A stretch of DNA of 64,000 nt from Dicyema japonicum (taxonomy: Eukaryota; Animalia; Dicyemida): assembly GCA_011109175.1 (NCBI GenBank), contig RDEW01000002.1:1244676-1308675 (forward strand), in the 5' to 3' direction. The notes under the pieces are model-generated. The model saw only the letters and a program-made list of their open reading frames with translations. It did no database searches and was not told the DNA's origin. Both the position numbers and the translations under genes were made by a program. Position 1 is the stretch's first letter; each line of letters opens with the position of its first letter. Below are positions 1 to 64,000 of the stretch, piece by piece.

Positions 1-135
1 CGAGCTGTGGTCGCCTTACGGGTGGGATCTGTCTGACAAGAATTGACCTTCGCTGAAAAAATCATCTTTCGGATTCAAACCCACGACCTTCAGATCTGAG
101 GTCATCAGACGTTACGTTAAGCCAGAAAGGGTCAC
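1..135 (-). mobile_element. tRNA-derived SINE family 1, head (runs off window start)
   Basis: Minus strand has A-box-like TGGCTTAACG and B-box-like GGTTTGAATCC; related copies at ~29030-29142 and ~52915-53035. Confidence 0.65.
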
Positions 136-239
136 AACTAAATACGAACGTTAGGCATTCATTCACAAACCGCTGCTGGAAGCACATTACAGACCAACTT
201 TGCATGAACACATGAAGTTTTCTTAACGAGCTAGTGAAA

Positions 240-842
240 TAATTATTATTAAAAACCAAAAATCACCGACAAATTAATTAACTACATAGCCGTCAGGTGA
301 TTCCGGCCGCCTCGAATAGCCATCTCATTCTTGCTCGATGTTCTTCCTGGGTTCCAACGCATTTCCGGATTGGGCGGGGGTTTCTAACTTTTTTGGAGGG
401 TAGTAAGGCTCCGGTTTTCCTTACTAATTTCTCAAAGGGTGTAGGGTTTAGAGGTTTCCAAGAAAACCTTTGCAAAGCCTTACTGGCCATTTTTTGGAAG
501 GTATTTATTTTTTCTATATTCCTGTTTGATAGTTGGTTCCTATCAAACAGGAAGGATTTATGGTTACACATGGAGCGGAGTTTGTCAATCTTCTGTTTGT
601 TGTGAAAATTGTTGTATAAGACTTTTCGGGACTTGCATGTAAAATGTTCTTAACGAGCCAACAGTTCAGATCGTCCAATAAAGCTTTTATCCGGTAAACA
701 GCAGTATTAACGGACTGGTCTTTGACTGCGACGATTATATCATCCGCATATGTCAAAACCAGAGTATCGTCACTGGTATAGGAGGGCATATCAATCAAGA
801 ATAGGTTGAATAGATGTGGTGAAAGTGGAGATCCTTGAGTGA
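240..842 (-). mobile_element. Jockey/I-group LINE 3' fragment (RT to 3' tail)
   Basis: QGSPLSP and YADDII motifs; (TAA)n-like tail at ~240. Confidence 0.8.
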
Positions 843-1589
843 CTTAATGATTGACTATATAGTTTTGGTTTACTTAAGTTATTATGACTTTTATAAAATT
901 AAAATAATAAATGTTAGAATTAAGTGATGTGTAAGCATATTGGATATATATTAGTAATGATATTATTAAATACAGTTTAAAATCTGGTTTGATTGTTACT
1001 GCCACATTTTTCCCATATGGAGTTAAAATGGCTGGTGTTAGATTCAGAGAAAGGAATCAGTCAACTGTGTTTAAAACAAAATTAGAAGCATCAGTTTATG
1101 AAATATTATAATTGCAGAGAGTATATTATGATACATTATTACTTGGTGGAATAAGGTATGGATTATTCTGGGAGTCAGAGTATTCTTCTTAGTCTCCTCT
1201 ACTATGATTTATATGAAACTTATTCAGTCTTATAGAAACAGAGATGGCATTTTAGAGTATTCTATTGGGTTTGGTTAGTTATTGCTTTTACTTTTTGGTA
1301 TTTCTGGGTTTTTCTATTGTATTCCACGTGGTTGGAGGGCTTCTATTGTTGGGTTTGGTTTGGCAGGTATTTTGGGGTTACTTTTATTATTTATTATAGA
1401 ACTATTGGAGGAACTTTTAAACATATTTTTAATAATAAATGATTTCCCTTTAACGAAACCAAATATTCCTGATTTTTCATTTTATCACTTCCTCGTTGAT
1501 AAAAATGGATGTGAATCTTCCTTTTGACAGGATCTTTTAGGCTATTCTCAAGGGGAAGTTCAGCCTTTTCCAAGAGTCTCTTGTCATTT

Positions 1590-1920
1590 CCGGAGACGCC
1601 TAGCATGGACCCATCGGAATACCTAATACTTTTGCAACTAAATATTAATGGGATCTCGAGATACGAACTGAATTTTTATCTTCTCACGACGTGGTATTGC
1701 TTTAATACAGGAAATTCTATTGTCACCATTATCACGTCTTACTCCACAATTCATGAGATACTCATCCATTCGCATGGATCGTCCTAAGGAAAGAATGGGG
1801 AGGGGTTATGACACTTGTTCGTGAAGGTATCCCCTTTACTAATTCAACCACATTTCTATCTTATGCCCATTTGGAGGTCATCTCGATGCTGATAACAATC
1901 AATGGAGAAAAAAAAGTAAT
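1590..1920 (+). mobile_element. LINE APE endonuclease N-terminal fragment
   Basis: LLQLNINGIS and RMDR..GVMTLVREGIPF motifs, frameshifted. Confidence 0.65.
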
Positions 1921-2289
1921 TCTCAATTTTTTTTTCGTGTCGTCCCCCATAATAACTATAGATACTAATATGTCGCGTCCGTGGTGATGACGCGTCCACT
2001 GGTCACATGTCAATCACTGTCAACCCACATGTCAGATGTCATGTGGCTTTGATCACTTATAATCGTGTCGGACATTTAAATATATAATATATTTTGCTCG
2101 ATGTTCTTCCTTGCTCGATCTTCAAGACAATTATTATTAAAAAGCACTCCCGAGAAAAAAAATAAGATTAGTTAAGTTTCCCTTGTGCCGTATCCCTAAT
2201 CATCCTCTTTGCCAGCCCCGACCATGATCCTCTGTTGCGCGCTAGTTCTCTTAGGTAGTCTAGATCGTCCGCCATTTCTATTATAATAT

Positions 2290-2720
2290 CAGATGCTGCC
2301 CACACTCTTTAACACAGTGAATCAGGTCCTGATGGGCTGATTTGCAGTCCATCCTCAAGACAAGCGAAATAAAAATTAATGAAAAAATCCGAGAAATTTA
2401 TTTTCATTGATGGTCGATTAGACCTCACAGACGAAAATTTTGAAAAAACACAGGAAATGATTGAAAGAATTGTCAAAGAGTGCACAATTTGCAAGTTTTC
2501 TACTCCACTTAAAGTAGAAAATTAATTTATATGATATATTTCCGATTCTAAATACTATGTGACTGCCAATAGACCTAATGAACGATTCCAGGCAGACCTC
2601 ATGGATGTTAAACAATTTAATAATTCAAATGATGGCTATAAATGGATTTTTACTGTCATTGATGTTTACAGCAAATATCCTATCTGTAAAGAACTTAAAG
2701 TAAATCTGCAATAGGTATAT
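2290..2720 (+). mobile_element. Degenerate Gypsy-type/Ginger-like integrase fragment
   Basis: Reads IVKECTICK...RPNERFQADLMDVKQF...YKWIFTVIDVYSKY with internal stops. Confidence 0.7.
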
Positions 2721-3443
2721 TCTTAATTTATTGGAATTTAGAAATTTGTGAAGCATTCGAAGAAATTTGTTTTGAAATCGACTAAAAAATCTTGCAAAGT
2801 TAATGGATGAATCAACTAAAAACTGGAAAAAATTTATTAAACGAAGCACCTTTACATAAAACACCACCATCCATTCCTCCACAAATGAAACTCCATTTAT
2901 AAAACTGAGAGGAGTTCAGGAATAAACACAGTCATTCCTGAGTATAAAAGTTTTTTTTTTAATTTCATAGAAATGAGAGTTCGGATGATGTTTCTCCACG
3001 AACATCAGAAGATATTGACGTGGAACATATTTCAGATGTTTCAGGTATAAAGTCTGCTAGAAAACTTAGATTCAGAACATTTTGATCTTAATTTTTTTCT
3101 AGAAAATCTATATTCACCCTATTTTATGCGGATGAACGTTCATTAATCAAAGTATGATTTTTCCATTGGAAATGAGGTATTTTTGGTGAATAAATTTAGA
3201 TACGAGTTTTAAAGGATTATGGGACTAATCCTAAAGTTGAGCAGATTTGAATCTCCATATGAAGAGCCAAGTAAAATTACTCAAATTTTGTCAAACAACC
3301 GAATAGAGGTTTATTTAATTTTTTATCACAGATTAAGGCAGGTTCAGGAGAATTGAAAATAGTCAACATAAGTCGAGTCAAGAAAAAATAAATTATTTGA
3401 TTTTGATTAGAAACGACAGGTGGCATGTAAATTGACAGGTGAA

Positions 3444-3589
3444 TGTAACACTGGATGGGTAACCCGGGGGGACATAATATTATAATTAAAATATTATATC
3501 TGGTGGTGATGAACGCGTTTGTTTTTATTAATCGCGGAGTGGGATATTATGTCACATGGGCAAGCGTTACCTATGGGCAGCCTGTTACA
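3444..3589. repeat. 146-bp TGTAACA...TGTTACA element (solo LTR or MITE)
   Basis: Imperfect terminal inverted repeats with TG..CA ends; flanks tgaa/ttaa. Confidence 0.45.
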
Positions 3590-3590
3590 T

Positions 3591-3660
3591 TAACCTTGAA
3601 CCAAGATTAACTTCAATTAATTTTATAACCTTGAACCAAGATTGACTTCAATTAATTTTA
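3591..3660. repeat. 35-bp tandem duplication
   Basis: taaccttgaaccaagatt(a/g)acttcaattaatttta x2. Confidence 0.9.
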
Positions 3661-3759
3661 TAAATGATTTATTAACCACAAAAAATTAAATTTAAGTAAC
3701 TTTTTTTAGTATACTGAATAATACAGTCGATATTTCTCCTTTCGATTTTTTTATTTATC

Positions 3760-4959
3760 AAATTAAACTATTTAAAACTACCTCCACGCGATTATTCGAT
3801 AAAATATTAATTATTTCTGCAACTGGATAATACTGATACTCAAACTTATCCAGTCGCAATGAGGGATTTGTTCCAAAGTTCTTTTTAGCCCGAACCTATT
3901 TATTAATGTTTGTGATTCATACTTTATCTCCCATGTTAAAAGTATATTTACTATTAATGAACATTCATTTCCTGTTCATAGCTTTGTAATAATTTGAATT
4001 TTCTTCAATCGATTTAATTTCGAAGTGAATCTCTTCGCATTCGGACGCAAATTATCTGACTGGGAGTTATCTAGATATAAATTTTTTAAATCAAACTACG
4101 TGATTTTTCAATAGATTCTGGAGTCGAACAATTAACCAAATCGTCAATTTGTTCTGGAATCGCACACTCATCACTTAAATTATCTAAGTCATAATGATAT
4201 AAGTATAACCATTAATTATTGAATTTATTCCCTTAATTCCTCGATATCTTTCGAAAGGACTTTCGTTAGAAAAATGAATGGACCGATATGTTGTAACTGT
4301 AGACAGCACTTTCTAATTTATCAAGCCACTTTTTTTCACTGTTATCCAGCATTTTTGACAACTTCCTCGTGATCGTCTGATTAAATCTTTCTACAATTCC
4401 TTGTGCTTGTGGATTGTTAGGCCTTCCGTGAATTTGCTTAATGTTAAAATCTTCGCAAAGTTTTGTTATTTCTTGATTTTTTAAATTCTTTTCTGATAAT
4501 CTCATTCTTTACAGTGAAGTATCTTTGTCGACATTCATACTCAATTTTATTGACTCCTCCGTGTGAAAACTCGTGCAACGATTTCGCAACATGCTCCATT
4601 TCGGTTTCATTATCCAGGGATATGACTAACTTGGAATCAGTTGATTTAAGATACAGTTTAAAATTATTGAAAATTTACAATACCTGTCATTGATAATAGA
4701 AAAAATTCTCTATCTTCTTTACAAGCCTATATTTTCGGTGCCTCGGAAGGTTTTCGGGAAATTTATCATGCAAAGCATCTTTTAAAGTTTGATATTCAAC
4801 GCAATCTTTCACAAAAAATTTTCATTAAATTTTTTATAAGTTTAAAAAAATTAATGCTGACTAAGTGAGCAATTACAGCGAGCGCCCTCATTAATTACCA
4901 TGAAATAATATATCCCATTTGAAGGAACGTTCCCCTTCTTTCAAAAACCACGAATAACA
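3760..4959 (-). mobile_element. Internally deleted Ginger-like integrase transposon
   Basis: LHEFSHGGVNK zinc-binding part joined directly to HGRPNNPQAQGIVERFNQT integrase core; terminal ~130 bp recurs at 11138-11254. Confidence 0.7.
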
Positions 4960-5520
4960 TTGTATGACTCCCCGCTTCCCATTAAGAAGACCCTTTCAAT
5001 CCTTGGAGTCATCCTGGATCCCCTACTCACATTTACCCATCAAATGGACTTAGTAACCGCGAAGGATCCAAAAGAAAATTGGAATTCTCAAGGCTTTCAC
5101 TCACTCTCCAATATCTTCCCGCTCATCGTTAGAGCTTCTATACAAACAATTTGTTCTACCTAGTATTGAGTACGCCTGTGTTGCATGGATTGTCCCCTTA
5201 TCAATATCGGCACAGAGCAAGCTGGAGGTTTTACAAAATCGATGTTTCTGAATACTATTGAGATCGTCGAAAACGACGTCCACCTCGTTACTGCGGAGGA
5301 CACTAAACGTCCCTCCACTCATGGAATACATTACGGAACGTGACCGGGATTTCCTTAAGATGGCAAAGTTTCCTGACCATCCCCTCGGACAGACCATATA
5401 TGGACGCCTGCCCGAGATAAGAGAAGAATCCTTCCCCACTGTGGAGATTAATCCAGGACTCCAAAACTAACCGCAGGAAAAGGACTGGCATGGACACCGG
5501 GATCATTTAATTATACGATA
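4960..5520 (+). mobile_element. LINE 3' fragment (RT thumb region)
   Basis: ILGVILDPLLTF and IEYACVAW motifs. Confidence 0.7.
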
Positions 5521-5559
5521 ACTTTTATTTTCTTTCTCGTGATTTTGGGGTTAATAAAA

Positions 5560-5740
5560 CAAATAAACCACGACCCAGGATCCCTTAGTTATCATAAAAA
5601 CTACCAGCTGTTTATGGATGACCTAAAACTATTCTCTCGAGAAGAAAGCATAACGATTATTATGAAGGAGGTTAATTCTTTCTTTGAAGCAGCTGGACTT
5701 GAGGTAAATGTCGAAAAATCTGCTACTAATACATGGTAAC
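5560..5740 (+). mobile_element. R4/Dong-like RT fragment
   Basis: LFMDDLKLF...GLEVNVEKSA motif. Confidence 0.45.
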
Positions 5741-5849
5741 AATTCTTCAAGATCCGAAGTATATTTGCAGTCTTTTCGATTGCGGATAGTTTCAGTGTGG
5801 AGGATCGTGAAATCTGCATTGCCCACGAAGGACTTGCATACGTCATCGT

Positions 5850-6381
5850 GAGTCGGATAAATTGTTCATAAACCGTGGCAAGGCTCCTAGTTTGGTCTCT
5901 AAGTGTTTTTGAGAGTGTTTTAAATTTTTATTTGCTACAGAACAGAAGTTACTTTGTTCTCAACATGTCGGATAAAGGTGAGTCGCCAATCAAAAGTGAC
6001 TCCCAGAATCCTCGGTGTTTTATTAATAGGAATAACCTCGTTTTTCATAATGATTTTTGGTTCGTTACAGAGCTGTCTTTTGTAATTGGTAAACAGCGTG
6101 ACAGAGGACTTTGTTGCTGATGTGTCGAGTCTCCGCTTAGAGATCCATGTTTCCAGCTTGTCGAGCATTTGTTGAGCGGACTGAGTCGCTGATTGAATGC
6201 TTCTGTCCTTGGAGACAAGAATGATATCGTCGGCATATAAAAAGATTAGGCAGTTTTTATTACAGGTTTTTTGGCATGTCGTTTATGTAGAGATTGATAA
6301 GTTGGGGTAACAGTGGGGAGCCCTGAAGGACTCCATTTGGAAAGTAGCGAGATCTTGATTTGATGTTGTTGCAGAGTACTT
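5850..6381 (-). mobile_element. Jockey/I-group LINE RT fragment interrupted by an RTE (continues at 9350-9403)
   Basis: GVLQGSPL, YADDII and ILGVTFD motifs; joins in frame across the RTE to KLWLGNFL. Confidence 0.8.
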
Positions 6382-9349
6382 ATTATTATTAAAGCACTTT
6401 CACGAAAGCCATAATGAGTACAGCCCCGCATGTGCAACACTCAAAGAAACAATATTTATAGTTAGTCTTTTCCATCTTCCTCTGTCGAATGCGAGTGATC
6501 TCAATTCGTTCAGGTCGTCCCCCGTCTTTAGATTTTTTCTCACACGATTTAATTCTTTGTTTAAGGCAGTCAGAAGTGTCGATCTAGGTCGTCCGCGGAA
6601 GGGTTTTTCGCAACTGTCAAAGTAATCTTCCATTGCTTGTGCGTCCGGGTTCACTCTTAGTACATGCCCAAATAGCCTCCACCGGGCATCTATCACATCC
6701 TTGCTGATGTAAGAACACATACACTTTGTAGATACCAGTGGTTGATATTCTACGTGGACACTCCATTCCGAGTAAGCTTCTTAGTTGCCTTCTATGGAAC
6801 GAATCCAGTTTCAATAGTTCGTTGAAGGAACTTCCCCATGTCCCAGCGTTGTACAGTAGGATCGGTTCACAAACGCGTTGTAAAGCCTGCATCTGATGTC
6901 AATTCCCGCATTTGCCAATGTTTTCCTCCTTAGTACATCTTCAGCGTCTCCTAGTAGAGAGCCGAGCTTATTAGTACGTCTCCATCTTTCATGAGTAATA
7001 TCGTCTTCCATAATTTCAGTTTTGTTACATTTACGCTGAGAAATTATTTCTCAAGCTTCGCAGGTGCATTTTTTAGTAGGTGTTGGAATGTTGTCACGTC
7101 CCGTGATACGAAATCCACATCATCCGCATAAGATGTCTATTCTATGTCTCCTATATAGCATTTACGGAGGTTGCGGAGTGCAGATTCAAGGTATATGGTG
7201 AATAGTAAAGGGGAGAGGGAATCACTCTGTGGTGTCCCAATCGTTGTTTTGAAACTGCGGGAAGTTGCTCCTTCTGTCTTCACAAATAGTCCTGTGTTCG
7301 CAAGTAGTAGTCTGATTATCCTAACCGACGATTCATCCAATATTTGTTCAAGCACATTCATCAGTTTCTGTCTGTTTATTGAGTCGAAAGCTCTGGAGAG
7401 ATCTATTCCCAACACGGTTGTTGCGCTCTTGAATCTTTGGTGCGTTGCGCAGCGCCATCTGTGGCTCCATACAATGTCTGCCGTAGACCTCCCTTCTCGG
7501 AACCCACTTTGACTTGCTGGTAGGTATACATCGCCACACCCTTTATCCGGCTTAGTGCAATGTTTGCCAGCACCTTGCGTATCGAATTCAGAAGTATTAT
7601 CGGGCGGAGATTTTTTACTGGTCCTTTTGATTTGTTTGTTTTTGTATGGGTATTAATAATCCATTTCCAAGTCCTAGATCGGTATTAGTTTCAAAGACGT
7701 CATTTAGGGTTTTTGCAATTGTGTCGCTAAGTTTTTTTGGCCCATATTTTAGGAGCTCAGGGCTTATGTTGTCCGGCCCAGCACTCTTGTTGTTCTTCAG
7801 TTTATCGCTAATTCCACCTCTTCCACTGTAATTGGGATTTTTAGCGCCTTTGCTTCTCCCTGGAAAAGGGGAAAGTCCTTATTTTCTTAATTCAACAGTG
7901 TTTCGAAGTGTCGTGCAATCAATTCTGCTTTTTCTTCCGGGTTACCTACGAATTTTCCATCTTTGTCTTTGATGTGAAGGGTGTTTTGTCCTTTCTTTGT
8001 CCGCAGCAGCCGCAAAGCCGCATACATCCTTGAATTGTCTTTTAGGCATTCCACATCTTTTAATAGGGATGTAATAATTTCCCGTGAGTGTTTTCTGTTC
8101 ATCTTTTTGATTTTCCATTTTAGTTCCCTTTGTTGGATATTAAGCTTTTTTTATACTCTCGTCTGACGTGTTTGCCTCTTTTAGCTGTAGCTCTCTACAA
8201 TGTTTTGCAATATGGCACGTTCGGGAAGTGATTTAATTTTAGGGCGTGATGATTTCGGACTCCAAGGCATATATTGGCCGACTTGGAGATTTGCCTGCTT
8301 TGTTTGATCCCACAGAGTTTGTACTGATGATTCCGGTGCGGTATTCTCCATAAGAGTCTCGATTTGTTCGTGATATTTAGCTCTACAAGTGGGCTCTAAC
8401 CACAATTTTTCTGTCTGAAAGTATATATTGGGTCTTTTTCTCGCCTTCTTCGCGTTTTCAATGTATGTTTTCCCAGTCAGGTGTTTTTTTACAGAAAGTT
8501 TTGCAATGACGATCCTGTGGTCGCTGTCAGTTGTTGTCCCCTGGTAGGAACGTGCATCATTTAGCAGGTATTTATCAGACTTTCGGCATATAATGTAGTC
8601 GATTTGATTATATATTTTCACGGTCTCCCCACAGAGTTTTTTCTTTGTCCGTGCCACGAGGTCTTGTGGCAAGCTGAGTACGTGAAGGCCGTGTTGCACA
8701 GGAAAGGTATTTGCCTCGCAGAAGTTACCAGAGAGGCTCCAGATGCATTTCTCCTTCCGCCCGTGTCGTCCAATAGAGGATTCTTCGGGACCCATTTGCA
8801 TTCCGGCCTTTGCATTCATATCCCCGCAACAAAGACAAGGACGAAGAAGCATTTTAGAGTATGTGTTTGATTGTTCTGAGTAGAATTCCTCGAGCTCACC
8901 GAAGGATTCATGATTACTCGTCCACAGTGTGGTGCATAGACTTTAATGACAGTTAATAGACTCTTGGAAAGGAATAGTTTATTTAGTTTGACTTGTAATA
9001 CACATATTCGGTCGTTGACTCTCCAATAGCGATGTAATTTTTTAGGTAATCCACGTATAGGGCAAATCCCATGCCGTAGTGCTTGCATTCAGTTGGGAAG
9101 AGAATCAGTCGGTAGTTGTTTCATATCTCATCGCGTCCATTTTCGATTTTCATCTTTTCTAGGCAACCAATAGATATTTTGTATTTCGAGAGATCGTCAC
9201 AAAGTACTTTCCTTGTCCAATCTTTCGATATTCCACGTACGTTGAACGTCATTAGCCTGAGTTCCTGATTGTATAATGAGTGTTTTTTAGACATTTTTCT
9301 TGGCCGTGGTACAGAGAAGAAACGAGGCACGTCACCACCTCACCAAACA
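6382..9349 (-). mobile_element. Full-length degenerate RTE-clade LINE (APE+RT), family A
   Basis: TFNVRG, NQIDYI, DSDH, IDLSRAFDS, YADD, RWRLFGHVLR and RGRPR motifs; (TAA)n tail; TSD agtactt at 6375-6381 and 9350-9356. Confidence 0.93.
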
Positions 9350-9605
9350 AGTACTTGTGCTACATATAAGAAGTTTCCAAGCCAAAGTTTCAAGAAGAAT
9401 GCCCAATATAATTATATTTTATTTTGAAATTTAATATTTTTTAATTTATTACTATTGAATATTGAGTGAAGTCTGTCAGATTTTTGTACTATTAATGACT
9501 AATATTTCTAAAATAGTGTTTTTAGCAGTGAAAAGATTATACCACAATTTAATTTGGGTGTGGCAAACCATTATTTAAATAGCTGTTTTTGACTTATGAC
9601 CATAA

Positions 9606-10719
9606 ATGAATATATTTGTGGGTGTAGAAGGAGGAGCTACCAATACAACTGTAGTCGTTCTCGATTATAAAGGAGATGTGTTATCCCAAACTTCAGGGGA
9701 CCGTCAAACCATTGGGTATTACTGATGATTAGCCAAAGCATATTGGGTATGAGGAATGCATAAAGAGAATCATGGAACTAATAAGAGATGCTCTTAAAGA
9801 AGCAAATGTTACAACTTCACGCGCAATTGTATGATTGGGTGTAATTATGAAGGGACTTGCTTTGGCAGGAGTAGATACATCAGATTGTATTCAAAAATTT
9901 CTCAATATTTGTTATGAGAATTACTCAGAGTTGGGGGAAAGTTATAGCATTGTCAATGATACTGTGGGGTCAATATATACAGCAACACCAAATAGTAGTC
10001 CTCTCTAATATTTATAGGTGGGATATCTCTGATCTCTGGAACAGGATCAAACTGTCTTTTACTAACGGAAAGTGGAAATAAAATAAACTGTGGAGGTTAT
10101 GGAAATTTGTTGGGAGATCAGGGATCTGGTTGAGACTTATTATAAGCAAAGCATATTGGATTTCTGAAAAGTTAATCCGAACAATAATAAGTGATTCTGA
10201 GGGAATTAAAAAATCAAATTATTCAATTAAGAAGGCTAAAAACTTAATGATGGAGCATTTTGAGGTTATTTATAATATTACATTTAGTTATCTCAACTCA
10301 CTGATCTTCTCACACTGTTTTATGAACAATACAATGTCTCTACGATTGCTTCTATTGCCAAACCTCTCGCTGGTTCTATTTAACTTTATTCAGATTTGGC
10401 CTTTGAGGGGGATCCTTTCTCGAAATCACTATTTTATAAGGCTGGCAGAGATTTGGGGAGACATGTGACTGCTGTTCTTGAGAAAACAGGGGATGAAACA
10501 GTCAGAGATATAGTCTGTACAGGATCTACATGGAAAAGCTGGGAATTGCTTAAAGATGGATTTATGTCAGGAATGGGATCACATAGTGATTACCGATTAC
10601 TATATCTCACTAAAACAGCAGCAATTGGAGCAGCATTGTATGCAGCTAAGAATTATAATATGGACATTGAGGATTACTGCTATGATAACAACTTTGAGAT
10701 TATATATTCTAACATATAA
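9606..10719 (+). CDS. NAGK: N-acetyl-D-glucosamine kinase (6 introns of 21-24 nt; one apparent missing G at ~9696)
   Basis: VGVEGGAT, SNHW, GLALAG, NDTVGS, LISGTGSNC, GGYGNLLGDQGSAYWI and GSTWKSWELLKDGF after GT-AG splicing. Confidence 0.92.
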
Positions 10720-11137
10720 CATTTACTTTATATTCGGGTTATTAACAATTTTATTTATTTTTAACATTTTTGTCTGAGAATGGCCAGGGTTTCTACGTTT
10801 GCAAGCTAGAAAACCCATTCAGAGAGAGGGTGGAATTTCATCTAACATAATCTATTATTCTGCAGACACAACAGAAGACACTTTGGTTGCTAGCCAATAT
10901 CTCAAGGAGAGTTCGGATAATATTGGAGACTAGGATCTTCTAATTAGTAGGTTTAACCTTTCTTGGTGGTCTTGCAGTTTTAATAATAATATTTAGAACT
11001 ACATTGGTTGATCATAATAATTTAAACTCAGAGTAAACACTCAATATTATCAATGTAGAAACAAAGTTATATTGCATTTGATCCCCGAAACGATTCTCTA
11101 TTGGTTAGAGTAGTATCTACTAAACATCCTAGCGCAT

Positions 11138-11254
11138 CATTAAATTTTTTATAAGTTTAAAAAAATTTAAGCGACCGCCCTCATTAATTACCATGAAATA
11201 ATATATCCCATTTGAAGGAACGTTCCCCTTCTTTCAAAAAAGCCCATAATAAAC
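11138..11254 (-). repeat. Second copy of the terminus of the 3760-4959 transposon
   Basis: Near-identical to 4823-4959 with an internal deletion. Confidence 0.85.
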
Positions 11255-11471
11255 AAGGAAATGCATTTGTAAACAAGAGTTTTCATGTGATATCCAAAAG
11301 TATAGTTCATCTAGAGAGGAAGAAGATTGAGATTACTGGTGGACAACCCAAAATTGTTATGACCTAATTTTGGTTTAAATCCTAAAAGTGTGACTGATAT
11401 GTAATCTTAATGAGCCAATCGAAAAATAAACAAAAAGCTAAGAATATTTTAACGTTTAAAGAATATTCACA

Positions 11472-13635
11472 TTAATAAATCTCATATATAATAGCTTTGT
11501 TATCCCCACACCCAACTACAAGATAATCGTCATTTGCCGATATTTCCGAACATAGGACAGAGGCACTTTCCCTGAGCTACTATAAAGTAATATGATTACC
11601 TGAAACATATTGGGACCCATGGGAGAAGCCCATCCATTAACATATTGATCTTTTCCAGTACTGACCATCCACCGATAAGAATGTGAAAAGTTAATAGAGA
11701 GTACACATGTATTGTGTAGTAATAGTTGATATTTTTCATTTTGATTCAAGTTAAGACATTCAATAGAGGCATTCTCCATTCTATATATTATATAAAGAGT
11801 AACCCTATGGCTAACCAATCTGGGGAATTACTGAGAGAATATATGCTTGATGTGAATGGATATTTCTTTACTAATTTATCTCCACGAATATCCCAAGTGC
11901 ATACACATTTATCCAATCCGCCAGTCCAAATAAGAGAATCATCAGGAGATATTGCAATGGAAGTAGCTCCATCACTATGTGCTTTAAATTGTCAACATAA
12001 GTAAAATATTACCTAATACGAGTAGAGTTGTGTAAATCCCAGACTCCAACATTTCCATCAGCACAACAAACATAGCACATTTTATCATCATTTGTTATTC
12101 CAATGGAATAACATGCATTTATTCCATTCTTCAAATCACTCCTTTTTTGTACAGAACCATTTCCAAAATCAAATATAGAGACTGTATCTTCTTCACCTCC
12201 AACTATTATTGTTCTGCCATCCTTAGTTAGTTTAGTAGAGCGAACATATGCCCCATTCTTTAATATTAATTTAGTAATAACCAAACAATCAAAGCTCATG
12301 ATAGGCAATTTATTACCACACAAGTTTGATATATTCCATCCTCTAATCTTTCCCTTTCCACCCGTATATGCCAAGTTTAGGTTTGAATTCAAGGCCACTG
12401 CACAAACTACTTCATCCTGTGGTAATATTGAGACTGCTTTAGCATTCTTTGGAACCCCTGAACTATGCTCCATAGTATGCTTTACTAGAATTGGTTGACT
12501 ATCGTTAACTATATGATTACAAACAGCACTAAATTATATTTCATTATTACTTTTTGGTAATGTTCTTATAATCAATCATTTCACTTCTCATATTCGGCAT
12601 CACTCCAAGAGCCCTTAAATCTTCCTCAAGCACCATAGAAGAAGGATTAATCATTCCATATGGAAGACAAAAATTCCTCATATACATTTCTGATATAATA
12701 AAAGGACATACCATTATCAATTTGACGTGGAATTTTAGAATTATTAGAGATTGAACGATTAATAACCTTATCTCTCTACAAACATTAAATATATAACAAC
12801 AATAGGGGACTTAATTCCATTTCCAGGCTAAATATTATAATTACACTACCATTTCTTCACTTGGTCTAGTCTCCACACTCGCCCTTCCATCAGGTTCATC
12901 ACAATTCTACAATTATAATAATACTTGATCCCTTCTCTTCCTTTGAGACGAATTGACCTATTTAAATTAACAAATGACCAACATCTGACTCATCCTGGTT
13001 TATTCTATTTTGCATATTCATGAAAAGTGGAAACATATTATTAAAATTGCTATTCCTGTTTGAAGTAATTGTTGATATTTGATTCTCATTCATTCCTTGA
13101 TGCGATATACCAAACATTGCTGCCAATTGTAATGGATTTATTACTGGCATGCTTTGCGGAACAAATGGCATTTTAGGTTGAGCCTTTATATACACATTAT
13201 GTTACCCGTATTTGCGGCTTACGTTGATGCTGCATTTTTATTTTCTCCATCAAATTACTCACATTCTGCTGATTTTCATGAGAAAGTAAAGGAGAAAACT
13301 GATTTATCAGATTAGTCAAGTTCTTTACAGTCTCATTCTACTATTACATCAATTATATACAAGAGATAACAGATCTGTGTTGAATAATTCGTGATTCTAG
13401 TACTTTAATCATTATATATACCAGTGATGCACATTTTTGAAATTCAGTACGTTCAATAATAAGCTTGTCTCGCTCATTTTTTAGACTATTCATTCAATAA
13501 AGACTACCCTTGAATTTCATGGTGAAGACTTGTCACCTCTTCCCTTATTTTGTCGATATACTCATAAATGTTATGCTTTATTTGATTATTCTAAATAATC
13601 ACTCAAATGTAAACTTGTCTCTGACCAGGCTGCAT
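11472..13635 (-). CDS. gro/TLE: Groucho/TLE corepressor (~16 introns of 18-25 nt; ~3 apparent 1-nt indels)
   Basis: N-terminal Q domain (FSPLLSHENQQNV); WD40 with EVVCAVA, YTGGKG, IVGGE, DGNVGVWDLHN, WTGGLD, VSTGKD and GDNKAIIYEIY*. Confidence 0.93.
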
Positions 13636-13939
13636 TGACACAACAAATTGATTTGCGCAATTCTACGTAATTTGACTTGCACGAAAACGCTATAACGATG
13701 AAATTTAATTATTCATGTAATTCAAATATATTATTAATATTAACAATCAATCACTAATCACCACACATCATCGACCCCTCTCACCGTTGCAACAGAGATC
13801 AACTGGATAAGTCACTGAGTCTCACGTGCGTCCTGGGACTTTTTAGTGTAGCCAGGCGTCCCAGCTTCTTGAGGAAACGAATTACCCATAATAATATCGT
13901 CATTATAATGAAACCACCTTCTATGACTAATGTAAATTA

Positions 13940-14017
13940 ACATTAAACTGACCACTTATTAATTGATTGGCACAGTAGTGACATTAAAATGACCACTTAT
14001 TAATTGATTGGCACAGT
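13940..14017. repeat. ~41-bp tandem duplication upstream of Groucho
   Basis: acattaaa(c/a)tgaccacttattaattgattggcacagt x2. Confidence 0.85.
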
Positions 14018-14989
14018 GAGATCAATATGATCGATAATGTCTAGTGGATTGTTTGAAATGTGTTAACTGCTGTTCTTAATAGATACTTATAGAATGGATC
14101 AATTATATTACGGAAATCAACATCTCAGCTGGAATATTATGATTGCACTTTCTATCACATTTATTTTAATTTGTAGTCATGGAATCATAATTTGTGGTTT
14201 CTAACCATTGATTTTGTAATAAGATTAGTGATGAATTATTGTGGTTTGGATTTATAAACCACAATAATTTCTATCAAATTAGTACAAGGCGGAGGGTTAG
14301 GGAAAATCAAAAAGACTTCTGTGGTAATGGAAAAAAAGACGAATTGAGACTTATGTGGTTCTCTCGAAATGGCAGTGATCAGCGGGAATGCCCCCTTAAC
14401 TATAAAACTTTACTTTTTTCAAAAAATATAAAAATTAATAAATTTATGATGTCAACCTTGAGTATAGCTATTATGTAACAATTAATCATTTAATTTCTTA
14501 AGTCAATGTTCGTTTCGTAATTTATATCCGATTATTATTGATTCTCTACATGATATCTTTTAATAGATATTACGACCACCACATTTATGGATAATACAAA
14601 TATGAACATTTTAAAGACAAATCAATATAAATGTAATTAATTTTACAAGTGTCTTTATATTGGCGTTTTAGACACCACAAAGACTGATTGTATTTAAATA
14701 GGTGAATTAGCAGGAAGAGAATTAAATCTTAATTATATAAGTTCATTCTAATCATTGGATATCCTATTGGGCGATAGGGTTAAATAGCAGGTTGATTGCT
14801 CTTTCCTTAAGGGGACAAGAATGTGATTGATTTATTTTGTTATTTCACTTTGAAGATATAGATTTCATAATTTAAAAATGTATTCGCAAATAATCTCATG
14901 TAATTCAGGTCATGACAAATATGAATTATTATTATCAATAAATTAAGTAAGGTTATAGATAAGGTTAATTAACATTATTCGACTTCTTT

Positions 14990-16080
14990 CTGATGCTCTA
15001 GTTTCTTGGACATATCAGGGACGAGAACATTACCGGCATAAATAATAACTGTGTCCTGGCTGTGACAAGTACACCATTAAAAAGTTGATAAAAAGACATT
15101 GGAGGGACACCTTGTTTCAAGACAATTTTTTTGAGATATGAAGACCATCTGTCATTCTCTTCCACTGAGGAAAGCTTTGATCCAATTATACAAAAAATTC
15201 GTGTCCTCATTTTCCGAAGCTGTTTCAGTATGACCTCATTTCGCACACTGTCAAAACCATTCAAATATTCATGCAAATGTGACAGTAGGACTTTTCGATA
15301 GAATCCAAACTGATTTTTGATTCAGCCCAATTTTAAAGTCTCTCGAACAATTGCCCCATTATTTTTGGTAGCAAACATATTAGGATAAGGGCTTTTTCTT
15401 GGACAATTCTGTTGAGTGCTTCTAGTCTTGTGGGATATATCTCATTCCTAGACATCCTCAAATAAGTTCTTTAAACGACTTCATTTTTATATGATCGAAT
15501 CCGGCAGAATGTATCTCTGATATCGCCATTTCTTCATAAGATGAATTGGAAGAATTTGTTATTCTTGGAATATATGCGGGTCTGTGATCAAATTTCCGGA
15601 AATTATGGAGGTCGACGCCAATTATCTTGTTCAACAGATGATGTAGAATAGTTGATACTTTTTCTTGCGTAGACCTCCTCCACCAGGTTTTCCCAACATG
15701 ACGACGTTAGATACAATTGGTGCTTAACGTACGTATTCAGTTTTTTTAGGTTCCTCCATCTTCTGTCCATCAACTCTTCGTTAAGACTGCTATCCATAAT
15801 GTCTATACATCTTAGAGCAAACCTTTTTCTCTATGATCTTCCTCCTGATATAAAATCATCAATATCTTACTGCAGTAACTTTTATGGTGTTCCATTCTCT
15901 ACGAGGTTTGTGATACGAACAAACGATATCGGTTGTTCTCAGATCTCATATAAACTAAGTGAAACAAACGTCATATAATAACTCCACTCATATTATATAC
16001 TAAAAACATCAGTTCTTTCAATCTACAGGTTAATATTCAGCTTTTGTGGTATATGGTCGCTCTCGTTTGGGTACACAGAA
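14990..16080 (-). mobile_element. Highly decayed LINE RT remnant
   Basis: GFDSV, KQGVP and Q.GF-like remnants with many stops. Confidence 0.5.
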
Positions 16081-18347
16081 ATTAAATGAGAGGGAGACAA
16101 TTATTAACTTCAAGAATTTCAAATCCCACATTCCCCCATTATAATTTTTATAAACGTCTATATTTGTGACATTATACGCTCAATGTTATTGAATTTAAAT
16201 CTCCAATGATGCAACCTGGACTTTAATAAAAAATTTTTCTCATTAGTATTCGAAGACTTCGAGTAGAGGTTCCAAATTTAACCCAAGCAGAGGAACAACA
16301 TACTTCAATCAACACAAATTCATATTGCATCGAGTCAACGACATTTGTGAGTCGAGTTCTTAAAATCACTAAGACGTCCGATGATATAGCTAAATTCTTT
16401 AGGTCGAATAGGTATTGATGACCAGGCCAAGACAGTATTGTCAGTCAGAGTATGACAATTACAACCAACTCATGATTTTATTACCGTTTGATATCTTTTT
16501 TCCCCTGAACGACTCTTCCTTACGCGATATTCCATATCTGTTGGTAGACGTCTTTCTAATCTTTGACCTCATACTCGTTCAATATCCTTAATTTCTTTTG
16601 TTCGACTCCCACACGGACGATATTCACATGACCGATATCTGTTGGCCGTGTTCTTTTCAGTTTTTTACCTCGTTTAAATCGATTAATTGTGGATGTTCCT
16701 GACAATATGGCATCCCATGTAACATAGCCCTTGTATTGGGTAACCTCCAGTTCTGATAATCCGGCTTATTTCACTTCTTTGCAGAAACGAGAAATAAGTT
16801 CTGGCAACTACAACATTAGGCCTTTTTAACCATTTCCAATTGACAGTGTTTCTTTCAATCTTGAGTTACAATCGTACGAAGGACATAACTTCCGTTTTCG
16901 AACGAATGACAAGCATGGCAAAATAAGAGCTTTCTTCCTTCTCAGGCAAAACAATCAATACTCCTATAGGTATACACGATAATCTGAATATAGTGAAGCA
17001 TCATCTTGTACATAGAAAGTATGTTCTTTAGAATAACTTCCATTGCTTCATTATTATGTTTTTAACTTTGTGACTGCAAACCCCAAGCTGCACACAGTTC
17101 ATCCACCGAGAGAGCTTTCTTTTTCTAGTAACTGACACTCAACAAAACTCTGGGACCTTCGCAGGTAACACGAGCTTTTTGATCGATGCAGAGCGTTCAT
17201 CAGTCTGACTGTACCTCTTCTAAGGTCCTTTTACGGTAATCAGCCGACTTGATTTGTTATTCGTGTCCACATCAGCAATTTTAATGGTATTCTCATTTGA
17301 TGTATTTTCTTCGTAACTTTTTTATTAAATTGTAAATCCCAGCTTCTCTAACATGTAAGAAGCTGACGAACATAGAGAAATACGTTGCCGAATCAAATTT
17401 CCCCCAAAGACCCTCATGCCCGTTTAATGTTGCCATCAAAGTTTCCTTTGGGAGGGCTAAGTGGTTCTTTTTGTCATGTGATGTGTAGTACACATATGAA
17501 ATCACGAGGATGTTAACCATAATAAATGTAAATAAATCCTATTGTTTTCTTTGTAACTATATTACAGAACCATTAATACAAATTAATTTTATAATTAAAT
17601 TCACAATGACGGAGTCATGGCCAAGGGACTTTGGAAATGGAACGTATTTAAAACGATTGTTAAGAAGAGTCTCTTCCTGCACCTAGCATCATTGTTCTGT
17701 TAGGAGAATACACTCGCTCCGCCTGGAAGTTTGCCTTTTCCTCATCGAGGATCAATAAACTCATCTCACGTCTTTTTTAATGGAAAATCTATGCCTCGTA
17801 CTTTAATTTCATAGGAATCTACAAGGAACAATGACGTTGATGGGACACCCTGATTAAGTTCCTCTGCAGACATTAGAGTGACATCCTCTCAAATAACTAT
17901 CAAAAAAGAACAAGTTATCACCACTGTAAGATCTTTTCCATGGCGAACACATTTGCACTTTGACCGTTTGACTACCTGGTTATTCTGACACTCACAAAAT
18001 TAACATCTCCACTTATACTACAAAGACAAGTTATGGGAGATAAGATTATTATTTAACAAGGAATCTCAAAATCTTGATTAATATACAATACATGTAATTT
18101 AAAAGTGGATTGTCTTAATAAGACTTCTCTTTAACACACGTGTTGAGAATGGAGATTTATACTTACTCTCAATAAATCTTATTTTGCTTACTGAGGATTG
18201 ACTGGTGGAAGTTCAGACCCATCTCTTTAACCATGATAATTAAATATTATTGAGCTGTATAGCGAATAAAAGTCGAATAGTGCGTTATGATTTATTATTT
18301 TTATATTCCCATTCATTTTAAAATCAAAAATTGATTGAAAGCAATAA

Positions 18348-18773
18348 ATGCGCAATAATCAGGATTATTATTCATTCCCTCAAAATACAGTTATCGGGAA
18401 CTTCCAAGATTATTATAATTATGATAACTTTTACTCCTTTGACTATCACCATAAAATACCAACATTTGATAATTTATCTTCTGGGGGAGTATCAGCTTTA
18501 GCTGGAGAAGATAAAACTGAAAAGATGATTTTCTATCCATGGATGACAAAACACGTGGACAAACAAGAAGGATCCTCAGTAAGGACTCGAACATGCTACT
18601 CGCAGAAACAAGTTGTAGAATTGGAAAAAGAATTTTGTCACAAGAAATACTTAACTAAAGAAAGAAAATCAGAATTATCGAAATCCTTAAATCTAACAGA
18701 AAGACAAATCAAAATATGGTTTCAGAACAGACGAATGAAATCCAAAAAGGCAAATAATTCTAACTTGTTTTAA
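18348..18773 (+). CDS. Intronless Hox-class homeodomain protein, 141 aa
   Basis: FYPWM hexapeptide followed by [18 protein letters not shown]...[16 protein letters not shown]. Confidence 0.93.
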
Positions 18774-19779
18774 TAAAACCTTTGATATTAATAAATTGAT
18801 TGTCATCACAGCATGCCAGAGTCAATTTCTTTTTATTTTATCAACAAAGGGTGCATGCATAACTTCAAAGGCTATTTATTGTAAATAATGTGCCACAGAC
18901 ACCCCACTGCTGTCTCATTTACTTTACATCAAATTAGGAGAATAGTCTTAATAGTTCATATTAATTAATCAATTTAGGCCCTCACTTTTATCACTGTTCA
19001 GGTCCTTGAAAAATATATAAGACATTTTAATATGATATTAAAAATCACCACAAAATCTGAATTAAGCAATAAATATCACTATTTTAGTGAATCATAAAAT
19101 AAAGTCTTAACTACTATTACTCAATGATCATGTTATTTTGTATTATAAAAATGTTGGCATTTCAATTTTGATTGTACGGTTTCCAGAAGGCATAGCGATT
19201 ATCACCATTAATATATATTTGTATAGATATTACTTTTTTAGGAAAATTTGGTTACATGGCCCTCTCAGGACCGCGAGGGAAATAGACAGGAACAGCTAAT
19301 ATGTCAACTGAAGTCATTGAAAAAAACTGAGATTAGACTTCCCAACAGCCCAAAAAAAGATCAGAGTACTCCGAAGGTTTCTAAATCAAAAGGAACGAAT
19401 GTGAAAGTCTAGAAAAGGTACTTAATTTATTTTGTTTATTTACTCCGGGTATCTTCAAGTTAAACCGGCGGCTAACAAAAACGTTATAGCCAAGAGCGGA
19501 CTCTCCCAGAGATCCGACAGGTATATTTGGTTCTGTGCAGAATTCGGAGGTGGACCCGAACAAGATAAGACCCGTCTTTTAGTCGTCAAGAATGCATGAT
19601 GAACACGATGGAAAGGACGATTGTCCAATCATTTACGGATACGAATGTAAATCCACATGGTGAGAAAAGGTAGTGGATACGGGAAGATGTACTTCTTTCG
19701 TTTGTTACTTTCTGCATTAAAACAACAACATAACATTTTTATTAAAGACCAAGACATAGCGATAGTTACGGGGATTGTT

Positions 19780-20434
19780 TTTTATTATAAATCCTGCCCT
19801 GAGGCCTGGATTCTTTCGCAGTTTTACCCCCTCTAGCTTCAAAGTCTTGTATGAACATACGTGTCATCCACTTTGGTCCAAATAAAAAAACCCTCGATCT
19901 GTTCCACTACCATGCTCCTTAATGAGTTGATCAGCGTTTCTCCTCTTCTTCTAGTGCTTCTTCACCTCTTTTACGTAGGGCCAGCTTGATTGCTATCCAT
20001 CTCGTTTTATTCAAAATATTGATTATTGTCTCTTTCTTGGACAAAAAATACCATCCTTCACATCCGTAGATGAGAATTCTTTTAAAAATAAACATCTCCT
20101 TTTTCAAAGTGCTTGGTAAGCTCTTCCTCTTCATTTTGGCACCTTTAGCATAATCTCCTCTACATCCAAAACAGACACCCAAATAGCGCATATGATCAAC
20201 ATTACTGATACCACCAGTGTGTACTCCTGTTGAAAAACTTTATATAGTGTGAAATTTACATGAATTTCGACTTTTTTTTAATGAGAGACTTCTTCAGAAA
20301 TAAACCCCCGCATCTCACAAATGTTTTTCTCCGTATCAGAAGATTTCTTAACCAATCTAGTAAAAGTTTTTGGATTCCAGCTGCGACTAGCTGATATAAC
20401 AGTCAGTTTGCCAGACACTATCGAAAGCCTACGA
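19780..20434 (-). mobile_element. LINE RT/3' fragment split by a hAT insertion (5' part at 24350-24650)
   Basis: YLGV and LIYGCEGW; the CLDIS*AFDSVW motif reassembles across the TSD. Confidence 0.8.
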
Positions 20435-20459
20435 CAGGGGTGGCCAACTGGTCGATCGA

Positions 20460-23085
20460 CGTGGCTATGATCCAAGAAACTAAACTCGGCATGAATGATC
20501 ACACTCCTTTATTCCCTGGATAGGAGGCATCAGGATGGACCGTAAAAAGAGAAGAGGGAGCGGACTACATACTCTATTCAAAAAGAACCTGAAATGCAGA
20601 GACATTACTTCGGAAGTGAGGAAACTTGTTGGAAACGACGAGGTTACTGAGGCAATTGGAATCTCGCTTGGGACAACAAAAGGAATTCTGTGCTTCGTGA
20701 ATATCTACTTGCCTCCTCTCGGATCCTGCTCAAAGGACTATGTTATTCCAAACTTATCAAGATTGGCTACCTACGAGGAGATTATCATATGTGAAGATTT
20801 AAACGGAAAGCACCCCTTATGGTTGTCAACCCAACAGGCCGACACGAGAGGGAAGCTATTGTTATGGAAAACAGACTCCCTAACGACACTGAATGACCCA
20901 GCGAATAATACAAAGACCCCGTATCAGCCTACCTCTCCCGACGTAACACTCTGCTTCACATCACTTTCATCGAAAATTACATGGTCAGTCTTCTACGAAA
21001 CAAGAAGCGATCATAACCAGATTGTAATGAAGATCAAGAGAGAAGTCAAAGTGAGGAGAACACCTACTAGTTATAATTACAAAGCTGGTAACTGGGAATT
21101 GTATCGCGCAATCTCTGATGATAGACTGAAGAATTATTACTTGGACAGCTTCAAATCGCTAGAAAAAGCAATCAAATACTTTTTTTTTTTTTTAGAACAA
21201 AAATTTATTAACAATAAAATATTATTTATTAACTATGGGGGAGAGCAAATACTTAACTTGCACAATCCTAGAAGCAAGATCATTGGCTATTCCCGAGCAT
21301 CGTCTAAATTCCTCTAATGGTCGAAGGAAGTCGGCATTAGTAAAATAAAGAAATCACCTCAAAAAATCAATTGAATCACATTAGAAACGAAACTCCGGAT
21401 CAGAGCTCTAAACGACGAAATAAAGGCCAGAGAGTTCAAGGCCTATAATTTGAAGTGGAATCGAATTCTTACAAATATAAATCGCAACCGTAGTACCGGA
21501 GAAGTGTGGAAAGCCATCCGAAATGTTGCAATGGGCTAAGAAACTTCCCCCAAGGATGACTATACTCAACGAGACGTTAACAATTTGATAAAATTCTACA
21601 CAAAAATTTCGTCAAAGAACACAAAAAATCGGAAGTGCTTCTCTCTTCACACAGAAAAATGATGAAAAGATTCTAACCCAGTTTACTTCTCGAATGAAGA
21701 CGTGAATAACGTTTTACAAGAACAACGTACTCTGCCGGTCCCGACAACATTCCAGTTGTGTTATTGAAGAACCTTGGAGATATTGGAGTCGATTTTCAAC
21801 TATTCAATTAATTGTAATGTAATATCGTTGTTGTGAAGCAAGCCAACATCCGACCTATACTGAAACCTGGAAAACCTAAGGAAGATCGGCATCATATAGA
21901 CCTGTGTCATTGTTATGTTCCATATCGAAAATCATGGAGAGGCTTGTGCTTGGGAGAATCAAGGTTTTCTTACCAGAAAAAGATTTTCAACACGGATTAA
22001 AGAGCGATTGTTCTACATCAACGTACCTACAGAAATTAACCAACTTTATTAGAGATGGTTTTTCAAACAAACCAAGGTATTTGAAAACAGTTTTATGTTC
22101 CATTGATATTAACAAGGCCTTTGATTCTATTTCGAGAAAATATTATCTAAGAAAATTTTCCAGTCCGAAATCTCGGAGACGCTCAAACTTTGGATAACAA
22201 ATTTCTTAAGTGGACGAAGGGGACGTGTATGCCTCGGAGGACTGAAATCAGTCTCGCGTCTTTTAACAAACAATGTCCCCCAAGGATCTCCTTTATCCCC
22301 CGCCTTATTCAATTTATACCTGGCAGACCTCCCGACACCGGAATCCAATAACGATGTTCTACTCTCATACGCGGACGACATTGTTTTAGCCTCGCGTGAT
22401 CGGGATATCCAAAATGCTACAGAAAGATTACAAATTAACCTGGACCGACTCAACGCCTAAGTAATGAAGAACCGACTCACGATAAATTCCAGAAAGTCGG
22501 TCACGTCTATGTTTACTTCGGACAAAAGGTTGGGGAAGAAGACTGTCACCTTAAAATTGGACAACGTTGAAATCCCCTTCAGCATATGTCAGAAGATACT
22601 GGGCGTGACACTGGATACGCACTTATGCTTGTCACCACCAAAAATTGTTCTGAAGTGCGAGAAGAAAATCAATGTATTGAAATGTTTATCTGGAATATGG
22701 AAGACCGGTACCCACCCGGTCTTGATGAATATCTACAAACAATATATTAACCATGCTTCTCGTACGCGTGTGTTTCGTGGGGACCTTCATTATCATGGAC
22801 GAATACTAAGAAAATCGAGGACGTTCAAAAAAAGGCTTTCAGAGTCACGGAGCGGTGGACTTGTGGGAGACACAGAACCAGACCGACTACTTTGAAGGCC
22901 CTCATAAAACTAAACTCCGGCATCGGGAAGGTGGCCCTGCAAATACAGTCAGCCGCCCAGTACGAGCTTGTGTGGGCACGAGGGAGGAGCACTTGGGAAA
23001 GGATGAGGATTTTGGTGGAACGCATCAGGATCACGTGATAGTTAGTTTGGTTTTACCGTGGTCTTGGGTGTTAAATAAATAAAAT
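20460..23085 (+). mobile_element. Jockey/I-group LINE (APE+RT), degenerate, nested in the hAT
   Basis: IQETKL, DLNGKH, SPDVT, SDHN, IDINKAFDS, PQGSPLSP, YADD and LGVTLD; A-rich tail. Confidence 0.88.
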
Positions 23086-23109
23086 AAGAAAATATTTATT
23101 ATAATTTAC

Positions 23110-23287
23110 AAAAAGATCTGGTCAATATAAAAGAAATCTAAAAAATGCCCACGACCAGGACAACATGAGAGCCTTGGCTAGGAACAGGGGAGCATTGAAA
23201 AGGATGACATCTAACCTTGTTTCTTTTGCTGCACATGGGCTATAATTAATATGGCTCTCGTGAATTGCTTAAATAATAATTATAATG
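23110..23287 (+). mobile_element. RTE 3'-end fragment
   Basis: atggctctcgtgaa..gctt followed by (TAA)n, matching the RTE family A tail. Confidence 0.7.
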
Positions 23288-23659
23288 AAAAACAAAAAAA
23301 TATGAGAAACTTAATTATTTAATCACACCCTTTAATTTTGGCTACTCCCAGGGACATCTTTTTGGATACAATTTTTGATATGTCGGGTTCAGCTATTTTT
23401 GTAGTTCCAACTTTTATTAAAGTGGATAAATTTTTTATTAGTGAGAATTGTTCTTTGAGCAGTTTTTTTTAATTTCATAAATGAAAAAAACTGTTCACAC
23501 ATATTTCGAACCAAAACAAGCAATGATTTTTGTCTATTTCAGCTCGTATTTGGTACCAACACCAGCAACCATATTCGGAGCACCATTTGTGCACAAACAA
23601 ACTTCTTAAAATAAAACCCATAGTCAAAAAGAATTTTTGTAGTTTTACAAAGATATCTT

Positions 23660-23990
23660 TATTTATTTAGAACCCCGGGATCACCGAGAAAGAAAGACAG
23701 AAAAACGTCAGAAAGTTAGGTAATCTATGTTCCCGCAATCGAATGAGCCATCCAACGTCTGTGGTCTCTCATTGTTCCCATTACCGTGCGAAAGAGCCTT
23801 ATCTCATCCCTGCAGAGGAATCCGATTGTGGAGGAGAACTTCCTAACCAATCGACTTTCTTTTGCATTGGAAAAGGACAAGCTAAACGGGTTTCTTTCCT
23901 CCTTACAGACCCGAAGGAATTCGGTTCCGGGACTACGGGTAGTAGTTCCGCGAGTAAAGAATTAACCATTGATCCAGGAGACCCTCCATA
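23660..23990 (-). mobile_element. LINE 3' fragment, same family as 55480-56120
   Basis: Visible nucleotide similarity to 55480-55760. Confidence 0.7.
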
Positions 23991-24768
23991 AATATGGTTT
24001 TCCGGTATATTGAAATGATTTTGTGGAGCTTAGTCTCTGGACGTGTGCTTAGCGTGCTGTCTTGTGCTCACCCTAAAGGTGTCACCCATTCCGAAAAGGA
24101 ACGAAAAGAGCCATCAACTTTCCCCTCATATGAGCCAGAATTCGAAATAATTGCAGAATTACAATGACAATTTTTATTATAAAATAAAAATTCTTTCCTT
24201 TTTGACGCGTTTGTTTCTTGTTCATATTTTTGGTAAATAAAATCTAATATTTAAAAAATTTTTATTAAAATACAAAAAATGTATAGTCGATCGCCAGACA
24301 AATCGCTAAATAAAAAGTAGCTCGTAAGAGAAAAAGGTTGGGACCCCTGGCCTACGATATATCGAGGCAGACGACACTCAGCTGATATTTGAAGTTCCTG
24401 GCCTTTTCAATCTCAGAATTCAAGATGAAAATCAATCTGGACGAAAGCTCCATGCTCCTTGCTGAGAAAATTCCGTGATTCGATATGACGCGAAAGTATT
24501 TTATAAATCAGCTTCTCCATGATTTTTGAGATTGAGTATATCAGATAATAGATCTATAGCCCAAGGAATCCGTCCTCGATTTCCCTGGTTTTGAGATCAT
24601 CTGAATAATGGAGTCCTACATATCTCATACTTGTTAAAATAGGCAACGGAGGAAATTACTTAAATATAAAATAATTTTTTACTTTCTGAATTATCCTAAA
24701 AATAAATAATTAAAAAAGTGTGATAAAACAATAAAAATAATTAATTTCAAAAACATTAAATCGTCACA

Positions 24769-26014
24769 ATGCTAATTGGACTATTATTAATAATAGAATT
24801 ATGTTTAGGGGACATTTATTTTAGTGATAGATTTAGTAAAGGTTGAAGTATTTTATTATAAGATTCACTAACAAATTGGACTAAATCTAAAGCAAAGTCA
24901 AAGTACGGTCAAATAGAATACTATGGTGGTGATAAGACATGTAATTATACTAACACGGGAATGCAAACTACTGAGGATAACAAATTTTATGCAATTTCTG
25001 CAAACTTTGATCAGGATTTTAATACAACTGGAAAAGACTTGGTATTTCTGTACACAATGAGAGCACCTGAGAGACTGGGATGTACTGGGTCATACATGAA
25101 ATTGATGAGTCGATTAGAGAATGCAGAAAAGTTTGATGATTCAGTTGCCTCCTCTATCATATTTGGTAACAAAGTTTGGTTTAAGACAGGCCCGGATGTT
25201 TGCGGAACAGACGTTGAGATTAAATTAATGGTGGAGTATAATGGTAAACTTTACAAATTGAGGGAAAAGGTTCCGTATATGGTAAATGATTATTGATTCG
25301 ATTAAAGGTGGAAGATTTAGGAGAGGACACTCACCTTTTCACATTGATTTTGTTAAAAAATCACAGTTATGAAGTTCGTTTGGATAATAAATTCCTAAAA
25401 GGAGGAGATTTACTAACAGATCTTGATTTAAAGGAACCTAGGATGATACAGGTTGTGAATAAATTAAGTGCTAGGACAGTGATGCCACTAAACCAATCGA
25501 TTGGGATGACAGGGAAGAAATCCCTGATCCTAATGATGTGGAACCTGATGATTGGGTTAAGGATAAATTAATTAAAAACGAGAACGAAACAAAACCAAAT
25601 GATTGGGATGAAGAATTATTTGGTGAATGGGAGCCACGTGTTATAGTTAACCCTAAATATAAGGTGATTTGGAGTGTTTTATGTTATAGGGGGAATATAG
25701 ACGGACTAATATAGCAAATCCAAATTATATGGGAAAGTGGAGTCCACCAATGATATTAAACCCATATTTTACAATGAAAGAGAATGCATTTGAGTTTAAT
25801 CTGGGGAGTGTAGGTTTAGAAGTTTGGCAAGTATTTTTAAATTTATTAAAAGGTAAACTCAAAAACAATATTCTCAAGCATATTTGTGTCTGACTCAATT
25901 AATGAAGGGGATAATTTTGTAAAGAGCAGTTTTATGATGATTCCTAAGGTTATATTGGTAATAATATAGTCATGTGAACGACATGTAACACATAATATTG
26001 TTGAGGATTTATAA
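24769..26014 (+). CDS. CALR: Calreticulin-like ER chaperone (7 introns of 21-26 nt)
   Basis: Signal peptide, KFYAISA, GC.GSYMKL, FGPDVCG, DTHLFTLIL, KP.DWD P-domain repeats, GLEVWQV, C-terminal VEDL*. Confidence 0.92.
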
Positions 26015-26097
26015 TATTAACTAATCATTTGATTTTAATTTATTGACTTGTAATGCGAATAAATCTACCACATTTTGTAATCTTAATATATAATAAA

Positions 26098-27404
26098 TTA
26101 CTTTCTAATATGACTCACTGTATTCGGATCATTCACTACATCCACAAGATCACTGTATGAATTTAGTCTTTCATCAGTACACTCTTACTTTTCTCGAATA
26201 ATATTTATTTGCTTTCCCAATTCTTTTTGATTATTTCTATGAATTTCTATAAGTTCGGAAATGTCATAGGGTTCCAATGAAATTTTGAATTTAGTGGCAG
26301 CCACTCTCATTTTCATACAATTAATGAACAATTCCACGTAGGTCTCCACTTTGTCGTGGTGACTGCCAACCTGTTCTTCACTAAACGAAATATTCAAGTA
26401 TGAAATCAAAGATCCCATAAAACTAGAATTTAAGGCAAAAATACTTTAAACAAAATTGAGGTTTATATTTTTTGAGTGTTTTATGATACTTCCACCAAGT
26501 TTGAATGAAATAAGCTGCGGGTATTTTTCTATTCTCAGAATGTTGTTGTCTGTTTAAATTTCTAAACTTTAGAGTAATTCCAAAAGCAATGATTGCCTAT
26601 AAAATAATATAATTACTGCAGGGAGAGTAAAGAAGGAAATTCCAATAATTGAAGAAAATACAGCAATAATTTTACCCGAAATAGTATTAGGAACATAGTC
26701 GCCATAACCAATGGTTGTTAAAGTAATCTAAAGTAAACAGTAACCACAACAACACTCCACCACATACATTCAGCGTAATTGTTGAATAATTCACCTTCTT
26801 CAAAGAAACATATAGAAAACCCAACAAATAGAATTATCACAGTTCCAATATACATTGAACAAAATATTGGCTAAACTTAATATTAATTTACATAAAAATT
26901 ATGTTTTACGACTGAAATAATCAATTTTATAAACTGATTATGCTCATTCAGTCTGAAAATACGAATAATTTGAACTAATCTGATTACACCGAGACAAGTT
27001 TCCGTATTAGTGCTTATTGACAAATAAAATGTAGAAAAACTTAATACAATTATAATAAAATCTAAATCAAATCCAAATAATACGAATCAGAGAGTAGGGA
27101 TTTAACAGAAAATTAATTTTGCCACCAAATCCTCTATACTGTCCACGACATCCACAAACAAGTAATTTCAATATAAATTCAGTCAAAACCATTATAAATA
27201 TTATTACTTCCTAAAATACAACTGTAATCTACAATATTGACAATCCATATGAAAAACTTATCATTAAACACAAAACATAAAATCATTGATGATAATGACA
27301 ACACCAGTCTTTGTTTAATATAATAAATACGATATTAGTTTGTAGAATATTGAATGCTCACTATTCTCACTAAACAAAAAATTATATATTTTATTAGCCT
27401 TCAT
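26098..27404 (-). CDS. KCNQ: KCNQ/Kv7-family voltage-gated K+ channel (8 introns)
   Basis: IYNFL, S4 [11 protein letters not shown], pore [25 protein letters not shown] motif [10 protein letters not shown] and LEPYD; frame intact. Confidence 0.92.
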
Positions 27405-27639
27405 TTAATATATTAGTCCACATCACAATATATATATTAATTGATTTTTACAATCATAATTACTTGTTTGTCAACAATAATGCTTACTCAACATATCGAT
27501 AATTCAGATATTTGCAAAATCATACAAGAGTCACCATCATAACACGCAATTTCAACTCATCAAATACCTACTTGGTTGACTCTATCAAGGAAAATAAACA
27601 CTTTATAAAAACTTTTAACTTCCAGATTGGAGACGAGCC

Positions 27640-28570
27640 TAATTAATACGTGATAATCCTTGCCAATTAAGTTCAAACTCTGGCTTGCTGGAGTACCCCA
27701 GGGTTCACCGACTACTTTTCAACTTATTCTTGGTTGACATTTTGATACCGAGTGGAGAAAAGCCCTGAGAAATCCGTTATATCGGACGTGAAAAATGTCA
27801 AATAAGTTAACTGAAATTGAAGCGGATGTGAAAACATTGTAATTTGAGAAATGACAAAAAATCATAGGAGTGATCCATGATACACATATGTGTTTTTTGC
27901 GGCAAGTCAGAAACAAATGTGAGAAAAAATCAACCTGCTGAAAAGTCTAAAGGGGCCAAGGAAAATCGAGAACCATCACTTACTAAATAAGTTTTACCCT
28001 CAATATACTAAGCAACGCATTTCTTATGCATGTGCCTAATGACCATACATCTCTTGGAATAATTACACAAAAAAGGCTTTTATGGTGACAGAGAAGTTCT
28101 CTACGGACAAAAAACATGATGCCGACACCCTTGGAGATCCTAATCCGAAGGAATAACGAAGGAGGCTTGATCAAACGTGATAAGACCTAAACGAGTTTAT
28201 ATAGGATCATTTAAAAAAAAACTCTTGGAAGCAATGTTGGATACCTCACCATCATCTATGACCAGTTTGTTTAGCCAATATTAACCTACGTGAGTGAATC
28301 GTAGTCAATGACTATTTCCCGTTTTTCTATGCACATTTTGACCACAATTCTGGAAACTGCCAAAAGAGTCATCAGTGATATGGCCAATTATATGACCATT
28401 GAAGAACTACTCGAAAGATAACGAAAATTCGTGAGGGCGGCTAACCCTACCAAGCAAATCCATCATTAATACCCTTACCAAATACTTCAAAAACCACCCG
28501 AAATGCGATAAAACTCCAATCCGTTATTTAGGCGTTCGAGACAATGTCGACTAGGTTATGAGAAGTAATT
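27640..28570 (+). mobile_element. Decayed LINE RT remnant
   Basis: AGVPQGS motif and downstream thumb-like remnants. Confidence 0.5.
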
Positions 28571-28699
28571 CTTTTAAGATTAGGATTCGCTTCTTAGTTA
28601 GCCCACAGATAAATCAAAGTTGTTAGAGAAAGGGAGGATCATTCTGGAATGATTTATATGACAGCTTAATGGTTTCGATAGAGGAGTTTTGTGATTATT

Positions 28700-29142
28700 T
28701 TTATGTTATTTATTAACTCAAGGCTTACATCCTTTGGTGAGCCCAGTAATAACAGTCACAACTAATTAATCCAAGGAAGGAACCCAAAGGAGAACATCTG
28801 CTTGTACCGACCAAATCCATCCTCCAATAGTCCATTACAGGCTTCCGCTTCAGAAGAGAGGTGGAAAAGTAGGTTCGCCTCTTCCATCACACGTCTTACT
28901 GTCGCGGACATTATTCTTAGGCGGAAGAGTTTTCATAATGGTCATCTTTACCAGTGGATTTGACCAGGGAGATAGTAGGAAATTCCATTTCAACATGTGT
29001 GCCGTGCCAGAAGGACTCGTTACCCCATGAGTGGAATCTGGTTAACGAGAATTGACATTCGCTGAAAAGTAAACCTTTCTAATTCAACCCATGACTGTCA
29101 GCTCCGATGTCATCAGACATTGAATTCAGCCAAGAAGGCCAG
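28700..29142 (-). mobile_element. tRNA-derived SINE family 1, near full length
   Basis: Head matches 1-135; body matches 52850-52915; A/TAA-rich tail at ~28700. Confidence 0.65.
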
Positions 29143-29271
29143 TCCACTGGTCTAATCCTGGTTGTTTTTACAGTAGTTTGCATGAAACACACTTTAACCA
29201 CATCAAAGAACACATGATTTTGATTATAAATTATAAAATATTATTTTAATTAAAAGTTAATAAATTTGAAT

Positions 29272-29792
29272 ATGACCTTTAATGATGTTATTGAATTTGT
29301 TCAAAGCTCACAAAATAAACTTGTAGCCTATTTCTCTGGATTTTTGGTATCACATAATAATCACTAAGAACTTTGCTGGTTGGATGTTAATAATATCGGT
29401 TGCTGCTCTCTTTCCATCCCCGACCCAATTCCCTCATTATTACTATGTAATTCCCGTATTCTCAACAATATCATTTATTCTGTAATTAATGTGTTAACTC
29501 TGAGAATAAACATAGTCCCACATGAAGATTATATGAATGGAGGTCAAATATCTATTTTAATAGTCGGCTTTACAATTGGGATATCCAGTATTCTTGCATC
29601 GATTGTATTGGTGGACACTGCTCATTACAAAAATGGTTTATTTAGGATATATCATAGTATTCTCTCCTCTCTTCTGTAAATTCAGTATTTGTCTCCAACC
29701 TGTTTTATCACTAATAAGGTGAGTTTGTTACTCAACGTAGTGCTGTCATCTACAGGTTTCTTAGAACTTACGATTCTTTTAATTTTTTCTGA
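29272..29792 (+). CDS. TMEM50: TMEM50/Vps68 (UPF0220) membrane protein (4 tiny introns)
   Basis: NKLVAYFSGFL-NFAGWMLII...VFSTISFIL-INIV...AVIYRF matches the family pattern. Confidence 0.75.
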
Positions 29793-29889
29793 ATTTTCAA
29801 TAGTTATATTCATTTTTAAATATAATATTTTTAAAGGACATGGCTCAAAAATTTACAAATACTAATAGTAGCTATTAAAAAATGCTGCT

Positions 29890-30022
29890 ACTTTATGGCA
29901 TCTAGTTCTGGCTTCCACCTTATCTTTACGGACAATGTCTTCTGGATAACTGTGTTTGGATGAGAGTTCTACTGGAACGCATCAGGATCACAGGATTAGT
30001 TAGTTTGGTCTTTGGAATAATT
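29890..30022 (+). repeat. Short LINE 3'-end fragment (also at 22990-23060 and 55250-55385 minus)
   Basis: Shared ggaacgcatcaggatca...ttagtttg motif. Confidence 0.7.
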
Positions 30023-30360
30023 TCATTTCACGAATTAATTACTCTACTAATAGTTTCTCAACAAAATATATAAATTTTGATAATTATGTTTCTCCTCTCA
30101 ATTTCTCATGTACTGATTCAGAGTAATTTCACCATCATATCAAATTACCTTATCGTATTTATTTGAGGTCCTTTTTTAGTTTTTTCGTTTTGATAGTCAC
30201 CGAACTTCTTCATTTAAAGGAACGGGGATTAAATAAATATAATCTTACGAACAGGAGATTTCCTTGATCACTGCAGGCTATTTGAATGAATCTCCCTCAC
30301 ATCCTGAGAGGGAATAGTTACGCAGTCATGGCGGTTACTGCATGACCCTCCTCAGTTGAT

Positions 30361-30562
30361 AATAATAAAGCCTTTTCACGAGAGCCATAGTAATTATAGC
30401 TCCGCATAGGCAGGACACACACTTTATTTAAATAAAAAACTGTTAATTTTAACTAATCGTAGAACCAAGGAATGATCTTCACTTCTTTTTTGTGTGTGAG
30501 TGTCCTTTCTAGACAATCCAGTTCCGCAGTGAGATCCACTGATGACGGGGTCACTCGACATA
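30361..30562 (-). mobile_element. 5'-truncated SINE family 2 with 14-bp TSD
   Basis: TSD cctcctcagttgat at 30347-30360 and 30563-30576; body matches the 34232 and 58683 copies. Confidence 0.88.
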
Positions 30563-31014
30563 CCTCCTCAGTTGATGTTTCTTTTTAAAAATAAAAAAAA
30601 TCAGGGATTATGATAGAAATTTAAATGATTGTATAGTACAGCACTTATATGACAAGTTACAACAATAATTCTCAAAATTACGTTGGGAACCACAGTCAGA
30701 CATTTGGTTTATTTACTTGACTGAAAGGTCAGTGGTGCTATCATTCGAAAGATAATAACTGAATGTCTTTAAGTTAGAAAACTGATTAAAACAAACTATA
30801 TTGTGCAGTGCTCTACTATATCAAGAATACACTTTTTGTGCTGCTGTTGGGCCGGTACCGAGGGCTGTCCGAAAGGTAGGAATCATTAACAGGCAAATCC
30901 CAACTAAGCACTGTGCAAAATCGCAGTAAAAACTATAATATTTTGTGATCGTTAATTGGAAACTAATTTATTATAAATTAATAAAATAATAATAATAAAA
31001 TAATAAATTTAAAT

Positions 31015-31504
31015 ATGGAGTACACGGCCATATTGTCATTTGCTTCCTTCGTAACTTCACTATTTGTAGGAATATTATCATTACTAGAGGTAATATGATA
31101 ATAACAATACTAGGCTAGTAATTTTGAAGATTTACTACACAACTACAATAATTTATAGAACACTGTAATTTCACAAACAGACTAGTAATAATAGAATATA
31201 TGACACAACTTATTATGTCATTCTTGTGGATTTTCACAGGAATGCCAGTATTCATAATATTCAACTGTCTCCTCTCAGCCTATAACATCAAGGTAAGTTA
31301 TGTAATTACATAGATATATGAAACGACCAATGATGTCCTCTCATGGATTATACGACTATGTTACAGTCATGAACAATGATATCTGCAATTATGCTATTTA
31401 TGAAGGATATATTAAGTTGTCCATTTATGCTATTACTTCCATCATTTACCTGCTCATGTTTTATTATAATTTATTTTAGGTTCATCTTCCTTGTTGCTAA
31501 TTAA
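31015..31504 (+). CDS. CNIH: Cornichon family ER cargo receptor (3 tiny introns; two apparent small deletions)
   Basis: FEDLLHNYNN..EHCNFTNRLVIIEY and YMKRPMMSSHGLYD...MN...EGYIKL. Confidence 0.85.
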
Positions 31505-31679
31505 CTTTAATATTATTAAATATTAATTCTGTATTATCCACTTAGAACACCTGAGGAATTTACTTATTAGGTCAGACCAATTCAACGACAACATGTCTTA
31601 TTAAGTCGACAAATAACTTAATCATTCAGGCAGTTAATGCATCATTTACCCACGAAATATACTCTTAACTGCGCACTAC

Positions 31680-31970
31680 ACGTATTTGACAAATCGGAAG
31701 ATGCTCGAAACATGTATCCCAAAAAATCCTCTTTGTCAGTCTGTAAAACGGCAATTTAGTGAGTCATATCTTTTTCTTTTCGGTCGGAACTATATAGCTT
31801 CCTGTGTAGAAGAGGTAAACAAAGTGAAAGACAATGCACAGGTGGACGTCGCTGCCCGTTTGCTGCGGCGAACATACCGAAGTCGACTAACCATAAAAGA
31901 CGAAAACTGTAAGCTGATACCGAACACCGAAGAATAATTAGCATGGCTCTCGTGAAGTGCTTAAAAAAAA
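31680..31970 (+). mobile_element. Internally deleted RTE fragment with 3' tail
   Basis: EEVNKVKDNAQ..AARLLRR..IKDENC resembles the RTE linker; followed by the atggctctcgtgaagtgctt tail. Confidence 0.6.
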
Positions 31971-31974
31971 TGAA

Positions 31975-34030
31975 GTGTCTCCATGGCGTCAGTGATTTGA
32001 TATTTTCCCCTGTATACCATCTCTCAGTTAAGACCCTTTTCTGGGTTGCGGAGATTTTCTGAGTGTTCATATAAGAGGTCAGTGGTCCCCATGAAGTACA
32101 CGCATATGAAATGCATGATTCGATGTACTGTGAGTAGAGCGTTTTAAGTATAGGGTGATGTCCAATTTTCCATAGACCTGTTAGGCATCTCAGAAGGTTG
32201 ATTTTCTTCTCACACTTGTTCAGCACGTTAGTGACGTATTTCGAATAGTTTATGTGTTATCGAAAGTTAGACCCAATATTTTTTGCCATTTGCTGAAAGG
32301 AAATCCTCTTCCCTCAGCAGTAACTTTTATTGTCCTGTTCTACAATCTTCTGTCCGAGGTATAGAGAGTTGTAACAGATTTTCGGCGTTGATTGACATCC
32401 GATTTTCACTAAACCACTCGAGTAGTCGATCGAGGTGATATTGTATTTTTCCCGTCGCTGTTTGGATGATCTGTTCCCGTGAGACCAAGACGATATCGTC
32501 TACATAAGCCAGGACCAGGCCTTCATTTTCATTTGGCGTCGGATTGTCAGCCATAAATAAGTTGAATAAGAATGGTGATAGCGGCGAACCCTGGGATACT
32601 CCATTTGGGAATAAACGGTAGACAGAACAAATGTTTCCAATACACACTCTTCCTCTCCGTCCGCTAAGAAATTTAGTCAGTCAGTGTTTGAGGTTTTCAG
32701 AGATATTTGATTGGTAGATTTTCCATGTTAAACTTTTTTCTCGGCACAGAGGCGAAAGCTTTGTGGACGTCTAGTGAGCATAACACAGTTTTCTGATGTC
32801 TTGTCTTGTACAGAAATCCAGAACGAATAAAGTTAGTCTGGAAGCTGAGGAAGCTTGTTATGGACCTATCCTTTTTGAAACAATGCTGGAACGGTTTATC
32901 GGGAGTTCTTTTAGTGATTTTTGCGAGGATAAGCTTTTCCAGAATTTTTGACATGGAGCATAAAAGAGAAATGGGTCTTCTTTCAGTTTTCCTGGCTTCA
33001 ATACTAAGCAGATGTTTGCAAGTTTCCATATCGTTGGGATTGTACAGATTCCCTCATTGCCTAGGTTTTCAGGAGGATTATAGGAATTCCGTCTGGACCG
33101 TTAAATGTGTTACTTTTGTTTGGCTTAGGGATGCCATTAGCTTCTTTTCAATGAAATAAGTTAATTGATCCCTTTCGTTTTCTTAGCGGCGGTTTGGGTG
33201 GGTCAGTTTTCATATGGTTTTTGTGAGAGATTTTCGCGTAGTATTTTATAAAGGCGTTTAGATCCTTCTGGCTGAATTCGTCGTTTCTTCCAGACTTCGG
33301 ATGTTGGACGGGCCATCTTCCATTTTGTTCTTTGTATTTTGAATTCTTTGGCTTTTATTTCCTCGCTCAGCACTTTTAGACGGATCCTTGTCTCGGAGGA
33401 CGGATCAGTGCTTTTTTGAGACAGTTTTTTTCCTTGACCAGAGCCTTCTTTCCGTACTCACTCGTGTAAACGACATATCTTTTAGGGACATCCATAGATT
33501 TTGCCTCCAGAATGACCTTGTTAACGTAAGCAACCGCTATATCAAGTGAGGTAAAGTTTTCCAGCTGTATATTAGCCAAATGTTGGTCAGTAACTGATTT
33601 GAATAATTGCCAGTTTGCAAGATTGTATATACAGGTTTCTTCTTTCCACTGGTAATTTCGCTTTTAATTTTTAGCAGAATAGGGTTATGATCACTTCAAG
33701 TGATTAATTGTTTTTGAAATCTGTGGTGAACAGAGTGTGATATCTGAGAAGGTTGATTGTCAGAGTTTTTTTGAAGCGTTCTTGTGTTTTTTGATGGGTC
33801 ATTGAGTCAGATTGCCAGACTGCAACCACAGCAAATTTTCTCTTGTATCTGCAGACTGATTTAAGAGCCAGAGAGGGTGCTTGGAATTCAAATCGCCGCA
33901 TATCACGACTTCGCTCCAACTCTCCAGTGCTGATAAGTCCGGCATGGTATAATGTTTCGGACATGAGTTTGGAGGAGGTATATACATGTTTATAAAATAT
34001 AGTCTTCCTTTTGTTGTGCCAACAGATATT
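31975..34030 (-). mobile_element. Jockey/I-group LINE (APE+RT), degenerate
   Basis: GDLNSKH, RPISLL, LDVHKAF, QGSPLSP and YVDD motifs. Confidence 0.85.
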
Positions 34031-34231
34031 ATTTATATTTCCATCGAATTTAATATTTGTTCAATTATTTGATTTTTTCCAGCATTTAGTCGTAGTTGAC
34101 GACTCTAATTTTTTACAACATTTATATTGATCTTCAATGTTGCATCATAGTATTGCTGAACATCCCAATTGTCAGCCATACATAATTTACCACATAATCT
34201 ACTTCTCGGAAATTTAAACTTACTCATTATC

Positions 34232-34527
34232 AGGGACATGACGCAGTGCAACGAGTGCCGAGCAAGAGGTCTGATGGTCCCTGGTTCAATCCCGCTTTAC
34301 ATTTCGGTTGAAGGTTCCACGCATTTACGATACTTTAGCTTGACGAATGACGTCGTCACCAGAATCGTCTATAAATGACATACATCTAACAAAAAAGAAG
34401 TGAAGAGCATTCCTTGGCTATCCCTTTACGATTAGTTATAATAACTTTTTTTACTCAAATAAAGTGTGTGTCTTGCCTGAGCGGAGATAGAGCTAATATG
34501 GCTGTGCCTATAAGTGCAGTTTTATTA
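34232..34527 (+). mobile_element. tRNA-derived SINE family 2 (RTE-type tail)
   Basis: A-box TGACGCAGTG, B-box GGTTCAATCCC; homologous to 58683-58987. Confidence 0.75.
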
Positions 34528-34554
34528 TCAGGCATCACAATAGAGCAGACACTC

Positions 34555-36222
34555 GTTATTATTATTATTATTAAAGCACTTTCACGAAAGCCATAATGAT
34601 TATAGCCCCGCATGTGCAACACTCAAAGAAACAATATTTATAGTTAGTCTTTTCCATCTTCCTCTGTCGAATGCGAGTGATCTCAATTCGTCCAGGTCGT
34701 CTCCCGTCTTTAGATTTTTTCTCACACGATTTAAGTCTTTGTTTAGGGCTGTCGGAAGTGTCGATCTAGGTCGTCCGCGGAAGGGTTTTTCGCATCTGTC
34801 AAAGTAATCTTCCATCGCTTTGTTAGCGGGTGCGTCCGGGTTCATTCTTAGTACATGCCCAAATAGCCTCCACCGGGCATCTATCACATCCTTGCTGATG
34901 TAAGAACACATACACTTGTTGTAGATACCAGTGGTTGATATTCTACGTGGCCACTCCATTCCGAGTAAGCTTCTTAGTTGCCTTCTATGGAACGAATCCA
35001 GTTTCAATAGTTCGTTGAAGGAACTTCCCCATGTCCCAGCGTTATACAGTAGGATCGGTTTCACAAACGCGTTGTAAAGCCTGCATCTGATGTCAATTCC
35101 AAGTCCTTTGGCCCTTAGCCATCCTTTCTTCAGTTTAGCCATTGCCGCATTTGCCAGTGTTTTCCTCCTTAGTACATCTTCAGCGTCTCCTAGTAGAGAG
35201 CCGAGCTTATTAGTACGTCTCCATCTTTCTTGAGTAATATCGTCTTCTCTTTTGATTTCCGTAATTTCAGTTTTGTTAACATTTACGCTGAGAAACCATT
35301 TCTCAAGCTCCGCAGGTGCATTTTCTAGCAGGTGTTGGAGTGCGGTCACATCCCGTGATACAAAATCCACATATCATCAGCATAAGATGTCTCTTCTATG
35401 TCTCCTATATAGCATTTGCGGAGGTCGCGGAGTGCAGATTCAAGGTATATGGTGAATAGTAAAGGGGAGAGGGAATCACCCTGGGGTGTCCCAATCGTTG
35501 TTTTGAAACTGCGGGAAGTTGCTCCTTCTGTCCTCACAGATAGTCTTGTGTTCGCAAGTAGTAGTCTGATTATCCTAACCGACGATTCATCCAATATTTG
35601 CTCAAGCACATTCATCAGTTTCTGTCTGTTTATTGAGTCGAAAGCTCTGGAGAGATCTATTCCCAACACGGTTGTTGCGCTCTTGAATCTTTGGTGCGTT
35701 GCGCAGCGCCATCTGTGGCTCCATACAATGTCTGCCGTAGACCTCCCTTCTCGGAACCCACTTTGACTTGCTGGTAGGTATACATCCACCACACCCTTTA
35801 TCCGGCTTAGTGCAATGTTTGCCAGCACCTTGCGTATCGAATTCAGAAGTATTATCGGGCGGAGATTTTCTACTGGTCCTTTTGATTTGTTCTGTTTTTG
35901 TATGGGTATTAATAATCCATTTCCAAGTCCTAGATCGGTATTAGTTTCAAAGACGTCATTTAGGGTTTTTGCAATTGTGTCGCTAAGTTTTTTTGGCCCA
36001 TATTTTAGGAGCTCAGGGCTTATGTTGTCCGGCCCAGCACTCTTGTTGTTCTTCAGTTTATCGCTAATTCCACCTCTTCCACTGTGATTGGGATTTTTTG
36101 CGCCTTTGCTTCTCCTTGGAAAGGGGGAAAGTCATTATTTTCTTTATTCAACAGTGTTTCGAAGTGTCGTGCAATCAATTCTGCTTTTTCTTTCGGGTTA
36201 CCCACGAATTTTCCATCTTTGG
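34555..36222 (-). mobile_element. 5'-truncated RTE family A copy
   Basis: Near-identical to 6382-7965; TSD gacactc at 34548-34554 and 36223-36229. Confidence 0.92.
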
Positions 36223-36499
36223 GACACTCATTATATACTTTTATTTTTCCTAAACCAATCGTTGACTTTGGCAAAATACCACTTGTTTATGTTTTTTTAC
36301 AAATAACAAAATTTCGTTAAAATTGAAGGCAGAGGAATTCTCTTAAGCTCTCGATCAGATTCATTTTTCCTCCAGGAGATATTAGTCACTAAGAGGGTGG
36401 ATGTTATTTTCCTGAGATCCACTCTATGCCATAGAAAAGTGTCATCCATCCTTTATAAAAAATGAGTTTACACGAAGTCCCATACAGCACTATTAATCT

Positions 36500-38730
36500 T
36501 AGCAACTTTCATCTAGTATATTGTTCTTATTGCGAACTTCCGGATAATTCGTGAATGCGGGTCTACTGGAAAGAATTGATAACACGATAAGGACTTCAAT
36601 TGAAGGTATTAAATATATTCCCTCGACAACACTGGGTTGTTGCACTTTGATTTGGAAGAGTTGGGATCCGATCTCTTGTGGTACTGGCTCTCTCAGCAAT
36701 GCCTCTAACAGTCCAGTGCACCAGATCCTACCCTACTTAAACCGCTAGAGTGCTTGGCTCAAGAAACTTAGTCTCTCTCAAATCTTGGATCCCCGAAGCA
36801 TTCTATGAAACAAAGGAGGATGAACAGCTATGCATAAATATTATCGAAACATTTTATTTAAATCAGAAAACCATATTTACAGTAAATCATATTTAAAACT
36901 GCCATCCATCCAAAGTGGACCCCGCCGACAGTATCGACGTTGCGTTGCGACATTATCGACGGATAGATAAGCAGGGCAAGCCAGATTTTTCGTTGAAGGG
37001 ATTTTCAGTCCGTCCAGGCAAACGGGTAGGGTCGCTTGGTCCCACCCTTGGTCGTCAAATTTCACATTTATGATACGTTCAATAGTACTCCGGAAAAGGG
37101 AATCGATAGCATCGAGCTGTTGCATTTTTAAGTAGCAGGGTGCCCCCCGAAGAACGTAGTTCAGTTTCTGTGCTGATAAGGCGTTTCTCAGGAGGAATAA
37201 GGAGGTGTGTGAGTCCAGCATCTCCAGACGTCTGAATGTTGTTTTTAGTTGATGTTCTTTTGTTCTTAGAGTGTTACTGATTCCATCATCAGTAAGAGGG
37301 CATCCAAGTATTTCCAGTTGTTCTGATTTGGTTTCTGTGGCTTTCGGAATGATCTCTCTGAACATATCAAGGATCAAATCCCATTCAGACTGTGGAAATC
37401 CAAAATTGGTTACTTCACACTTATTGGTGTTTATAGTTAGCCATAAGGATTTCATTTGAAATATCAGACTTTTCAAACAATCTAGTAAATCCTTCGGATG
37501 GCCGCCGATGGTACAATCATACAGATACCATACTCTTAGAGGAGTGGAGCAGTATCCTGTGATAAGGGCAATTCCCAGACTGAACAAGGCAAGTCCCCAG
37601 TGGGTCTCCTTGTTGGACTCCAAAATACGATGGAATGTAACATTGGCCGTGTACCAGACTGGATGGTTTTCCGTACGAGCTATGAACATAGCTGTACACT
37701 GATGGGTAGTATGTGAAGCAATCCTCCAGAATTGTATCACGTCGTATTCGAGTTGAAGGCATTTTTAATGTCAATTTTGACGATTACGTGAGGAATGTTC
37801 TCGTTCTTTTCAATGAAGCATGAACTGCTGCTTCACAACCCACCGGTGTGCCGACCCCTATTTGGGTTGGTTGTAGCTGTGTTATCAGCGTAGGTAGGAT
37901 TGCTCTGCATACAAGCTTTGAGGCCAACCGACGGAAGACCAGTCCGACTGCAATAGGGCGTATTCCACCTCCTTCTTGTCGAATGCGATCAACTTTGCGG
38001 AGAACATTACGTGTCGAATTGTTTCTGGTAGTGTCCCTGATAGCATCCTGTTCATTAGTTTGGTGATAGCCAACACGAGCCGGACCCCAGAGTTGCCCAT
38101 GTTATGAGCAATGAGATCTTTGATGTGACCCGGAGGGAGTCCATCTAGTCTTCCACTGCTACTTGGGACGAAATAGAGAATCCTATCTTTTACGTCCTCT
38201 TCAGAGACAAGTAGATTAGGTAATTGTCCTGGGCAAGGGGGGAACCGGTGGTCGTTGGGGAGACTTGGGTGTCGCTTAACAATTGATGCGTAGGACAGTT
38301 CAGACGGCTCAATTATACATTGTTGATCTGCAAGGATCCTCACCGCAGCACGGATACCACCTTCCGATAGTTTTCGACGGATCGCGCTTCTTAATTTCTG
38401 AGTGTCCGAGATAGTCGATGTTAGCTTCTCATGGTTTTGAAATTTGTAGGTGAGCTTTTCTGAGTCTGCCAATAGGTTCTTTGAGAAGAATGTGTGGACA
38501 TTCTCCTTTACTAATGACGTAAGTGATTTCTCTTCTTTCCCCCTCCTATGGGGTATGCATCGAAACATTAAAACCGAAAATGGATCAGCACTATCTCCAA
38601 TGGCTTGGCTTAACATCTGCAGGTGAAAGCGGTGCTAGGTTGAGAGCCCTTCCATGTGCTTCCTTCAAGAATAGAAGTTTGCGTCCAATTTGACTAGATG
38701 TTTGTGTGACCCATCGTTTCAGATGCGAAT
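36500..38730 (-). mobile_element. Degenerate CRE-clade RLE non-LTR retrotransposon
   Basis: IRPIAVG..FRRL, IDIKNAFNS, GVQQGDPLG and WDQATLPV motifs; related to 61022-63909. Confidence 0.85.
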
Positions 38731-38847
38731 GATTATCTTTTGGTAAATTGTTTTTTCTTTTAAATTAACAATTTTTTAATATAATTGATTAATGGATTCT
38801 GATTAATATAATTATACTTTCATTTTTTGCCTGTTATTAAAATTATC

Positions 38848-39773
38848 ATGTCCGAAAGAGCATTCTTTGGATCTAAAACATCGAGTTGTAACGGCCCACC
38901 AAAGAAGGTAAAAGTTATGGAGAGATTTCTAAATTATTGACATTGTCAAAGAGTACTGTTCGGAATATTATTACCCGATGGAAACAACACAGGACTGTCA
39001 TTAATCGACCAAGATCAGGTGCTCGGAGTAAAATATCTCAACTCTCTCGCTAATTAATGAAAATAATAGTTTGTACAAAACCAATAATTACTCGAAGAGA
39101 ATTTGCTAATGATTTGAATATTACAGGAACATCAGTGTCCCTTCGTACAATTACTTATACACTACGCAGAGAAGGTATCAATAAACGAAGGCCCCGTCGT
39201 GATCCGTTATTAAAGAAAATACACATTTGTGCACGAATTAAATATGCCAGATATTTTTTAAGTAAAGAAAATGAATTTATAAACAATATTTTATGGTCGG
39301 ACGAATAAAAAATAGAACTTTTCGGACTGAACCACACCTCATCAATTTGGCGTAAATCCAATCAGGCGTATAACCAAAATGCATCATACCTACCATAAAG
39401 CACGGGGGAGGTAGTATCATGCTGTGGGACTGTTTTTCATCTACAGAAGTCGTAAACTATTTGTAATTGATGGAATAATGAATTCGCTCAAATTTGCGAA
39501 ATCTTAGAAAAATGTCTGTTACCTTTGGTCACTAAATTAAATTTGACACAACATTGGACATTCCAGCATGACAACGATCCAAAACACAAGTCAAAAATGA
39601 CTGTTGAATGGTTAGAAAGAAACGGTATAAATTTTTTGATGGAAAATTTTAAAAACCAAAGTTAGTATAAGGAAACCGAAAAATATTCACGAATCGAAAA
39701 CAATTTGCTATGAAGAATGAGAAAAAAGACTGGAAGCAGTGCTACTAGCAAAGGGGAATGCAACTAAATAATA
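38848..39773 (+). mobile_element. Tc1-like transposase pseudogene
   Basis: [46 protein letters not shown] and GNATKY. Confidence 0.9.
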
Positions 39774-40021
39774 ATTGGATTTCGTGCCATTACTTTTTTC
39801 CTCCAATAAATTGACTTATAAAAATATATCGCTAATTATTGCATTATAAATAACTCGATTTAATATTGTTTTTTAGCAATTAATTAAAAAAAATCCTCTT
39901 GCATCTCCCAACAGCTGAATTAAAATTAAAATTAACTATTCTTTTTCCTTTTTCCTTATAAAAAAAAAAAAAAAAATCCTATATTTATAATTTATTTTTT
40001 AAACTACAGTATTTGATGACA

Positions 40022-42915
40022 AATACTTTTTTTTGGTTGAGGTGGTGACGTCCCTCTTTGAAAATATGTCTTCTTGCGCTTAATTACCCGTTGCCCATTC
40101 TCTCTTGGTACTTTCAACACTCGAGGCTTGAAGTTCATCACCAAACAACATCAACTCGCACGTGATTTATCTATCCATGGTGTCAGTATTTGCTGCATTC
40201 AAGAGACAAAGATTACAACATATTCTATTACGAAATTGGATGATTACTACATGATCACTTTGGACTCTGACTGCCGACATTATGGTCTTGGATTTGCGGT
40301 TCACAGGGATCTTTATGACCGTGTGACACGCGTATGGGCTGTCTCGGATCGTATTGCAGTCATGAACTGAAGTTTGGAACAAAGCCCAACTCTGTTATTT
40401 CTATCATCAATGTTTATGCTCCGACCGCTGTCCGGGCTGATGCCAATCCTGAAGAACTTGGTGCGTTTTACTAATGTTTGACAGGGACATATGACTCACT
40501 TTCGTCGTCATATCTGACGTTTATTGGTGGAGACTGGAATGCCAGAGTTGGTAAAGTACTGAATGGGGAGACTTGTATTGGATCAACATGCTCGGAATCG
40601 TCGAAATTCCTCTGGTGTCTCATTGGTTCAATTCTGCGAATCCTACAACTTATTTATTACGAACACTGCTTTTGAACACCCAGCAAGACATAAAACTACC
40701 TGGACTGGTTCACGAAAGGACAAAAATGGCAACTTGATTAAAATATATAATCAAATTGATTATATCTTGTGCAGGAGAAGGAACAAAAACCTAATACGAA
40801 ACTCGAGATCATACGATGGGCTTGAAACATCAAGTGATCACAAATTGGTGATCACTCGGTTTTCTTTGGGAAGTTTGTACAAACCTGGAAGATATGGAAA
40901 AACGGAATTCGAAAGATTGGATACAGAAACTCTAATAAGCAATGAAATAAAGATGAAAGAGTATGGCGAAAAACTCAGAAAGGAATTAAGCAAGATGAAT
41001 ACAAACAATAGTGCACAGGATTTGTGCTTATCTTCAGAACAAAAGAATTTGAGGATTAGAATTAATGATTCAAATATACCGAGTCTAAAAAAAGAGCTAA
41101 GGATAGTTCGTAACTCAATTTTAACAAAAATCAAAAAACTTCAAAAATATCAATTAAAAAAGGAAGTGGAGGAACAGGTCGATGAAATCAAGAAATATAA
41201 GAACGGATCCAAAATGTTCAAAGCCATTCGGATTATTAGCAAAAAGAAACGACCAGGGAATATTGTTATTCACGACTAACATGGACGATCAGTATTGAAT
41301 GTTATTGAAAAGGCGAACATAGTCTCTTCACACTACTATGACATCTTTAACAATCAAGAAATTGAAAACAAATCTCCAATAACATCAACGGCTCCTCTTA
41401 ACTGCCCCATTATTATCGCGGAAAACTAAACTACAGGAAAACGGCTGGTCCTGATAATATACCTGCAGAGTTAATAAAATGTGGACCCACTGAATTGGGT
41501 GAAATAATCACCATCATACTCAATAAAGCATTTGAAGACAAAAACGATCTTGGAATTGGGAGATGATGGCTAATTCCAATACCAAAACCTGGGAAACCTA
41601 GAGGTCCCGCAAACAGTCTAAGACCAATAATTCTATTATCGGTCTTACGGAAAACCCTCTCTATCATTGTATTACATCTAATCAAATGGAAAGTCGACAA
41701 ATTCTTATCGCCTGGACAAAGCGGTTTCAGGGAAAAAAGATCAACCGCCGACATAGTATGGACGCACAGATGGTCTGGCGCTATATGTCAGAAATACAAA
41801 AAATGCATAGAAGTTCTGGGGATCGACATGAGTCGTGCATTCGACTCTGTACACAGGGGACTACTTATTAACATTCTGATTACATTTCTATACACGGATG
41901 ATGTTAAAATTATTTCCTTGCTCCTAGAAGATACTCACTTGGCTGTCAAAATTGGAAATACCGCTTCCAATTTTTTTAAAACCACTCGGGGAGTTCCACA
42001 AGGGGATTTGTTGTCTCCTATTCTATTTATTATTTATTTTGAGGCACTGAGGGATTTCAGATTATTCATTAAAGGACAATACTATGAGTTGATTTACGCA
42101 GACGATCTGGACTTTGTATCGGATGATTCTGAATTTCTCAAGTACATAAACGAACATCTTCCTAACATTTTCCAAAAATGGTTCTTGAAGATAAACACTG
42201 ACAAAACGGAATTTACATCATTCAGCCGTGCAGAGAGGATATCCGACGAGACGTGGAGAAGACATAAGAAGGTCGGATCGCTCTTGGGGACGAGGAAGAT
42301 GTAGCTCGACGGAAAATCCTTGCAGCTGGTGCTTTCAGAAGCCTATCTAAAATATGGAGTTCGGGAAGAAGACTTTGTGGAAAAATAAAACTTATGATAT
42401 ACAAATACTTTGTTGTGCCCATCCTAATATATAACTGTGGGACATGGGGTTTGTCTAAACGGGCAATGGAGTCTATTGACAGTTTCGACCGCAGTATGCT
42501 TCGGAAGGCACTTAATATTCACTACAAAATGAAGATCAAAAACGAACAATTATATATGTTGAGCAAAACAGAACCATTATCCATGGAAATCAGAAGATCG
42601 AGATGGAGACTGTCTGGTTACATTCTGAGGATGGACCTGGATGTCTCGGCAAATCACGTAATAGATGAATATTTCATGGAAAAAACAAAATCATTCCGAG
42701 GAAGGCCTAGAACAACCTTACCTATCACGCTAAATGAGGACCTAAAAGCCATAGGCAGGGAGTTGAAAACAATGGATGACCTTGATGAACTAAGAGATCT
42801 TGCGAAACGGAGAGGCCTTTGGATGCGATTGGTGCAAAGGGTGGCCGGCGCGGCACAAGGGAACCTTAATTGACTTTTGTTTTTTTATGTGTTCTCGGCA
42901 GTGCTGATAATAATA
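40022..42915 (+). mobile_element. Full-length degenerate RTE-clade LINE, family B
   Basis: TFNTRG, IQETK, GDWNA, NQIDYI, DMSRAFDS, YADD and RGRPR; (TAA)n tail; TSD atttgatgaca at 40011-40021 and 42916-42926. Confidence 0.93.
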
Positions 42916-43187
42916 ATTTGATGACAGAAATTGTGTAATTCAATTGGAAACTGGATCTAACTCTACAATTATAAATGTACAGCGATACAAATAATAAACG
43001 GAACAGCCGATTTCTCAATTTTTTTCTCTAAATAATTATTAATTTTTAAATAAAAAATGAATTTTAAATTATAAGCTTAACTTTTGCCTTTTACAAAAAT
43101 CCAAACGTCAAAGATTTTGTTAAGTATTTAAACCCAATTTTTTTTCAAAACAAAATAAAAGAGAACAAAAATAGTTCAAAATTTAGT

Positions 43188-44810
43188 ATGACCCCCTTGA
43201 GCATTTATTGCTTTGTATATGCACCTACATCTACAAAAGTCTCTAAAAACCCAACTGAACTGGATGACTTTTACAGTTCACTATCCACAACCCTTATGGG
43301 AATATCCACGAACTATCTACTTTACATAAGGCTCTACTCTCAGATTGCCGAACATATGGAGGAACGCTAACATCGAGTGACCATAAACTATTGGTAATCA
43401 AACTTCTCTTAAAGAGAAGATTTTGGATTAACAGAGTCAAAAACAGAGAATTAACATCAGAATCGGAAAATTAATCCCCTTACATAAAACGGGAAAAGAA
43501 AAAGGAAAGCTAAACAGCTTAAGACAAATCATACTACTCAACTAACTGCGCAAAATTCTATCGCTAATCGCTCTACACAAAATAAAAGCCCCACTACGTG
43601 AATTTATCAGAATTTATCGGAGCTAGCCAAAGTGGGTTTGTCTCTGGAAGATCAACTTCCGATGCCGTTTGGAGCCACAAATAATGTGTGCTTCATGCCA
43701 AAAATATAAAGAGGAGTACCACATAATGGGAATCGACCTATCTAAGGCATTTGACTCAATCAGCAGAGTCAAGATGATACAAATATTAACACCACTACTC
43801 GAGGAAGATTGCATCCGAATAATTCGTTATTTACTCTCCTCCACTCAACTATTTATTCAGTTGGGAAATCAGAAATCCAGAGTATTCGGAACAAACAAGG
43901 GCACCCTAGAAGGAGACGCCCTATCCCCGGTCTTATTCATCGCATATCTGAAGGCAACCCTACGAGAGGCCAAGAATAATATCCCCATAAATATTTGCAG
44001 ATGACAGATTTCACGGCAACAGGCCACCAATTAGAAGGTATTATCGACAAATTGGCCAAAAATATTTGAAAATTCATTCCTAAAAATTAACACCGAGAAA
44101 ACAGAATATACTATTGTAAGGCGATGCAAACAACGACACGAGGAAAAATGGAGGCATCTCCGAAGTAACTTGACACTCTTTTAGGAGATACAGAAGACAT
44201 ACTACGAAGAAAATCACTAGCAGCTTTCGCTCTTAAAAGACTAAACAACGTATGGTTAGGAGGTAAACAAATTTCTGCCTCTAAAAATCAAATTATACAA
44301 TATGTTTATAAAACCGGTTTTACTGTACAACTCTTCTACCTGGGCACTCACAATGCTTGAAATGGAAAGTCTGAACTCTTTTCATAGAATGCAGCTCAAA
44401 TACATTATAAGAATTGTCTGGCCAAAGCACATCTCAAATACCTCTATTCCCATTACAATATCCACCCATTGGACAGAGAAATAAGAAGTAACAGATGGGG
44501 CTTATTTAGTCACATCTTAAAAATGGACAGGAATACTCTCGCTAATCTCGCGATGGAACACCACTATACTCCTCTTCCGGGATCGACTTTCCGGGGAAGA
44601 CCACGAATTACTCTACCAACCCTTCTACATCAAGACCTAACTTCAATTGGGAAAGGGTTGACGTCGGCAGATGATCTGAGCATCTGAGGGACCTATCGAG
44701 GAAAATTGGGAACTGAAAGCGATTAACAAAACGCATCCAGGAGGGTGGCACAAGCGAGATAAGTTTACTAACGTTGTTTTGCGGTGTGCTAATTAATATT
44801 AATAATAATT
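43188..44810 (+). mobile_element. Degenerate RTE-clade LINE, family C
   Basis: VYAPT, IDLSKAFDS, GDALSP and RGRPR; TAA-rich tail. Confidence 0.85.
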
Positions 44811-44835
44811 ATTAAATCTAGTCAAAATTTGCAAG

Positions 44836-44863
44836 GGTATCATGACTTTTTTGCCCCACTGTA
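44836..44863. repeat. Tc1-type terminal inverted repeat end plus TA
   Basis: Reverse complement is TA-CAGTGGGGCAAAAAAGT; resembles an inner repeat at ~39784-39801. Confidence 0.55.
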
Positions 44864-45162
44864 TGTCCACAAGTTAGTTAAAAGCACTTCCGCGTCATCC
44901 ATAAGCATATGAATACTTAGGGTTCCATTTGTGCTACACATGTCACCATACAAATACAAAGAATATTCCCAAAAAGTCGCCACCGAGTTTATCTTTTCTT
45001 ATCTTATTTACCCACATTTACATGGCTCGTAAAGAGTCCCATTATCAGAGAAATGCTCCAAATCTTTTTAATTACTCAAGACGTCATTATTTTATATGAT
45101 CAATGTCCCCAGTCCGTTGAAATGTCAATTAACCAGTGAATATTGAACATAAAGGACTTTTT

Positions 45163-45256
45163 ACTGGGCTGTGGAGTCGGTAAAATATACCATAACTCTG
45201 ACTCCACAAAAATTATTTCTTCGACTCTGACTCCTTGACTCCGTTCCGACTCCGGT
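45163..45256. repeat. DNA-transposon terminal fragment with GACTCC/GGAGTC subterminal repeats
   Basis: gggctgtggagtcgg followed by several gactcc/gactct hexamers. Confidence 0.5.
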
Positions 45257-45339
45257 TATTATATAAAAAAATTCAGACTTTGTATAAATAACAGAAAAAA
45301 AGGAAAAAACATTTAGAAAAGAAAATTTAACTATTTTTT

Positions 45340-46575
45340 TTAGAAATAATATAGTTTCGACCAGGTCTTCCTTCATAGAAGCTCAAAGGTCTGATTTGAT
45401 AAATTTTAGCCCAGAAAACAGCCTTTCTACGCTGACTTGTACAGATCAATTAGCTTAATATGTTCTTTCGCGAAAGTGATTGAACGTATCATTTTCAAAA
45501 GGTTAAGCAGACATATAGAAAAGAATGACTTTCTGATTCCGGAGATGTGGGGTTTTCGTCCCGGATGAGGCTGTGTAGACTGTTTTTTTCTACTGAATTC
45601 TGAAATCATGAAAGCAAGGGATTCCAAGAGGCAAATAAACTTATTATGTCTTGATATCTTGAAAGCATTTGACAGTGTATGCCATGAAGAGTTGTTAAGC
45701 AGCTTGTATCAACATGTGTTCCAAGAAACCTATTTGTTTGGCTAAGATATTATCTTTAGGAAAGACAATTTTTTGTGAAGGTTTGTGGAAATATATCTGA
45801 TGCAATATCATTCATGAAGGGAGAAGGTTCAGTATTGCGCCCTAATTTGTTTAATATTTTCATGGCAAGTTTTCCACGACCGAAAAATTTTAATACTAGT
45901 CTTCTTATTTATCCTGATGACGTAATAGTGGTGGACACATCTCTAAAATCTTCTATATCTGAAGGAAGAATCAGATTGAGCATTGGTGCAACTTGAGAAG
46001 GCTAAAGCTCTCTGCTGAAAAATCTTGCGCACTCCGAATAAGCAATATGAAAAAGCACCTGAAACAAAAATACACACTGGGAGTAAACAATGCACACAGT
46101 CTGCGCTACCTGGGGGTCGACTATGCAAACACAAGAAATTACACGGACGACATAAAAGGAAGGAGAAAAAGAGCATTTCAGTCGCTCCTATGTACACGGA
46201 AATTACATGATAGCCGCGACACCTACCTGTTAATTTTCAAGGTAGTTATTCTTCCTAGCCTACTTTATGGGTGCAAGGGGTGGTTCTTCTCTCCGAAGAG
46301 GGAGAAGATCTTATCTATCCTAGAGAAGACTAGGAGACTGCAATTAAGCTCTCCTTAAACAAGAAACTGAAAGACTGTCTAAGCGAGGACGAAAACAAGC
46401 TCTTAGGACCGATTAGTAGAATTGTGGAGGATCGGATCAATGGTTTCAGGAGGAGATCAATGATCCAAGACACGTATATAAAGCTGGGAGAAACGTCTTG
46501 AAAAAAATTAAAAAAAAGAAGGGTCCAGGTGTGAAGTCCAAGTCTTATGGTAGGACTCAGATGTAATACCCTCCA
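45340..46575 (+). mobile_element. LINE RT/3' fragment (family of 19780-20434)
   Basis: CLDILKAFDSV, YPDDV, YLGV and LLYGCKGW. Confidence 0.8.
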
Positions 46576-46711
46576 GAAAACTCCTTAACTCTTTTGTTAA
46601 TGAATCGTTGTTATTGTTATTAGAACTTTCCAACGAGGAGAATTTTCCAAATAGTTTTTCTCTTTATGGCTTCGTCAATAACGAGATTTCGTATACTTTG
46701 TCTCTCTAGTG

Positions 46712-47745
46712 CAGAGGTTCCCAACCTGGGTTCCGCCAAGTTCCAAATTTTTTTTAATTCTTTTTTTCAAAAGAATAATTTTTCAAAACGAATTAATTTA
46801 ATTTACACGTGTCTAAATGGAGTCTTGTAACAGTGCATATCTTAAAGTTCGATCTTATTGAGAAAGTTATATTGCTTTTGGTTTCACATGGACTGGGGAC
46901 ATGGATTGCCCTCTACCATTTTGTGTTGTTTGCGGTGAAAAACTTGTAAATAGTGCTATGGCTTCAACGAAACTTAGACGTCATTTCTCCACTAAGCACC
47001 TGAACTTTCAAAGAAAAAAAAGAATATTTTATGCGGAAATTGGACCAGAATAAAATTCAAGCATCTCGTTTTACAAAAAATTTAAAATAAACAAAAAAGC
47101 ACTGCATGAGAGTTATGCTGTTGCTGAGATTGCCCCTAAAAATATGAAATTGCATACTCTCCCGAAACTGTTATTTTGCCTGCATCTAAAGTAGTGAAGA
47201 TAATATTCGGAAAATTTCTTCGCTGAGCTCGACTTAATTCCTATTTCTAATAATTCTGTGAGCAGACGCATCAAGGAGATGTCTGATAACATTGAAACCA
47301 CTTTGGTTCTGCGAATTAAAAAATCTGTGTTTTTTGCGCTTCAAAAGGATGAACGCTTAGATTTCAACGGGAAGTATGCAACTATTTGTTTTCGTTCGAT
47401 ATATGAATGATGAATCCATTGTTGAAGATTTTCTTTGCTCAAAGAGTTGATCGGAACAACAAAGGGATGTGAAATTTTGAATCTTATAAATTCATATTTT
47501 GAGGATATAAAGTTGGATTGGAATGTATGTGTGGGTATCTGCACTGATGGTGCTCGAGCAATGACTGGAGGCATTAAAAAGGCTTTGTTTCTATTGCGAA
47601 AAATAAGAATCCGAACATTATTCACACACATTGTTTTCTTCATCGTGAGGCATTGGTCGCAACTATTGTGCAGGAACTTACATGTGCTTTGTAAACTAAT
47701 TAATTACATCAAAATGAGGTTGAAATTGCGAGTTCTCGAAACATT
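46712..47745 (+). mobile_element. hAT (Buster/Charlie, ZBED5/8-like) transposon, 3'-truncated
   Basis: TIR CAGAGGTTCCCAAC; YIAFGFT..CVVCGE..KLRRHF..KH BED finger; ICTDGARAMTG. Confidence 0.88.
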
Positions 47746-49720
47746 GGTTGAATAAAACAGGAGACAAAGGGGATCCATGGGGAACCCCATTAAGGAAAAA
47801 CCGTGAAATAGACCTTTACTGGCCAATGCAGACGCATTCTCTCCGACCACTAAGGAAGTTAGCTATCCAGAGTTTGAGCTTTCCGGAGATCTTTGTTTGG
47901 CAAAATTTCCAAATAAGAATCCGCCATGACTGAGAGTCAAAAGCCTTGTGGACGTCTATGGAGCTAAGTACAACCTTCATGTGTCTTGGCCTGTGCGAGA
48001 AACCACATCGTATAAAGCTAGTCAATGCAGATAAGTGGGTCGAAGTAGACCTCTCCTTTTTAAAACCATGTTGAAATGACAAATCCGGGAGGAAATTTTT
48101 GATTTTGCAAAAACCAGCCTTTCCAGATTTTCGACACCGAACACAATCACGCGATTGGTCTGTATGAAGCTAAGTCATTCTTCACTTTACCGGGTTTCAA
48201 AATTGGACGTAGGTGGAGAAGCTTCCATGAGGCTGGAATACAATTTTTGTTAATAGAGTGGTTGAATATCTTCGTTAATGCAGCGATTCCATAGTCTCCC
48301 AGATTCTTTAGGAGGATCATTGGGATTTTATCCGGTCTGTTAGAATAGGTTGTTTTAATGGCTTTTAATGTATATCTCACGTCGTTTTCAGTGAAGTGAA
48401 TCGTTTCCGGTTCTTTTTTCGGTTTAATGAGATATTTCGGGGGATATTTTCAATAGAATTTTATTAGGTTGTTCCCTCTCGAGGCTTCTCGGATGGTCTT
48501 CCAAATTTTAGTAGTGGGTCTATTTCTATTCAACGAGGAGAACACATGCTTCCATCTTGATATTTGTGCTCTTACCTCCCTGTTTTTAGTTCATTGTTCA
48601 AAGCCTTGAGTCTAATTCATCCTCAGTAGTTAATCGGCCAGATTTTTTGAGTTATTTCTTTCCTTGGTTAATGTCGACCTGCCATATCCCCTGGTGTAGT
48701 TAAAGTGGTGTTTAGGTACAGATAGTGATCTCGCATCCAAGATAGTGCGGTTTACATAAACGACTACTTTGTCCATGGAAGTAATACCTTCCAAGTGCTG
48801 CAGTAGATTATCAGTAAGTGTACGGTAAAGTCTCTAATCTGCGCGTTTGTAGTTGAATTGTTCTGGGGATCTCCTCCTAGTTGACGTTTCTCTCTTGATC
48901 TCCAAAAGGATGGAATTATGGTCGCTTCTTGAGTTGTAAATGACTGACCAAGTCGATATTGCCGCCAAGAACAAAGCGTGATGTCTGGAGAAGTTAGTTG
49001 GTCTGACTCCCTGAAGGGGGTTCTCGTATGTTTTGACGGGTCATTCATGACCGTGAAAGGTCCTGTCTACGAAAGTAATACTTTTCCTCTTGAGTCGGAC
49101 GGTTGACTTGTCAGCCACAGAAGGTGTTTTGCGTTGATATCGCCGCCAATGATCACGTCGTTCAAAGTAGATAAATTGGGCATATTGTAGTACTTCGGGT
49201 AAAACCAGGTGGGGGCACATAGACGTTCACAAAGGTAATTTTTCCATTTTTTGTTTCAAGTGAGACTGCATTAACTTTAGTAACATCGTCGTTCCCCAAG
49301 ATATTCTTGACCAATGAAGTGATGTCCATACGTCCTTCCAATATAGAACGAAAAGGCCACCATCCCGCATCCTCTTTCGGTCAGTCCGTATTGACTCGTA
49401 TCCAGGGAACATCGGGGTAGGACTGTTCGCAGGCAGTTTTGTCTCTTGTATTAAAGCCATGTCGATCTTCAGCTCCGCCAGGAGAGAGCGCAGTTCCAAT
49501 ATCTTGCCTCTTACTCCATTGATATTCAGTTGAAGAACCGTGAACCGTTTCTTGCGGTGGGTTAGGAGTTCCTTTCGGGTAGATAAGGATGATAGAGCCT
49601 GCCGCCGAGGAGACAGTTTCCTCGAAGGTAGATGTTTAGTGGTTCTCTTTGGAGGAGCATTAGGTGCCATCTGGGCGTTACCAAAACTTGCAGAATCGGT
49701 GAACCACATAACGCCACGCT
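47746..49720 (-). mobile_element. Jockey/I-group LINE 5' portion (APE+RT)
   Basis: LQLNING, IQETKL, GDINAKH, SPDIT, YRPI, IDVHKAFDS and GVPHGSPLSP. Confidence 0.88.
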
Positions 49721-49844
49721 AAAATTAAAAAAAATTTATGACTTAAATATTGGTTAACTAAGATTTTCTTAATTAAACGTTTTCATTGTAAATGAATTTT
49801 TTATATTTAAAATAAAATAATAATTTAAATAATAAAAAAATAAA

Positions 49845-51159
49845 ATGTCTCCATGTGAGAGTAAACCAAAAAAGGGAAAATATAAAATAAAGTGAATAGA
49901 ATATTAATAGTAGTTTAGAAATAGAGGATGATAAATACCCTTATAAAGGACGTATGGTATACTTTCTCAGACCTGTAATTGACGATTATTTATTCAGTGA
50001 TAAAGAAGCAGACACAACCATTGAATTACTTAATAATGTTCCATGTGCGGAATCAATTAATAAAGACTTAGGAAAATATGAAAGTATTCCCCAAAAGTAT
50101 GAATCAGTGAGTAAAGTTATAAGTGAAGAATCAATAAATTCAAAATTAGAAAATATATTAAAATATAATGAAATAATGAAGAAGCGAATAAATGATAAAG
50201 ATTTATCAGTAAATGAGCGTATAATAATATTACAACTGGGACAATCATTATTATCTCTGAATGAGTGGACTGATGACTGCATTCTGAACAAATATATTGA
50301 TAACCTATCCATTATATTTGATTCCCTTAATGATGTTACCACTCTTAGAAGATTACTGTGTGAAATACCACAAAATGAATTAACTAAATTACGATCATTT
50401 ATTAAGGATTACTCAGAAGAATTATTAAAACGTGTAGAATGTGATAGTCGAGTAAGCAAAGTACATGATAATTGTGTTCACTTTGTGTATAATATTCTTA
50501 ATACTCTAACATTCGACACAGAACAGATTATGTGGAGGGCTAATCAAATTAATGCTGCCATTTTGGGAATTGAGACTAACGTCAGACTCATTCCATCTTT
50601 GTATTGTGTGGGGGACAGATTTATATTGGCTATCACTTTGGCCAATAAAATTATTGTTTTATTATTTTCTTTACTTTAGGGAGTTACTTTGAATTCAAAG
50701 GAAACTAAAATAAGTATGATTGGATGTTTAATGGCCTTCCTTGCTAATTTAAACAACTCACTTATGACTACTATGCTGGCATGTCTTGTTTATTCTCTCC
50801 CTCCTTTCTTTACTGGAGAAGTAACCAATCTTACATACAAACAGTACTTCAAGTTATCACGACTGGTGGCTTCATTTGTTAAGTCTTCTCTTGACTTTTT
50901 TGATAATAATGAATTGATGGAGTGGATTAAGGATATGATGACTACTTTTGTGAGTAATGGGGAGTTTGATGTTCTCAAAATGGGAATTCTATTTAATATG
51001 TTGGATGTATTGGACACTAAGGAAGAATGGTTTGTCTCATTTGCTGTTAAAATTGGGGATCTCTTATTTGATGATTCAATGTTGCCACCAAAGGATGACT
51101 TTGATGAACAAATTAGATTACAACTTGTTGGTATTCTTGATAAAATATTGATTTGTTAA
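49845..51159 (+). CDS. ~420-aa helical protein, tentatively WAPL-like (2 tiny introns)
   Basis: Long open exons; DNC..ILNTLTFD...VRLIPSL...RFILAI resembles the WAPL C-terminal domain by eye only. CDS likely, identity weak. Confidence 0.55.
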
Positions 51160-51609
51160 TAATTACTCCTTTATTTTTAAGTTTTTATGGTTTATTATTT
51201 CACTCACAAAATATTAATAAAGTCAAATGGCTTCCAGCCTACAACAAGAGTTACCCTTCATGTTCTGTAAAGCCATTCTAGACTCCAATTCATTATATTT
51301 ATAAATTTAGATTTTGAAGTTAGATAACTGTTATTCAAATACTGAAATTGATGTATTTTTTCACATGTGGTAATGCCCATCTTTATGATAATGTCCCTTT
51401 ATAAGCATAATATATTGTGCTTTAATGAATAAATAGAATTGTAAGCGAATCTGTAAATTTTACAATTGTAAATAACAGAGTGACAATAAATCAACAGACC
51501 AATTATACTGAGACCTAAAATAGTGTGAAAAAGTAATGTGGGAATGGTGATCGTTATGAACTTTATCTGATTAATTATAAAGTCCAACTATTACGTTTTA
51601 ATAAATGAT

Positions 51610-52219
51610 ATGGAAAGCCAACCACGAACTCAGAGTTTACAAGTATATTTATTAAAGGCTAAAACTAAAAATTTAATAATGGATAGAAATTTAAAAAACT
51701 CACAAAAGACAGATGAACGTTCAATAAAGATAAGGGAAAGAGAACTTGACCGTGACTTTGTGAGTACAGAGAATAAATTAAGACAACTACAATCAAATAG
51801 GAATGAAAATAAGTAGAAATGTTCATTAATTTTAGAATTGATAAAGATAATTATAATACTATAAAAACTAAAGTTGACAAATTCAAACTAATCATTTAGT
51901 GGAGGGATGAGACTAATAAATTGGAAGAGATTATTGACAAGATATGTTTGAATATTAATCAAAATAATATAGTATTTGAAATATAAGTAATTAGACAAAT
52001 AAAATATACCCAGAGAGATATATTATAAAGTCAATTAAACATAGTAATAAAGATGATAAGTTTATTTACGACTCATCTATGCAAGCCATTTGGGAATCAA
52101 AGAAAAACAGTGATGAATCCACGCAAATAAAGTCCTTTAAAGGAGTGGTTGAGAAAGTAAATAAATTAAAAATTGGTCGCATAAAGAAACTCATATTGAA
52201 AGGGTCCCATGTGAAATGA
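51610..52219 (+). CDS. Hypothetical charged/coiled-coil protein (~4 tiny introns)
   Basis: 23-27 nt GT-AG introns remove in-frame stops; one indel needed near 52028. Confidence 0.55.
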
Positions 52220-52329
52220 TGACCTAATAATAAAACTAACTTTAATTCCCTGGGTGTTTAATTAACATTATTTAAATAAAATAATACGTAAATAACTGTT
52301 TAAATAGTGAAAATTGGTTAAATAAGAAT

Positions 52330-52587
52330 ATGGCGGGTAGAAAAGGAAATAAAAGGTAATTGTAATATTTTGAAAGGAGTCGATCCCCTGACAATCAATA
52401 TATATTTGGTGGACAGCGGTATGTTTGTTTATATTATATTTAGAAGTAATAAATATTATTAATAATAGATTATGAAAGTACTACATACATGCTATTTGGA
52501 GGACTTATTACTATAGGACTACTAATACTTCTATATTTCATGCACTGCAGGGAAATGATAGTTCTACCTTTCTTTAATTGTGACTAA
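52330..52587 (+). CDS. Small single-TM protein (62 aa) with a putative 2-nt micro-exon
   Basis: Introns 52356-52376, 52419-52443 and 52446-52468 give MAGRKGNKRSRSPDNQYIFGGQRNYESTTYMLFGGLITIGLLILLYFMHCREMIVLPFFNCD*. Confidence 0.65.
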
Positions 52588-52779
52588 CATATTCATTTAT
52601 ACTAACCATTCATTATTACATTAAACCATATGATCAAATAACTATTGGTTGTTAGATTTATTATGCTCATAACAATGCTTGGAACAACAATAAAACAAAT
52701 TCTTTTTGCATAATCCTCACATTCGACCATTTAATTTATTACCACAGAATACAAATAAGTTCCCATTATTGCAGAAGCA

Positions 52780-53035
52780 GATAAACCTTCCAAAAGTCCA
52801 TGTAGAACTGTGGGAAATGGAAAAAGGAACCAGTCCTTATAGTCATGAGAAAATGGTAATCTTCACCAGTGGATTTGGTACCTTTCAACTGTGTCTTGCC
52901 GAAAGGATTCGTCTCCTCACGGATGGAATCTAGCTGACGAAAATTTACCTTAATTGAAAAGTACATCTATCAGATTCTAACCAACAACTGTCAGATCCGA
53001 TGTCATCAGACGTTATGTTCAGCAAAGAAGGCCTT
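52780..53035 (-). mobile_element. tRNA-derived SINE family 1, diverged copy
   Basis: Similarity to 28930-29142. Confidence 0.6.
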
Positions 53036-53147
53036 ACCCTTGTTTAAGGACATTATTGTTTATTTGAGAAAGTATTAAATTAATATCTATTTAATATATT
53101 TAAATAAAATATAAATTATTTAAATAAAGTTCCTCACGTGCGGAAAT

Positions 53148-54950
53148 ATGGTTGAAGTGGACAAATATGGTTCTGATTCATCAGATGAAGAAGACGTGAT
53201 TACAACAATTGGTAATGTGCCTATAAAGTGGTATGAGCATCTCGACCATGTCGGATACTCTGTGGAAGGGAATAAAATATTGAAACCTAAAAAGATAGAT
53301 AATGTGGATAATTTGTTGGGTAAAGTGGAGAATAGTGATTATTGGTATTAGTGAATATTAATGAAAGGAGAACTATAAATGATAGTGTAAGTGGTGAGAA
53401 TGTAGTTTTGTCATCAGGAGATATAAACGTAGTAAAAAGTGTATGTTCAGGCAATTCGATTAAAACATATTATAATCCAAAATATTCAAAGGAAGTAAAA
53501 GTAAGTCCTTATGGAAGTATAATTTTATCAAAGAGCAAATTATATAAAGTATATAGTAATATATATTGTTAGAGTAATAATAAAATAAAGAAGGATAAAG
53601 TAAATATTAGATTGTATGATTTATGGAGTAATAATACTAATAATAATAAAACGAATAAAATATTAGATTGTGGTAATGAAGAATCATATAATCCACCAAA
53701 GGAATATTGTAAAGGATATGATAGTCTTTTGAGTGTTGAATCATATGATGATTATATAAAGGACAGATTCAATCGTTTGTTGGATTTGTATTTGTGTGCT
53801 CGACATAAGAAAGTATATTGAATATATAAAATATAGAGGAGTATGTCAGTGAGATTACCACAAATTGCAGATGTATCCCATAAATTTCCATCAAAATTAA
53901 GACAGGTATTATTACTAATAAATAAAGAAATATATTGGTCATGAGGGTGCTGTACGTTGTGTAGGAGTGGACTCTAGTGGATTATTACTGGTGTCTGGTT
54001 CTGATGACAGAACAGTTCGTTTTTGGTGTTTGGAGAGTGGTCGTTGTTTGTCAATAGTGAGATTAAGTGGTGAATGTGTGGATGTGTGTTTTGTTGATCA
54101 TCCAAATGGTAGTTTTGTAACAGCTGTTGTGTAAGTGTTATATTAATTAAAGAGGTGAATCTGTAGAGTTTATATTACCTCCATTTGTTAACTCTAATTG
54201 GGATATTCCATTTAATGATAATAAATATTTTAAATGGATAAGAAAGAGTGGTTCATCATTTATGGAAATTAATAGTTTATCATTAATATCCAAATGTGTA
54301 TGGCATAATAAATATGATTATTTTGTTACTGTTCATCCAAAACAGGACTCACAAAGTCTGGCTGTACATCAATTATCCAAAGGTATTTCACAATTTCTGT
54401 TTCGTCGATCAAAAGGATTTATTATTAATGTCTCCTTTCATTCTCTATATTTATTTATTCTGGTTTATTTATTTTTTATTATTTAGACTAAACAATCTGT
54501 ACTTGTTTATAATCTTATTAAACAATCATTCGTTCATAAATATGTCTCTTCACTCTGGCTATCATCTTTCTCATTACATCCACATTCTACACATTTTATT
54601 CTTGGTTCTCAAGATGGCCGTATTCTTTGCTTTGATTCTCTATTTCATCATAAACCATACAAAACATTATTGTAGTCTTTATATTAGTATTTAGTCATCA
54701 TCACAAATCTGTTTTATCACTCCACTTTCATACTGTATATCCCTTGGTTGCTTCTGCTTCTGCTGATCAATCCATTCTAATATTTAATATTATTCAGTAT
54801 TCTTTATTATTATTTATTAGTGATTCTAATATTATTCCACTCAAAATACTAACTGGACATTCTCTTCAAGTTAATCAATGTCTTTTTCATCCTATTCATC
54901 CATGGATTATCACATGCTCTCATGATTCTCTTATTCATTTATATACTTGA
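53148..54950 (+). CDS. BOP1: Ribosome biogenesis protein BOP1/Erb1 (8 tiny introns)
   Basis: DSSDEED..TIGNVPIKWY..HVGY, EESYNPPKEY, RFNRLLDLYLC, SGSDDRTVRFW, WH.K.DYF and FHPIHPW. Confidence 0.93.
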
Positions 54951-55479
54951 CTTATTAATCTCACAACATAGTCCTTACATAACTTTTAATCCAATTGTAC
55001 ATTTAGAAAAAAAAGGAAATCAAGTTTACATCTTTTTGGATAAGTTCAGTACAATTGAGATAAATGACCTATTTGGTAAGCACAATTTTCTGGAAAAACC
55101 ATTGCGTCATTCTAGATTCACCCTTTCGCTTCCTGCAAGTTCCATCATTCTAGGTTCACTATAAAAATTAACTATGATGAATTTTTTCATTAATCCGTCT
55201 AACTATGGTGACTGTGATGATTAAACCCTTAAATGACAGGGTGAGTTATTAAATTATTCCAAAGACCAAGGATAAAGACAAACTAACTAATTCCTTGATC
55301 CTGACGCGTTCTAGAAGAACCTCCATCCAAGCACGGTGATCCAAAGGACATTATCCGAAAAGCTGAGGTCGATGCCATAGAACGAAATTGTCTATTGGTA
55401 GAATGAATATATGTATCCTTTTGAATGTCGGCCAGTCATTGGGCATCTCTCGAGTAATGTGAATCCAATTTATTTATTT

Positions 55480-56120
55480 TAATAACCCGGGAACACCGAG
55501 AAAAAAGGACAATAAAGTCAAACAGCTAGGTGATCCCAGTCCTCGCAATCAATTGTGCTATTCGACGTCTGTGATCTTCCATTGTCCCCACTATTTTCCG
55601 GAAGAGCCTTCTCTCGGTCTTGCAGAGGAATCCGATCGGGGAGGGGAATTTCTTATCCAATCGGTTTTCTCTTGCCATGGAAAGGATCAGGCGAAGCGGG
55701 TTTCCATCTTCCTCACAGACGCGAAGAAATCTGGAGCCACGACTACGGATCTTAGCTTCCATGAGTAGTGGGTCAACGGAGGCATACTCAACGGCTGGAG
55801 CGATTGTTTGTTGGTAGAGGGTAGAAACAGAAAAGTCCATGTTCCTCGGGGTCCTCCGGACAAGGGCGCGTAAAACGTTAATTTTCTGTAAGACCCTGGT
55901 AATCATGTCTTTTGCGTGGGAGTTGAAATTGAGTAGACTGTCGTACTTGACTCGAAGGAGAGTGGGGGACCTTGTCACTGGAATCCGAGTGGGACCAATA
56001 AAGATACTCGGTTCATCCTTAGAACGACGGTCCGAAGTGAAAGTGGAACAGATGGACTTGGTTGCAGAAATCGTAAAGTCGATTGTCAACAAATCCAATC
56101 GTGGAGAGTGTTCAATGTGA
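55480..56120 (-). mobile_element. LINE 3' fragment
   Basis: KYDSLLNF and VEYAS thumb motifs; A-rich tail. Confidence 0.75.
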
Positions 56121-56215
56121 ATCCAATGACGGTGAATTTAGTGAAAGAATCTATTTATTAATAAATATTATAAGTCTAATAAATTATTATTTCAAATAAT
56201 AAATCATTGTTAGTA

Positions 56216-57474
56216 ATGAAGAAATTTTTCAAAAAGCAAGAAACTAGATCAAATTTGGATCAAATTGGTAAGATTGTGAACTTTTCCACAAACCGTGTGA
56301 CCATTGATGGAATAATTGACCATGGTAATGAAGTATGTATAACATTAAGGGGGATTCTCTGTTATATATTCAGTAAAAGGGAACAAATGCAAGATGGCTC
56401 TGAAGAAAACAAATGTAAGCGATAAAGCTACCTTAGAGAGATGCCAAATGGAAATAAAAGTGATGGTAATTGATTATGTAATCTTAAGAAAGAATGTGTG
56501 CATCCTAATATTGTTCAATTAGTGGAAAGTAGTGTAATCACAATGGATAAATGCTATTCAGTATTTCTGTTGATGGAGCTTTGTCAAAGTATTGATTATT
56601 ATTTACTCAGAGAGTCTGATTAAATTATTGAATGAAAATAAAGAGAAAGGATTATCTGATGTATTCATTTTTAAAATATTTAATGATATTTGCAAAGGAG
56701 TATCTGTTCTCCACAATAATTCAATAATAAACAGAGACATCAAAGTATTACAATTATATCATTTATAGGTGGAAAATGTTCTTTTAAACTCAAGTGGGAA
56801 CTTTGTAATTTGTGACTTTGGTAGTGCTGTCTACGATGTTGGTTACAGAGAGTTGAATTCCACACAGATATTACAATTAAAGGATGAAATAGCAAGGTTG
56901 TCTCTTTATATCACAAAGTGTTACTACTCTTGCCTATAGATCCCCTGAAATGGTTGATCTTTATTGTGGTCATTATATTTCTGTCAAATCAGACATTTGG
57001 GTTTTTATCTCCTTTATTATAGGCTTTGGGATGTCTTCTTTACAAGTTGTGCTTTCTTCAAATGCCTTTTGAAGAAAATAATCTTGCAATCCTATCCGTT
57101 CGCTATTCATTTCCTGGCTTATGTAATCATATTCTAAAGGATATTATTGGTTATCACACTTGCTCATTATTAGATAGTTGTCTAGTCTTCTCCCCCAATG
57201 ACAGACCAACTATTGATATCATTATAGAATCTCTAACAAAAAGAGTAACCCCTACTAAAATAATGGCCAATTCAGTCAAAATTATATTAAATTGTAGACA
57301 AAACAAGTAAAAATACCCGATGACGTGTTTATGTCCGCTCCTTTTCATTATCCAGAATGTCCCTGGCCTTTAGATGAATCAATGTTTTCTGTGGACCAAT
57401 TTGGGGTAAATAACCCATTTTGTGAAGTAAAGCAAGAAAGTGAAGGAATAGTAAATGAATGCTTTACTCATTAA
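56216..57474 (+). CDS. NAK-family (AAK1/BMP2K-like) Ser/Thr kinase (8 tiny introns)
   Basis: GGFSVIY, ALKK, HPNIV, NRDIKVENVL, CDFGSA, TTLAYRSPEMVDLY, SDIWALGCLLYKLCF; C-terminal DVFMSAPF and NPF. Confidence 0.9.
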
Positions 57475-57599
57475 TATAATTTAATATTCTAATCTCTATG
57501 TCTTATGTTATTCAATAAAGCAGAAATTCCTGCATTCCACAGGTGACACATAATTAAAATGGACATTCACATGTTTTGTAATACAATTGTTATTGCAAG

Positions 57600-58150
57600 G
57601 GAACTCATCATTTTCCCATTTAGTCAACCCGTGTTTATTCTTAGCGACTGGAACGTAATGAACTTATTCTCTAATGTCAAGGAGAATTCAGTCGTAAAGG
57701 CACAAAAATGACATTTGTACGAATTAAGTATACAAAGTCCACTAGCCAGAACCCCTTTAACATGATAGAAGTACGATAACAATGTTATTATTTTAGGGTT
57801 TTGTTACAGGACACTGTTGGGAGGAAAACGAGATACTGGTCTTAAAGGGTTAACTCACACTTGTCCTCTGCATCTATTAAATAAATTATCAATCTATAAG
57901 TACATTTTGGGGTTAATTTCGGTGTCGAATAACATTTTAGTATATTTCTGAACACTGAGTCTAAGGCTTTCTGAATGTCCAGCGTAAGTAACAAGTTCCA
58001 AAAATGCTGGACGAGTGACACTGGCTTAAAGAAGTCAAATACGTTGTGGTGGACCGATCTGTTTGAAGTCATGTTAGAATCTGCGGACTGGCAAGTCAAA
58101 AAGGATATTCCACAATACAGGTTGCTCCATGAGACGTGAGAATCAGTACA
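57600..58150 (-). mobile_element. Decayed LINE RT remnant
   Basis: LDIQKALDSV motif. Confidence 0.5.
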
Positions 58151-58682
58151 TCACCAATATATGACGGTAGGAAGGTGCAAAAATAAAAGGTAAAGGATAT
58201 ACTCTCAGATACACCGAGAAGTTACCACACTCACAGAAGCAAAGATCTTTCACTATTACAGGAGCCATACAAACAAACAGAAGAAAACATTATAAAAATG
58301 GGGGAGAGCGTTAAATTAAAAGATATCAATTTGTCTGATGAAAGAATCAAAGATTGTTGTAAACTGATAACATTTTTATAGGCTAAATATGTAAATAACC
58401 TCCTGAGATCAGCACTTCATAATCTAGATATACTCACAATGGGATTCTCACGACGTAGAGACAGTTTATCTTTAAATGGATGAGAAGTTCAAGTTTTTTG
58501 TGTTAAACCAGGAAGGCGTGAAAGTGATATCTTAAAGCGAGCTGTATTGATTCTGTAACCTAATGTTAGTGAAACTTGTGTTAACAATATATTAAAACAA
58601 ATAATTAAGGCAACTGAGGACAATCTCAATAAAGTTAAAATATGATACATAGATTTTCATAATTGTTCTAATGTTGTAGTCT

Positions 58683-58987
58683 TAGGTAGGATGACGCACT
58701 CTCATAAGTGCTGGGCAAAGTCCTGATGCTCCCAGGGTCGAATCTCGTTGATGTACGTTCTGACTGAAGGTTCCACGTATCAACGATGCTTTGGGTATGA
58801 CAAGTGACGCCGTCATCAGTGAATGCTTCACAACGGAACAGGATCGCTTGCAAAAACAAAAAAAGAAGTGAAGAGAAAATTTCTTGACTCTTTTTCAACG
58901 ATTAGTTAATATAACTGTTCTTTACACAAATAAAGTGTGTGTCTATGCGGAGTTAATATTATGGCTCTTGTGAGGCTTCATTATTTA
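58683..58987 (+). mobile_element. tRNA-derived SINE family 2
   Basis: Homologous to 34232-34527; RTE-like 3' end. Confidence 0.75.
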
Positions 58988-59149
58988 CTTGCAGTGATCA
59001 TTTCTACTATATTCTTCACTATTATCTGATTAAACAATAATTGACAGGCTACATCATCATAACTAGTTTTCATGTGGGTCACCTGATCGTAAAGAAAACT
59101 GCCTAAAGTTGTAGTCAATAGACCCAAATTATTTCCCTTACCAACCAAC

Positions 59150-60420
59150 TACCAAATAGTTTGATTGGTATACTAACTGCAGGACGAGCGCCAAGCTACC
59201 ATTCTCAGATTTCTATCCTCCAACAAACCGATAAACGTGATATGCATACTCGTTGTGCTTTACGTTTAGATCATTCTAATACTTCACCAGATATCTCTTT
59301 CTGTTCTCAAAGTATCGCTCTTGACGCTCAATGAGATGTCCTTTATGATAAACCCTGACCATAACTCGATTTTAACCTTAAACCATCAACCTACAAAGAG
59401 GAACATCACGAAGATGTATATAAACTATAAACGTGGAAAGTGAGATTCCTACAAAAACGAGACCAAACGCGTACTCAAAGACTTTTCTCGTGCTTCTTTC
59501 CGCTCTTTTTATGGTGCTGTTGAATTTTTCACAAACTGTCTAATTGCTGCGGACATAAAATTTATTCCCGTGACCTAAACTTCCAACCTGAAATTATTAA
59601 TCTTTTCTAAAAGGAGGATTAAATCATTGAATTCAGATATAATCGAAAATCTTCCTGAAATCAATAAACGACGACCTAAACTTAAAATACAAGACTAATG
59701 AATGGAAATACTTTATTTCTACTTTAAATCATTATAATGGATATCTTTTGGAAAACCTTCGAAAAGATACATTCCAGACAGACCCCTTCAATCCCACTCA
59801 ACTGATCTCTCAAGAAAAAATTGTGTCTTAATCTTCTGTGACCAAGCGAACTTATCAATGAATCATTATGCGAAGATAAGTCACTTTGCTATCCCAAAAT
59901 GACTCCGCTGTAAGAGACCGTATGCTATGAAGTCAACAGACCTTTTCATTATTTCCGCAATCTCCAATTACTCAACTTGTTAACAACTCTCGAATGCAAG
60001 AGGGTCAAAGGTTTTGCCATACATCATCTAAAAGATTTTGACTCCGAATGGACTTGCTTTAACCGATTTAATCGAACACTCAATTAATAAAAAATAGAAA
60101 TCCATAATCATTACTATTTTGAAGCTTAACCGCGACCTTTCTGTTCCTTCTTATCCTATTTTCCTTTTGTCTGTTGTCTCGAAAATTGCTGAATTAGTTT
60201 TACTATTTTTAATCAAATCGTGCCTGTCATTTCCGAATCCCAAACTGGCTTCCGAACTATCATTGGAGTACAACCCATCTTTCCAAACTGAATTAATTTA
60301 TTGCTAATGGATTTAACAATAATAAACCTACGGAAAGAACAATTGTTGGTCGTTCTTCTAATGGACCAAAATCTCATTTCTTTTAACGAAAAGTCATTAA
60401 TAACGCTTTTCACTACAGAC
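59150..60420 (+). mobile_element. Highly decayed LINE (APE/RT) remnant
   Basis: SPDISF, DHN and YPIFLLSVVSKIAE remnants. Confidence 0.55.
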
Positions 60421-60559
60421 CGTCGTCAATTCAACTTGGAACCAACGTTATTTATTAACAAAACTCTCCTTTTCTAAAAATATAGATCTTAGAAAATGTT
60501 TAATTTTCATGTTAATGAGTTAATAAGATGATGTCTAATTCCATTCCACATTTCTGTAT

Positions 60560-60900
60560 TTCATAATAATCCACTTTTTCAGTTGTCCCCAATAACCATG
60601 ACCCAGACCATGAGGAAGTATAATTACTGAGCGTCCACAGAAACTCTCAATTCTATATTGATTGAAAAATTCCTACATAATAAAGGTGCGTGCTGTCATC
60701 TCAACCATACATGTCTAAACAGTCGCCAACATGATTTTACCGATTCCACGTTTATTGACCCGCATTTACCCAGCTTGCAAAAAGTCTCATTTTTATAGCT
60801 TTTGGCCAATAGATACGAACGGTTCTCACAGCTGATTTCTGAAATATCCGTCAAGTTTTAAGATCTGTTTCAAAATTGTCTACATTCCCAAGTTATAGAA
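60560..60900 (-). mobile_element. Decayed RTE 3' fragment
   Basis: IYWPK and WRLFRHV remnants. Confidence 0.45.
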
Positions 60901-61021
60901 AAGAATTAATTATACAAACGAATTTATAACACATTTTGAGATTTAGAGAAGCGCGTTCTCTACGGGTCCAAATGATACACATCTTTTAATTGCAATATGA
61001 GAAATGAATAAGTTGTAAATA

Positions 61022-63909
61022 AGTACTGATCGTTGTTGTTGTCGTTGTTGTCGTCGTTAATATATACAGTTCTCTCTCCTATTATCTATTCATGTCTGTT
61101 TTTATGATGTACTACACGAAGACACCTCATGCAAAGGGTGCAGAGTATCCAATTCTCGCAAGTGCGGGATTCGATGTTCTGTATGTGTTGGTTACTACCA
61201 CATAGGTTGTGAAAAACTATCCAAGAAAATTGCTCGATCACTTCCCTCGTGGTCGTGCCGGTCGTGCCGTCTGGAACTCACTAAAATTGAACTTCATGAT
61301 CATTTTGTGTCATCATCTTTATCAGATCTTCTGGAAGCCATGTCTCCGGAGGATTTTCTGGTTTTATTATCAAACACGCGACAAAGAAAAATTATCCCTG
61401 TCAGGATCCCCAAGGCTTCCCGGATCTCAATTGCTTCTGCCCTTTCTTCTTGCATTGAGAAAGCTGTGTCCAATGGCTCGAAAAAGGATTGGATGGTTCT
61501 TTTCTCTTTCCCTGTCCTGGCTATGGGGTTAGAGCGTAAGCCTGCCCCATCTTCTCGGAAACCCTCTCTATCCCATGTCCTGAAGAAGCGCGTGAGTGCC
61601 TTTATGGATTCATGGGAGTCCCTGGCTGAAGAATTATTTGTTTCACCAGTTGATTACTTCCCAAAGTCCAATTCCACACAATCCAGTATGGCTCCTGAGA
61701 GGCTTCGCTCTCGTGTCAGGAGGAAATTGATGGAGGGCGATCTTACTGCCGCAGTTCTAACTGTTTGTACGGATTCTGACCCGGTGAAAGCCACTCAGGA
61801 GACACTCTGTATATTGGGACAGAAACATCCTCCAGAACCAGAAGACTTTTGTAAACCTGTTCGTCCAGAACAATCTATGCATGATATTTCCACTTCAGCC
61901 ATTTACAACGCTCTTTGTTCTTTCCGAAGAAGTAGCAGTGGAGGAGTTGACGGTCTCAAACCTGGCCATCTGTCAGACTTGGTGTCCCATTCTGTCGGCA
62001 GGCCTGGATCGCTACTCTTGGGGCGAACCCGGGATCTCGTAGCTTGCATGCTTTCCGGAAACGTTTCCGATTTTGGTCGGAATCTCCTCTTTTCGGCGAA
62101 TCTAACGGGCCTTGGAAAGAAAGATGGTGGTATTCGCCCCATTGCAATTGGAAACGTATTTCGACGTTTATCCGCAAAAATGGCTTGTCGTTTTGTTATC
62201 TCCCGAATTTCAGCCGAATTTTGTCCTTCGCAGCTTGGTGTCGGAATCAATGGCGGCTGTGAAGCTGGGATCCACGCAGTGAGAGAATTTGCGTCACAAT
62301 CAGCTGAATTGAATGTTGAGGACAGAGTTTTATTCAAATTGGACCTCCGGAATGCCTTCAATTCAGTCAGAAGGGACACCGTCCTTGATACCTGTAGGAG
62401 GAGGATTCCTCAGATTTATCCCTTTGTATATCTCGCGTATTCGGATCCATCCCCTCTTGTTTTTGGCAGTGGAATTATTTCGTCCGGATCTGGAGTTCAA
62501 CAGGGGGACCCACTCGGTCCTCTTCTATTTTCCTTGTCTATCGACCATATTGCCCAGGACCGTTGCACTCCACTGAACGTCTGGTATCTGGACGATTGTA
62601 TTCTCGGTGGAAGTCCCGATGATATTCTCTCCAAAGTTGCGTCGATCAGAAGTTTGTGTGGAAAAATCGGTCTGGAATTTAACAATGAAAAGTGCGAAGC
62701 AATTAATCTGAATTTGAGTTCCGATTCATTCTACCTTTTTCATAGAAAACTCTGCGAAATCATCCCAGGGGTTAGGGAGACTCATATTGATTCTCTCGAC
62801 TTCCTTGGGTGTGGGAATTTGGTAAACCGGGTGAGGGAGTTATTGGAAGGCAAGGTGTCATGTCGCCTTTTTTATGCTAAAGAATTGTCTTTCTCCCAAA
62901 CTCCTTTTTATTCTACGGGGATCCCCATGCTACGCGAAAAAGACCTTCTATCGTTAATTGATATGGATATTTGGTCAACGATGGGGTCCATTCTTAATGT
63001 TCGTTTTGATGATTTCGGATGGTTACAGGCCTCACTCCCTGTAGCCTGCGGTGGTTTGGGTCTTTCTCTTCCTTCGGACGTTGCTTTGGGCGCCTATTTA
63101 TCTTCGTTCGGCTCGTCAAGGCGTTTAGTGGATACGGTCCTTCACTCTACTTCCGGACAAAACGTACCGCTGACGCCGTCGGGAGCTTGGGATGAATGGA
63201 TGAATTTGTACCTGAATGCTCCGGAAGTAGAGTGAAGAAAATGATGGTAAAAAATATCTTACCATCATTTTCTTCAATATTTCTGTTTATTTCAGTATCG
63301 CTTCGTCTTGGTCTTAAATTGTGTGCCGAAAGGAAATGCCGCTGTGGACGTTGGATCGATCCTTTTGGTTATCATCCTTTGTCATGCAAGATGAGTGCGG
63401 GTCGTTTCCCCAGGCACTCCTGTCTTAACATGACATTAAATAATTCCCTTGCCTCTGCTGGACACCATTGCCTATTAGAACCTGCTGATCTTTCCCGAAA
63501 CGATGGAAAACGCCCTGATGGGATGACGACTTTTCCATTCGCCAACGGACGAAACCTGATCTGGGACGCGACGTGTGTTGATACTTATTCCCCGTATAAT
63601 TTGGTTGTTTCTGCTTCAGACCCAGGACATGCTTCGAAGCAGGCCGAGGAACGAAAGAGGAGGAAGTACCAGAGAATTTCGGAGGAGTATCTTTTTGTTC
63701 CATTCGCGGTGGAAACGTCAGGAATCCTTGGCCCCCAAGCAGATGAGTTGGTTCGTAAGATCGGCTCCATGATTCAAGCTGTGACCACGGATCCGCGAGA
63801 GACTGGTTGGTTCCGAAAACGTATCTTGTTGGCTATTATTAGGGGAAATAGCATGGTCATTCAGATGCCTTAATTTAATTTTTACATTTAAAAGTGTTCT
63901 TTAAAAAAA
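61022..63909 (+). mobile_element. TSD-bounded CRE-clade non-LTR retrotransposon: PHD finger + RT + CCHC/RLE
   Basis: TSD aagttgtaaata at 61010-61021 and 63910-63921; poly(A); IRPIAIG, LDLRNAFNS, QQGDPLGP, WYLDD, C.CG....H...C, RH and KRPDG..WD; PHD in frame from 61121. Confidence 0.92.
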
Positions 63910-64000
63910 AAGTTGTAAATATTCATCAAAATATAAATATGTGGATTCATTAATTTCTGACTTGCAGATTGAGGGTGCGACAAATAACTTTCATTTAATA

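Follow-up and report, generated by a model that had tools for sequence, protein, structure and literature searches.

A dead retrotransposon copy in Dicyema japonicum from an RLE-type family with a predicted PHD finger at the N terminus of its reverse transcriptase-endonuclease frame

The window analysed here is a stretch of 64,000 nucleotides of Dicyema japonicum (contig RDEW01000002.1, positions 1,244,676 to 1,308,675 of the forward strand), and it holds a retrotransposon copy of 2,888 bp flanked by a target-site duplication (TSD). The 12-mer AAGTTGTAAATA is found at 61010-21 and 63910-21 and nowhere else in the window (0.03 expected by chance), and these perfect 12-bp flanks delimit the element as 61022-63909 and place the PHD finger inside it, as the initial annotation had held in calling the finger element-borne. 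The features, with the evidence for each, are as follows.

61010..61021, + strand: left target-site duplication, AAGTTGTAAATA (exact 12-mer, 2 occurrences in the window)
61022..63909, + strand: whole retrotransposon copy (2,888 bp, bounded by the TSD)
61030..61058, + strand: 5' leader, (GTT/GTC)n, microsatellite-like (TRF period 12, 2.4 copies)
61092..61094, + strand: family start codon, out of frame in the window copy (sister-copy comparison)
61100..61104, + strand: T5 run, 1-nt loss that shifts the frame in the window copy (T6 in 19/21 copies)
61130..61267, + strand: predicted PHD finger, C4HC3 (Cys1 at 61130, His at 61199-201, Cys8 at 61265-67)
61268..62116, + strand: N-terminal extension between PHD and RT (IPxxxR motif, here RIPKASR)
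62117..62806, + strand: predicted reverse transcriptase (RT), fingers/palm (Pfam RVT_1, 57.8 bits; YLDD at 62585-96)
62855..62934, + strand: RT thumb lesion (alignment with copies L002, L003 and L010)
63225..63297, + strand: replaced RT-RLE junction (73 bp of filler versus ~196 bp in other copies)
63337..63387, + strand: predicted CCHC zinc knuckle, C-x-C-x9-H-x3-C (ligand conservation, R2Bm alignment)
63388..63870, + strand: predicted restriction-like PD-(D/E)xK endonuclease (RLE; RH, E-P, RPD, WD-x-T and K...KY motifs)
63871..63909, + strand: stop codon, 3' UTR of ~29 nt and A7-9 tail (sequence and copy comparison)
63910..63921, + strand: right target-site duplication (second AAGTTGTAAATA)

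The frame that begins at 61022 is open from 61061 to a stop codon at 63233-35 and encodes the finger from 61130, in agreement with the earlier reading of an RT frame that is open upstream and includes a C4HC3 motif. Directly 5' of the T5 run at 61100-04, the ATG at 61092-94 falls in the +1 frame, that is, one base out of frame, as had been noted. When T-run and ATG status was scored copy by copy (21 copies) rather than from a family consensus, the run proved to be T6 in 19 of them, so that the ATG there opens a single PHD-RT-CCHC-RLE frame that would span ~980 aa; the suggestion that translation truly starts at this ATG and that an indel in the T run has displaced it is thereby upheld. Read from the ATG, the ORF begins MSVFYDVLHEDTSC... 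in L002, L003 and 17 other copies. Contigs of the public runs X2, X4 and X5 likewise show the extra T, with part of the depth keeping T5 (public-run contigs were compared with the window as DNA). Both the length of the 5' leader and the position of the 5' end differ from copy to copy.

The window copy is dead, because its frame is shifted once, 44 bp are missing from its RT thumb, and a foreign filler occupies its RT-RLE junction; taken by itself, it is a decayed relic. In the thumb, a net 44-bp deletion at 62855/56 is followed by further 3-nt and 1-nt losses downstream, leaving ~26 codons out of frame and ~16 codons missing, and public contigs replace 2 letters with 46 at 62854-57 and insert a C after 62934. 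At the junction, a perfect 18-nt inverted repeat (63233-50/63259-76) lies in the filler together with the stop at 63233-35, and positions 63248-63298 are part of an unrelated repeat, of which the genome has at least 10 copies; the identical joint of repeat and element occurs at a second genomic locus (G000:C112:1385474), and one public contig covers 63196-63293. The 49 nt at 63248-96 (GT...AG) were considered as a tiny intron that would restore the frame, a reading rejected because the stop at 63233-35 lies upstream and the segment is a piece of the unrelated repeat. Since sister copies are longer by ~44 bp and ~123 bp at the two deletions, an undeleted copy should measure ~3.05 kb. The 3' UTR of the window copy is a minority tail variant that it has in common with L005.

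The RVT_1 match spans residues 353-582 of the 61061 frame, and the RT finds R2 proteins as its best solved structures (E 1e-5), followed by group II intron RT. In the knuckle, which aligns to R2Bm residues 932-957, 25 sequences show no variation at C87, C89, H99 and C103; in the nuclease, likewise across 25 sequences, R112, H113, E134, P146, D147, D163, T165, K193 and Y197 are invariant, the Asp of the RPD motif being encoded at 63517-19. The C-terminal profile matches R2Bm 932-996 (E 0.005), with "PD" aligned to the KPD that ends at residue 996. The AlphaFold2 model of the nuclease has a pLDDT of 92, and a Foldseek search with the C-terminal 264 aa returned R2 proteins as its top seven matches (E 3e-6 to 9e-5, probability 1.0), with NucS/EndoMS and Hjc after them. 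Pfam detected no APE-type exo/endo-phosphatase family in the window frame or in L033, a sister family of the same genome, and RT runs continuously into RLE in L010, L022 and L023. Judged by sequence and modelled structure, the element is an RLE-type (R2-like) non-LTR retrotransposon, the class to which it had been assigned at the outset: it has RVT_1, a CCHC knuckle, a PD-(D/E)xK nuclease and a poly(A) tail within a TSD. As for the extension between finger and RT, the IPxxxR motif was seen by eye in the homologue N-termini examined, and in many relatives the phmmer alignments of L033, an intact sister family, cover the corresponding region; a search with the N-terminal 330 aa of an intact sister family gave only 2 matches in a set of 5.8 billion proteins, which we attribute to a region too divergent for word matching.

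The finger itself reads LHEDTS-C-x2-C-x11-C-x2-C-x4-H-x2-C-x13-W-x-C-x2-C, exactly the C4HC3 spacing first given for it, with the ligands at canonical distances and a Trp before Cys7. In an alignment of 19 sequences, the eight zinc ligands and the Trp are invariant or nearly so, and a basic N-x-R-K loop is conserved in the Cys2-Cys3 interval. Pfam, run on the translation as had been proposed, recovered RVT_1 at 57.8 bits and aligned the PHD model over its full length (1-47 of 47) at 17.9-18.6 bits, which is below the 24-bit cut-off, and the PHD call is therefore based on evidence from the family as a whole. All 19 members of the family alignment match PF00628 at E ≤ 0.01 (best 3.9e-9), L033 scores 27.0 bits and thus exceeds the 24-bit gathering threshold, and precomputed Pfam annotation assigns a PHD to 10 of the 120 homologues listed. 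Compared with the PDB, the family profile finds DPF2, PHF8, PHF2, BPTF and Alfin at E ~1e-9 to 1e-11 (7e-11 and weaker). An AlphaFold2 model of the finger has a pLDDT of 82 (core > 90), and the best 50 Foldseek matches to it are all PHD fingers, with AL1 superposing at a TM score of 0.86 and an rmsd of 1.2 Å. By profile and by predicted fold, then, the finger is a genuine PHD.

At least 40 copies of the family were scored in the 67.5-Mb genome, at 92-97% BLAST identity, among 449 candidate fragments. Substitution-only divergence among 17 copies is 0.4-3.7% and their tree is star-like, and an intact full-length frame was found in none of the 30 copies fetched. Five copies have a 9-bp loss that deletes the last Cys pair of the PHD; because these copies scatter on the copy tree, the loss looks like recurrent post-insertion slippage at a 9-bp direct repeat. 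TSDs of 8-12 bp, many 5'-truncated copies and the A-tail make up the footprint of target-primed reverse transcription. The nine credible TSDs are all unrelated and contain no shared target sequence, so that site-specific insertion, one hallmark of CRE elements, was not seen among them, local AT-richness being their only common trait (GC of the 100-bp flanks 0.31 versus 0.36 in random windows). Several insertions adjoin other element copies.

In the tree, the element falls within a clade of 35 rows (SH-aLRT 100) that takes in Octopus, marine metagenomes and at least three other families of the same genome (L031, L033 and L037, at 41-45% aa identity), each of which has a PHD head. Every one of its 18 N-complete members has the PHD, and another head is found in none of these 18. 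The finger could also have been a host exon that the window copy captured, or a chimera made in assembly, a reading suggested only by the ORF finder's miss and the out-of-frame ATG of that copy. Against it, sister copies on many contigs have the finger in frame, three other families of the genome and 18 of 18 N-complete clade members of other organisms carry it too, it lies inside the TSD, and public contigs cover the 5' junction. We give this reading practically no chance and consider it refuted; the contention that the PHD is part of the element rather than a chance chimera stands. The PHD is reconstructed as ancestral to this well-supported clade. In the sister group, the same position is occupied by a C2H2 head in 26 rows, by RFX in P0090 (81.5 bits) and by further PHDs, and some sister lineages have other head types, including Cys-rich ones.

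The rarity implied at the outset for the PHD-RT-RLE fusion is overstated: L033 matched 2,043 clusters (50% identity) at E ≤ 1e-30 by phmmer, the ESM Atlas has PHD+RVT_1 clusters of 201 and 97 members, and the fusion is common in sequence databases and recurrent in the same genome. The design is, as far as sequence comparison can date and place it, old and widespread in animals. A literature search, outside which the original Odin description (Volff 2004) lay, retrieved no paper that reports an RLE-type LINE with a PHD finger.

What the finger would do can be framed on the R2 paradigm, according to which the protein would bind its own RNA, the nuclease would nick one DNA strand, and the RT would prime cDNA from the nick (target-primed reverse transcription); the PHD head would tether this complex to nucleosomes via a histone tail rather than via DNA sequence. 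The finger occupies the spot of the C2H2 and RFX DNA-binding heads of sister lineages and hence is possibly a targeting head, a tentative assignment drawn from position only; chromatin targeting or reading by it is, from the same position, a plausible prediction. Its sequence does not reveal which mark it would prefer. Of the three positions that we take to form the K4me3 aromatic cage in PHF8/BPTF-type readers, one is aromatic in the family (a Tyr two residues before the His, often aromatic), and the others, before Cys1 and at a conserved Asn four residues after Cys2, are non-aromatic; neither an aromatic cage nor a fixed acidic residue before Cys1, by which H3K4 readers are recognized in sequence, is present, the acidic residues having no fixed register.

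The incomplete cage and the absence of a conserved acidic N-terminal residue speak for a real PHD fold with a non-histone role, such as binding of target DNA or element RNA, docking to the nuclear-import machinery or a host protein, or stabilisation of the N terminus. The conserved basic N-x-R-K loop could serve nucleic-acid binding or nuclear import, related lineages have DNA-binding heads at the equivalent position, and the fold matches include fingers with non-H3 ligands (PHF2 with VRK1, MLL3 PHD6 with H4). However, the nearest solved fingers are mostly H3-tail readers (Alfin, BPTF, PHF8/PHF2, TAF3, Cfp1 and Pygo), and the Trp-x-Cys loop of such readers is retained; we rate a non-histone role as possible without favoring it. 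The initial annotation had instead likened the HED before Cys1 to readers of unmethylated H3K4 such as BHC80/AIRE, an idea weighed here as a reader that would divert insertions from active genes. Acidic residues 2-5 positions before Cys1 do occur, as HEDTSC in the family and also in roughly half of the homologues, the full K4me3 cage is absent, and insertions lie in locally AT-rich DNA with several adjoining other element copies; but HED is confined to the window family and neither the motif nor its register is conserved among the 18 homologous fingers, the top matches by profile and by fold read K4me3/me2 and are not BHC80 or AIRE, and the clustering of old copies can reflect selection against genic insertions instead of targeting. 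The HED argument thus fails, and a K4me0 reader appears improbable.

Among known systems, R2 (R2Bm, R2Tg; 8gh6, 8ibw, 9dou, 9nl3) likewise has a single ORF in the order head-RT-CCHC-PD-(D/E)xK, and it is the best structural match to the C-terminal 264 aa and the sole solved non-LTR-element match to the RT. It differs in having C2H2/Myb heads and one 28S rDNA site, whereas the window family has a PHD, dispersed insertions and poly(A), and it is distant, with an RT match of only E 1e-5 and RLE identity of 14-19%. CRE, the clade that the initial annotation had proposed for the element, and HERO are RLE-type with a single ORF, as is the window family, a likeness of description. CRE elements are described as mostly target-specific, inserting in spliced-leader genes or other repeats (PMC4640811), and such specificity is not found in the window family; HERO is described as the only RLE clade to comprise many non-specific families, and it occurs in deuterostomes and other animals (PMC4640811); its non-specificity and animal distribution, compared by description, fit the family's behaviour.

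Odin is, in the passages of PMC4122922 and PMC8008620 that cite Volff et al. (2004), a non-LTR lineage of Oikopleura dioica. The likeness of the window family to it, set by description only, consists in a compact genome with tiny introns, a multi-copy LINE in several divergent families, and young copies (~2% substitution divergence in the window family). We presume that RepeatMasker files Odin under CRE; the literature search found no text with "CRE-Odin". The window element is very probably a dead mosaic copy, putatively Odin-type, whose sisters would encode a single PHD-extension-RT-CCHC-RLE frame, the "Odin-type" label being drawn from description and literature.

PHD fingers in other transposable elements are reported, in the relevant parts of PMC8557442 and PMC9940879, from ORF1 of CR1-like LINEs (Kapitonov and Jurka 2003) and from Chlamys Penelope-like elements, as well as from Chlamydomonas Gypsy and Rehavkus DNA transposons, and for PHD-bearing elements the idea of chromatin-guided, less harmful insertion has been raised there before (PMC8557442, PMC9940879). 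In those elements the finger belongs to a separate ORF1, is embedded in RT or EN, or forms part of a Gag-Pol, whereas in the window family an RT-RLE polyprotein carries it as its N-terminal head, a place taken by C2H2 or RFX in sister lineages. Chromoviruses, in which the Ty3/gypsy integrase is joined to a chromodomain, are an experimentally shown case of a histone-mark reader fused as a targeting device; they offer a functional analogy and differ in reader fold and integration chemistry, and histone reading by the window family is predicted.

RLE-type LINEs are usually presented as sequence-specific and guided by C2H2/Myb domains. A large animal-wide PHD-headed lineage with C2H2 and RFX sisters on the same chassis makes the role of the N-terminal head testable by comparison. 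For Oikopleura, whose very gene-dense genome retains a single LINE lineage, the head would be relevant to the way in which that lineage survives. A reading that we consider rather doubtful has the PHD working as a nucleosome tether and the clade as a natural head-swap series on one conserved RT-CCHC-RLE chassis (PHD, single C2H2, RFX and Cys-rich, some with a C-terminal ubiquitin hydrolase); were it true, RLE-type LINEs would shift between DNA-sequence and chromatin targeting by exchanging one small module, and the heads would be ready-made parts to retarget R2-type gene-insertion tools. Relatives of R2 are being engineered for site-specific gene insertion (PMC13580325, PMC11331408).

Translation of the three forward frames of 60800-64000 bore out, letter for letter, the sequence description in the initial annotation. 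The frame carrying the reverse transcriptase (RT) is open from 61061, and the features at the ends of the element are as follows.

Features at the ends of the window copy
61112 onward, + strand: LHEDTS, then the PHD motif C-x2-C-x11-C-x2-C-x4-H-x2-C-x13-W-x-C-x2-C, with Cys1 at 61130 and Cys8 at 61265-67 (by translation)
61092, + strand: the sole upstream ATG, in the +1 frame, abutting a T5 run at 61100-04
61010-21 and 63910-21, + strand: target-site duplication (TSD) AAGTTGTAAATA, with exactly 2 occurrences in 64 kb versus 0.03 expected

Together with an A-run directly 5' of the right TSD copy, the TSD pair therefore delimits 61022-63909 as one non-LTR retrotransposon insertion with the finger inside it. 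By Pfam, the window copy scores 57.8 bits for RVT_1 and aligns to the full length of the PHD model at 17.9 bits, under the 24-bit cut-off; its C-terminal ORF has no Pfam match. The same finger motif occupies the same place in 18 relatives with complete N-termini, and when these are aligned with the window family, none of the 8 zinc ligands varies, and the Trp before Cys7 hardly does. Each of the 19 aligned members matches PF00628 at E ≤ 0.01 (best 3.9e-9), and the alignment profile matches the solved PHD fingers of DPF2, PHF8, PHF2, BPTF, Alfin-like, TAF3, and Pygopus (E 7e-11 to 1e-7). An AlphaFold2 model of the finger has pLDDT >90 across the core. As had been proposed, the domain is a PHD finger and folds as one: each of the 50 best PDB matches by Foldseek is a PHD finger, with Alfin-like 1 at the head (TM 0.86, rmsd 1.2 Å).

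At the other end of the protein, an alignment of 25 sequences shows invariant C-x-C...H-x3-C, RH, E-P, R-P-D, W-D-x-T, and K...K-Y motifs. The sole meaningful match of this profile in the PDB is Bombyx R2 residues 932-996, with the family's "PD" aligned to the KPD that ends at residue 996. The AlphaFold2 model (pLDDT 92) matches R2 proteins first (zebra finch, turtle, and silkworm; E 3e-6 to 9e-5), followed by archaeal NucS/EndoMS and Hjc. The C-terminal domain is the CCHC-plus-restriction-like endonuclease (RLE) module of R2-like elements.

RT-RLE relatives are numerous (808 matches at 37-48% identity, from Octopus, several Lepidoptera, Diaphorina, and many marine metagenome contigs), and a precomputed Pfam column gives PF00628 besides PF00078 for 10 of the 120 matches listed. 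In a maximum-likelihood RT-RLE tree of 117 relatives and the window family, the latter falls inside a clade of 35 rows (SH-aLRT 100) that includes three Octopus proteins and in which all 18 N-complete members carry a PHD and no other head. The other 83 rows mostly have a single C2H2 finger (26 rows), and a few carry PHDs or other heads; one relative, P0090, has an RFX DNA-binding domain (81.5 bits, Pfam) in the position of the PHD on the same RT-RLE chassis. Further families in the same genome, at 41-45% protein identity to the window family, include some with uninterrupted frames of ~970-1000 aa, and the three sister families with complete 5' parts, L031 (1290-4298), L033 (1712-4612), and L037, each open with their own PHD finger; in L033, the finger of the uninterrupted 967-aa frame scores 27.0 bits, above the Pfam threshold. 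An exhaustive search with L033 returned 2,043 clusters (50% identity) at E ≤ 1e-30, and two PHD+RVT_1 clusters, with 201 and 97 members, are present in the ESM Atlas. The PHD clade, the sister families, and this abundance mark the PHD-RT-RLE fusion as ancestral, widespread, and abundant in databases. The finger thus belongs to the element and is not the product of a chance chimera; the rarity implied at the outset is overstated, and the objection raised there, that such fusions may already be common, applies in part, since they are common in databases. Our literature search, which did not reach the original Odin paper, found no description of an RLE-type LINE headed by a PHD finger. Where the window family has its PHD, other sister lineages on the same chassis have a Cys-rich start followed by another PHD finger (P0043) or Cys-rich N-termini without Pfam match (P0115 and P0066/71/74). 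In a sub-lineage of the PHD clade (P0013, P0027, and P0055), a ubiquitin carboxyl-terminal hydrolase (PF00443, up to 125 bits) follows the nuclease, giving PHD-RT-RLE-USP.

The PHD head is thus a real and old feature that seems to have been under-described; its function is something we infer. The PHD holds the position taken by DNA-binding heads in sister lineages and in R2, and the solved fingers closest to it are readers of the H3 tail, both of which favor a role in targeting; it may be a histone-tail tether. That it instead binds a non-histone ligand is nearly as likely. Several features count against a canonical reader: in the profile alignment with solved fingers, at the cage positions of PHF8 and BPTF, the residue before Cys1 is non-aromatic, a conserved Asn within a basic N-x-R-K loop stands four residues after Cys2, and aromatic residues are frequent only at the position two before the His; in the 19-sequence alignment, the acidic residues before Cys1 lack a fixed register. 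The more specific proposal of the initial annotation, a reader of unmethylated H3K4 recognizable by its HED, is improbable, because "HED" and its register are not conserved in that alignment. The window family's extra Cys is not conserved either. The initial interpretation therefore holds in part: it stands for a PHD head that belongs to an RLE element, and not for the HED argument. An H3 of this genome presumably differs from canonical H3 in its tail, which bears on any test of a histone-tail reader in this animal. Tandem histone gene clusters lie at L049-L053 (G000:C343:126-153 kb) and G000:C20:56-64 kb.

The CRE label initially given to the element is a candidate placement that probably originates in RepeatMasker, which places Odin under CRE. 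Site specificity is a hallmark of CRE that the window family lacks. Odin is the one peculiar non-LTR lineage of O. dioica (PMC4122922, PMC8008620), and the RLE-type LINEs are CRE, R2, R4, NeSL, and HERO, the last a clade with many non-specific families (PMC4640811). Other transposable elements are already known to carry PHD fingers, and a guiding of insertion by these fingers through chromatin has been proposed in print (PMC8557442, PMC9940879).

The element shows no sequence specificity in its insertion. Its nine credible TSDs measure 8-12 bp and have only an initial A in common, and GC content in the 100 bp on each side is 0.31 versus 0.36 in random 100-bp windows, a difference that is gone at 1 kb. 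Several copies adjoin or sit within other element copies. By homology with R2, the RLE would nick one DNA strand and the nick would prime reverse transcription of the element's polyadenylated RNA; the second strand would be cut 8-12 bp away.

In the 67.5-Mb genome (377 contigs), the family has at least 40 scored copies among 449 candidate fragments, at 92-97% BLAST identity. The low divergence of 17 long copies (0.4-3.7%, substitutions only) and their star-like tree point to a fairly recent burst. Comparing copies singly rather than through a consensus, we found a T6 run in 19 of the 21 copies that retain the 5' region (T5 only in the window copy and L011); with T6, the ATG at 61092 opens the frame MSVFYDVLHEDTSC... 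directly into the finger, as expected of a start codon displaced by a T-run indel. Three copies (L010, L022, and L023) have an unbroken frame from the RT into the C-terminal domain, and the frame put together from the copies would come to ~980 aa, with an element length of ~3.05 kb; no copy among the 30 fetched has this frame intact. The finger's last Cys pair is encoded by a 9-bp direct repeat, GTCGTGCCG x2 (61244-61261), and five copies (L005, L010, L012, L014, and L017) have lost one unit and hence Cys8; their scatter on the copy tree makes recurrent slippage probable. Copies differ at their extreme 5' ends and in GTT/GTC microsatellite length: four (L002, L004, L006, and L026) have ...CGCGTGGAGAT ahead of the (TTG)n leader, and the window copy starts AGTACTGATC.

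The window copy itself is dead and an ordinary example of an element type already known, with at least four defects. Besides the T-run frameshift, it has lost a net 44 bp at 62855/56 and then a further 3 nt and 1 nt, so that ~26 codons in the conserved RT thumb are read in the wrong frame; ~196 bp of the RT-RLE junction is swapped for a 73-bp filler (63225-97) that brings a stop codon; and, because of the other lesions, RT and RLE do not share a frame. Contigs from public runs, which may derive from the sample that was assembled, span both insertion junctions and the filler; they also contain sister-copy sequence in the T6 and undeleted forms.

The filler is a mosaic. Its piece 63248-63298 comes from an unrelated repeat with at least 10 genome copies, and the identical repeat-element joint recurs 77.5 kb downstream on the same contig (L044; G000:C112:1385474-1385526), where that repeat harbors a 5'-truncated element copy flanked by a 9-bp TSD, ATTTCAGTA. 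The junction looks as if either the RT had switched templates or a break had been repaired with the L044 locus as template. An 18-nt inverted repeat (63233-50/63259-76) is a snap-back of the filler's repeat piece. Elsewhere in the genome, an apparent 1,949-aa open frame at L032 (G000:C20, ~7100-10000) is an artefact: all six frames are open over ~2.8 kb, which is most likely a stretch of N, either withheld or unassembled.
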